Source of the DNA: Octopus vulgaris
Lineage: Eukaryota
NCBI GenBank assembly: GCA_951406725.2
Contig: OX597833.1
Location: 32,674,001-32,738,000 of the forward strand
DNA length: 64,000 nucleotides
Direction of reading: 5' to 3'
The translations under genes were made by a program, and so were the position numbers. Positions 1-64,000 of the stretch are shown here, piece after piece; the first letter of the stretch is position 1, and each line of letters starts with the position of its first letter. Under the pieces are notes generated by a model. The model was not told the DNA's origin. It saw only the letters and a program-made list of their open reading frames with translations, and ran no database searches.

Positions 1-129
1 ACTTTTTCCTTTTCTCTTTTTGATTTCATTTTTTTCCTCTTTCTTTCCTTCTTTTTCTTTAACCTCTCTCTTCATTTTAACATTTTAACACATCTCTTCT
101 CCCCACTCTGTTCACTACATTCTCAAATT

Positions 130-560
130 TTCGTTCATACCACAAGACACCTTTGAATGAACAGCACATGGAATCTACGTCTCCACACATTTCATTTGTG
201 ATGACAAAATATATGAACTCCTATTGGAATTTACGTACAACGGACAGGAAGCATTTCTATCACTTCTACACACCACTTGCCTTGGATAATGGAACTACAA
301 CTATAACATCTTTATGCATTTTTATTTTCATTTCTACATTCGTTCTATTTCCCTACAAACTCCTTATTTACTTCTTTTTCCAAAATAACTCCGCATACTG
401 AACTCTAATATTTCCCTCTGTTTAATCATCTCACATCATCTTTCATGAAGGGATATCCCTAATATCCCAGAAATAGCTGTAAGACTAACTTTCTCTTTAT
501 AAATGTCCTGAAACTTTCACACAGTCTTGGCTTTGTCGTCTCATTTTATTTAACATATAC
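130..560 (+). mobile_element. Penelope-like terminal repeat (pLTR) remnant with degenerate hammerhead motif
   Basis: Homologous to the reverse complement of 62270-62620. Contains TTCATGA-a-GGGATA..TATCCC-a-GAAA-TAGCTG-TA at 438-485. Confidence 0.55.
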
Positions 561-696
561 ATGCTCATACAAGACGTGCATTAGACTCCTCACTCGTATC
601 ATTATCGAACCGAGAGTTTAACTACGGTCCTTCCATAGCACTTATCATTACCTGCCACCTTAGGTCTTCTGGATACCAATATCTTTCTCATATATT

Positions 697-1076
697 TGGA
701 AGCACTCCGTCGGTTACGACAATGAGAGTTCCGGTTGATCCGAATCAACGGAACAGCCTGCTCATGAAATTAACGTGTAAGTGGCTGAGCACTCCACAGA
801 CACGTGTACCCTTAACGTAGTTCTTGGGGATATTCAGCATTACACAGAGAGTGACAAGGCCGGCCCTTTGAAATACAGGTACAACAGAAACAGGAAGAAA
901 GAGTGAGAGAAAGTTGTGGTGAAAGAGTACAGCAGGGATCACCACCATCCTCTGCCGGAGCCTCGTGGAGCTTTAGGTGTTTTCGCTCAATAAACACTCA
1001 CAACGCCCGGTCTGGGAATCGAAACCACAATCCTATGACCGCGAGTCCGCTCCCCTAACCACTGGGCCATTGCGCC
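697..1076 (-). mobile_element. tRNA-derived SINE (family C)
   Basis: Minus-strand head GGCGCAATGGCCCAGTGGTTAGG (A box) ... GGTTTCGATTCCC (B box), followed by an ~300 bp body. A degraded tail copy lies at ~14670-14825. Confidence 0.8.
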
Positions 1077-1116
1077 TCTACTCATATATTTATATACATA
1101 TTCGTATGTATATCTA

Positions 1117-1159
<43 letters not shown>

Positions 1160-1179
1160 ATACATATATATATACATAC

Positions 1180-1224
<45 letters not shown>

Positions 1225-1487
1225 CATATATATAATTTCATGTACCATCATGAAGCGATTGGACACTGTATCCGTAACCAGGAATCTGAAAATTCTGCAC
1301 GTTGTTAGTTCGCATTGTCCTCAGAGATTGCACTCGGAATTTATGAGTGTCATCTTCCATATTTCTTATCATTCTTAGGCTAAATTCAGTTTAACCCAAA
1401 GAGCCGATCAAATTTCTTTTGTTATTGACCTAGTTCTGGTACAAATATAAATACAGGGAACCTCTAACAGAATATCACTTCTTTTAA

Positions 1488-1700
1488 GGCGGCGAGCTGG
1501 CGGAATCGTTAGCATATGGGGCAAAATGCTTAAGTGGTATTTCGCCTGTCTTTACGTTCTGAGTTCAAATGCTGCCGAGGCCGACTTTACCTTTCATCCT
1601 TTCGGGGTCGATAAATTAAATACCAGTGAAACATTGGGGTCGATGTAACTGACTGGTCTCCACCCTCAAAATTTCAGGCCTTGTGCTTATAGTAGAAAAT
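1488..1700 (+). mobile_element. tRNA-derived SINE (family B)
   Basis: GGCGGCGAGCTGGCGGAATCGTTAGC head, GAGTTCAAAT B box and CCTTTCATCCTTTCGGGGTCGATAAA core. Multiple copies in the window. Confidence 0.85.
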
Positions 1701-2339
1701 AATATCCCTTCTTTTCTGAGTTACATCAGTGGCAACATCTATCTTATCCTCTCTTTACTCGGCAGTTTCCAGCAATTTAATATTCCTCTCTTATCCTCTC
1801 TTCACTTGGCAGCTGCCACATTGGTAACTTCTCTTACCATCTCTCTTCCACATTTTCCTTATCAATCAACGAACTATCAATGTCAACTAGCTTGTCAACT
1901 AGCGTGGCAAATCTCTCATGAGCGTTATTACTATCTCTCGCCTTTCACATTTCTATGTAGTAAGTCGATAAGAACGACAACCAGAACTTCTCTAAGAGAC
2001 TGATACTTGAAATTTACTTCCAACTCGAAGTTGTAAATAAAATTACTAACAATTGAATTAAGGTTAATTTAAGTAGGAACTATTTCTTCTGTCAATTTAT
2101 TTTCAAGAATTCTGAAAACAATTATGCAACTCGCAGCATTTCTTCAAATACAGTTTTCTAAATTTGCCATGCGCAACGTCTACAAAACTTCATACCTATC
2201 ACTAATATCATCATCACCCATGGTGACCAAATCAGCTTATATGTTAAGCATTAAATCGGTATCAATCAGACTATTGGATGTTGTTATATATCGACGGTTA
2301 CAATACGCTTCCATTTCTTTCTTGATTGCGCCACTCTCT

Positions 2340-3384
2340 TACTTCTACTCCTGATTGACTTTCCCGATCTCCTTCGGTTTGGGGAACTGGCAAAAGTCAC
2401 AAGTAACAAGGCCTGCTCTGTATGGAGGGTGAAGGACTGTTTTGATACCCATCTTTGTCTAGTAGTCGTTTACCAGAGTGAAACTGTGGACTGGTGCATT
2501 GTCCTGGTGCAGGTGCCTTCGACGCGTACGGAAGAGCTCTGGCTGTGGACCGTCTGACCAGAGAGAACCCAGTGAATGTAGACGATACCCTTGCTGTCGA
2601 AAAGTGGAATCTTCATGAGCTTGCCGGTGGATTTGCTTCTTCTCTGGGGAAGTGCAGGCGCTTCCATTGGATACTCTATTTCTTGGTCTCTGGATCTTAA
2701 CAGTAGATCCACCAATCCTCAAAAGTCATCAGAGACTCAACTATTCTTGGATTGGAGGTAATAAGCTGAACCATCGGCCTACTGTCACTAACGCGTCTTT
2801 TTTTTCTATTCGTCACTGAGCACCCTTGGAACAAACTTTGCACAAATATTGGTCAAGTTCAGATCTTCATGAAAATTTGTGTAGAGATGCTATATCAACT
2901 CCAAACGGTAATTTTATTTTCCATAGATACACAACGGTCTTCATCCTGTACATTGAAAATTTTCTCAACCATCTCTGATGTTCGGATGTCTAACTCCCTT
3001 CTACACCGCTCATCGTCTCTCACTTCCTTTCTATCGTTATTGAATCTTTTGTATCAGCGAAAAACAGATACTCGACACGTATAACTTAATCCGTAAGCAG
3101 CTTGGAGCATTTCATAAGTTTCTGCAGTGTTTTTGTCATGTTTAGAACAAAACTCTATTGCATAACTAGCTTCTAAATTGTCTAGACGCTCCGAATTCAT
3201 TCTGCAAACTAGTCAGGTATTGTTGTGCTCAAAGTGCTATTACAGCTGTCTCCTTCAATCTGGAATGACAAAAGTTGGCGGATCAGCTTATTAGTTGTAA
3301 AGTAATGACATACTAAAATTGCAATAAACTAGACCAGTTATAACTGCTTCTCCTAAACAATCTCAAAGTTCTGGAATAATGCAC

Positions 3385-3390
<6 letters not shown>
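2340..3390 (-). mobile_element. Degenerate mariner transposase relic
   Basis: Minus-strand translations YAIEFCSKHDKNTAETYEMLQAAYG..VFR*YKRF..DDER, WIYC*DPETK..QWK and HQDNAP match mariner HTH and catalytic motifs. Many stops. Confidence 0.75.
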
Positions 3391-3421
<31 letters not shown>

Positions 3422-3559
3422 TTGTGTGTGTGTGTGTGAGTATGTGTGTGTACATATGGAAAGAAGTATTTTCCACGTAAGTTCATTTTCAAACCCACAA
3501 ACAAATTCTCATCTCTCTCTCTCTCTCTTTCCATATATATATATATAATATATGTGTGT

Positions 3560-3773
3560 GTGTGTTTATGTATTTGTGTTTGTCCCCCTAACATCCCTTG
3601 ACAACCGATGGTGGTGCGTTTACGTCCCCATAACTTAGCGGTTCGGCAAACAAGAGCGATAGAATAAGTACTAGGCTTACAAAGAATAAGTCCTGGTTTC
3701 GATTTGCTCGACTGAAGGCGGTGCTCCAGCATGGCCCCAGTCAAATGACTGAAACAAGTAAAAGAGTAAAAGA
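3560..3773 (+). mobile_element. SINE family A, 3' half
   Basis: Matches 30060-30268, including the GGCGGTGCTCCAGCATGGCC..GACTGAAACAAGTAAAAGAG tail. Confidence 0.85.
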
Positions 3774-3811
3774 ATATACATACATACATACATACACACA
3801 TACATATATAC

Positions 3812-3868
<57 letters not shown>

Positions 3869-4105
3869 TAAAATAAGATAGGGTAGCAAAATCTTTAGAA
3901 ATTTCACTATCAGTGGCCTAGCATGTATAAAAAAGTGAATAGACAACATATTTTCCATATAAAATTAGTATACATTTAAACACAGAAGAGGCGACCCTTA
4001 ATAGGCAGCCTTACATGCTAGAAGAGGCAGTCAAAACGTCCAAAATCACATTTAAGAGCAATTTTGAAGGGAATGAAAAATAAAAACATTTACCTTGTTA
4101 TTGAC

Positions 4106-4177
4106 AGCCTTACCTTGATTTCGAACATTAATTAGCAATTAAAATAATTAGCTAGGCGAAGTTCTCATCAATGGCTA
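4106..4177 (-). ncRNA. Degenerate type I hammerhead ribozyme motif
   Basis: TAGCCA-TTGATGA-GAAC..GTTC-GAAA-TCAAG-GTA-AGGCT. Confidence 0.55.
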
Positions 4178-4201
4178 AATTGTATGTTAATTGTTTTGGC
4201 G

Positions 4202-4274
4202 TAGCCACTGGTGAGAACTTTACCTAGTAAATTAATTTATTTGCTAATTAGATTTCGAAATCTAGGTATGGCTA
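4202..4274 (+). ncRNA. Type I minimal hammerhead ribozyme motif (core variant CUGGUGA)
   Basis: Stem I TAGCCA/TGGCTA, CTGGTGA, GAA..TTC, GAAA-T-CTAG-GTA. Confidence 0.65.
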
Positions 4275-4405
4275 AAAACAAAGTGAAAGTTTATTTTTCA
4301 TTCCCTTCGGAGGTGCTCTTAAATGTGGTTTTGGATGTTTTGATTGCTCCTTCAATCATGTAAGGCTGCCTATTAAGGATCGACTCTTTTGCGTTTAAAT
4401 ATACA

Positions 4406-4505
<100 letters not shown>

Positions 4506-5540
4506 CGAGGGGCTACCCAAAGGTGATAGGAAATGTTCTCGGTGGGACAAACCCTTTGTAGGTCAGGCTTCCGCCGCTAGAAGCTACTTGATGCGACCCT
4601 CAGCCACCAGTGTGCCGACCGGTGGTCTCGTGTGACGTTGTACTGCTTCCCCGCTGTTCGTTGATTTTTGCGATGGCTGCCCTGTCTTATCTTATGAATA
4701 TATATACTCTTTTATCCTTTTACTCTTTTATTTGTTTCAGTTATTTGACTGTGGCTATAATGGAGCACCGCCTTTAGTCGAGCAAATCGACCCCTGGACT
4801 TATTCTTTGTAAGCCTAGTACTTATTCTATCGGTCTCGTGCAATTCTGTTTTCTGCTGGAGAAAATGGTGACAGAGACAGTTGCCATGCTTCACATAACA
4901 TACAAGAACGCTGCTGTGCGCAAACCAAAGTTTACGATTGGTTTCCACGTGTTTTAGAAATGTCACTTGTCGCTTGAAGAAGAACCTCGTTGAGAACGAC
5001 CGTCGACCTTCCGAACGAATAAAAACATCATGAAAATTCATGAACTGACCTTGGAGGACTATCACCGAACAGTTGACGAACTTGTTGATATGACTGGTGC
5101 GTTCTGGAGCTCCTGCCAACGAATTTTGAGCGAGGAAATGCGAGTGAAAAGGGTTGCAGCAAAATTTGTGCCTCGCTTGTTCACGGAAGATCAAAATTAG
5201 TCACGACAGAATGCGTGTTTTGAACTGAAAGAAGGGTTGGAAGATGATCGGACCTTTTTTCAAAAGACATCACCGGTGACGAAAGCTGGTACTACGGAAT
5301 TTGCTGATGTGGAAGAAGTGAAGAAAAAAATCGAGGAAGGTGTTAAAAGGTATCACTTCGCAACAGCTCCAACACTGTGAGAAATACACCTGGACAATAG
5401 TGGGAAATGCGTCTGGACGGATGCATTACTTCAAATGGAGAATACTTTGATGGCGATAAAAGTGTAAACATGTAAAAGTAAATGAATAAAATAACACTGT
5501 AAAATTCAGGGACTATTTTTTGGGAGGGGGTAGCCTCTGG
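4506..5540 (+). mobile_element. Internally deleted mariner element
   Basis: TA-flanked TIR-like ends CGAGGGGCTACCC / GGGTAGCCTCTGG. Remnants FCFLL, RPSTSR and ITGDESWYYG are fused directly to FADVEEVKKK. Confidence 0.8.
4704..4837 (-). mobile_element. SINE family A tail inserted in the mariner
   Basis: Reverse complement of the SINE-A 3' tail. Confidence 0.85.
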
Positions 5541-5590
5541 TATCTCTGTTTGTCTGTCTGCCTGTCTGTCTGTATGTATATGTATGTATG

Positions 5591-7740
5591 TCATTATTCA
5601 GTTTATTTGAAAATTTCTTGCCAATAGAGAAAGAACCGTTTCCTAATAGATTCAAGGTTCCTTCATTGGAACTTCAACATCAACAACAGGTTATTTTTGT
5701 ATGTATGTATGTATGTATGTATGTATGTATGTATGTGCAGATTTCTATGTTTTATGTATGTATTCTCATGCATATAGTTGCATATCTAGACATGCTCATA
5801 TATATTTAGATAATTTACAGCCTCAGCTATGGATTGGATGTAGTCTTCGAATTAGCTTTATCCTTTCTGGTTTTGAGAAGCCTAATTTAACAAGATTGGT
5901 ATTTAAGCAGTATGTTATATCTCTCAGGGCCCCAATAATGACAGGTATAAACTTGAACTTGTAATCTGGATAGAGAAACTGCAGATTTCTCAATAGTTCA
6001 GCATAGGTGTTCCCTTTTTCACTGATCTTCATCTTTATGTTAACATCCGCTGGGCAGCTAATTTCTACAACTGTACACAGTTTCTCTTTCCTACCCCAAA
6101 TCCTTATATCAGGTCTGTTGGGCTTACATTTTATTGAGGTTTTCACTGGGACATTTTCCCAGTATTCCTTTTTATTATGAGTGGCTATGGCTTCTACCAT
6201 ATTGTGGGTTCTTATTTCTTTGTCCTTGGAATTATCCTTTCGACGGATTTCATTATAGAGTGTCCTAGCTACATCATGTCTCGTCAGTAGATAATACTGT
6301 GATGACATTTTCGGGCAGCTGCTGATGATATGGGTAATATCTTCAGTGTCAACTCCACAAAATCTGCATGGGTTGTCACATTTTACGGCTTTTCCTGCAT
6401 CTCTATCCTTTTTGTGCATCAGGTACTTCGTTGATATTTTCTATTCCTGGATTGCTAACACAACTTCAAAATGGGGGTAGTAATCCGGCTATTGGTCCAT
6501 GATAAACTGCTTTGATGATCGGTGTTACTATCATAACGGAGCTTTCTACTAACATATCTATGCATAGTCTTCTGCTCATATAGGATCATCCTTTCCTTTG
6601 ATGATATGTTACGGTAGAGTCGTGCGACTTCTTTACGCATGTATTCAAGGTTTTCAGACAAAGAGTGTTGCTCAAAGAGCTGCCTTCCAAGCCAAGCCTT
6701 ATGATGTTATCAGCCTCATTTATGCAAACTTGCTCAAGAGATGCACTTCGACACTTGGTGGTTAAAAGCTGTTGCCCAACGGATATGATGCGATATTCAA
6801 ATGCATTTTGGATCGATGTTAAGCCTCTGCCGCCTTCTTTTCGTTTTAGATAGAAGCAGTCTACGTCACTGTTTATGTGGAAATTATGTGTACTTGTTAT
6901 TATTTTTCGGGTTTTCACATCAATGGCTCGGATCTCAGCAAGCATTCGATCAAGCACCTCACATTGTGGGCCACAGTTTTATTGAATGCAGAGAGTTCTG
7001 AGGTACAAATTTTCTTTATTCGGCTGTAGTATAAATAAACGTGTTTTGTTACAGGTGCCATTGTAAGATATGTTTTCATCCACCCCTATATACCTGTAAC
7101 ATTCCTCGTCAGATACAGGGTAAACAGTCAAATCATTGATAGAACATGTATCCTGACCAAACTCTAACCCTACATCCTTTGAGGATGTTGTAACTAGGCC
7201 AAGGCTATTTTTCATCTCATGCATATTCTTTGCCTAAAGTTTTAAGTCATCCACAAAGAAACAGTGTGTAATTTTTGTCTTTCTGTTTCCTTGTGAACCA
7301 CTGCGATATCCTTCAGACTTCCTTAACATGAATGACAAGGTGTTTACAGAAAGTATAAACAACATCACAGTGAGGCTGTCTCTTTGGAATATGCCTTTGC
7401 CATATTGTATTCCAAGGGTGATAATACAGTCACTCTTTGTGTTTAATTTCAAGATGGGGGTCCACGATGAAGACAGGTCAGATATGGCTTTGACTATTCT
7501 CACTGGAACTTTAGTAAGTTGAAGGGCTTCTAGCATCCATGAGTGAGGAACAGAGTCAAAATCTTTCTTCTAGTCTAATCGCAATGAAACTAGATTCCTC
7601 TTATGTTCCCGCACCTCTGATATCAAAATGTTGATTAACTATTGGTCGGCACATCCCCAGACTCCCTTTTCCCCAACTGCTTGTTCTGTTGTGATAATGT
7701 TATTAGTTTCACAATGGTCCTGTAGGAAAAGGTTTAAGGT
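5591..7740 (-). mobile_element. 5'-truncated RLE-type LINE (R4/Dong-like), pseudogenised
   Basis: RT motifs KGIFQRDSL and FFVDDLKL, CCHC knuckle CRFC..HIISSC, RHD, and RLE motif RPDI..VEISCP, spread over frameshifted ORFs. Confidence 0.9.
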
Positions 7741-8050
7741 TTAAGCGTGTATGTATGTATGTATGTATGTATGTATGTATGTATGTATGTATGTATGTAT
7801 GTATGTATGTATGTATGTGTGTATGAGTGTGTATGTATGTGTGTATGTATGTATATATGTATGTATGCATGTATGTATGTATATCGATAGATAGATAAAT
7901 TTTTATTGTCCTTGCCCCATTTGGTATTTACAGGAGTGCGTGTGTGTGCACGCGAGTGTTACTTGCGCGTGCATGTGTTTGCGTTTGTCCCCATCGGTCT
8001 ACTTAAAGAGTGAGTGCTGCTGTAGATTTGATGAACTAAACCCTCCAGTG

Positions 8051-8099
<49 letters not shown>

Positions 8100-8890
8100 G
8101 TGTGTGTGCACGCATAAATGTGTGTGTATGTATATTCATAAGTTTTATATGTTGTAAAGTACATAGCTGAGCGTAGCTCCCGACACGGGTTTATAAGCTT
8201 CTGAAATTACAGCCGAAAGAATGCTTCATTATCTCTTTGAATTCTTTGTGTTCCCTACATTTTCTAGAGAAAAAAAAGGTTATATTCAACATGTCACAGA
8301 TAACACATTGATGATCAGGGTGGTGGTGGTGGTGGCAAATTTGAAACTAGAGATAGGGTTTTGGATAACGTTTTACAGTGTCCTCAATATTGTATGAAAT
8401 GCAATCTACGTGAACTTAATGTATTACCTTTCGTACATTTTATAGTTACATACATATTGAACATACAGTATATCTATGTAGGTCACTTATTATATTATAT
8501 TTCCCATGTACATCATATGCAACATATACAGCACATGCGTTTACACGAAATATTCCATATAAACACACATCATGGCCTATAACTTGGCCTGTCTATAAAT
8601 CTTAGATGTTTCGATATAGCTGTTCAAGTGAATAAATGAATTCTTCAGATGAAACAATTACGTCAGTCATTGAGACTTGATTTTTCGAAACATCCTTTTA
8701 CAGTTTCAGATCTCAGACACACTGAACTCCCGTCCACCTGCTTTCGGTCAAACATTCAAACAAGAATACAAACCTTTATTTAAGCTCGAGGTAGCACAAT
8801 ATATTTTGCCCCGAGTTGTGCAAACAAACACGTATATTATTTAAATGTACACCCACCCAATCTCGAGTCTGCAAAAACATACATATTTAG

Positions 8891-8929
<39 letters not shown>

Positions 8930-8938
8930 AATATACAC

Positions 8939-8998
<60 letters not shown>

Positions 8999-9488
8999 CT
9001 CTATATATACACAGATATATATATATATATATATATATGTTTATGTATGCATGTATGTATGTATGTATGTATGTCTGTATGTATGCATGTATGTATGTAT
9101 GCATGCATGTATGTATGTGTATACAAATACACACATGCACACACACGCGCGCTTGGATACACACACTTATATACATAAATACAGAATTTATATGCACGGC
9201 TTATGTATATACAAACATATACATATGCACATGTATGCGTGTGCGTGTGTGATAGTATTTAGCTATTTGTGTATCGATGTGCGGGTGTCTGTTCTGCATG
9301 TTTTTTTTTTACATTTTTAAATGGAAACAAATAGTTCTGCTGCTTTATCTCGGTTCAGGCGTCGATTAGTCTCTGACACCACAAATGAATTTTTGTTTTC
9401 ATATACGACTTAACGCGGATTCTCTCTATTTCTCTTCAGAGATACATAAGTGAACTTACGTGTATATGCACGTAAATCCCATACTCAA

Positions 9489-9580
<92 letters not shown>

Positions 9581-10442
9581 AGATACATAGTCACACATAC
9601 ACAGGGCTGGCACACGTACATACAGGGTACACATACATTAATACATGCACATAGATAATCGCCACAGCTACATATAGAGACAGAAATATTTAGGCATACA
9701 CATATTGATGTATACATGCACGAACATATTTACACTTACACTCACGGGCGCGCGCTTCTGTGTACGTGTATTATGGGTTTCAGTCATCACGATGGAGCAG
9801 TGCACACCATCTGAATATTATGTCCTTCCCTGTGAATCACATGATATTTAGCCTCACTGCTTCACGTAGGAATATTGTAGCTTTAGGAAGCATGTACCAG
9901 ATGTCGAAGTATGAACCTTCTTATGACATTTACTAATTTCAGCTCTGTTTAAACGTTTGACAAAAGAGAGAGGAAATCTGTTGTTTACTAACATCTTGCA
10001 GGACCGCTTGATGTTGGTAGCTTTGTCAGCTATGTCGCTGCACCTATCGTTTATACGTACGATCTAGTTTCGCTCTATACAGATTTGGCTCTGATGGACA
10101 GGGCTGACTCGTAGAGCACAAACACGTTTTACAGGTAGCTTTGTTGTAAAATCACACAATGCTTACCCCTTCTCTCCCCCCCTCTCTCTCTATATATATA
10201 TTTGAATATATACATATATATGGAAATATGCATATATTTATGTACCCCCCCCACATATATATATCCTTTAAGTTCGTTTACAGGAAATATTTTGAATATG
10301 CATATAAGAGCTCCTATCCTATTACACTGGCTGTCATTTAATGATGCCAACTGGCAAATATACTGAACACCTCTGCATCCTGTAATAATTGAGAAATTTT
10401 TGAAACCAAGATATTGCTTATATCATTATTAACGCAACTTAA

Positions 10443-10680
10443 GGCGGCGAGCTGGCAGAATCGTGAGCATACTAGACGAAATGCTTACTGGTGGTATTTC
10501 GCCTGTCAATACATTCTAGGCTCAAATTCGGCCGAGGTCCACTTCGAATTTCATCCTTTCGAGGTCAACAAATTAAGTACCAGTGAAACACTTGAGTCGA
10601 CGTAATCGAGTTGTCCGCTCCCACAAAATTTCAGAAAGAATTATTATTCTTTTCTGCTCTAGGCACAAGGCCCGAAATTT
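10443..10680 (+). mobile_element. SINE family B
   Basis: GGCGGCGAGCTGGCAGAATCG head and core. Confidence 0.75.
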
Positions 10681-11044
10681 TTGAGCACTTATTTACTCCA
10701 GACAGCATTCATATATCCACACACACTGCACCTTATCTCTGCAATCATAACTCCATGTCGATGCCACCATATCCATTTCAACCAGACAGCAATTATTTTG
10801 TTTAATTCGTTGAGGATCAGTTTATTGCTATCAGCTTTGGTTTTTCTCTCTTATATTCTGTCATATCTGAGATGAAGTATTTCTGCTCTGTTTTCCAGTT
10901 CAGGAATCTGTGCTGTGTCTTTCCGAAATCCAATGCCAGCCTGGCTGGAAGCACACAGAGGAGCTAGCTACAAATCAATACATCTCGTTTCTCATAAGAT
11001 TCTGTAATCCTTCATATTTTAGACTCTTCTTTCATGTGCCCAGA

Positions 11045-11119
<75 letters not shown>

Positions 11120-11180
11120 TTCAATTTGAAAACGGAGAGATCTAATGGGCACAAATTAATTCATTAATTGACATCTTCAC

Positions 11181-11240
<60 letters not shown>

Positions 11241-11249
11241 TTACTCAGT

Positions 11250-11450
11250 TCAAATGAACAAACAATTCAAGTAAACGAATAAAAAATAAAACATCGAAAA
11301 CTGCGAACCTGAAGACGTGCACAAAAAGTGTATTAGCTTGACGCTCGGTGAAAAGAGAGACTTAACGTTTCGAGCATAGCTCTTCGTCGGAAAGGAAAAA
11401 TAGAAATGTCTATAGAAGGTGAAGAAATCGCCAGCGGCCCACGTGTAGTT
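11250..11450 (-). mobile_element. PLE terminal-repeat remnant with minimal hammerhead-like motif
   Basis: CCGACGA-A-GAGC-TAT-GCTC-GAAA-CGTT at 11360-11394. Similar to 21830-21960, which adjoins PLE coding remnants. Confidence 0.6.
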
Positions 11451-11497
11451 ACATACATAAAAATGCATGTGTGTTTGTGTCTGCGTGTGTGTGTACA

Positions 11498-11509
11498 GAT
11501 AGATAGATG

Positions 11510-11584
<75 letters not shown>
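11498..11584. repeat. (GATA)n microsatellite
   Basis: Direct reading. (CA)n, (TA)n, (TATG)n and (TATC)n tracts are abundant across the window. Confidence 0.95.
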
Positions 11585-12499
11585 GCAGAACATGGTTGAA
11601 AAAATAGCACTCACATTTCAAAGGTAAAATACTATTGAAGCTTTTTTTAGGTTTCAGTAAAACTATATGTAAATACCTATCGTTACTATTATGTTAAACT
11701 GTTGTATGTCCAAATTTGGTGGGGAAAAAAAAACCCTTTTCTTTCAGCATTTAATTTTGCTTGTAATAGCCAGTTCTTTTGGTCAAACTATCTTCTCTGC
11801 AAATGCTTCAGATGCCAAGATATGAAAATTTTGAAATATAGTACACCAGTTTAGTAATTTTCAAAAGTGTAGTATGTCCCACATACGACAGTTTTGCAAA
11901 AATATTTCTTACTGAAAATATCATAACTGCATGGAGTTACGATTTTATGCATCAAACAAAGTATTATGGTTAAGCTGAAACTGCTGCTGATGTAAAAAGA
12001 AATGGAATGGTGAAACTATTTTTTCGTTATCTGAAAAAAGCAACGTTTTGGACTTATGACACTTTTGCATAATAGTAACAATATATGTGTGTTCGTATGT
12101 GTGTGTGTGTGTGTGTGTGTATGCGCGCGTGCGCTCACTATACGTTGTCAAAAGGAATTATTGGTTTCACCAATACAATTTTCTTTGTAATTGAGACAGG
12201 TTATACAGTGTATGAGATTCTGTGTTTTGTTGTTCATATTTGCATTTTTCTTTGAACGAGAATCCACTTTTAAATTTTATGTGGAAACCAGTATCCAAAT
12301 ATTTAAAACTGTTGTTACATGTTCCATATCTGTTATCTCCATAGTACTCCACGAATTCTGAGTTACCCTCTGATGTGAATTTTGCTCTCTTAAGATGAAA
12401 GTGCTAAATAAAAAATTACCCTAAATTTTGACTACCACCTTTTTCTTACCCCCCCCCCCCCCTGTAATAACAATAATAATCCTTAGATGGAATTTATAA

Positions 12500-13300
12500 A
12501 TATGTTAATGCATCGCTATGCGCTTTTCCAGAAATCACGTTTCTTATGCAGTCCGTAGTATCCATGGACATCGGGTAGATCATATTCCTGCATTCATTTC
12601 TTCAGGCGATATAGCATTAATGGATGTTTAAATGAAGGTTGTTTACCAATTTTGGCCAATGAGATGGTTGATTGGGGCATGTGGGTGTTTCTGTGTGTAT
12701 TTTGTGAGGAAGGATGGAAGGTGATTGAAAAATAGGAAGGAATCATAGTTATAAGGAGATGGAGGTGTGTATATGCGTGTGCTTATTTTACTGTTTGAAT
12801 ATACAGATGTCAGTATGGGTAGTATGGATCTTTTGTCTCATCTTATTCACAGCAGGCCTCTCAATCAATTCAGTATTCGAGTCAGCAGCTACAGCTACTA
12901 CAGCCATCCAGTTGCTGAAGTTCATCGTCTGAGTTTACAAATGATACTTTCTTAAAATGACCTTTTAATTACTTTTGGTGGTAAAATGGTGTAGCATATA
13001 ACATTTGAAAATAGTGGTAATTTTGTTTAGTTCTTTATGTTCTACCCTTGTTCAATTATACACGAAAGGTGGTTAGTGTTTTTGTGTTTCAAAATGTTTC
13101 TTTTTCGAATTCTAGGAATGATGCCTTGTGTTTATGCTTACATGATATAACTTCGGAGTGTCTATTAATTATGTTTTCTCTGGATGTGATTAGCTCACGG
13201 GTTTCCTCTGGGCTTAAGCTGCATACCTGCGATGTTCTGTTGAAAGGTGCAGCATTTTTTATAATAGACCAGTGGGTCGTTCTATTCTGTTTGAGTCCTA
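12500..13300 (-). mobile_element. Penelope-like element 3' remnant (GIY-YIG C-terminus plus 3' region)
   Basis: Minus translation WSIIKNAAPFNRTSQVCSL..EE..IINRHSEVISCKHKH at ~13120-13278 resembles the PLE endonuclease end (WSI..A.PY....C.LC.EE..LNKRSE.ISKCRH). Confidence 0.65.
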
Positions 13301-13324
13301 AGATGAAGTTTGCTAGTATTTCAC

Positions 13325-13625
13325 TGATACTTTATTTGATTAACCTCGAAAGATTGAAAGACAAAGTCGACTTCGGCAGAATTTGAACTCAGAACACCCA
13401 AGCATTTTGTTCGGTGTGCTAACGATCCTGCCAGCTGGCTTCTATTATAGATACAAGGCCTAAAATTTTGTGGAGAGGGGATAGTCGATTACATCGACTC
13501 CAGTGCTAAAGTGGTACTTATTTTATCGACCCCGAAAGGATGAAAAGTAAAGTCGACCTTGGTGGAATTTGAACTCAGAATATAAAGACAGGCGAAATTC
13601 AGCTAATCATTTTCCTGCCAGCTAG
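13325..13625 (-). mobile_element. Two partial SINE family B copies
   Basis: TCGACCCCGAAAGGATGAAA..GGAATTTGAACTCAGAA-like block occurs twice. Confidence 0.75.
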
Positions 13626-15889
13626 TTGCGTTAATAATAAAATAAACACTGTTTTGGTTTCAGAAATGTTTAAATTATTACAGAATGCAGAGGTGTTCTA
13701 CTCATCTATGAACAAAATGAAATGAGCCATAAAGAGAAAATATATGCAATGTTATAGCGTATGCGTTAAAAATTAACTTTAGCGTTTTCATGTCTCTCTT
13801 AGACATATCGACAACATCAAAATAGTAGATTCCATTCTGTCAAAAGAAATAAAAAGGCAAAGTACTGTAGCCCAGAGATCACCATCTTCTGGAACCTGAC
13901 TAAGTCCTTCCAGAAAGAGCTGGAATGTTTTGGCGTGGAGACCTCACTCATGGCTAAGAAAAAGAAATATTCTCAGCGGTCAGTCGTCGTTACATTGGTC
14001 AAGTTTATTTAGCTGGTCCAATACATCATAATGACAACAATTCCAACGAGTCGATAATTGCAGGAGAGCGAAAATCCACAGGATTGGTCAAAGACTTCAC
14101 AGTTCCAAGGACTCGATGGAAGTTACCCATAAACGCGCTGCTGACTACTTGAGAGATGACCATCTAGTCCTGATACACAGTCGCTTCTGTGGTCACATCG
14201 GAGAGCCATTAGATAAAGGACATTACTATCGCTTGGCCTGCTTCTGGCTTTTTCGACCTATTTATTTCAAATTCATCAAATGAATCGGTGACTGGGATCT
14301 ACTAGCTAACATTAGGAAAATTGTTTTTATACATGACTTTTCATTGTTATTTGGACTATATCTTATCAGGCATGTCGATATTTATCGCAAGTATATGAAA
14401 TTAATGTCGGTCTAGTTAATATACACAATATACATACACAAAAAATATTTTTCTCGTTTAAATTGTTTCTCGCAGTAATCAAAATTTCTCATAGTCTAAT
14501 GAATTATCTCTATACTGAATATGCAAATATTCATTTGCGCCAAGAATATTTACAGATTTAAATTAGATTCTCTCTCACTTTCTCTCCCCAATTTCTCTCA
14601 CATTCTCTCCCCACCTCTCTCCCCCTCTCTCTCTCTCTCACTTACTCACACACACTCGTGCCTATCAATCCAGTCGGTTTCGTCGGCGACTGTTCAGTTG
14701 TTCGACCAACTGAATTACCTACTCATTTAGTTAATGTAGATGTAGCTGAGTCTTCTATAGGTACGTTTAACTTTAACGTATTTCTCTGACAGAATCAATG
14801 CGACACAGTTTGACTAGGCTGGTTCTTGGTTATTATTTAATTGCGACAGATTTTGGTCCAGATTTTTTTAACAAGATGGACCATGCATGATAACGGAAGT
14901 GTCCATTTAATATTTTGTAACTAAATGTTACTTTGCCGCACATATCTGACACAGTCGGAATCACCTAACGTCTGGGAAACTATTTCCATCGTAGTATTTT
15001 TGAAGATGACTGTAAACTTGTGCCGGAGATTGAGACGTTAGTGAAATATCATTTTAGTGTTCTCTCATTCAATTGTCTGTCGATTATATAATGAAGTTTG
15101 CGGTGTTCTGAATGTGAATATTAGATCTTGTGTCCCAATCTCCATATGTATAACTTCTTATTACAAGCCGACGAAGGAGATTCCATGTGGTCATCGACCC
15201 TGCTATAAATAAGAACCAAATCACCATTGAATTAAAAAAAAACAACCTTCGTCTTTACTAAAGGAAAAACACAGACGATGTAGCACTACAAACCCGGATA
15301 TAACATCTAAAACGAAGGTATCGTCACATCTCGATAACAGTTGACCAGGTGAGGGAGGTTAAAAAGCAATACATCAACGCAATAATTTCTGTAGTTCAAC
15401 ATAACAACTATGAAGTTGATGAATATAAATCATTATTCACATTGTTCTTGACGAGGCCTATGTGGTCAAGAAGTTCCATTTAAAGCTAGATGTTTTCATG
15501 CTCCACCTCATTGCGCGTCACGTTAGACAGATGTTTTTATCAAAATCTCGGAGAAACCAAAGTGTTATGAGTAACACTGTGTGGAATATGCGTTGGAATA
15601 ACCGTTTCTTCTTTTATGTCAGTGTTAGACTTAATTCATCATTTGGTTTAACACCTACATTATCTACCTCTTGGAAGCCTTTAGTGGAATTCGCTCTACT
15701 TACAATGGACAGGTCCCTTGTACAAACCTATTTGCTCTAACAAATCACTGGGGCGCCAAATTGCATTATGTGCAGTGTCCTTCTTCCTCTGAAATACCAT
15801 TTATTAAAAAGAAAACGAATTGGCTATGTCAGGAAGCTGAAAGACTTTGTCCTCTTGGATTTGCTGCAACCTTCGGGTGAGGGGTAGGT

Positions 15890-16040
15890 GTAAGTCGACT
15901 ACTTCGACACCAATGCAGTACTGGTACTTATTTTATCGACCCCGAAAGAACGAAAGGCAAGTCGACTTCGACAGATTTTGAACTCAGGACGTAAAAATGG
16001 ACGAAATACCACTAAGCTTTTTTACCCGACGTACTAACAA
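15890..16040 (-). mobile_element. SINE family B
   Basis: Core and head on the minus strand. Confidence 0.75.
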
Positions 16041-16095
16041 TTCTACCAGCTCATCGCCTTAATAATAATGATAATAATAATAATGATAATAATAT

Positions 16096-16527
16096 ACCAC
16101 AGATTTGCTTGTCAGTTGTTTGACCTTAACCAGTTGAGCATGGCCCTTAGTGGCTGACGATATGTGCATCTCTGATCACGAGCAGAAGTAGTGGGGGAGC
16201 ATCATAGCCATGTGTTGAGAAGGATTCTTTGGGGTTTGAATAATTCACTTCTGGAAACATGGGTGTTTCGTTCAACATCCTTAAACAACCCTTATTCAGG
16301 GACCGTTTGAGCGGGATGGGCTACTCAACCTGAAGAAAATTCTAACTGGGCCCCACCTGCAAGGTCATGTGCTGTTTATCTTGATATGAGATCACCATGT
16401 CGTGCACATATGGTTGTGATGCATGTGCCTGGTATACCTTTATCAGACGGGTAGTCATGATGGGTATATTGGGCTTCGTATATTTTACCCCAGTGTCACT
16501 TTGATGGCATGAACTGCTCTCTCACTC

Positions 16528-16571
<44 letters not shown>
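16096..16571 (+). mobile_element. Non-LTR retroelement 3' end or SINE terminating in (AAT)n
   Basis: A GC-balanced 430 bp block sits between two (AAT)n tracts and ends CTCACTCAAT(AAT)n. No ORF. Confidence 0.5.
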
Positions 16572-16573
<2 letters not shown>

Positions 16574-17289
16574 GTTTCAAATTTTGGCACAATGCCAACC
16601 CTCGATTGCTCCAAATTGATCAGAGTCCAGTCAAAGCCAGCTTTATTTCCAACTCTCCCTATGGTGTATCTCATAATGTATGTGTTGTGCATAGATTTTT
16701 CATGTCAACTCTTGCCTGACAAGACTGCAGATGACAAAGCCCAACATTTTCACTAACAATTTGGCCCAAATTTTAAATACTGCATTCAACAGAAGTTTAG
16801 GTAGAAAATCATCTACGATATCTCCCTTGTCAGCGTTCTTTTTCAATAGACGTTACCCATGCATCAGTCAACAATACCGGGAATTATCACCTGTTTCCAA
16901 TTGTGGGAGACATCTACTAAGAGGTTGCCAAACAAGTGTCGAGTATATAATCGTAAAGCTCACTGCACAAACCGTTCAAAACAGATGATATGTACGTGCA
17001 GCTTATCACTTCCTCCTGTATTTCTAGCAATCTATTGCTAGAAAATCGTACACATCTGTGCAGAATCGCGTAGCATGCACCCAACCAGGTCAGTTAAAGA
17101 TTGGATTGCGGTTTTGTTTTCAAGTCGGCTTTCGCCTGTCGGGCTAGTCTGACAGGTTTTTAAAAAAATCTTTGCGATTTAGCAAACGAGCCCCGGTGCT
17201 AACAATAAAACTCTTGTGTTTTGCGTTGCAGAAATGGTAGAGGAGCATTCTCGGCGCCTCGCACGTCGGTCGTGATGCGACTTAGTAAT

Positions 17290-17750
17290 CCTTTCTAATG
17301 GAAGCACAAGGCCTCAAATTTTGGGTAAGGGATGAAGTCGATTACATCAACCCCAGTATGCAAATGGTACTTAATTTATTGATTCCGAAATGATGAAAGC
17401 CAAAGACGACCTCGGCGGAATTTGAACTCAGAACGTAGCGACGGGCGAAATACCTATTTCTTTACTACCTACAAGGGGCTAAACACAGAGAGGACAAACA
17501 AGGACAGACAAACGGATTAAGTCGATTATATCGACTCCAGTGCGTAACTGGTACTTATTTAATCGACCCCGAAAGGATGAAAGGCAAAGTCGACCTCGGC
17601 GGAATTTGAACTCAGAACGTAGCGGCAGACGAAATACTGCTAAGCATTTCGCCCGGCGTTCTACCGATTCTGCCAGCTCGCCGCCTTCGACGGGCGAAAT
17701 ACCGCAAAACATTGATTAACGCGCTAACGATTCTGCCTGCATGCCGCCTT
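17290..17750 (-). mobile_element. SINE family B (host copy, interrupted at 17455-17687)
   Basis: Body 17290-17454 and head 17688-17750, joined by a 16-bp TSD CGACGGGCGAAATACC. Confidence 0.85.
17455..17687 (-). mobile_element. SINE family B subfamily with Tx1-like 3' tail, nested insertion
   Basis: Full head to tail ...GTAGTAAAGAAATA. Flanked by TSD 17439-17454 / 17688-17703. Confidence 0.9.
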
Positions 17751-17955
17751 GATACCTCTTACTAATAGATGCTAACTAACACCCACAGACTATTTATTTT
17801 TATCGATAGTTATTTATTAAATGCTTTCGATTCTTATTTAATAGTGTAAATCTTAAAAAGCAAGATTCTAATCCCGGTGTGTGGCGCGTGCAGAACATTT
17901 TACTTTCCCCAGCAAAAATTATCAGGTAACTCGATACGGAATAAAGATAGATATA

Positions 17956-19157
17956 TAGTGGTGGGACAAAATAATGGAAACACCTTAAAATTTCAAACAA
18001 ATTTATTTTAATATGGAGTCGGGCCGCCTTTGGCAGTAATTACAGCTTGAATTTTATAAGGTATGGACTCGTACAAAGTTTGAATTGTTTCCAAACAGCT
18101 AAAACAGTCTCCAGTTTTTGTAGTGATGATGTTGGTGGATATCGACTCCTTACTTGTCTTTCTAAAATGCACCATAAATGTTCAATTATATTGAGATCTG
18201 GGGACTGTGACGGCCAGATTAGATGTTCAACTTCACTAGATTGTTCCTCGTGCCATTCAGTAACAACTTTAGCTGTGTGAATTTGTGCATTATCATCCTA
18301 AAAGATTGCATTTCCCTCCGGAAACAGTTCCGCAACCATAGGTTGAATTTGATCATATAAAATGCTTAAATAGTCTTGACTATTAATTCTGCCATGAAAG
18401 GAAACCGCTGGGTCGGCGGATTTCCAAGATATAGCCTTCCTGATTATCACAGATCCTCCTCCATGTTTAACAGTTGGAAGAAGGCAGTCTGGGTCAAATG
18501 CTTCTTTTGGCTGTCAGGATGACTCGTCCGAGAAAATAACATTCTTCCACTGCTCTAGGAATCAATTCTGTAGGTTTTTTTATCCACCCTAAACGCTTTG
18601 CAACGTTTGTTTTTGAAAGTAGTTCTTTTCTGATCGCAAATCCGGCTTTGTGCAGCTCCCAGCGAACAGTTTTTGTTGAAGCTGAGTTCTCGAGGTGGTC
18701 ATTAAGCTCTGCAGTAATTTGGGAGCTGTACTTTTGTGGTCCTTTCTAACAATTCGCGTAAGAGTCCGACGGTCCCTATCTGAAAGTTTTGGTTTTTTTC
18801 CGAGGTTTTGTTTCGACAAGGAGGTTTTTCCCTCTTTCTCAAAGGCTGTCATTACTTTCGAGACAATACTTCTTTATAAACCAAACATTTCGGCTGTTTT
18901 CGTTACGCTAGTGCCTGCCATACAAGCACCAACAGTTTGACCTCTTTGAAAGTCCGATAGATCTGTCATTTTAATGAATTTTAATTACGTTTTTCTGAAA
19001 ATATCTGAAAAGAAAGAGCAATTTTTGCAAAACATATTAAGCAACACTAATAATAAATCAAAATACATAAAAATAACCAAGCTTTTGACGGTTTTATAGA
19101 TAGTTCAAAATTGTGATGCAATGATGCAAAGTTTTTCCATTATTTTGTCCAAACTTG
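17956..19157 (-). mobile_element. Tc1-family DNA transposon, decayed
   Basis: TIRs GGACAAAATAATGGAAA / TTTCCATTATTTTGTCC with TA flanks. Transposase starts at 18969 (MTDLSDFQRGQ..) with FSDES, DDNA and [11 protein letters not shown] motifs. Confidence 0.92.
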
Positions 19158-19897
19158 TATATGAATATCTTAACCGTGGTCTAGGATGCTTCACATCGGT
19201 AGCGTAATTTAAACATTACAATATGAATACCGTGCTACAGCAAAATAATAGCAATAATAGTTTCAAGCAAAGTGAGTGAGTTGGTCGATTACTTCGACTG
19301 CAGTACTTCCCTTGTACTTTAATTTATTGGGACCCCGGAAGGATGAACGAAACTGGGTATTATCGAATGATCTAGCTGACCTCGGGATTTGAACTCCTTA
19401 TGTTTAGAGTCGAAACGAAATAACGAAATACATTTTTGTACTTTTTTCACTATTTTATTAACTTGGCACCCACAAAAATAAATGAAAAGTTAGAAAAGCA
19501 AGGTGTAATGAAAATACGCCCTCTCTTTGACATGATAGTCAGGAAATATTCTGCTAAACAAGTGGAATTCTTGACACATACCTCATGTCTTTCAAATGCC
19601 TGTCTTGGTCTCACCCTCTACCTTTCCTTCCTCCATCGAAATATGTGATGTCTGCTGATACTGGGATCTAGTTAGTGACGTAAAAGAGTAGGGCTAGTAA
19701 ATGTGTGTATACTTGATGTCTATTACTTTACAGTTTGAACAACGAAACCGCTGTGGTATCATTCACTTCGTGTTGAAAACAAACCGTCAAAACCTAACAA
19801 TCACGTTTTATATAAAAAATAAAGCACTGTTACTCAAGATGTGACGTCTGGACGTTTATGTATGTGAACTTGTTTATTCCTATATGTGTATATGTTT

Positions 19898-19936
<39 letters not shown>

Positions 19937-20097
19937 TGTGTATATGTGTGGTGTGTGTATGTGTGTGATGGTGCGTTTGTGTATGCTAGTTGGTTGAGGT
20001 GATGAGGCTCCGCTTGGATTGCTAGTTCCCTTGATCTCTGATTCAATGATGATCACATACATACATACATATATACATACATACATACATACATACA

Positions 20098-20128
<31 letters not shown>

Positions 20129-20314
20129 GAATGTATATGCAATGTACATATATGACTGTATATTAATTCTTTCTGTGAAACATGCTCGGAGGTGAGTCAT
20201 ATACTTGCCGAAATAATTGAGGTAATGTTCTCATTACACCAGTATTTTTAACTGGATTTTTTCTCCCTACTTTTCTTTTTCTGTCCTTCTTGCTGTCTCT
20301 CGTTCTGTGTCTCT

Positions 20315-20369
<55 letters not shown>

Positions 20370-20430
20370 TGTATATATGTGTGTGTGTACATGCGTATAT
20401 ATATATATATATATTTATATATTTATAAAC

Positions 20431-21210
20431 TAAATTAGAGATAAAACCACTATTAGGCAACTCAAACAGTGATAGACATAAACCAAAACATAAAAAACAA
20501 AAAATAAATATAATTAATATAATATATATATGAAATATAAAATTTAAAATTTTAATATTTTAAAATCCTTTAATTTTTAATTTTTAATTTTAATGTTTAA
20601 TTTTTTTAACCTTAAAAACAAATATTTAACATAAATGGGTTGTATGAAATAATCCTAATGTTTTAAGTTTCTAATTTAAATAATAGAGTTTTATTTTATA
20701 AAAAAATTATTATTTTATTTATTTCTTTAAAAATATTGTTTGACTCTATTTGCTTATTTATTTAACTATTATCATTAACCTGAAGATTGACTATAATTTT
20801 AAATCGAATTTTCAATTGAATTTAAACTTAATTGTAATTCGAATTTAATTTAGTTATGAAACGTACGTTGTGTTTTTACTTATTATATTATATATAACTT
20901 TTTTATACTTTTAGGTTAGTTAAAAAATAAAAAAATAAAAAATTAAAATTAAAATTAAAAATTTTAAAATATAAAAATATAAAAATTTTAAATTTTAATA
21001 ATTTAACTTTAAAATTTTATATTTTATATATATATTATATATTATATTAATTATATTTATTTTTTGTTTTTTACGTTTTGGTTTATGACTATCACTGTTT
21101 GAGTTGCCTAATAGTGGTTTTATCTCTAATTTATATTTATAGTGTGAAATTTGATTTAATCCTAAATCTAATTTTTCCCTGTAAGTTTGGATATACTCCC
21201 TAATATTATT
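20431..21210. repeat. AT-rich foldback element (PLE pLTR-like) with hammerhead motif
   Basis: Inverted arms ~20431-20600 / ~20930-21133 (TAAATTAGAGATAAAACCACTATTAGGCAACTCAAACAGTGATAG and its reverse complement). Same family as 56724-61815. Confidence 0.85.
20776..20874 (+). ncRNA. Hammerhead-like motif with long stem II
   Basis: CTGAAGA 20780-20786, hairpin TGACTA..TAGTTA, GAAA-CGTACG-TT. Stem I is weak. Confidence 0.6.
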
Positions 21211-21264
<54 letters not shown>

Positions 21265-21614
21265 CATACATATACACACAAATATGTGTGTATGTGTGCG
21301 TATGTTTACATATATAAATACGTACATGCATGCATGCATGCATACATACATACATACATACATACATACATACATACATACATACATACATACATACATA
21401 CATACATACATAAATGCATACTACCGTTAAGGCTATCTCAAGTTTCACCTTAACGGAAATTGCGAAGGATGACCGCAAATTTCAAGATACGCTCGAAAAC
21501 TTTTCTCGTATAGATAGAACTGAAGAACGTAAAATCACGCTTTAGCAAACAAAAGGATGCTTCTCAAAATGTTCACTAAGATCAAAGTATTATTAACTAT
21601 TCGGAAACCTGATC

Positions 21615-21694
<80 letters not shown>

Positions 21695-21799
21695 CTTTAT
21701 TTAAAGCATATTATTCTACCACTGGTATTTGAGTACTCTTTTTTCCACCTCGTTTCACATTTATATGTTTACTCCGGTATATATATATGTATATATAGG

Positions 21800-22856
21800 G
21801 AGAATTCTTAAAAAGAAAAGACGAAGACAGTTGCTGTAGACAACAAACAGATGTATTAGTATAACGCTCGGGAAGTGAAAAATCTTTAACGTTTCGAGCC
21901 TACGCTCTTCCACAGAAAGCAACACAGAAAGAAACAAGAAGAAACAAATAAAGACTGTGTAGTGGCTAGCGATCTATCATGACGAATGACAGAAGGAGAG
22001 CTAGGGAGAAGGGGAAATAATAAAGTAGTGGTGATCCCAAAACGAAGGTATACTTCCGTGTGTATAAGAGAGTTTGTATGTGCGTGTGGAAGATGGCTGA
22101 TGGTCTTGACATGTGCGTGTGTGTATGCATAGGTGTGAAAATGTGGGTCTGGAAGTTGTCACTGCAGATGTGTGCGTGGTGTTGTGTTGGGATGCGATGT
22201 GTTGTATGGTATGGTGGTGTAAGTTGTAGTGGTATGGTGTGATGGTGTTGGGAGTTGGAGGAGGTGAGAGTGGGGAAAGCAAGGGTGGGGTGTCGGTTAT
22301 TCTGAGGGTGGGGTAGAGGTGGGGTATATGGGTAGGCGAAGGGTTGGGGTAGAGGTTGGGCATGTGGGAGTGGGTGTAAGGGATGGGGCGGGTGGGATGG
22401 GTAAGGGTAGGAAAGGTGGGATGGATGGGTAGGGGTGGGGTGACGATGAACGGGAATGAGAAGGTGGGTAGGAGTGAAGAAAAGAGAGAAGGAGAGTAGG
22501 AGTGAAGTGAAGAAGTAGGAGTCGGAGCAAGAGAGGACAGGTGTGTTGGAGGAAGTAGGTGTGAGGGGGAGAGAGAGGCGAGGGGAGGAGAGTTGAGCCC
22601 ATGTGGCGGAAAGGAGCGAAGAGAGAAGATTAATCCCTGTTCACGGCGCAAACGGGAGCCCGGATGGCCCCTTTGTAAGGACATCCGAATACGGACAGAG
22701 TGACCGTTAGACGGAAATGGCGCGAGACTGGGGTGTCATTACCGAGTCGGATGTCTCGGAGGTGTTCCGCGAACCGGATTGAGAGGTTGGGTTAGGGAAG
22801 AAGGTGTGGACCAAGAGGTCTCGTAGGCTGTGGGCTCGTTTGAAGGAGGGGTCTAT
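21800..22856 (-). mobile_element. Penelope-like element 3' part, internally deleted
   Basis: SFKRAHSLRDLLVH, RFAEHLRDIR..PVSRHF and RREQGLIFSLRSFPPHGLN are PLE linker and GIY-YIG C-terminal motifs. Followed by a pyrimidine-rich 3' region and a hammerhead-like motif at 21884-21919. Confidence 0.85.
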
Positions 22857-24418
22857 TGTTGTGGAAGGATTCTGACCACTCTACAAGTGACTAAAAGGTG
22901 GACTGACTCATTGTTATAAAACAAAGAATTGTCAGCGATTGGCAGTTCCTGTTGTTAGCAGTCCACTGTGAGCCTTTGATATAGAGCAGTGAGTCTCGTA
23001 TGGTAATAGTGCGTCGTGCATATACTTTCTCCCCTCCTCAGCTTCGCTATATTATATATCCAATACAAGGATATAAAAGTGGCGACGTGTTGTTCGAAGC
23101 TTGCGTTGGGGTTTAAAAATCAAAGAAAAAATCGTTTTAACATGCAAGACTTATTGGCTTCAGTGGTGCAGCTGCAACAGCAACAGCAGCAACAACAACA
23201 GCAATTACAACAGCAACTACAATAGCAGTAGCAGCTACAAAACCAACAATTGCTGGAATTAATGTTGTAAAGTCTGAAGATACTTCAGGTTCGTACTCGT
23301 TTAGACATCGTAGCAAATTCATTGGAAGAATTCAGCTATAATCCAGGGATTACCTTCTCGGCATATTTTCGTAGATACGAAGAAATCTTCAAATAACAGT
23401 GGAAAAGTTGGTCCGACAAAAAAAATGTACGACTACTTTTAAGAAAGTTATCCCCTGTTGAAAAATATAGTAATTATATACTGCCGAAGAAGCCAGGAGA
23501 GATATGGAACTCAATTTACCTCAGACGAGTTCAAAAAATTTTGCAAAATGTTTGTTATCGAATATGTGACCACTCCGTCCTATTATCTGAGATCAAAGGG
23601 ACAAGTGGAGCGTTTTGTTGATACTCTCAACAAGGCATTGGAAAAAGTGAACAAGGAAGTTATGGACGATTTTCCACTTCAACAATTTCTAAGAGTGTAT
23701 CGAGTATTACCTAATCTGAACACACTGTCGAGAATGTCACGCGCTGAACTGATATTTGCTACAAAGGTCAGATCTGTTTTTGATAAGCTGATACCTAGTG
23801 AAAATAAAAAAAAGGCGAACAACAAAAATACTTCAAAATTCTTCAAGTTAGATGTTTTTTTCTAAATCTATAGATATGGTAATGAAAGCTGGGATGGGAA
23901 GATGGTGTAATAATTAAACGAATTGGAAGAATGATATTCCTGGTAAAAGGGAAAATGTCGAATACAAAATACATATTAACCATCTTAAGAAAAGATTCAC
24001 GGAAAAAAACAATCACGAGAAATGAAGTCCCTATGGAAGTATTGTACGACACGTTTGAGGTATCAACACCCAAACAATTTGAAACTATACCTTCTAGGAC
24101 CAGAAAATGGAAAAGAACAGAAACATCTGAAATGAACCTTAAACCTAAGAGATATTAAAACTCGGAGCGGAGTTCAAGAAGATAGGGGAGACTGATTCTA
24201 AAAAGGTGAGATGAAAAGGAATCCGACCCCCATGTGACTAAAAGGTGAACTGACTCATTGTTATAAAACAAAGAACTGTCAGCGATTGGCAGTTCGTGTT
24301 GGTAGCAGTTCACTGTGGGCCTTTGATATAGAGTAGTAAGTCTCATGTAATAGTAATAGTAGTGTGTCGTGTATATACTTTCTTCCCACCCTACTTCTTT
24401 ATATCATATATCCAATAA

Positions 24419-24424
<6 letters not shown>
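22857..24424 (+). mobile_element. Internally deleted Gypsy-type LTR retrotransposon
   Basis: Related LTRs 22857-~23067 and ~24207-24424, PBS TGGCGACG at 23080. Gag start MQDLLASVVQLQ(n)..FSAYFRRYE is fused to integrase core GTQFTSDEFKKFC..SKGQVERFVDTL. Confidence 0.88.
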
Positions 24425-24484
<60 letters not shown>

Positions 24485-24485
24485 T

Positions 24486-24530
<45 letters not shown>

Positions 24531-24531
<1 letters not shown>

Positions 24532-25690
24532 TAACAGAATTGCCCGGCGATGCTCGAGGCTGAATTGCTTCAAAGTACTGTTAATGATTGCACTGAATTA
24601 TGATGATTATTCAGGCAAATATTGATATAAGTTTACGGTGGGAGATAAGGACTTAACGATCAAACGTGTACCATTGCATTGTTTTGGGGGAACCAAATTT
24701 CTGATGAGCATTATAGGGCCACCAACTTTAAGTTTGAGAATGTGTGGTGGTAGTCCGAGGGGCTCAAAGGAATTGAGTACCTCTATTGGATAGATGATGA
24801 CGTCCTCTGGGTCAGGAGGTATCGATGGACTGATATACATAGAATTCCCCAGGAATGAGTTTTAGCATTTCATCATTAATATGGTGAACAGTTTTATTCC
24901 TCGGGGCCAGAATAGCCCTTTGGCCAATCCAATCCATATTCTGATAATTAGCTTGTAGATCTGGGAACACTGCATCTCTGAGATCAGAAGGCGTTTTAAC
25001 AATGGTACAAATGGAATCGATGGCAATATTACCATTTTCATTCTCTGGTATTTTGCCTTCGCCAAGTGCAAGGAGGGTGTGAGAAAATGCTGCTGATGTG
25101 ATATTAAGTCGCATATGAGCACGCATATTGGTGTGAAGTTTGAGAGTCTTCACCAGTGGCCACAATGTGGATGACTTAAGACACGCACTTACTGCATCAG
25201 CTGTAGTCCCTTTGGGAATAACGGGAAGTGTTTGTCAGAAGTCCCTTGAAAGAAGAAGTGTTATGCCTCCCATGGGAGGTGAAGAGTGTTTGATGTCTCT
25301 GAGAGATCTATCTAGTGCCTCAAGAGCATGTCTGTGGGCCATCGTGCATTCATCCCAAACGATAAGCTTGCTTCAGCTAGGACAATGCCTTGTGTTCGCC
25401 TAATCTCAGCCAATATTAATTTGTTGACAAAAGTTTTCCCAGTGCCCCCAGGAGCGTCCAGGAAAAAAATCCTCCCAGTTTTGGCCCGGACTGAATTAAC
25501 AACGGAGTTGTAAGCGAACTTGTGTTCTGGAAGGAGCTTTGGCTCATTGTCGGCTATGTACTCGGCAAGCTCATCAACATTAAAACATGTCTCACGCAGC
25601 AAATGTGAAGACAGAGTGTTTGTGCCTTCCGGTTTGTTGAAGGTAGGCCATAGACCGGCAAGGCACTACCGCCCATATCAAGTACAGTAT
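24531..25690 (-). mobile_element. Helitron 3' portion with Pif1-type helicase pseudogene
   Basis: FFLDAPGGTGKTF, WDECTM, LHTNMRA, RAILAPRN and [21 protein letters not shown] motifs. Subterminal hairpin CCTCGAGCATCGCCGGG and a TTAG end at 24531. Confidence 0.9.
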
Positions 25691-25971
25691 CTTCGAACGT
25701 AGTTTGTTACTACACAGCCACACCTGCCCCTATGTATGTGTGTGTGTGTGTGTATGGGTAGATATATTATGCATGTATATATGTGTATATATATGTGTAT
25801 ATATATGTGTGTACATATTACATGTACATCTATATATATATATATATATACAAAAAGCAATAAAGATTCAAGTTAATTTAAATGAATTTACTTGAATATG
25901 GTACCTAACTTAGATGCAAAAAAACTATACTGATTTAACAATACAGTAATGTGGGGTGATTATAAGCGAGA

Positions 25972-26272
25972 ATGAAGCAACAAGAATGGATAGGTTTTTA
26001 GTACAATCGTTTCATACAAGGACAGGTTTTATTAAAAGTTGCAAAGATTACAGCATATAAACGTGTCCCTTTTGAAATCTGTTTATGTTACTTAATTATC
26101 TACATTACTTCATGAGTATAGCCTCAACCACTAGGATGTCTAGAGAACTCACATGTATTTTAGCTGATGAGTACGGGACACGTTTATATGCTGTAATCTT
26201 TGCAACTTTTAATAAAACCTGTCCTTGTATGAAACGATTGTACTAAAAACCTATCCATTCTTGTTGCTTCAT
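25972..26272. repeat. Foldback with perfect 98-bp inverted arms
   Basis: 25972-26069 is the exact reverse complement of 26175-26272. Confidence 0.95.
26158..26248 (+). ncRNA. Type I minimal hammerhead ribozyme, canonical core
   Basis: Stem I TTTTAG/CTAAAA, CTGATGA 26164-26170, stem II GTACGGGACA..TGTCCTTGTAT, GAAA-C-GATT-G-TA. Predicted cut after A26242. Confidence 0.8.
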
Positions 26273-26275
26273 ATA

Positions 26276-26320
<45 letters not shown>

Positions 26321-26934
26321 ACACATAAAATACAAAATACAAAGTTATATCTTGATTTCGCTAGTGATAACAATACTCAAAATATATAACAGACTGGAAT
26401 TGTAGGCCCGTCTCTTGCAATTTCGATCAATTGGATCTTGTATAGAAGTGTACGGCTGCAGCGAAATTCATTTTTGAACTTACTTCTATGGAAGGCATTT
26501 TAACAAAAATGCTTCCGTAAAGACGGTGAAAATATTGTCAATTTCCCCAAACAGGGACACAATTCAATTTTGAAACAATAACCAAAGCCCCTTCTCCGAA
26601 AGGGGGAGGTTTACGGTTTACAATTATTTAACAAATGCAACACAACAACGTTTCCCTTACGAGGAACCAACAAACGTGATTACAATAGTCAAACAGTAAT
26701 AATAATAACAACAAACATTTTTAATTTATCCCCATTTATGTGAAACCACTTATTCAAGTTCAAGTCATTGATGCAATTGTATACGAATTGCTAATACACA
26801 CACACATAATAAGGGTGAAAAATTGAATATTAATTTGATTAATATGAATTGAAAACCAGTGGTGTAGCATATAAGACCATACCGGATCTTCTAGCAAAAA
26901 GGATGACCAGTATGAATGGCTCATCCGTGTCACA

Positions 26935-27046
<112 letters not shown>

Positions 27047-27129
27047 AGCTTACAATTTTCTTTCAACAATTGACACTGTCATATATATGTTTGCGTGTGT
27101 ATGTGTGTAAAGAGGAAGTGGGAGTTATA

Positions 27130-27722
27130 GGCAGAGTAAAGCCTTTGAAGTGAAAGAGGGAAATGGTAAAATATTGAGTTTTCTCGAATTTTTGCTTAAT
27201 TGGGGGTCAAATTGAAAGAAATTTGTATGCCATGACCGAATGGAAGTACTTGGAAAAATAATAGGTAAACACTAATTGAAGAAATTGTGTGAGGAGTAAA
27301 TCGTTATGTATTTATTTGTTTCTGTTTGCTGTGTATTATTTTTTGAGTAGTAGTTCAAGGTACACTTGCAAAGAGAAAGTAGGAGAAATTAGGGTGATAG
27401 CATGAGTGAAGCAGTTCATCCCTGTTATATAACTAGTTTCACTTTAATTGTTGCACACTTGCAAAGAGAAAGTAGCAGAAATTCTGTTGGTAACAGTAGG
27501 AGTGAAGCACTTTAAATGAAAGAGGGAAATGGTAAAATATTTACTTTTCTCGAATTTTTGCTTAATTGGGGGTGAAATTTAAAAAACTTTACATGCCACG
27601 ACCCGATGAAATCTACTTGTAAAAATGATAGGTAAATTCCAATTGAAGAAATTCTATATTGTAGAATTGTATAAAAAACAAACGGTTTGGGAGGCAGATA
27701 AAATCTGCCTTTTATCATAAGA
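27130..27722 (-). mobile_element. Non-autonomous Helitron-like family B, 5' part with internal duplication
   Basis: 5' end TCTTATGATAAAAGGCAGATTTTATCTGCC is shared with the copy ending at 29802. 27140-27290 repeats 27505-27660. Confidence 0.6.
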
Positions 27723-28257
27723 CTACCAGTATCGCCCGGCGTTGCTCGGGTTTGTAAGGGAAATAACTATATAAGCATTTTTAGAGAGTTATAGCCAAAA
27801 AATAGCAAAAAATGCATTAAAAATGGAAAAAATATGATGGTAAATTTTTTTTAAAATCGTTGACTCATGTAGACGCTTTCTTAGCCATTTCTGTTTTGGT
27901 GTCTTCAAGCCATGAAGTCGTTGTTCTAAAAGAACGCTGGTCTCCTTGACAACACATTACGACGTTGATTTCCTTACACTCCCTTCCCCACAGGTGCAGG
28001 TGTGAGCGTGGACGCCAACTCCGCCGCCATCGACACACGAAAAATTATGCATTAAAATGGAATAAAAAATGATGTTAAATTATTTTTAAAATCGTAGACT
28101 CATCGTAGACGCGCGCTAATACTCAGACGGGCTTGATATGAATCACGACTATAAGCTACCCGAATTTGGTTAAACTGCACCGCAAAATGTGGGAGTAGTT
28201 AGGAATCTAAATCGAAGGGGACAGACACTCACACAACTACAGTTTTATATATATAGA
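27723..28257 (-). mobile_element. Non-autonomous Helitron (family A)
   Basis: 5' TCTATATATATAAAACTG, 3' hairpin CCCGAGC-AAC-GCCGGG then GTAG (CTAG variant), lying between A and T. Confidence 0.85.
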
Positions 28258-28264
28258 TATACAT

Positions 28265-28868
28265 AGCGCAGTAGTGGTGAGATGTGACAGCAAAGAAAAG
28301 CATACATTCACTCTCTGCATGCAATTAGACTCGGAAAGTTCGTGAGGAACCCATTGACCCAATTTGCTGACTTTTCCGATAGCACACAGGTCTCAATGAA
28401 TGGTTGAATGACCAAATCCAAGCTTCTCTGCTAGTTCCTCAACAGTTACGATGAGATTTTGTTCCACCAGGGTTTTCAGGATGTCCTTGTCGAGTTCTAC
28501 AGATCTTTCAGGATGAGGCTCGTCTTCTAGGCTGTAGTTTATGGCTCGGAATTTCTGGAACCACCATTGACACTGCCTTACGCTTATTGTCCAATCCCCA
28601 TATACTGCATTAATATTTCTTGTACTTTCCGTTGCGTTGTTGTCTTTATTGAACTCATAAAGCAAAATATGCCAAATATGCTCCTTTGTTACTTCCAATA
28701 TAGCTTTGAAAAAAATAGCTGTTAAAATCGAAATGCACTCTTCAAAACTTGCACTATGAATAAGGACAAGATAAAATTACTACCTGCTTTTATAGCAAGT
28801 TAATATAAGTAGTTTATCCCATTCCCCTCTGACTTTTAGTTCAAGCTGTTGAAAAAACCGCATTATTA
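28265..28868 (-). mobile_element. Mariner 5' half (Mos1/SETMAR-like transposase N-terminus)
   Basis: ORF 28393-28698 MEVTKEHIWHILLYEF..CQWWFQKF..LEDEP..TVEELAEKLG, followed by WVP.EL. TIR-like end near 28868. Confidence 0.85.
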
Positions 28869-29322
28869 TATATATATACATACATACATACATATACACA
28901 CACACTCTCTCTCTCTCACACACATGCACACATTTATATTCTGTTATTCTTTTATATGTTTCAGCCTTGAGGTTGTGGCCATGCTGGATCATGTGTGTGT
29001 GTGTGTGTGTGTGTGTCTATCTGTCTGTCTGTCTGTATGTATATATGTATATGTATGTGTGTGAACAATAATATTTTCAACAGATGTGTTGCAAATGTAT
29101 CTGATTGTTCTCAAGCTTCAATACTGTGTGTGTGTGTATATGTGTGTGTGTGTATGTATGTATGTATATGTATGTATGTATGTATATGTATGTATGTATG
29201 TGTGTGTATATGTATGTGTGTGTATGTATGTATGTGTGTGTGTATGTGTGTATGTATGTATGTATGTATGTATGCATGTATGTATGTATGTATGTATGTA
29301 TGAGTGTATGTTTACTTTATTA

Positions 29323-29802
29323 CTAACACAAGCCACTACGGTTATTTAATGTAAAGTCTTCCTCAAATCACTCTCTCTCGCTATTTACTCTCTTCCAAGA
29401 ACCTTTTCACTCACTCTTAGCTCTTAGCTTCCCATACATTTTACTCATGTATCTATCAGCGTCATAGACAGAAACAAATATTACATCGCCATCGTCATCG
29501 CATTCTATTGTCTACCTGTCAACACACTGAATTACTTTCACTTTATTCGTAACACACTGTGTGTGTGCGTTTGCGTGTGCTGTAAACCAGACTAAGAAAA
29601 GCATTTGACATACACACCAGAATGTGAGTTTTCTGTAAATTTTGCTTAATTGGAGTTTAAATTTTAAAAACTGGACCTGGCATGACCCGATGCATTCTAC
29701 TCTTAAAAATGCTAGGTAAATTGTAATTGAAGAAATCCTATATTGTAGATTTCTATAAGATACAAAGGGAGGCAGATAAAATCTGCCTTTTATAATAAGA
29801 GA
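29323..29802 (-). mobile_element. Non-autonomous Helitron-like family B
   Basis: 5' TC(TC)TTATTATAAAAGGCAGATTTTATCTGCC. Putative degenerate TTAG 3' end at 29323. Confidence 0.6.
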
Positions 29803-29832
29803 TTTATAATAAGAGATTATAATAAGAGATAT

Positions 29833-29873
<41 letters not shown>

Positions 29874-29875
<2 letters not shown>

Positions 29876-30268
29876 CGCAGGAGTGGCTGTGTGGTAAGTA
29901 GCTTGCTAACCAACCACATGGTTCCGGGTTCAGTCCCACTGCGTGACATCTTGGGCAAGTGTCTTCTGCTATAGCCCCGGGCCGAATAATGCCTTGTGAG
30001 TGGATTTGGTAGACGGAAACTGAAAGAAGCCTGTCGTATATATGTATGTGTGCGTGTGTTTGTGTGTCTGTGTTTGTCCCCCTAGCATTGCTTGACAACC
30101 GATGCGGGTGTGTTTACGTCCCCGTCACTTAACGGTTCGGCAAAAGAGACTGATAGAATAAGTACTGGGCTTACAAGGAATAAGTCCCGGGGTCGATTTG
30201 CTCGACTAAAGGCGGTGCTCCAGCATGGCCGCAGTCAAATGACTGAAACAAGTAAAAGAGTAAAAGAG
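29874..30268 (+). mobile_element. Full-length tRNA-derived SINE family A (uninterrupted)
   Basis: A box TGGCTGTGTGG, B box GGTTCAGTCCC, internal (TG)n, (TAAAAGAG)n tail. Confidence 0.92.
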
Positions 30269-30310
30269 TATATATATATATATATATATATATTTTATTT
30301 ATTTTTAAAA

Positions 30311-33300
30311 TTTTTATCTAGTTTCAGCTCACAAGCTGTGGCTATGCTGGGGCACCGCCATTTGGTGTTGCTACATGATTTTACTTCACGAATGCTTTTT
30401 AGCAATTGCCATTTGGTGCATGAGAGTGTTCGATGCAGCTGCCCTCATCTGCACCTCCTGCCGTGAAGTTGGTTCACCTGGGACACCTGACAGGAAGAGA
30501 TCCAGTTTTAATTTAAATACATCTGCATCCACCCCATGCAGGTCTCTTAGGTTTTTTGGGAGGATATTGAAGAGTTGTGGGCCTCGGAAGCCCAGGCTAT
30601 CACAGTATCTTGTCCTACATCTTGATGGCAAATTTGGAGTCCTTGGCACTATGCAGTGGCGCCCAGTTCTGACATTGGTGTAACTCTCGATGCCAAAGTT
30701 TGGGACAAGTCCTTCTAGGATCTTCCAGATGTATATTATGGCATATCTTTCTCGCCTACGCTCTAAGGAATAGAGTCTTAATCTCTTGAGTCTTTCCCAA
30801 TAGCTTATATGCAGCACAGAGGCTATCTTCTTCGTGTAGCTTCGTTGGATCGCCTCAAGTTCTGTGATTAACTTGACATTCTTTTCAGCCCACTTGTATA
30901 TTTTGTCCAGCTCACATTGCAGGTGCTTAGTGTCTTCAGGGTTCTGTATTGCCTGTGAAACTTTTGTATCATCTGCATAACTTGTGATCGTGGCTCTTTG
31001 CGTGGCTGAGGGCATGTCGGAGAGGGCCATTATGAACAGTAGTGGTCCCAAAACAGTGCCTTGCGGAACACCGCTCACTATTTGCGTGTTAATGGAAGTG
31101 GCCCCATTGGCTACTACCACATGATTTCTATCCTTCAGAAGGTCATGAAGCCATTCTCCCAATTTTCCAACTATGCCAAGATCACGCAGTTTGTGACATA
31201 TCATTCCATGATCGACTTTATCAAAGGCTTTTGCAAAGTCGAGATATATCACTTCCACATTTGAGTGGTTGAGCAGTTGTTTCAGCACCAGGTCATAGTG
31301 TTGTAGTAGCTGAGTTAAGCAGCTTCTTCCTGGTCGGAAACCATGTTGGGTATCAGGCAGCAAGTCACTTTCTTCAAGGAAGGTGATTAGTTTCCTTCTG
31401 ACTATTCGTTCCATGACCTTGCTGATGTGTGAGGTCAGAGAGATAGGTCTGTAGTTCTTGGCCTCCGCTCTGCTACCTCCTTTATGAATAGGGCATATTT
31501 TACCTTCCTTCAGTTTTCTTGGAAGTTTGCCAGTTGTAAGGAATCTCTGAAAGAGGAACTGCATTGGTCTTGCTAGGACTCTCTTACATACTTTTAGAAG
31601 GATTGCTGGGAATCCATCGGGGCCAGTAGCTGAGTTTGTTTTCATTTCATCAATAGCCTTTCTCTGATTTTATATCTGCAGTGGTAAAGAAGTCAGCTGG
31701 ATTGCTGACTTGAAAATGCCCTAGGGGTGGAGTGAAAATACTCTTGAATTGCTCATTTAATATTTCACTTACCCTCGTTGGATTTCCTGTGAGTGTGCCG
31801 TCCTTTTCAATGAGTGGCCCTATCCTACAGTGCACTGTATCTTTTTCTTTGGCATACCTGTAGAAAGCTCTGGTGTTAGATTTTATGTTGTCTATAGCCC
31901 AGGCTTCTTTGTCTGCTCTTTCTTTTCATGGGAGAGTTGCAGACATTTTTCAATTTCCAACAGTTTTATTTTCAGGCGGGACTTTTCACTGCTTTCAATT
32001 TGTTTGTTTAGGCGATTTGAAACTTTTTTACGCCGTCTCATTAAAACTTTCCTCTCTCTGGGGATTTTGCTCTTGTGTACAGTGGCCTTTCTCTCTGGGA
32101 CACATTTGTAGCATATGGCTTGCATCACAGACTTGAATTGTTGAAGTTTCATGTCGATGTCTGGCGAGGAGAGACATTCAGGCCAGTTTTGTTTGAGGAT
32201 CTCTTTCTCAATTTGTTTCCAGTTTGCCTTATGGAAGTTCAAGCTGGAAATATTCTGAGAGTTTCTTGTAGGCTGCATGTCCATGCTTTCCTTTGGCCCG
32301 TACATGGTCAGCTCTACCATGTTGTGATCCTAGAGTAGTGTCGGTGTCAGTTTCACATTATGGATGAGATCCATATTATTTGTGAAGCAGAGATCCAGTA
32401 TGTTACATGCCCTGGTTGGTTGGAATATTACTTGATCCATGTACAGAGTGTTGATGAGGTTCAGGAGGGACCTCACCTGTCCTCGCTCGCATCGTGTCAT
32501 TCCTGGGAGAGAAAGGCCCTCGAGCCATCTGACATTGGGTAGATTGAAGTCTCCCATAAGAAGTACACTTATGTGTTGTTCTAATGTGACTAGAACTTCT
32601 TCTATTTTTATAAGGCAGTCTTCAAACTTGCCTACATGGCTTGGGGCTTCTGGAGGGCGATATGTAGCACACACAACTACATCAAGTTGCCTTATATGTA
32701 CAATTAGTGTGTCACACACCGAGTTTGAGTATGACAAAAGGACCTGGGGTGTGAGGTCCTCACGGATGTACATAGCAACTCCTCCATGACTCTTTTCTTT
32801 TCTGTCGGTCCGTAGTGCAACATACTGTGGTATGTGTATTTCCGCATCTGCTATGTCCGGTTTCAGGTGTGTTTCCGTAAGTGCTATGCATAAGGCTTGA
32901 TTGCATGCAACAAAGTCTCTCAAGAACGGGATTTTTGTCCTGTTACTAAGTGTTAGCATTCCTCTGATGTTCAGTAGGAGCATCGAGGTGATGTGTATGC
33001 TGTTGCCGGCGGTGTCCACCTTGGGTCTATTTGCTGTGGCGGTCTTGTGTATTGTGGATAGTCCCATCTGCGAGTTTGAGTTTGATGGAGCCAGGACAGC
33101 TGCTGAACAAGAATCTTTTTTGTGCCATGCACAAAAAAGATTCTTGTTCAGCAGCTGCCCTTTCAATAACATGTTGGCGGTTTGTAACACGCACCACATC
33201 TGCGTACCTCCGTTTTGGGGCAGGTGGTGTGTGGTCCATTCCTTTTCCTTTTGGTAGTTTGTTTATGACCTATGTCATGTTTATGTGGCAGGGTCTTTGA

Positions 33301-33945
33301 TGTGCAAAACGGCAGCCTGCACCTTCCTCTCCATGCCAGCAGACACCGTTCAGGTAGAATTTACACATTCGTGTGCACTGTCTGTTTTTATCCTTTTTGG
33401 ATAGTCAGGTTTGCTTCTATCCTTGGCTGTTTCATCTTTTGGTTTTGTTTGAGTTTTAGCTTTTCCTTCTTTGGCTGTTTCATCTTTTGTTTTTCTTTTA
33501 GTTTTTCCTCCGTTTATTTCTTTTTTGGCCCTTTCATCTCCATGGTTTAGACTTTTGGTGTTGGTAGGAGTACTTACACTTGGGTTTACTTCCCGGGCAG
33601 GTTTCTCACTTGAATCTTCTTTGTTGTTGTCCTGGGTGTCTACCAAGTGGGGGTGACATCTTTCATCAGCACTCGCGCCTCCATCCTTGCCATCTTTACT
33701 TTGTTCATTGTCAAAGATGGCATCAAGCGTGCCAATGTAAGATCTTATGAGTGCATAGGAGCGTATAAACTCCTGCTTCTTTCGCTCTATCTGTGCTATC
33801 GTCATTTTATATCCACTGCTCTTCAGCGCATCTGTAATTATGTTGTTCGGATTATCTCCGTCGGCGCATCGCCAGGCTCTCAGAAACAACGCCAATTCGT
33901 TACTTCTCCAGGTTCTGAACATTTTGGATATTTTATTTATTTATT
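30311..33945 (-). mobile_element. CR1/L2-group LINE (APE-RT), near full length, disrupted
   Basis: APE ORF 32330-33199 (LLNIRG, LTETHL, GDFNLP, LDL). RT ORF 30386-31645 (NYRPISL, YLDFAKAFD, GVPQGTVLGP, YADD, SLERRR). ORF1 lies upstream. The RT C-terminus has an internal deletion at WAEKN|VKLI. Confidence 0.92.
33239..33922 (-). pseudogene. LINE ORF1 with Myb/SANT-like N-terminus and CCCH zinc finger (frameshifted)
   Basis: ORF 33350-33922. A shifted frame near 33370-33300 reads CKFYLNGVCWHGEEGAGCRFAH. Confidence 0.6.
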
Positions 33946-34759
33946 TATCTAATTATATTTAAAATTCAATAGTGCGATAGATGGTAGAGAAGAAATAGAG
34001 AAAGAAAGTGTCTATGTATTTAGAGAGATTGAGAGCTGAGAGAAGATAAGAAGAGAGTAAGAGAAGAAAGTATATATATATATACAGTGAGAGAGAGAGA
34101 AAGATGGATAGATAACACTCGGCGTTTTGAGAGAGTATTCTCCACCGAGACAAATCGCAGCCTACCGGCAAATACACGTGAGGTATATTCTAAGCACATG
34201 TGGTTGGCTGCCACCGGAAGGTTCAATATTGTCGTTAAAGGCGTGAAATTGCGTTTCAAACTCGGTGACTTTCTCCGTCTGTTTTCCTTTTAGTTGTTCA
34301 TTTATGTTTTAACTTTATTTGGGACGCTAAGTACCCTTTGATTTCTTTAGATTAAGTGACTGGATATATTCGTACGACTTCTCTTGTTCTCTCTCTCTTT
34401 CTCCTTCCTCTCTGCTCTCCGTGTGTCTCACTCTGCCTTCTACCACTTTCTCCCACTTGCTACTAGCACGTAGCCCGTGTTCCTCGTGTTTACTTTTTCT
34501 CTTTCTCCTCCCTTTTCGCGTTGACCGTTGAAACAACCGGTCGTATTTCCTGTGGTTTCCCTCTTCAGCCTGTTTCGCTGTCTGTTGTGCTTCTGTTTCT
34601 AATCCTTTAGGGTTTTCTTCTGAGTGTTATCCACACTTTCGTCTCAGCCCGGCGCTAAGGCTATAATGTTTATTGTATAGCTAAGGCTGTATTGTTTATT
34701 TATTTTGTACTTGTCCTTCGGCCGTCCAATAACGAATTATGTTTTTTCATGTTTGCATA

Positions 34760-35148
34760 GTCTTTTACTCTTTTACTTGTTTCAGTCATTTGACTGCGGC
34801 CATGCTGGAGCACCGCCTTTAGTCGAGCAAATCGACCCCAGGACTTATTCTTTGTAAGCCCAGTACTTATTCTATCGGTCTCTTTTGCCGAACCGCTAAG
34901 TGACGGGGACGTAAACACACCAGTATCGGTTGTCAAGCAATGCTAGGGGGACAAACACAGACACACAAACATATACACACACATACATATATATATATAC
35001 GTATATACGACAGGCTTCTTCCAGTTTCCGTCTACCAAATCCACTCACGGGGCATCGGTCGGCCCGGAGCTATAGCAGAAGACACTTGCTCAAGATGCTA
35101 CGCAGTGGGACTGAACCCGGAACCATGTGGTTGGTTAGCAAGCTACTT
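34760..35148 (-). mobile_element. SINE family A body; its 5' tip is displaced to 40806-40838
   Basis: Matches 29874-30268 up to AGCAAGCTACTT. The remaining head (..TTACCACACTACCACTCCTGCGC) follows the LINE. Confidence 0.92.
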
Positions 35149-35348
35149 TATTTCATAAAAGATTCGCCATTAAGGCGTTACATAGAGGGGACATACAAAT
35201 GCAGACAAACATATAGGGTGTAGTAGCTTAAAACGTTTTGATTAGAATAACATATATATAATATTTACAATATAAAGTTTTTAAAATGTTGTATTATACA
35301 GCAGGGCACGGATCCCTGCCATCCGGGTACTTCTTGATCCGGCCACAC

Positions 35349-38300
35349 TTACCTGGTGTCAGATATACTCAGCTTGCACGCTACAGACTTCCATTTTTTC
35401 GCAAACATATCTCGTGACAGATACCTCTTCTCCAGCCTGATCTTACTACCGTGGTGGTAATTGAAAAAGTTAACCAACCCCTGGCCGGATACAAAGGTAC
35501 CTGTCACTATACCTTTCGTACGCGTCTTCCATACTGTTTCTTTCAGTATGGCTATTACGCAGGAAAAAGAAGCCTTCCTTTCCCTGCTGAGGAAAGGAGG
35601 TGGCACAATCTCAATGATAGATTCCGCTGATAGCTGTACTCTTCCATTCACTGACAACAGTTGTTCGGCGAAAGCAATCAGTCCCGATAACTCCGGACAC
35701 TCCACGAATGCGTGCAAGACGGTTTCCCTATCCCGCTCACATCGCAGACATGTCGGCGAGACGGCACTTCCGTGCCTTGACAGCTTGTCGCGAACAGGTA
35801 ACGCCGCACGGAAACACTGCCAGGCCAGGGATTTCTGGTAATTATCCAGGTACCCCGGCCCGAACGTTCTCCGGAACAGGTTGGTCAACTGATTTTCATC
35901 GTAGCCCAGGGTCTCCCCCAAGGTGTCTTCGGACTTAACCTCCACTAACCCGCTATAGAAATCCGCGGTGGAACTCCTGTTGCCGGCATTGCCCGCCCGA
36001 GAGAGTAGCTGAAGTGCCTGACGGCACTCCAATTGCCAGTCCCCCAGCCTAGGTCTCTGCTTGATCCAATTACCAATGTCCGTTAAGGACGTTAATCGCG
36101 GAAAGTAGAACCGAACGTGCGGTGACCACACCTGTTCTCCATCCAAGTAAAGTCAGAGGTGCCTCAACCTTAACGCGACCTTTCGCATCTTCAGCCAAGC
36201 CCACCCTTTAGCGGTTTCTGGCAGCAGACAGAGCGATTTACAAGTGGCTTCCCTCCTTTCCACAAAAAGTGGAAAAGGATTCTCTCCAACTTGTTCAGCC
36301 ACAAATCGGGGCAAGGCACCACGGTCAGGGGGTAGGTGACTACTGATGCCATGAACATCTGCACCACCTCCGCCCTCCCTAGCAGGGATAACGCCCGTCC
36401 AGACCAGGTCTGGGTTAGAGCGGTCACCTTGCCGGCCACCTCACTCCAATTTTTCTCTATCTGGAGGTCTGGCCCGAACCAGACTCCGAGCAGCTTAACA
36501 GGACCTTCCGTCCAACGCCCCACGACGTTATTGGACGGCATCGGCTTGCCCCTCCAGGTGCCGAGTTGCAAACCGACCGACTTGTCCTTGTTCACCTTTG
36601 CTCCTGCTACCGCTTCGTAGCTTTTGATGGCCTCTTCCACCACTGGAAGCTGGTCCTCATCTGCCACGATGATGGAGATGTCATCCGCGTACGCCGTAGC
36701 TCCTCTTCCACACCATAGATCATGCGGTGCGCCCCCTATTGCCTCCAACTTCCGTAGCAAAGGCTCAAGAGCCAACACATATTGAAGCGGGGACAGGGGA
36801 CACCCCTGACGGACTGAACGCTCGATCCTGAACGGCTTCGAAAGGGAGCCGTTCACCTTGACCACAGACTCGATGTCGCTATACAAAGCAGCGATCCAAC
36901 CTCGAAAGGTCGGGCCCAGGCCAGCCTCCCCGAGGACCGCCGCCAAGTACCGATGGTCGACCCTATCAAATGCCTTAGAATGGTCTAAATGTACCAGTGC
37001 CCCCCCCCCCCTGAGCCAGAAAGCTACCCGACCCTGTCTAAGGAGTAGCGTATAAGGTGGAGATTGTCGTGTATCGTCCTGCCCGGGATAGCGCACGTTT
37101 GCGCTTCTCCGACAAGTTTATCCACGACCCGCGCCAACCTTTTCGCCAGCACCTTGGCCAAAATCTTTAACTCTGTGTTTAGCAGAGTTATGGGCCTGAA
37201 GTTGCCTATCTCGTCCCCCTTGCTCGGGTCCTTCCTGATCAACGTTACCACACCCCGGCTCGCAGACTTGGGAATTTTCCATTCCTGCTGCCAGTTGGCG
37301 AAGACGCTAGCCAGCAGGTGCCCGAACAAGTCTGGCATACTTTTGAAAAACTCATAGGGCAGACCATCGAGACCCGGCAACTTCTCCCCGGGGCACTCGC
37401 CCAACGCCTCGATTACTTCCTCGGCTGTGATTGGCCCCTCACAGCACTCAGCCTCTCGTGCCGAGAGACGCGGGCCACCAGAAAGGAAGCCCCTAAAGGC
37501 CTCACCATGATCCAGCGTCCCGCACCTCCCGAACAACTCGGCGATGTGCTTGTAAAGTGCCTCACACATCTCGTCCCGTTCCTTCACCGTGCATCCGTTT
37601 CCGTCAACAAGAGACCTAATTGTGGCATTGTTGCCACGCTGGGTTTCTATCGTACGGGCCCATCCGGCAACATTAATTCCCTCGCGGTCCAATGCTCGTA
37701 CTTTAGCCCGAACTCTACACCCCTAATGTTTGGTTTTGAGGTGACGGTCTAAAGCCGTTCTCGTCGCCAAAATGTGAGATGCAGAGCCCAACCTCAACGC
37801 CTCCTCTAACTTCTTAGCTAATTGCCCTTCTACTCTAGCCTTATCTAGTCTTAGTTGCTTACTAAACCTAATTGACTCGAATCGAATGGCTCTTTTCAGG
37901 GCGAACCACCACCGGTTATTAACCACGGCTCCGGTTAACGCCCTCTGCACTAACTCCTTAATCCAACTGCGGTATGCCTCACAAGTCAAAATAGACTGGT
38001 TCAGCTTCCAGTAGCCGTTTCCTATCTTTAGTGTGCTACCTATGTCCAGTCTACACTTGACCATTCTATGGTCCGTATAGGGCACCTGGACGAGCTGTGG
38101 ACAACTAAAAGTAGACTTATCTCTAGTTCTTATCACTACCCTGTCTAGATAAGACTTGAACCTTCCGTCGCCACTCATCCAGGTCCAATCTGGGACGTTC
38201 GGATGGTCAAGTCTGTAACGATCTGCCAGCTGAAATCGCTTAAGCAGGTCCACGAGACGTGAGTTCACTTTCCTATGGATCGAGCCAACACTATCGATGT

Positions 38301-38744
38301 GTACGTCAACGATAGCATTAAAGTCTCCTAATACTACTAAAGTCTTCGACGTCACGAGAAAGTTCTCTAGGCGCCGATAAAAATCAGTTTGGAAGCCTCT
38401 AGCACAAGGTGCATAGAGTCCGATCAACCTGAAGGCCTTACTGCTGTATGTCACATCAAGGACGACCAGCCCACCTTCGGGGTCCACATAGACTGTACTT
38501 GTCTGCAGAGCCAAGCTTTTACGGATCAGTACCACTACGCCCCTCGTTCTCCGGTCTGACCGGGAGATATGATTTTCTCGTAGCCATTCAGGAGAGGCGA
38601 GAAGGTTTGTAGACTGTCCAGCTTGGTCTCTGTAGCAACCATCACGTGCATATCATGTGATCTGAGATCGTCGAGGAAACACGCCTGCTTCCACTTCGAA
38701 CTCAGACCACGCACATTCAAACAACCAAGGTTAAGAGACGCCAT
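35349..38744 (-). pseudogene. Tx1-like ORF2 (APE-RT-CCHC), frameshifted
   Basis: LNVRGL, ETKL, LGDFN, SYLDR, WKLN, PGLDGLP, FRPITLLN, LDHSKAFD, VRQGCPLSP, YADD and CLRC..HAFVEC. Confidence 0.92.
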
Positions 38745-38761
38745 TACAAAGAGTAAAGGTT

Positions 38762-40011
38762 CTACTTACATTTCTTTGGAGATGTGGGGGGTGACCTCAC
38801 CACACGTGGATCCGTCCCCTTCTTCTCCTCTCTCTTCGCGTAACCCGGTAAATCCAAAATCTTCCATATGGCCTTCTGGTTTCTGTCCTTTAGTTCCCGG
38901 TATAGGGATTCTTCTACCCTTGCACATCTGTTCTTCAAATCATGGTGTTGGATGTACAGCATAGTCTTTTTGTGTTTTACAATGGCGTCATTTGTATACG
39001 TGTCTGTCGTATCGTATTCCACCAACATAGCATTTTTGTTTTCTTCCGGGACAGATGGGCAGGGTTTCTTTTTTGGTGTCTGTGGTGCGTTTTTTTCTGT
39101 TTTGTGTGGGGGATATGGGTGGGGAAGGTTTACGGGAACGTTTCTTTCCCACTAGTGTGAATCCACCCTCTGAAACCTCCATGGTGTTATGTGAGGGGTT
39201 GGTGGCAGTTTCTTTCGGCGCAGTGTTTTCCGTTGGTGCCGAGTCTTCCAAGAGGGCTGGGTCATTTTGTTTATGTAGGGACTTGTGCGTGCCGGGGCTG
39301 GGTTTTTCTGTGCTTTGTTTGGGGACCAGCACCTCGACAACGGGGGTGGGAGTTTTTGAGTTTGTGGGGGTTTGTGTGTTTGCGGGCCTGGTGTTTGCAA
39401 CAACTTTTTTTTTCTTCACAGTCAGCTCGAATGTGGCCCTTTTTTCCGCATTGGTAACAGGTGGGCTTACGGCCTTCCACCTGTTCCCTAAGGGCCACAT
39501 TCTCCCCAACAAGTACTCTCTCTGGTAGGGCCTGAATGTCCTCCTGTTTGCCTTGTATTAAAACCGTTATGTTCCGCCCTAACCACATCTGTGGGGCGGA
39601 ACTTGTGGTCTGTAATATGTTAATCCGGTCCGTCCTGTTAAACAACAGGCCGGCCACCACTTCTTCCGGGTCTACTGTGGGTGGGATTTCGTTAATCCTT
39701 AGACGGGATGTTCGTCGCCCCCTGTACGTTGGCAAAAGTACCACTTCCTTGGTTTTCAGGGGACACACGGCGTGCCCGCGAGCTACCTTTTCCTCTGAGA
39801 ATTGAACCTCAACGGATCCGTATGCCCGTCCCCTCGAGATATACACTATATCCCTCCATATCGGGGCCAGGCATTTTTCAATGGTTTCCTTCCCGAAGTG
39901 CTTAAACCTTTTGTCTTGTGGGCAGAAGGTTTTAAACACCACGGTCCTCTTTTCCGTTTCTAGCACGGTGGAGGAAGGCGATATCACAACATCACCTCCC
40001 TCCTCCTTCAT
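38762..40011 (-). pseudogene. Tx1-like ORF1 (RRM-like plus CCHC), frameshifted
   Basis: ORF 39271-40011 with EGRKPTCYQCGKKGHIRADC. Continues after the A-run at ~39410 into the 38988 and 38762 frames. Confidence 0.85.
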
Positions 40012-41067
40012 TCTTTAAAAATATCCATGCAGCCTGTCTGCAGAGATATCTATGTTTTCGGTTGCTACTTCTGCAACTGCCGAAAATTTTTTGGCGCAAT
40101 TGCCAACATCAACATTGCTCTCTTCAAGAGCAAATTTTTCATGTGTTATTTCAACCGACATGGTTGAAAAGTAATTGGTTTCCCACAAAACTGGGAGACC
40201 TTTCAAAAAAAGAAATTTTCCTCTCACAGAGGACAAAAGTAATTAATTTTTTAAATGCTCGCAGTCCTAGGTTCAAATCCCACCCCCGCTGGGGGGTGAG
40301 ACGTAGCAACAAAGTCTACGACGATTTGAAATTATTTTTCGCCACAACGAAATCCCCAAAAAGGGAAACCTATATTTTTTCCAAAACACGACGACAACAG
40401 TTCAAATCTCGCCCGTGCTACTGGCGTATGTCACAATAGAGCATACAATGGCTAAAATTTAATTTTTCTATAACAACAATTTGCTATCCCAAAAACGGGA
40501 AGCCTATAATATTTTTTTTCCCCTCTTAATAAGGATAACAGTTCAAATGCCACCCCCGCCGGGGGTGGGGCACGGCAATAAAGCCTACAACGGCTTTAAC
40601 AAGTTCAACAATATTAATAAATTCAATATTAATTACTTCAGTCTTACAACAATTACTTTTTCCCGTCACCGGGAAGAAAGCACAAAAATTCACAGAGTTC
40701 ACAAAAATATTCAACGACAAACGTTCAACAGCAGAAAAATTATCCACGTGCGATAACACGTGTGACTCACCGCCAAAAAAGCACGTCCGACTTCGACGAA
40801 GGTTAAGCAAGCTACTTACCACACTACCACTCCTGCGCATGATCATTTTTTAGTTGCATGTCTATCCATTTGTTGTTTGTTCATCCTTGTTATGTTTCGG
40901 GCCTATTACCCAATATCTTCTTTTGTTGCTGGTACCACCTCAAGAAAACAATATTATCGTTAAAGGGGCGAAACTGCGCTTGACCTCCGGCCGATAACTG
41001 ATGTGAACGATGAGAATTTAGTGACTTTTGTGCCTGTTTTCCGTTTGGTCTTGCACTTATTATATTC

Positions 41068-41448
41068 TTTTATTCTTTTGTTTCAGTCATTTGACTGTGG
41101 CCATGCTGGAGCACCGCCTTTAGACGAACAAATCGACCTCAGGATTTATTCTTTGTAAGCCTAGTATTTATTCTATCGGTCTCTTTTCTCGAACTGCTAG
41201 CTTACGGGGACGTAAACACAACAACATCTGTTGTCAAGCGATGGTGGGGGAACAAACACAGACACACAAACATAACCACACACACACACACATACGGCCA
41301 TACACATACAACGGCTTCTTTCAGTGTCCGTCTACCAAATCCACTCACAAGGTTTTGATCTGCCGGAGACTATAGTAGGAGACGTTTACCCAAGGTGCCA
41401 CGTAGAGGGGTTGAACCTGGAACCATATGGTTAGTAAGCAAGCTACTT
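41068..41448 (-). mobile_element. SINE family A body; its 5' tip is displaced to 43568-43598
   Basis: Ends GTAAGCAAGCTACTT. The head resumes at 43568 with GTAAGCAAGCTACTTACCACACAGCCAC. Confidence 0.9.
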
Positions 41449-43567
41449 TATTTCAAAAAATTTTGCCATAAAGGCATGATACAGAGTAGCTTGCGGGCTG
41501 GATAGAAACATTGATGAGATGAATGATGAAATAAAATGATATAAATGGGAGAAGACAAAAAATGCCCGCCGATTTTTTATTTTCTAAAACATTATCTTTT
41601 ACACAAAAAACAAACCGAGGTATTGAACCTCTTACTTCCGTTTTATAATTATTGGACTTGATAGTCCATTTACAAATTAAAACATTATTATTTTTTTACA
41701 CAAAAAACAAAACGAAGTATTGAACCTCTTACTTCCGTTTTTCAATTTTTGGACTTAATAGTCCATTTACAAATTGAAATGCTGAGCCTCTTACACACTT
41801 AAACATTATAACACTGAGGCTTTTCAACCTCTTGTCAATTTTCCTCCTTAACGTCGTTTGTGCCCATATACTCCGCCATTACACACGCCTCGTTTAAAAC
41901 CAATGCGGGCTCCGGGTCGGCGTCGCCTGGCCACAAGCGATATTCCTCTTTGAGTCCCTGCAGCCTACGCATCACGGGCAATGTTATGGCCTCCACAGCT
42001 ATCTGCGGAGGCATTCAGGTTCCCGTGTGAAAGTCAAATGTACTCTCATATAGTGTTTTTCCACCACCTTTTCCACCTCTCCACCTCTGTAGAAGAAGAC
42101 CAATTATTTGTCTTCCTCCGGGGTCGATGTAGTCAATTCTACAGTTGGCAGCACAATTCCCGCCAACGGTGTCTCTTCCTTTACCGATGAGGTTTCAGGA
42201 CATTCCAGTGCTATGTCACCGACTGTTGGCAATGTCCTGTTTTTCTTCCTGTTCCTCACTTTTTTCTCCTCAACTAGGGGAGGGTGCGTCTCCTCCGTAA
42301 CCAAGAGAATCGCCTCCTCTCCCTTCCCTCTTCCGTAGGATCCAACGGTGAGCACTCATTATTGCTCACCTTCTTCCTCTTGCGGCCCTTCTTTGAGGAG
42401 TCCTCCGCCTCCTCGGTCGCCTTCGTTCCTTCTTCTACAGAAGTCTCTATCAACTGCTCCAGGATTTTGCTTTGTTCCTGAGGACAGTTTTTCTTTATAT
42501 GGCCAGGCTCCAGGCACCGATGACACCTGGTGGGGCGACCCTCAAGAATTACCGGGTACCTGCACCCGGCCATCCTCGTAAAATGTGGAAAAACCAGATT
42601 ATCGGCTGATTAGGTCCACAGGGTCAAAACTGCTTTCGACCCTACCCAATCAGCCGCAGGTAGAATTTTGACATTTAAGAGCTTGGCTCTGCTGCCACCC
42701 AGACCCCGACGGATAGTGTCTTCTATCCATTCGGACTCTATTCTGGGTGGCAGCCCACACACCCAAGCTCTTGTCAACTTCCTCCCATCATATGTGGGAA
42801 GAAACAGAATTTTCTCCCCTTCCAAGAGATGGCTCGCAAAATCTCGAACCTCCCCATGGGTGTCAAACAGCAACTACACCATTGCATATTTGACACCCCT
42901 TGCAATAAACTTAATAGTTGGCAGATATTCTGCCAACTCCTTTTCAATGTCCGCCTGAGAGAATACAGTGATGGTGTCAATCTCTCATTAAAGTCTTTTT
43001 CCCCACTGCTTGTGGGCCACAATTTGCCACTCCAATACAATTTTTTTTGTTGCCATGCTTGCAAAAGAAAAATAAAGAAAAATGTTCAACACAAAATCCA
43101 AAACGTTCCAAATAAAAGGTCGAATAAAAACACAAAAAATAAGAGAAGGACAGAGCAGAGAAAGAGAACGAAAGGAAGACAGTTCAATTCACGACAACAC
43201 AATTCCGCCACTCGTGTAAGCCACAAGAAAACATATACTCCAGTTCACGGTCGCAGCACACAAAAATTCCTCCACGAATTCATAAATTTTCCAAATTTTT
43301 GTATCGAGACACGCCTACCAAAACAACAATTCTCACAGCTGAGTCACTCGGCGCGACCGCAGCAGACAAATGTCTAGGACCCAGTGAGGATTTCTTATTC
43401 GAGAAAAAAACAATATCAAAAAAATAATAATTCTCCACCGAATCCCTAAAAAGACAGATGTTTACCTTGCAGTCGCGCCTTCAATGGTTCTTTAATTCAA
43501 GACGGCTTCCAAGCACGTCTTGACAGTGTTCACTCTCGTAAGTGACTGACAAACTCACGCATGTGTG
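41449..43567 (-). mobile_element. ORF1-only Tx1-related non-autonomous LINE (HAL1-like)
   Basis: 15-bp TSD. ORF1 fragments FLPTYDGRK..GLPP and EGRPTRCHRCLEPGHIKKNC. No APE/RT. 3' end similar to that of the 35149 element. Confidence 0.82.
41586..41780. repeat. Two ~95-bp tandem units in the 3'UTR of the ORF1-only element
   Basis: TTTACACAAAAAACAAA..GTATTGAACCTCTTACTTCCGTTTT..ATAGTCCATTTACAAATT occurs twice. Confidence 0.85.
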
Positions 43568-43636
43568 GTAAGCAAGCTACTTACCACACAGCCACACCTT
43601 TGTTTTTTGAACTTATACATACATATATATATATAT

Positions 43637-43696
<60 letters not shown>

Positions 43697-44589
43697 AGAC
43701 ACACACACATGCATACATGCATGCATATTTGCCTGTGTGCGCGCGGGCATGATTGCGTGTCTGCACGCTAATGAAATTTGTTTCATTTCAAGCTATATAT
43801 TTTATTCATGTAAATATTTAATAATTTAAAAAATCTCATTATCTTTATGACGTCCAAAATGTTAGTGTTATTAGTAGGGCGATAAATTTAACAATGAACT
43901 TTCTTTGTTACGTGTATAATTTTATTCTAAAAAATATATAAAAACTGAATAGACAGGTCACCAGAAAAACATTAACAAAACTAAAATCAACATAACAGTA
44001 AATAACGGCAGCATTAATACACCTTTGTTTGGCATACTAGAAACAGTAGCACAATCTCCCTCACATGCCAATCTGTTTTCCTAAAAATGTACACATAGAA
44101 AAATGTAGTCCCACATATTCCAGTAAAACGGGATGGTTATAACTCGAATGTGATTGATTTGATGAAATATAAGGATAAATAAAAAGAACACGTACGTGAA
44201 CAACAACGACAGCAACAACAATAACAACGTTTACAATATCAACTTGAACAAGAATAGTAATATTTTTCCATTCTTTAGCTGACAACTTTTGTAAAATTTG
44301 ATTGATCATGTGATCATATGATTTTGAGTGATCATGTGTTATCAAAAGCCAGTTTTTGTTATCAAAATTCTCTTTTTGTTTACTATCGCCAAACATTGAC
44401 TAAGTAACAAATATATCATTCTGTGACAATCGTTCCCATCTCTGTGCTCTCTTAAATACATTTAACATAATGCATGTGAGAATATGGTGAGCAGTCTAAA
44501 GGAGAAGATGATCTTGATACAAAGAGCCTGTAACCTGCTTTCGAATTCCAATAGAAATCTGTACACCTAGCATGTTTATTTAGTCTTGG

Positions 44590-44800
44590 TAGATTGACAG
44601 AATCGTTACAACGTCAGACGATATGCCTTGCGGTGTTTGTTCCAACTCTTTATGTTCTGAGTTTAAATAGTATCCATGTCAACTTCGCCTTTTATTCTCC
44701 TCGGGTCGATATAAACAACTATATCAGTTAAGTACTGAGGTCAATGGTAACTGCCAACCCTCTCCTCTTACAAATGCTGATTTTGTACCTAAACTAGAGA
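44590..44800 (+). mobile_element. Degenerate SINE family B
   Basis: CAGAATCGTTA..GTTCTGAGTTTAAAT..CGGGTCGATA. Confidence 0.6.
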
Positions 44801-45229
44801 TAATTATGATTAGTGTGGAATGAATAAAATTGGTTGTAGAGCTTGCTAATTCATAAGAGCAGCTAATAAAGCAGAAAAGGAGGAAAAGAGAAAGGGTGAA
44901 ACTAAACAAAGAGAAGGGATGAAAGGAAATAAAGAGAAATCAATACTTCCTGCAATCCAGTATTTATAGCGACAGCAGCAATTCTTCAATCACTGGTTTG
45001 CTATATCAGTAGTGGCTGACTTTGTCTTAGCATGCACTTGCTAGTAGATACTTTCTACTGACGAAGCTCGAGAATCAGATATACGTAGTTTTCAAAACTA
45101 GTACCTCTGCAGGACGATTCGTACCATTATACTTCTATTAGAGAAAGTTACTTGATGTGAATATAACAGATTGTTATTGTAAGCGCGCGGACACGGACAC
45201 ACATACACACACTCATGTGTCTATGTATA

Positions 45230-45453
45230 TACTCTCTTTTACTCTTTTATTTGTTTCAGTCATTTGACTGCGACCATGCTGGAGCACCGCCTTTAATCGA
45301 ACAACTTGACCCCGGGACTTATTCTTTGTAAGCCCAGTACTTATTCTATTGGCTATAGTAGAAATCACTTGCCCAAGGTGCTACGCAGTGGGACTGAACC
45401 CGGAACCATGTGGTTGGTTAGCAAGCTTCTTACCACACAGCCACTCCTGCGCC
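45230..45453 (-). mobile_element. SINE family A, internally deleted, intact head
   Basis: Tail joined to head. Shows the empty target site GCAAGCTTCTTACCACACAGCC. Confidence 0.85.
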
Positions 45454-46749
45454 TATGTATCTTCAAAAATCATATAGAAGTACAAACAAACGGAACAAAC
45501 GGAAAATACATGCAAAGAAAGTCGCTAAATACTTAGCAGTTATCGTCCTAGGGAAAATAACACTTTCCTGCCTGTAACAACAATATTGTTCCCCTTTGGT
45601 GGTGACAGCGACGGGAAGCTGCTGAGAAATAGCGAATAAACAAACAAGGGGCCAGACACGACAGAATGTGAACATACAAGCAAGATGAAATAAATACAAA
45701 CAAAATAATATTGAAGACGGAACGAATAGCGTACGGACAAGAGACAGAGACGAAAACAAACACGACGGAATGTGGACATACAAGCAAAACGAAATAAATA
45801 AACAGAATAAAGCCTTACGGCTCAGACATGAGGCGAATATATGGGCAACACAAGGAAAAGTTTCGTAAAAGATTGTAAATGAAAAGAAGAGCGTTTTTGT
45901 TTATTTTCCATTTTCTTGTATCTTTTTTATTCTCTGTGTATGGTATATATATTTTGTTGAGCATTATGCTTGGTTACATGTAATGTACTTTTCTGTTGAC
46001 TGTGGGAGATAATAGATTTTTAAGTGATACTGTTAGTGTCTCACTTTTGAACCAGGTTTGATGTACTCGCGGTAGTTACGCAGTTATGTATTGCGTATGG
46101 CTAAAGTAACTGAGAAACCGACTGCGCATCAGAGTGCGTGTATGTTTTCTTATGGTGGGATGACTAGACCGTATGAGCTAAAGTGTGTGGGTGAGAAGAT
46201 AGATTCTTGCAGGACGTTCTTCTGTAAATTAGATATTATAGATGTATTATTGTACATTAAATAGATAGCGTTTCTTGTTTCGTTTATAAATGTTTGAAGA
46301 GGAACTGAACCAAAATCTTTGTCTATTATTGATGGTAGTTAAGATGGTGTGTGAATGTTCTTTTTTTTTTGCTGAAGCTGTTACGTATTATTTTGATATG
46401 TTTTTGCAGAATGCAGTCATCTAAAAACATGTTGTGAGTTGTAGTGAACCATGTATTCGCAGGTGATAAGATTATCAAGTAAGAATATCAATAAGATTTT
46501 GAAAGCCATGATTCTAACTATTGTTGTATGCATTTTCCAAGCGTTTTTCCGGTGACGAAAATACACGAAACCAATGCACACCTCTCAGAAACCGGTCTAA
46601 GGGTAGTGGAAATTGGTAGAGGATCACAGAGATGTTAAAGCATTCAAGTCCACTAGCTAACAGAATAAATACAGTTACATCTCTCGAGCTCCAGATGTTA
46701 GAGACACCCAGAAACTTAGCTGGCTTCCCAGACCACTTCCAATTCAAAG

Positions 46750-46848
46750 AATAATAACAAATTCCAACAGAGAAAGAGCCAATTTCTAACTTAGATTCAA
46801 GGTCCTTTCAATGGAATTTCAACAACATCAACAGGGTATTACTGCACG

Positions 46849-46889
<41 letters not shown>

Positions 46890-49710
46890 GTAGTGATCCT
46901 ATAACGGTGCGCGCGCGCGCACCGTCCATTTTCTATTTCGCGCGTGCGAGTGTTGGTGCCTTCACCAAGGCACAGAAAGGAAGGGCCCTCTCGCGCATGC
47001 GCGAACCACCGGAAGAACCCTTTTGCCTACGTGGCAGTTAGCGAGGCAAGGGGGTCGTAGAACGTTTGACCACTGGCAGCAGTCAGCGGGGACTTGGGAC
47101 GGCAGCGACTGAAGGCGACGGTCACGATATATTTTCTCTCCGTTCGAACTTGATTCTAGCAGCACCATACCAAAAGGCCTTTAACCAAATTGTTGCAGAC
47201 CAACATCGTCTCCATTGTTCGACGCCATCTTTAACCCGTTCTGTTTTTAGCGGCTGAACATTGTAAATATTACAATCGATTAACTTTCAGCCTTGCGCGC
47301 CCAGAACCAAGGACATCAGATAACCACTTATTGTTACTGTTACCAAGAAAGAGAATAAAGTAGTATATATATCTTTTACGTCTGCGTCTTGTTGTTTCTG
47401 ACTGGTAGAATTCTGGATTATTAAAGCAACGGCTAGTGATTGCTTTTCTTGTACCCCGAAAGTACAAGAGACGAGTATATTCACTAAGTTCGTTACACAT
47501 ATATATGTACAGTATTTGGAGTCAGTGCATGAGCGGATTTGTAAGTTTTGTTTTGTGTATGTATTTTCATGCCTATAGTTGCATATCAAGACATGTTCAT
47601 TTATACTTAAATGATAAACTCCTGGAAAGTTTTACAGATTTTTACACTTCGAGTGATGGTTTGGATCTATAATCTTCGAATCAGCTTCCTCCTTTCTGGC
47701 TTCGGGAAGCCTAGTTTCTCAAGGTTGGTACTTAGGCAGTGTGTTACATACTCCAGTACCCCAATAATTACAAGTATAAGCATGAACTTGTAATCTGAGT
47801 AGAGTAACTGCAGATTACTCAATAGTTCAGCATAGGTATTTTATTTTTCGCTGATCTTTAGCTTTATGTTAACATCCGCTGCTCAGTGGATTTCCACAAC
47901 TGGACAAAGTTTCCCTTCTCTATCCCAAATCACTATGTCAAGCCTACTATATTTACATTTTGTTGAGTTATTCACAGGAACATGCAACCAGTACTCCTTA
48001 TTATGAGTGGCTATGGCTTTTACCATACTGTGGGTTCTTATTTCATTAACTTTAAGGTTATCTTTCCGACGGATCTCATTATACAGTGTCTTAGCCACAA
48101 CATTATGTCTCATCAGTAGATAATACCATGGTAAGATTTTCGGACAATTGCTTATGATGTGGGTGATATCTCCGATGTTATCTTCACAAAATCTAGATAG
48201 GTTATCATATTTTGATACTTCTCCTGCATCTCTATCCTTTTTCTGCATCAGGCATTTGGTTGATATTTCTTATTCCTGGATTGCAAATGCATACCCTTCA
48301 AAGTGGGAGTAATCCGGTTGTTGGTCCATGGTAGACTACTTTGAGGTTCAATGTTACTGCCATCCCGGAGCTTTCCGCTAACATATCCATACATGATCTT
48401 CTGCTGATATGCGCTCGTCCTTCATATGATATGTTGTAGTAGAGTCTTGTGACTTCTCTGGGCATGAATTTAAGGTTGTTAGACAAGAAATGCTGCTCAA
48501 GGAGCTGCTTTACAAGTCGCATGTTATCAACCTCATGTATGCAAACTTGGTGAAGGAATGTGCTTCGACACTTGGTGGTTAAAAGATGTCACTGAAAGTA
48601 TATGATACGACATTGAAAGACAGGCTGGATCGATGTTAAGCCTCTGCCGCCTTCTTTTCGTTTTAGGTAGAAGCAGTCTACGGCACCGTTTATGTGGAAA
48701 TAATGTGTGCTTGTTATTGTCTTCCGGGTGGTGTTTACATCAATGGCTCGGATCTCATCAAGCGTTCCATTCAAGTAACCCAAATGTTGGTATGAGTACT
48801 GACACTGCAAACTCATTGTGGGCCACTGTTTTATTGAATGCAGAGAGTTCCGAGGTGCATATTTTCTTTATTCGACTGTAATATTCTTTTGTGACATGTG
48901 TCTTGTTACAGATGTCGTAGTAACATATGTTTTCATCAACCCTTAGATATCTGTAACATTTGTTACCAGATATAGAGAAACAGTTAAGTCATTGATGGAG
49001 ATGCTGCTAGTCTGGTGTACAGTTTTCCATCTTTTTATAACCATTTGGCAACATATATCCTGACCAAAATCGAACCCTATATCCATTGAGAATGTAACAA
49101 GGTCAAGGCTCTTTTTCATCTCATATGTATTCTTGGCAAATAGTTTCAAGGCATCCACTAAAAAAGTGTGTAATTTTGGTATTTCTGTTTCCTTGTAGTT
49201 TTTTTTTTATATATGTGCGTTAGTTCTGCTTTTGGGTATCAGGCCAGAGTTAACCAGTGTAGTATGCTTCTATTCCCATTGCGAGCTTACTGGTATAGGT
49301 TGATAAGATATTGTCGGTTGATGGTTAGCTTCTTGTACCAGTATCCAACAATCAACTCTCTTCCTCTGATGTCGGAGTTTCTCACTGTCAGATTGTAGCT
49401 CCTGCTTGAGGTTGATCAGTTTGCAATTGAGTGTTTTTTTTTACTATCTCCAAACATTAATTCTATCTCCTTCTCTTCATATATCTGATGTTCTTCCTTA
49501 AATCAGTTATCTTTTTCTCTGTTTTCAAAACCCATGATGACACTTTCTTCGTTGTTTCGGTGTTATATACTTTTTGCATGTCGTTTATATATTGCTTTGC
49601 GGTAGTAGACAAGGCACATATACGTTGATCTGTAGTTTCTTTTAATGTCCAGGGTAAGGCGGAGAATTTGCATTGTTTATACCAAATGTGGATCATCTCT
49701 ACAAATGTTC
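46750..49710 (-). mobile_element. Second R4/Dong-like RLE LINE relic
   Basis: Colinear with 5591-7290 (RFC..THIISNC, RHN, DIVIWD..VEI, DCFYLKRKEGGRGLTSI, DALKLFAK). Interrupted by a solo LTR. Confidence 0.88.
46889..47497. mobile_element. Solo LTR
   Basis: TGTA...TACA termini, 4-bp TSD CATA (46885-46888 / 47498-47501), AATAAA near 47354. Absent from the homologous LINE copy at ~5700. Confidence 0.8.
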
Positions 49711-50171
49711 ATGTATATGTATGTGTAGCATTAGGATGTTCTAACTTTGCGTATACATTATTTAAATTTGTAAATATTGTACTAAAGTTTTTTTCCTGCA
49801 GAACTTCATTTCATCAAAAAATTCTCTTCAAATTGAATGTTTGAAAGAAAAGCGGAGACAGTACAATTTGTATTCTAAATATAACTCAAAGAGGAGAAAA
49901 AGAAAGAAAAGAGGAGAGGAAGGAGAAAAAAGAGGGAAATAAAGCAAAAAGAATTTCAGTGATGACCATACCACATCTGTTTTCTCTACATTTTTCATGA
50001 AGAGGTTACAATCCTTAAACCCATTTCAATACAATGGTAAATGACTAAATAAATAAATGATTAGTGAATAGGAAGGGGGATCCCCTTCTCCTCTCTGTCT
50101 GTCTTTGACAAGTTCAAGAAAGGAACAACAGTGCAATTAATGAATAAATAAAAAGATTTTTTCCGAAATTC

Positions 50172-50281
50172 TGGTGACATTTTTTCTCAGTATTCAATAT
50201 CTGTACACCACATCTAACACTATATATATATGGTGTTAGATGTGGTGTACAGACATTGAATATTGAGAAAAAAGGTCACCA
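50172..50281. repeat. Short foldback (~50 bp arms around (TA)n)
   Basis: TGGTGACATTTTTTCTCAGTATTCAATATCTGTACACCACATCTAACAC and its near-exact reverse complement. Confidence 0.9.
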
Positions 50282-50287
50282 TATATA

Positions 50288-50695
50288 TTCTCTTTTACTC
50301 TTTTATTTGTTTCAGTCATTTGACTGTGGCCATGCCAGAGCACCGCCTTTAGTCGAGCAAATCGATCCCAGGACTTATTCTTTGTAATGCTAGTACTTAT
50401 TCTATCGGTCTCTTTTACCGAAGCGCTAAGTTACGGGGACGTAAACATACTAGCATCCGTTGCCAAGCGATGTTGGGGAACACAAAACCGACATACAAAC
50501 ATATACACACACATACATATATAAGTATATATATATATATACGATGGGGTTCTTTCAGTTTCCGTCTACCAAATCCCCTCAAAATGCTTTGGTCAGCCTG
50601 AGGCTATAGTAGAAGACACTTGCCCAAGGTGCCACGCAGTGTGACTATACTCGGAACCATGTGGTTGGTAAGCAAGCTACTTACCACACCACCAG
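50288..50695 (-). mobile_element. SINE family A, uninterrupted
   Basis: Nearly full match to the family. Empty target GGTAAGCAAGCTACTTACCACAC. Confidence 0.88.
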
Positions 50696-50697
50696 TC

Positions 50698-50739
<42 letters not shown>

Positions 50740-50949
50740 ATGATTGATGTCAAACGTGCACTGATATACCAACATCAAACCACGACAGGTGTGACCTTTC
50801 GTGACTGGTCGAGGTTTACAGTAATAAAATTCCACTTTCTTCAACTTCTCTCATTCAAACTCCAAATGCTTGATGATTAGCGCCATGCTTTAAACTCGGA
50901 GTACCAGTGAATTTGAAACAAACATTTTGGTCCATATAGCTACACACAA

Positions 50950-50981
<32 letters not shown>

Positions 50982-51076
50982 GCATATATATAAATATATA
51001 TCTATATATATGCATATATATATACATAGATATATATATAAACACATATATATATGCATATATATATGTATATATA

Positions 51077-51110
<34 letters not shown>

Positions 51111-51126
51111 TATACATATGTGTTTA

Positions 51127-51490
51127 TATAGGTGATTCAAAAGTCGCCATACATAGGAACAATATATCTTTTTATAAGAAATACAGTATATAAGAACAGT
51201 GTTTCTATTTAACAGGCTCTATATTGTTACCATTGTTTTGAATACACATTGCAATACGTTTACACCACTCATTGTGACCCCGTAATAGCACATCTGGTGA
51301 TATGCGTGGAAATGAGTTGGTGATGCGTTCCTTCAAATGAATTATGTCTTTTATCTTTCCATGATAGACCAAGCCTTTCAAATGCTCCTAAATATAGAAA
51401 TCAAGAGGGGTCAGATCAGGGAACCTAGGGAATCGCATAAACTTATAAAAAATAAATTTTCCTATGTATGGATACTTTTGAATCACCATG
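51127..51490 (-). mobile_element. Tc3-like deletion derivative (MITE-size)
   Basis: TIRs GGTGATTCAAAAGT..CCATACATAGGAA / TTCCTATGTATGG..ACTTTTGAATCACC. Remnant PRFPDLTPLDF on the minus strand. Confidence 0.78.
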
Positions 51491-51746
51491 TATACAAGAA
51501 AAAATGGTATTAAAAAATCCTGGCAGATTTCAAGTAAGCACTCAGTATATAACAATAAGGTTAAATTTCCAACAAGTAGATATTAGTAAATGTATGTAGA
51601 ATACAAATCCCAGGTAAATCCAACATCCTTATGCTGAGCTTTAAGAAATTCAGAGTATTAATAACAATCAATAATATGTACGAAGAAAATCATATTTTTA
51701 TTTTAGATGACACCTTAATAATCCCAAAATTGTTTCACTTGCATTA

Positions 51747-51769
<23 letters not shown>

Positions 51770-51784
<15 letters not shown>

Positions 51785-51990
51785 GAATACATTCATACAC
51801 ACACACACGCACACACACATGTATATATATGAATACATTCATACACACACACACGCACACACACATGTATATATATGAATACATTCATACACACACACAC
51901 ATATATATATATATGAATACATTCATACACACACACACACACACATATATATATGAATACATTCATACACACACACACACGCACACACAC

Positions 51991-52000
<10 letters not shown>
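51770..52000. repeat. Compound minisatellite (ATATGAATACATTCATAC(AC)n units)
   Basis: About five GAATACATTCATAC units separated by AC/AT runs. Confidence 0.85.
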
Positions 52001-52037
<37 letters not shown>

Positions 52038-52357
52038 TAATCCAAACAAGAAAGCACAAAAAACACAACAACGCGAGGACGTGGAACAAATATAATATTA
52101 TTGGAGGGTTTAACGTTTCGAGCGTTAAAGAATAAAAACGGCAGATAATTCTACGTAATGCTAAATAGAAACTTATATATTTTACGTCACATTCATTAAT
52201 TACCTATTCATTCATTTAACATAATAAACCCTTCTATGGGTATTAACTATATTCTGCAATAAATGAACAATGTTTTGATGACATACATTTTCGTACATAT
52301 TATTATTAATTCTAATGATATTATGTATGTGCGTGTATGCGTGGGTGTGTGTGTGAA

Positions 52358-52393
<36 letters not shown>

Positions 52394-52800
52394 TGTATGT
52401 GTGTGTGTGTGTGTTTATGTTAATGTAATTGAAACAATTGTTGGATTTTTAATGTGTCATCTAAAATGAAGATATGATTTTCGTCGTACATATTATTGAT
52501 TGTTATATATATCAATATTATTATATAAATGATGTTAATATTTAAATTAATATCTAATAAGACTTTATAATATTTCGTATATTTTGAATTTTCTATTAAT
52601 TAGTATTTTGGTTCCATATTGTAGTCTGTGTGTGTGTATGTATGTATGTATATATGCATTTGTATACATATATGTGTATGTATGGGTGTATGTGTGTGTG
52701 TGTGTGAATGTTTGTGTTTGTAAATGTATGTGTACGTTTGTGTATATGAATGTACATGTAAATATATGTTTGTGTGTCTGTATGTCTATGAGTGCGAGTG

Positions 52801-52862
<62 letters not shown>

Positions 52863-53620
52863 TGTGTGTGGGGGGCGTGTAAATCCTATTTGTATAGATA
52901 AATATATTATATTATATACGAAACAGACTTTAGAAATGTTAACTTATAATAATACACTATATTTAAAGTAAGGAATATAATTAGTAAAGAAGATTTGCTT
53001 TATTGAACTTTATAACGTCATGCATAATTTTGTTTGTATATTATTGCTGAGCGTAATAATTTAGATTGGTCGTTTTGTTTGAAGTTTATTCTATCTATCT
53101 ACTGCAATCACGCAAATTTTATTTAACGTTCCTAAAAGCGAAAATGCTCTTAACGGTTAACAGAGATTTGCGTTATTTATATTTACCTATATGACAATTT
53201 CAAATGGTGTAGCTAGGAACTTTTTCTTAAATTCTCTTATGAAGCTGTTTCACTAATTGATTAATTATTAAAGTATTTAATTATATAATGAAAAATGGAT
53301 ATGCCCTTGGTAAATCAGCTGAAACAAATGTCGGACATTATATTTATTTATTGATGTCTATATTATATATATTTTATAAATATAAAAATATATGAATAAA
53401 TAATCAATATACCAGTTTTTCATTGTTAACTTAATTTTATATTCTCTGGACCTATGTACATCATGTATCAAAATACATGTATTTGTTGGAAATACTATAT
53501 GTCCTTCGGTCCTCTTCTGAGACTTATTATATATCTACCTGGAATTATCTCCCAACTTTGATATATATATATATATATACACGCACGCACGCACACACAG
53601 ACACACACACACACACACAC

Positions 53621-53679
<59 letters not shown>

Positions 53680-53981
53680 CACATATATAAAGAATAAAAT
53701 GTTTTGAATTGTGCAACAATGCACTATAATACAAACAATGGGCTATATACCTGTTGTAATTTAGTCTGCTATAGTCTCATAATATTTCGGAATAAAATTC
53801 CTTCTTCAGATATTCTTAGATGGAGTCGCTGCTATAATCGGTTTTCCAAGGACTTTTGTTCTTGTTTTTCGGAAGCATCTCAACAGTGGTCTCCCGAACC
53901 TCCTTCCGGAATTCCTCATGAGAATTGCGTGAGGTGGGCCATGTCTCAATCTCGTGAGTGCTAGTACATCCGTAGCGCCGC

Positions 53982-54088
<107 letters not shown>

Positions 54089-54499
54089 TAGAGGGAGAAT
54101 AATAATACAAAAGGAAAGTCATTCTTGCAGCGCACCTAAAATGTGATTAATATGAACAGAATATAACAAAAATTCAAGTGGATGACAGATTATTGTAGGT
54201 CAAGTTCCTTTATCATGGGAATACAAAATACCTAAAATTTCATCGAGATATTTGTTTTCAAGCGCTCCACTATTAGAGTCCAAAGAAGAACAGTATTACA
54301 AAACCTTACCATCGTTTCGAGGAATGCGTTTGTATTGGGCGAGTTTTCCAGCTGATACAAATAGTCACATTTCTTTCATCAGAGATACAAATAAATCGAT
54401 TAAAATATTTTAAAAATTGGGAAAGCTCAAAATATCTTACTTACAGAACTTGAAGTCATATGGATAAAGTTATATTATTTTAGAATTCAATCTAATGAA

Positions 54500-55880
54500 C
54501 ATCGACTTTCCTTAATAAAATAATAATGGTGGAGCAAATGAACCTTGGTGGAAACGACGCATTGAAATGGACATAATGCGGGCAAGATAAGCTGTAGGAA
54601 AAACTGAGCAACGGTTAAGAAGAAACTGGAAAAATGGGAAAAAGTCCGACCGAGAAAAAAATAGAGAAAAAATATAAAATACGAAAGAATGGGCTTGGTG
54701 CAGTAATAGAGCAGAGGATCATGGCAAAAAGCTAGAAGATCAGAAAATGCATGAACTGAAATAAGCAGTTCGAGGAGAAGAGATTGTTAAAAATATACCA
54801 AAGAAATTCTTCCGAACGTTAGAAGGAGACAATGGGGAAAATGTTGCTCCTGATGCAAATCAAGCCAAGGAGTCCTGCAGCGGATTATGGGGAAACAATG
54901 TGGTGCATAAAAGGGATGCAATGTGGATAAGCAGTATCAAGACAGAATTACAAAGAGGAAAGAAACGAAGGAATATTGTCATAAGCACGGGTGATGTGAA
55001 AGAACAAGTGGGTTAAGCCCCCGGTCCAGACGGTATTCATGGCTTTTGGCTGAAGATATGCCACGTGGTGCGTGAAAGAGTAGTAGCCCGATTGAATGAG
55101 TGTGTACAGAAAGGTACAGGTCCGCGCGCAGATTGTGACTGGGAGGACAACACTTATAACGAAAGACAGGAGAAAGATAAGGGGAATATTGTGGGGAAAC
55201 TACCGTCCCATAGCATGCCTAAACATAATCAGGAAGATACTACTGGAATATGTGAGGTGAAGCCATTTTCCTGGCACATGATGAAATACTACCAATGAAA
55301 CAAAAATGATGTAGGAAGAGTTCTCAGGGTACCAAGGATCACCTGGTCATCGATAAAACAGTTTTGACACATTGTAAAAAAAACATCATACAAACATGTC
55401 TATGGCTTGGATTTACTTTAAGAAGGCATATGATATGATGCCTCCTTCTTGGATCGTTGAATGCCTGCAGGTGTTTGTTTTTGCTCACAAAATCACAAAT
55501 TTTCTGTTACAGAGCATGAAAGAGTGGAGGACCAAATTGTACTCAAGTAATGTATCCCTTGGAGAAACTGATATTAAAAGGGGAACCTTCCAATGTGACT
55601 CGTTTTCTCCGTTACTTAATTGTAATTTCAATAATACCCATAACAATGAAACTTAGGAAAGTTAAGATCGGTTACCGATATGGGGAAAAAAGCCCATCAT
55701 TGAACCATCTTCTGTTTATGGATGACCTGAAATTGTTTGGGAAATCTGAAAAACAGATAGATTCCTAAAAAAAACAAAACAGTCCAGAAGTGTTATAAGG
55801 ACATCAGTATGGAATTTGGGATTACCAAATGCTCAGTACTTAATATGAAAAGAGGGAAGAAAGCATCCTGCAAAGGATTT
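54500..55880 (+). mobile_element. Decayed RLE-type (R4/Dong-like) LINE RT fragment, different family
   Basis: PWWKRRIE, PGPDGIHGFWLK, GTKDHLVIDK, AWIYFKKAYD, IKRGTFQCDSFSPL and HLLFMDDLKLF. Confidence 0.85.
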
Positions 55881-55884
55881 TAAT

Positions 55885-56400
55885 AGAAAATGATTGATAT
55901 GTATAGTGATTTACTGAACGCTATTAATATTGTTTGAAAAAAACGTTATATGATTTAACGTCAGAAGTAGTCTATAGAACTATTTTTCATTATTTTTCTA
56001 AAAAATCCCCAAGTAAACACGGTTATAGAGCTACATACCGATGTAAACATTGGCAAAACACACCTTTAGTTCATATAATATCTATCATTATATATAATTT
56101 AAACATTAATTTTCTTTTATATTTAACATTCACTAAAAATATCCCTCCTCTTTCTATAGGCTACTTCTCACTTTATATCATATAAAGTTTTTTTCAAACA
56201 ATATTAATAGCGTTCAGTAAGTCACTATAAATATCAATCATTTTCTGTTAAAATGTCTTATTGACGAGTTTCGTTTTTTCACTTCCCTGAAGAGAAAATT
56301 GCATTGTTTTATATCATTTATTCTTTTGAATAATATCAGTGAAATCTTCGAAACATGTTTCGAAAGTAAAAGTATTTGATTTATACCTGCGTTAAACTCC
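55885..56400 (+). repeat. Foldback (~60 bp arms) followed by hammerhead-like motif
   Basis: 55885-55948 is the reverse complement of 56187-56247. CTGAAGA..GAAACATGTTTC at 56281-56367. Confidence 0.7.
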
Positions 56401-56563
56401 ATTTATTCATCTATATATTATACAAAAAATTCCACGTAAACCCGAAGTTTCTACCTTTAAAAACAAGGAGTTACAACCTCTTTACTTGTGCGATTTTTTG
56501 CTACCCTGGTAACTATTTATCTATTTTTTCCGTGTTAATTGTTAACAAGGAGAAAATACACTC

Positions 56564-56725
<162 letters not shown>

Positions 56726-57364
56726 AATTAGAGATAAAACAACTATAATGCAACTCAAACAGTGATATACATAAACCAATACATAAATATATATAACATA
56801 AATTAGAGATAAAACAACTGGAATGCAACTCAAACAGTGATAGACATAAACCAATACATAAATAACCATATATATAATTTTTAAAAATATATAACTTGTA
56901 ACTAGATCTCAAAAAGTATAAAATGAATGATAAAAACGTAACGTAATATAATATGCAAAAACACTACTAAGTTTCATGGCTACAATTAAATTCGAATTAC
57001 AATTAAGTTCAAATTCAATTGAAATTAATTCGATTTAAAATTATAGTCAATCGTCAGGTTAATGATAATAGTTAAATAAATAAGCAAATAGAGTTAAACT
57101 ATATTTATTTAAGAAATAAATAATAATTTTTCTTATAGAAAAAACTCCATTAACTAAATTATAAACTTAAAACATTAGGATTATTTCCTACAACGCATTT
57201 ATTATATTAAATATTTAATTTTTAATTTTTAAGGTAAAAAATAGATAGAAATATGTATTTATCTTTGAAGATATAATTTGGCCTTAAATGATATAATAAA
57301 CTCTCGAATATCTTTAACTCAGTTATACTCCAATATTTAATTACCAAATTATTTAACAAAATAA

Positions 57365-58148
57365 TCTCTATATATAAAACTGAAATGCGTTTTTACCTCT
57401 TGGATCGCTTTCAAGGCCACTACATCCCGTCCGATTCACTCCAAAATTTACAGGGACATGTAAAATGAGGTGATGATACCCGTGGACTACCTTAGAAACC
57501 CCTTTCTTAAAAAGTGTGGTTACTAGGACCAAAAACCCACTTTGACAAGTCCACTCACGTTCTTTAATGTATCTGTCTTCCTCAACTCACTCTCGCTATT
57601 TCCTCTCTTCCCAGCACTTTTTCACTCACTCTATTTCCTACATTCCCATTACTTTCACTTTGTCAAACGGCGTTCTTTTATGTATCTGTCTGCATTCGTA
57701 GAGAGAATTACCATCGCCACCACCAACACCAATCATGACAACAAATATTATGAATCTCGCCATCGCTTTCTATTGTCTGCCTGTCAACGCGCCGATCGAG
57801 CAAATACAAACAGAACACACCAGCGAGAGTTCGTGTTCTGGTGATAACGTAGGCTTTTCGTATCTATTACATTTTAACATTTATTTAGAGCCCTGCAAAT
57901 TTTTCGTGCTACATTTTCATTTTTTACTACTTTATTATTTTTTCTTAAATTGATGCTTTTATTAAAATTAATTCTTATTGTCTGGGTCAACAGTTCGTTT
58001 CCTCGGAGGATATGGAAATTCCTATTACCCGTCAGAGAAATAACTCCAGCAGCTCACAACTATTTCAACAAAGACAAGGTTACCTGCTTACCAGTCGAAT
58101 TCAGCGTCAACGCTCACGTATGAGAGAGACTCCAACACACACACACAC

Positions 58149-58179
<31 letters not shown>

Positions 58180-59367
58180 ATGTGTGCATTATGTGGTCGG
58201 TTGAGATGAAAATATGCACACCTATGTTAAAAGTGCTTGCAAGTTTGCATGACAAGTATTTTTTTTCCTCAAATGAAACGCGTGACCTCTAGGACAAAAT
58301 TCCTCATCTTATCAAATGTGGCCCCAGTAGACCCGAATGAAATCGGGTTATATTAACCAAAATGTGAAAAGGGGTCTAAATGGGTCTGGAAGGGGATTAA
58401 AATTTAAAGGAGCGAGTGTTTAGGAATTCTCTGTTACATCAAGCTAAAAAATTTGCGCCAGCCTTTTAATCGTCAATGTGTTGCCGTCCATGATGAAGAA
58501 GTTTTCAATGCTTGCCATGGTGCGTCTACTGTCGTGAGAAAGAATCACTTCAAAACTTGGTATTTGGGGATTTTCTTTTACATCAAGTTCAAAATTTTAC
58601 GCCAGCCGTTAAACTGTCAAAACGTTGCTGTCCGTCGTTAAGAAATGCCAGCCATGGTGACTCTACTATCATCACATTCTATCCCTTCAAACTTTGGTTT
58701 CCAATATTTTATTATTTTTATTCAGCTCGCAAGTTCGTATGTCCCTTTTAAATGTTAGTGTTTTGCTGTCTGCCTTGAAGCAGACCTTTCTGTTGTTACT
58801 GCCTGATATTTATGATTGATCTTTCTAAATATTTTATTTCTCAACTTACTCAAGATCTTTTGTTGTTTATAAATGGGAGAGAGATAGATAAAGACTGAGA
58901 GTAAGAGAAAGCGAGGGAGAGTCCGAGAGAAAGGAAGAGTAAGAGAGTGGGGAAAGTGAGAGAGAAAGGAGAGAGAAACAAAGACGGAGAATCATCATCA
59001 TCATCGTTTAACGTCCGTTTTCCGTGCTAGCACGGGTTGGACAGTTTGACCGGGGTCTGGGAAGCCAGGAGGCTGCACCAGGCTCCAGTCTGATCTGGCA
59101 GTGTTTCTACATGTGGATGCCCTTCCTAACACCAACCACTCTGTGAGTGTAGTTGGTTCCTTTTTTCGTGCCGCCGGTACAGGTGCCAGGGGGGCTGGCA
59201 GCGGCCACGATCGGTTGGTGCTTTTTACGTGCCACCGGCACAGAAGCCAGTCAACGTGGTGCTGCAATCGGCCACGTTCGGATGGTACTTTTTACGTGCT
59301 GAAAGGAAGCAACAGAAAGTAACAACCACACTCTTACCCGCGGGTAGAGCGGGTCACCTTCAGTTAG
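57365..59367 (+). mobile_element. Non-autonomous Helitron, copy 1
   Basis: A|TCTCTATATATAAAACTG start, hairpin ACCCGC..GCGGGT, TTAG end. Confidence 0.85.
58993..59300 (-). mobile_element. Retroposon 3' fragment with (GAT)n tail (RTE-type tail) inside Helitron copy 1
   Basis: (CAT)nCGTTTAACGTCCG... block, absent from Helitron copy 2. Confidence 0.7.
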
Positions 59368-60948
<1,581 letters not shown>

Positions 60949-61471
60949 TCACTATTAATATTTTTACATTTATAATATTTATAATATTTATGTAAGTAAT
61001 AATGGACTAATTAATTTATATATTTTGGGTTATATGTCTATATATTTATTGATAGAGAACATTTTAGATTTTTAATTACTATATTTGTTAATTATAATTT
61101 AGATACTTATTTTTATGTATTTATTATTTTATAATTATTAGATGTGATCTTAAATCTAGAAATTAAATCTAGTAATTATTTTGTTAAATTATTTGGTAAT
61201 TGAATATTGGAGTTAAAGATATTCGAAAGTTTATTATATCATTTAAATCCAAATTATATCTTCAAAGATAAATATATATTTCTATTTATTTTTTTACCTT
61301 AAAAATTAAAAATTAAATATATAACATAATAAATGTGTTGTAGGAAATAATCCTAATGTTTTAAATTTATAATTTAATTAATGGAGTTTTCTATAAGAAA
61401 AAATATTATCTATGTATTTCTTAAATAAATTTATTTTAACTCCATTTGCTTATTTATTTAACTATTATCAT

Positions 61472-61574
61472 TAACCTGAAGATTGACTATAATTTTAAAT
61501 CGAATTTATTTCGATTGAATCTAAACTTAATTGTAATTCGAATTTAATTGTAGCCATGAAACGTACGTAGTGTT
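61472..61574 (+). ncRNA. Hammerhead-like motif, long stem II, GUA triplet
   Basis: CTGAAGA 61476-61482, TGACTATAATT..AATTGTAGCCA, GAAA-C-GTAC-G-TA. Confidence 0.65.
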
Positions 61575-61923
61575 TTTACATATATTATATTTTTATAATT
61601 CATTTTATACTTTTTGAGATCTAGTTACAAGTTATATATTTAAAAAAATTATATATATATATATATATATGTATTGGTTTATGTCTATCACTGATTGAGT
61701 TGCATATACCAGTGGTTTTATCTCTAATTTATATTTTATATATTTATACTGTGAAATTTGATTTATACTAAATTGAATTTTCCTCTGTAAGTTTGGAGTT
61801 ATACTCCCTAATATCATATATATATATAAATGCAGGTGCAAGTGAGGCTGCGTGTTGAGAAGCTTGCATCCCAACAACACGGTTTCGGGTTCAACACAAG
61901 CACAGGTACACACACAAGCACAG

Positions 61924-61975
<52 letters not shown>

Positions 61976-62152
61976 GTACAAAAGCTCATACCCTATTTTC
62001 TAATCAGTTTTACTAATATGGCTGTAAGCAGTCTGAGGCAGCGCCTTGAAGGAAGCAGTCGATCGTAGCGGCCTCAATATTTATTCTCCCATATCTTCTG
62101 TCCGTCTGCGAATTTAAATTGACAGAAACAAATTAGAAAACAGTGTATGTGC

Positions 62153-62189
<37 letters not shown>

Positions 62190-62221
62190 TGTGCGTGTAT
62201 GTATGTAAGTATGTATGTATG

Positions 62222-62266
<45 letters not shown>

Positions 62267-62269
62267 AAC

Positions 62270-62620
62270 ATAATGAGATAAAAATGTAAGGCTGTGAAAG
62301 ATTTCAGAACATTTATAAATAGAAGGTCTTACAGCTGTTTCCGGAATATTTTATATATCCCTTCATCGGAGACAGTGTGAGAAAATGGTTAAGCAATAGT
62401 TATTCTAGATAAGATATGAAATAGAAAGTGCAGTCGAAGAATGAAAATAGACGTGAGGTATGCAGGGATATTGTATCTGCAGTTCCATTATTTAGGCAGA
62501 ATGGTATACATATAAGATTCCTGTATCTTGTGAGCAAGTTCCAATAGTATTTAGAATTGGTCATTCCAAATATAGAGTTTGTAAACGGTGTTATTGAATC
62601 GATGGTTGCATTGGCTCGTG
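62270..62620 (-). mobile_element. PLE terminal-repeat remnant with hammerhead-like motif
   Basis: GTCT-CCGATGA-A-GGGATA..TATTCC-G-GAAA-CAGCTG-TA-AGAC at 62326-62373. Homologous to 130-560. Confidence 0.65.
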
Positions 62621-63245
62621 ATATAATTCAACAAAGAGGGCACTCCCTCTAGTGAGAATCAAATATTTCTGTTTAAGGATCACAATACATATCTTCGGGC
62701 GCTACTAATAGTTTCAGGTGTCTGAAATTCAATACACGTTTTTTCAGGAGCCTGAAAAACCTGTTTGAATTAATAGTGAAATTATTAGTTACACCCAAAG
62801 ATATGTATTATGATCCTTAAATAGCAATATATATATATATATGCACATATTTGTGTGTGTGGGCGTGTGGGTATAAATGAGTGCTCTTTCGACATTTAGT
62901 TATATATATATATATGTATGTATATAAATTAGAGAAGAACCACCATGTAGCAATTCAACAATGATATAATTAAATCATACCTTATAGAAAAGAATTAAAT
63001 ATACGATGAAACATTTACCTACAACTAAATAAAGTACAAAATAATAAATAAGGATGTTTACATTGTGCTTCTTTAAAATATCATAAACGCTTACTTGTTT
63101 AAGCATTGATCTGGAGTCCAATTTCTTGACCCAGCACTCATAGCCATGGTTTTCCTCAAAGTAGTTAATCTTGATATTTATGCTAGGTCTGCCACTACAC
63201 ATCGAAGGTACTCGGGCATTCCTTTCACTCCTGATACATCCACAT

Positions 63246-64000
63246 TTATAATACAGTCCCACTCACCTTTTCCTTAACCTCCACGGGTAGTGGAGCATCA
63301 GCCGCTTTCTCATTCTCTCGTCTCTCCTTAGCTTTCACAAGTGGTGAAGAACAACCCGCTCTAATGTGGACATTTAGGCCACATTTATAGCACCGAGGAA
63401 TCCACCCTTCCCCTCTGACTTTCAGTGTTGCGTTTCCGGCTGTAATTGTCTCTACCGTATTTGCGATAACTTCCACTGCAACTTGTACCACCAAATCGAA
63501 ACTTTGTCCTTGCCAGTTCCTGTGGGATGTTCTGGTGGCCTGGAAGACCACTACCGTCTCCATGCCTAGTAGTTTGGCAGCTACAAGCCAGGCTGCATTC
63601 TCTTCTGGGGGTATGTCTTCTACCCTAAGCCTGGAAGCACGTCTCCCAAAGTATACGGGTAGAAGCGCCACTTCATCAGTTTTCAACGGTGTTGCTTAGT
63701 GCAGCCTGGCAGTAGCTACCTCCCGAAACCGCACCTCCACTGTTCCAAGTTTTCTACCTCTGGCGAGGTAGGTACTTCCTTGCCAGATTGGTTTAAGCAC
63801 CTTTTCTATTTGAACCGTTGACATGACTTCAATCTTCCTGGCTGCTGCCAAGTATGTTCTGTTAATTATGGTTTTTTTCATTTTTGTTTTTTAACACTTC
63901 TTTGGGGGAGAACACCTTCACTTCGTATCCCCCACTTTTAATAATTTTCTTGAACTTGCTTATATTCTCCAGCCTCACGTCTTCGCTTTTTTCTTTCGTC
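63246..64000 (-). pseudogene. Third Tx1-type ORF1 (5' end runs off the window)
   Basis: IEKVLKPIW..YLARGRKLGTVEVRF, LKTDEVALLPVYFGRR.SRLRVEDIPP and CYKCGLNVHIRAGC align with ORF1 39271-40011. Confidence 0.82.

What the first reader, a model, noticed from the sequence alone, without database searches (positions are those of the whole stretch)
34760..43598. Tx1-clade LINEs that specifically target the tRNA-derived head of a SINE: two independent insertions at the same nucleotide
Seen in sequence: two different elements (35149-40805 and 41449-43567) each split a separate SINE-A copy at the identical position and in the same orientation as the SINE. Read in SINE sense the site is GTGTGGT-[AAGTAGCTTGCT..]-element-[AAGTAGCTTGCT..]-CCACATGGTTCC, with 12-bp and 15-bp TSDs sharing one boundary, just 3' of the A box. 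Uninterrupted SINE-A copies at 29874, 45230 and 50288 show the empty site. Established: Tx1-clade APE LINEs can be sequence-specific (Keno in U2 snRNA, Dewa in tRNA arrays, Kibi/Koshi in microsatellites). Inference: this lineage uses a very high-copy SINE as a safe harbour and separates its A and B boxes, so it acts as a hyperparasite that inactivates SINE copies. I am not aware of a description but cannot search.
Basis: partly seen in the sequence, partly recalled or inferred. Interest (0 to 1): 0.88.

Follow-up and report, generated by a model that had tools for sequence, protein, structure and literature searches.

The report
Retrotransposons that target a SINE head
In this animal genome (probably an octopus), one lineage of long jumping genes and its stripped-down passengers sits at over a thousand places at one exact base inside a very common short repeat, and a short stretch in their tail matches that landing site and changed when the site changed, which likely helps them insert.

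Summary
Confirmed and genome-wide. Both elements split separate SINE copies between SINE bases 22 and 23. Other copies end at this site in 29 of 29 (element 1 family), 27 of 29 (element 2 family) and 28 of 28 loci picked by ORF2 alone. 5'-truncated copies abut the SINE head, so this is targeting, not a composite. There are 1,096 + 207 exact junctions (reversed controls 0) against 61,686 exact empty sites, so only about 2% of SINE heads are hit: a safe harbour more than a SINE killer.

Correction: element 2 has no ORF2; it is an ORF1-only (HAL1-like) passenger. The lineage is Tx1-like and sister to (CT)n- and (ATT)n-targeting families in the same genome.

A tail motif complementary to the site covaries with it: AGCTTC 16:1 at the older SINE variant, AGCTAC 19:0 at the newer one. 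Likely mechanism: an endonuclease nick plus read-through RNA pairing.

Tx1 elements targeting other transposons are known; a SINE head as target was not found in ten literature searches. This scan noted the system before in other windows of this and related genomes.

The parts
34757..35148 (-). 3' part (bases 23 to end) of split SINE copy 1; begins with the right-hand TSD 35137-35148 and holds the B box
   Evidence: blastn to the intact copy at 29874, 91% over 392 nt
35149..40805 (-). Element 1: full-length, decayed Tx1-like LINE (5' UTR, ORF1, ORF2, 3' UTR ending GAAATA with no poly(A))
35165..35177 (-). Element 1 terminal stem-loop CGCC-N5-GGCG, shared in form by the whole lineage
35222..35229 (-). 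Element 1 tail motif AAGCTACT, reverse complement of the target AGTAGCTT
35352..38765 (-). ORF2 remnant (APE endonuclease, RT, zf-RVT) in four frame pieces with two in-frame stops; 92-97% identical to an unbroken 1140-aa copy elsewhere (L182)
   Evidence: Pfam PF03372, PF00078, PF13966; tblastn
38765..40182 (-). ORF1 remnant with zinc knuckle, in three frame pieces
   Evidence: PF00098; tblastn to unbroken copy L185
40806..40838 (-). Left TSD (40806-40817) and 5' head of split SINE copy 1 (40818-40838) with the A box
41061..41448 (-). 3' part of split SINE copy 2; begins with right-hand TSD 41434-41448
   Evidence: blastn 81% to the intact copy
41449..43567 (-). Element 2: 2.1-kb ORF1-only non-autonomous element (HAL1-like), same GAAATA end, no ORF2
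41464..41476 (-). Element 2 terminal stem-loop TGCC-N5-GGCA
41485..41494 (-). Element 2 tail motif GCAAGCTACT, reverse complement of target AGTAGCTTGC
41856..43077 (-). Element 2 ORF1 remnant with stops and frameshifts; 49-62% identical to an unbroken 420-aa ORF1 of a related ORF1-only family (L196)
43568..43599 (-). Left TSD (43568-43582) and 5' head of split SINE copy 2
29874..30270 (+). Uninterrupted SINE copy showing the empty site; A box at SINE 11-21 and B box at 54-64, each one mismatch from the Pol III consensus
45222..45453 (-). Uninterrupted, internally deleted SINE copy with the AAGAAG site variant
50281..50696 (-). Uninterrupted SINE copy

Best explanation
A lineage of Tx1-like LINEs and several ORF1-only passenger families occupy one nucleotide position, just 3' of the A box, in the tRNA-like head of a SINE with over 60,000 copies; the LINE's endonuclease likely chooses this site. 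Shown: one 3' junction, same orientation as the SINE, no poly(A) at the junction, 14-17-bp duplication in most full-length copies and 0-16 bp in 5'-truncated ones, head-to-tail arrays separated by the duplicated site, a shared terminal stem-loop, and a tail motif complementary to the site that differs between older and newer SINE variants. Inferred steps: (1) APE nicks the bottom strand at TT/AC (place uncertain by 1-2 nt because of the A run). (2) The element's last bases AATA plus the target's AA form the poly(A) signal, so the RNA would read through and carry about 15 nt of SINE. (3) That extension would pair with the nicked strand and fix where reverse transcription starts, as reported for R1Bm. 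(4) The tail motif would hold the extension in a hairpin, or bind the displaced top strand, as an accessory rather than the sole guide. (5) A second nick near +16 gives the duplication and rebuilds the site, so arrays grow. (6) ORF1-only families would borrow ORF2p through the shared stem-loop. The SINE serves as an abundant, harmless landing pad. The specificity likely arose by a target switch within a microsatellite-targeting clade.
For: 3' flanks at the site: 29 of 29 other element-1 copies and 27 of 29 other element-2 copies; 28 of 28 loci chosen by ORF2 protein at 70-93% identity. 5' flanks: element 1 family 20 head, 5 tandem, 3 partial site, 1 other, 1 not alignable of 30; element 2 family 28 head and 2 tandem of 30 (own copies included). 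5'-truncated copies join the head directly (16 of 30 element-1 loci show a head within 1.5 kb), and L014 duplicates a locus-specific variant on both sides. Genome counts 1,096 and 207, reversed controls 0. Arrays: at least 8 units in one SINE at C1:223.69-223.71 Mb. Unbroken ORF2 (1140-1150 aa) and ORF1-only ORF1 (about 415 aa) exist. Tree: SINE lineage sister to the (CT)n family at 100/100; the (ATT)n family joins them with weaker support, 80/89; (CT)n flank in 12 of 12 and (ATT)n in 30 of 30. Tail motif: longest match to the bottom strand averages 7.8 nt in 123 junctions vs 5.3 shuffled and 4.9 for the top strand. AGCTTC:AGCTAC is 16:1 of 30 at the old site and 0:19 of 30 at the new site, in both the -71 (ORF2-bearing) and -37 (ORF1-only) tail types. 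Predicted folds pair motif and extension in 6 of 6 tails tried. Same junction in public runs under four other organism labels. R1Bm needing downstream target sequence: PMC7265360, passages.
Against: No biochemical or RNA data; steps 1-6 are inferred. 13 of 30 old-site and 11 of 30 new-site tails lack the exact 6-mer, and one ORF1-only type (L365, L372, L383, L317) seems to lack it altogether yet sits at the same site, so the motif is not required. The covariation counts are of related copies, so the Fisher p (2e-9) overstates independence; about two independent switches are shown, and tail exchange could reduce that to one. The folds pair by construction once a complementary extension is added. 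The (CT)n and (ATT)n sisters show no motif complementary to their own targets (one copy each tested). 2 of 29 element-2 copies are off-site (L032, L047). Targets of the cephalopod-like outgroup proteins P0001-P0003 are unknown, and the (ATT)n branch has only moderate support, so the direction of the target switch is by parsimony only.
Confidence: 0.72

Rival explanations
1. RNA-guided targeting: the tail motif (7-10 nt) is a real guide that pairs with the top strand of the SINE head and, with a loosely specific endonuclease, decides the site; SINE and LINE tail chase each other.
For: The motif is kept in tails that share no other detectable DNA similarity, at two different spacings, and switches with the SINE variant. 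The youngest autonomous family sits in the AAC SINE variant in 11 of 12 loci vs 50 of the first 100 listed empty sites (binomial p 0.003).
Against: Motif-less tails use the same site. 7-10 nt cannot specify a site in 2.8 Gb alone. Sister families target microsatellites without such a motif. Endonuclease-determined targeting is the reported rule for this group (PMC4494074, passages).
Confidence: 0.15
2. Protein-only targeting with no RNA-target pairing: the tail motif is a protein-binding or structural element, or a relic of copying target DNA into the tail, and the covariation reflects shared age of LINE and SINE subfamilies.
For: Old LINE tails sit in old SINE variants and young in young, which age alone predicts. 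The motif is dispensable in some families.
Against: Age does not explain why the one changed base in the motif is the complement of the changed base in the target, in two tail types, nor the strand asymmetry (bottom 7.8 vs top 4.9 nt).
Confidence: 0.1
3. Composite or hitch-hiking: one LINE-in-SINE unit was copied as a whole, or the SINE body is part of the LINE's 3' end.
For: Nearly every 3' end is followed by SINE sequence.
Against: 5'-truncated copies of many lengths abut the SINE head; flanking SINEs belong to different variants; tandem units lack the SINE body; a locus-specific TSD variant is duplicated (L014).
Confidence: 0.01
4. The true target is a host tRNA gene and the SINE is only spill-over.
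For: The SINE head is tRNA-like (A and B boxes; best score to a host tRNA-Lys(TTT), reached by 1 of 300 shuffles). Other elements target tRNA genes (PMC4640811, PMC8869645, passages).
Against: None of the sampled host tRNAs has the target sequence (30 loci, only some isotypes); 30 of 30 and 30 of 30 junction loci continue into SINE or a tandem unit, though these were selected by SINE-type letters; sets selected without the flank also show only SINE sites.
Confidence: 0.02

Closest known systems
Tx1L in Tx1D (Xenopus); crocodilian Tx1-Mar, Tx1-8_Crp, Tx1-4_AMi, Tx1-9_AMi with SINEU passengers (PMC4494074: passages, section 15 and part 3 of 5 read; figure 3 and supplements not seen)
   Same: Tx1-clade APE LINEs that prefer another transposon as target; tandem insertions around a TSD of about 16 bp; non-autonomous passengers share the target.
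   Different: Those targets are DNA transposons or LTR elements, and Tx1-Mar uses two regions. Here the target is one nucleotide in a SINE's Pol III promoter, the passengers are ORF1-only elements, and a target-complementary tail motif covaries with the site.
Kibi (TC)n and Koshi (TTC)n; crocodilian (TTCC)n/(TTTC)n Tx1 families (PMC4494074, passages; original paper not read)
   Same: The closest sister family here targets (CT)n and another close family targets (ATT)n.
   Different: The studied lineage uses a non-repetitive 20-nt site. Relationship to Kibi/Koshi themselves was not tested (no reference sequences).
Keno (U2 snRNA) and 5S-targeting Tx1 (Mutsu: name recalled)
   Same: Relatives retrieved from metagenomes sit inside U2 with a 16-bp TSD (L238) or in 5S rRNA (L239); element 1 ORF2 scores 354-421 bits to them vs 226 to human L1.
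   Different: Only about 30% identical; target is a host RNA gene rather than a mobile SINE.
HAL1 (half-L1) (PMC5753468, passages; original paper not held)
   Same: Non-autonomous derivative encoding only ORF1p.
   Different: Derived from a Tx1-like lineage in an invertebrate, site-specific, forms arrays, ends without poly(A).
R1Bm and SART1Bm (PMC7265360, passages)
   Same: Site-specific APE LINEs in which target-like RNA at or near the 3' end is proposed to anneal to the nicked strand.
   Different: R1 clade, host rDNA or telomere targets. Their 3' UTR motifs have top-strand sense; the motif here has bottom-strand sense, so it would pair with the read-through extension or the top strand.
Dada DNA transposons and NeSL-1_TV / LIN15 / LIN25 in tRNA genes (PMC8869645, PMC4640811, passages)
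   Same: Insertion at or near the A box of tRNA-type promoters (Dada), or in tRNA genes.
   Different: Different enzymes (DDE transposase, restriction-like endonuclease); targets are real tRNA genes, not a SINE.

Membership tests
L1 group APE LINE (element 1 lineage) | ORF2 with APE endonuclease, RT and C-terminal CCHC; closest to L1 among solved RTs | tested here: met
   PF03372, PF00078, PF13966 above cut-off in L182; L1 ORF2p 226 bits vs R2 80
Tx1 clade | RT phylogeny groups with named Tx1 families (RTclass1 / Repbase) | tested here: inconclusive
   No named Tx1 reference available. Scores are higher to U2- and 5S-inserted relatives (354-421 bits) than to human L1 (226); in the tree the clade is unresolved among them, midpoint root, no mammalian L1 row
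Tx1 clade | ORF1 with zinc knuckle upstream of ORF2 | tested here: met
   PF00098 above cut-off in element 1 and L185 ORF1; that this feature marks Tx1 is recalled
Target-specific Tx1 | More than 20% of copies flanked by one repeat type (criterion in PMC4494074) | tested here: met
   29 of 29, 27 of 29 and 28 of 28
Target-specific Tx1 | Endonuclease cleaves the target in vitro | not testable with these tools
   needs a nicking assay
Autonomous LINE (element 2) | Encodes ORF2 | tested here: not met
   No ORF2 match in element 2 or in 10 of 10 loci with full-length ORF1-only copies or arrays (L187-L196)
HAL1-like element (element 2) | ORF1 only, homologous to the partner LINE's ORF1, amplified as its own family | tested here: met
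   27-30% identity to element-1 ORF1, E about 1e-19; copies of about 1.9-2.3 kb with both ends; unbroken ORF1 in young families
HAL1 proper | Derived from mammalian L1 | tested here: not met
   Partner is a Tx1-like lineage; it works like HAL1 but is not a member
tRNA-derived SINE (target) | Internal A and B boxes at tRNA spacing, tRNA similarity, high copy number | tested here: met
   A box 11-21 and B box 54-64, one mismatch each; best tRNA score reached by 1 of 300 shuffles; over 60,000 exact 29-mers. ARAGORN and Rfam do not call it a tRNA; parent isotype unsettled
OK / OR1 / OR2 octopus SINEs (Ohshima and Okada 1994; not read, OK name recalled) | Sequence identity to the published families | not testable with these tools
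   No reference sequence available; only citations seen

The most novel reading that the evidence does not exclude
An APE LINE lineage that has made a SINE promoter its home and tracks the SINE's evolution with RNA: a 3' UTR motif complementary to the landing site is needed for efficient insertion and was re-tuned in both autonomous and ORF1-only branches when the SINE changed, so SINE subfamily turnover and LINE tail are co-evolving, and the site could be re-aimed by changing motif and read-through sequence.
Probability: 0.3. Interest if true: 0.85.

Novelty: new variant of a known kind. Interest (0 to 1): 0.66.

Why it matters
It adds a SINE's Pol III head to the targets of sequence-specific LINEs. 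It also gives a natural trio of close sister endonucleases in one genome (61-67% identical ORF2) with three different targets: SINE head, (CT)n and (ATT)n. How APE endonucleases switch specificity is a standing question, and this trio makes it directly testable by domain and loop swaps. The covarying tail motif is a natural compensatory experiment on RNA-target pairing in LINE insertion. The ORF1-only families with unbroken ORF1 extend the HAL1 strategy beyond mammalian L1. For genome annotation, these nested and tandem insertions fragment SINEs and can be mis-called as satellites. The effect on the SINE population looks small (about 2% hit).

Tried and rejected
Segmental duplication of the two window insertions: rejected. 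Composite element: rejected.

A tRNA-Gly origin for the SINE head, a recalled lead: the pattern found 0 matches, which is uninformative; among the tRNAs sampled Lys(TTT) scored best, but few isotypes were sampled. Rfam gave nothing meaningful for the SINE.

Empty alleles of the window's own loci in public runs: one search was swamped by SINE copies, and the joints seen come from SINEs elsewhere, so no conclusion. No RNA holder listed; no inference on expression.

Naming relatives: protein search, cluster look-up and Atlas gave no Tx1 name; one named hit was Argonauta hians, 60% to the unbroken ORF2. The metagenome scan found only relatives at 24-43% identity.

The earlier-note idea that this SINE carries the LINE's tail and lands in itself was not supported for this SINE: best local match to five tails was a 23-28-nt GT-rich stretch, above the shuffle maximum in 1 of 5; a nested head was seen in 1 of 110 heads; 0 of 30 junction loci had a SINE tail upstream. 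The notes may concern another SINE.

The higher conservation of target positions 4 and 14 in filled vs empty sites was not used as evidence, because 30 of the filled loci were selected by exact pattern. The resemblance between this site and the U2 site of L238 was noticed after the fact and not tested. A genome-wide family-by-site table could not be made; the question was answered on 30 + 30 loci instead. Two key papers were not held (Christensen 2000; Bao and Jurka 2010). No structure prediction was run.


Full report
Setting. The window lies at G000:C20:32674001-32738000 in a 2.80-Gb assembly of 227 contigs. The size, the repeat types and the nearest named protein (Argonauta hians) point to an octopus; the species was not established.

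Observation. Both elements lie on the minus strand, co-oriented with the SINE they split, and share the boundary GTGTGGT|AAGTAG. Exact duplications are 12 and 15 bp; by eye 16 bp with one indel and 17 bp with one mismatch. The 19-mer occurs 5 times in the window, 0 in 100 shuffles. The two insertions are independent: no DNA similarity between elements, 82.5% identical SINE bodies, unrelated flanks. Element 1 has decayed ORF1 and ORF2. Element 2 has an ORF1 remnant and no ORF2.

Genome-wide test. Queries holding only element sequence returned 40 scored matches each (of 110 and 1,274 candidates); I examined the best 30 of each. All 30 element-1 ends (29 without the window copy) run into the site: 24 continue into the SINE body, 5 into another element and 1 into a second SINE head. 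For element 2, 28 of 30 do; L032 and L047 do not. At the 5' end (best 30 of 41 matches each), element 1 has a SINE head in 20, a tandem neighbour in 5, a partial site in 3, other in 1 and was not alignable in 1; element 2 has 28 heads and 2 tandem neighbours. To avoid selecting on the 3' UTR I searched with the ORF2 C-terminus (139 matches) and fetched 40 of them across the identity range. All 28 at 70-93% identity end at the SINE site; the 12 at 65% are another family. 5'-truncated copies from 136 to 1,497 nt join the SINE head directly, with duplications of 0-16 bp, and one duplicates a locus-specific variant. This is the test that separates targeting from hitch-hiking. Exact pattern counts are 1,096 junctions at the newer site and 207 at the older AAGAAG...TTCCC variant, controls 0, against 61,686 exact empty 29-mers (68,385 with variants). 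Patterns differ in length and tandem junctions are included, so about 2% occupancy is rough. Contigs of runs under four other organism labels continue element 1's end into the same site (1-2 contigs per run).

A guild at one site. Of the first 30 junction loci on C1, tail clustering put 18 with element 2, 6 with element 1 and left 6 single. Several ORF1-only families (ORF1 50-62% identical to each other, 27-30% to element 1's) have unbroken ORF1 of about 415 aa and form arrays of 2-kb units separated by the duplicated site, at least 8 in one SINE. A younger autonomous family has many unbroken ORF2 frames. Tails share a terminal stem-loop: in 60 tails, TGCC/GGCA 30, GGCC/GGCC 5, GGCT/AGCC 3, three single types, none detected 19, so both arms change together. 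No junction examined had a poly(A) tract.

Origin. Two sister families in the same genome target microsatellites: (CT)n in 12 of 12 and (ATT)n in 30 of 30 (best 30 of 126 matches, many from shared arrays). In an RT-region tree of 44 rows (P0004 dropped for short overlap) the SINE lineage is sister to the (CT)n family at 100/100; the (ATT)n family joins at 80/89, with the Argonauta protein and two unnamed ones outside. The (CT)n family also ends in GAAATA. Among 20 of the 80 metagenome relatives scanned with Rfam, four touch U2 snRNA and one 5S rRNA; L238 splits U2 with a 16-bp duplication, the Keno arrangement. Element 1's ORF2 scores 389-421 bits to three U2-type ORFs and 354 to the 5S type, vs 226 to human L1. 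Tx1 placement is therefore likely but not shown against named references.

Tail motif. In 123 junctions (one false row included) the longest match of the last 130 nt to the bottom strand averages 7.8 nt, vs 5.3 for shuffles and 4.9 for the top strand. It lies about 72 nt from the end in most ORF2-bearing tails and about 37 nt in ORF1-only tails. In loci selected by junction alone, old-site tails carry AGCTTC in 16, AGCTAC in 1 and neither in 13 of 30; new-site tails carry AGCTAC in 19 and neither in 11 of 30. The changed base is the complement of the changed target base, in both tail types. Copies are related, so this is perhaps two events, not 35. Some families lack the motif and still use the site. 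LINE age also tracks SINE age: flanking SINE divergence is 0.035 for the young family (n=12), 0.045 for element 1 (26), 0.106 for element 2 (38) and 0.078 for incidental empty copies (65). The young family sits in the AAC variant in 11 of 12 vs 50 of the first 100 empty sites listed.

Mechanism. I commit to endonuclease-chosen TPRT with read-through pairing. AATA plus the target's AA makes AATAAA at the junction (seen in sequence); cleavage downstream of it would leave about 15 nt of SINE on the RNA (inference from general polyadenylation rules). Pairing of that extension with the nicked strand would explain the single junction and the missing poly(A), as reported for R1Bm (PMC7265360, passages). 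The tail motif would pair with the extension (predicted in 6 of 6 folds) or with the displaced strand. All of this is inferred.

Comparison and novelty. Tx1 families that target other transposons, microsatellites and snRNA genes are known (PMC4494074: passages, section 15, part 3 of 5). tRNA genes are targets of other element classes (PMC4640811, PMC8869645, passages). ORF1-only HAL1 is known from mammals (PMC5753468, passages). I found no report of a LINE specific for a SINE head in ten searches (listings and abstract starts, plus passages of PMC4758252, PMC3747384 and PMC3531059). The 2026 Octopus vulgaris repeat annotation lists 13 recently active L1-Tx1 families but has no occurrence of 'target', 'nested' or 'site-specific' in its main text (PMC13282606: part 1 of 3 read and term search); its supplements were not seen. 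Repbase, most subscription papers, Kojima and Fujiwara 2004 and the SINEU supplements were not seen and could already list this target. This scan noted the same system in at least four other windows of this genome and in related genomes, and a similar case in an oomycete; none near this window. These notes are not independent support.

Verdict. Real, widespread and well supported; a new variant of target-specific Tx1-like retrotransposition with ORF1-only passengers and a covarying tail motif. The 'hyperparasite' framing is overstated. Interest 0.66.

Noticed in passing
L201-L230, L311, L321, L322 (G000 C50, C47, C4:93.8 Mb): Very young (ATT)n-targeting sister family with many unbroken 1145-aa ORF2 frames and head-to-tail arrays of about 5.87 kb period (at least 9 units on C50).
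   Followed up: partly
L351-L362: (CT)n-targeting sister family, Kibi-like in target, unbroken 1138-aa ORF2, same GAAATA end.
   Followed up: partly
L238, L231, L233, L241; L239: Unnamed metagenome contigs hold Keno-type elements inside U2 snRNA and one element in 5S rRNA. The U2 site resembles the SINE site in about 14 of 19 aligned columns by eye; noticed after the fact, untested.
   Followed up: partly
window 40806-40817; L199, L313, L341, L189: In some full-length copies the 5' copy of the duplication differs from the 3' copy by a recurring variant (an extra T), which suggests the element's RNA 5' end carries target-like bases from its donor locus.
   Followed up: partly
window 40270, 40400, 40540 (+ strand): Element 1's 5' UTR has short repeated units (two 53-nt copies 79% alike) with a B-box-like GGTTCAAATCC on the antisense strand at 40270; a T-run lies about 25 nt inside the 5' end, which would stop Pol III read-in from the SINE head.
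   Followed up: no
window 41585-41779; L039: Element 2's 3' UTR has a duplicated 97-nt unit, expanded to about 13 copies in L039.
   Followed up: no
L085, L094: The target SINE itself follows the head of a second SINE family directly in two loci; 64 of 110 heads are preceded by (TA)n or ATA. Its own carrier was not identified.
   Followed up: partly
window 35185-35215; L008:1592-1623: A GT-rich 23-28-nt stretch of the LINE 3' UTR resembles the middle of the SINE and draws very high depth in public runs; above shuffle maximum in 1 of 5 tails, so possibly chance.
   Followed up: partly
window 32330-33940 (-): Another decayed APE-type LINE (ORF1-like and endonuclease frames) lies just left of the finding; judged by motif only.
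   Followed up: no
L156: Cluster of at least seven tRNA-Cys-like genes within 3 kb.
   Followed up: no
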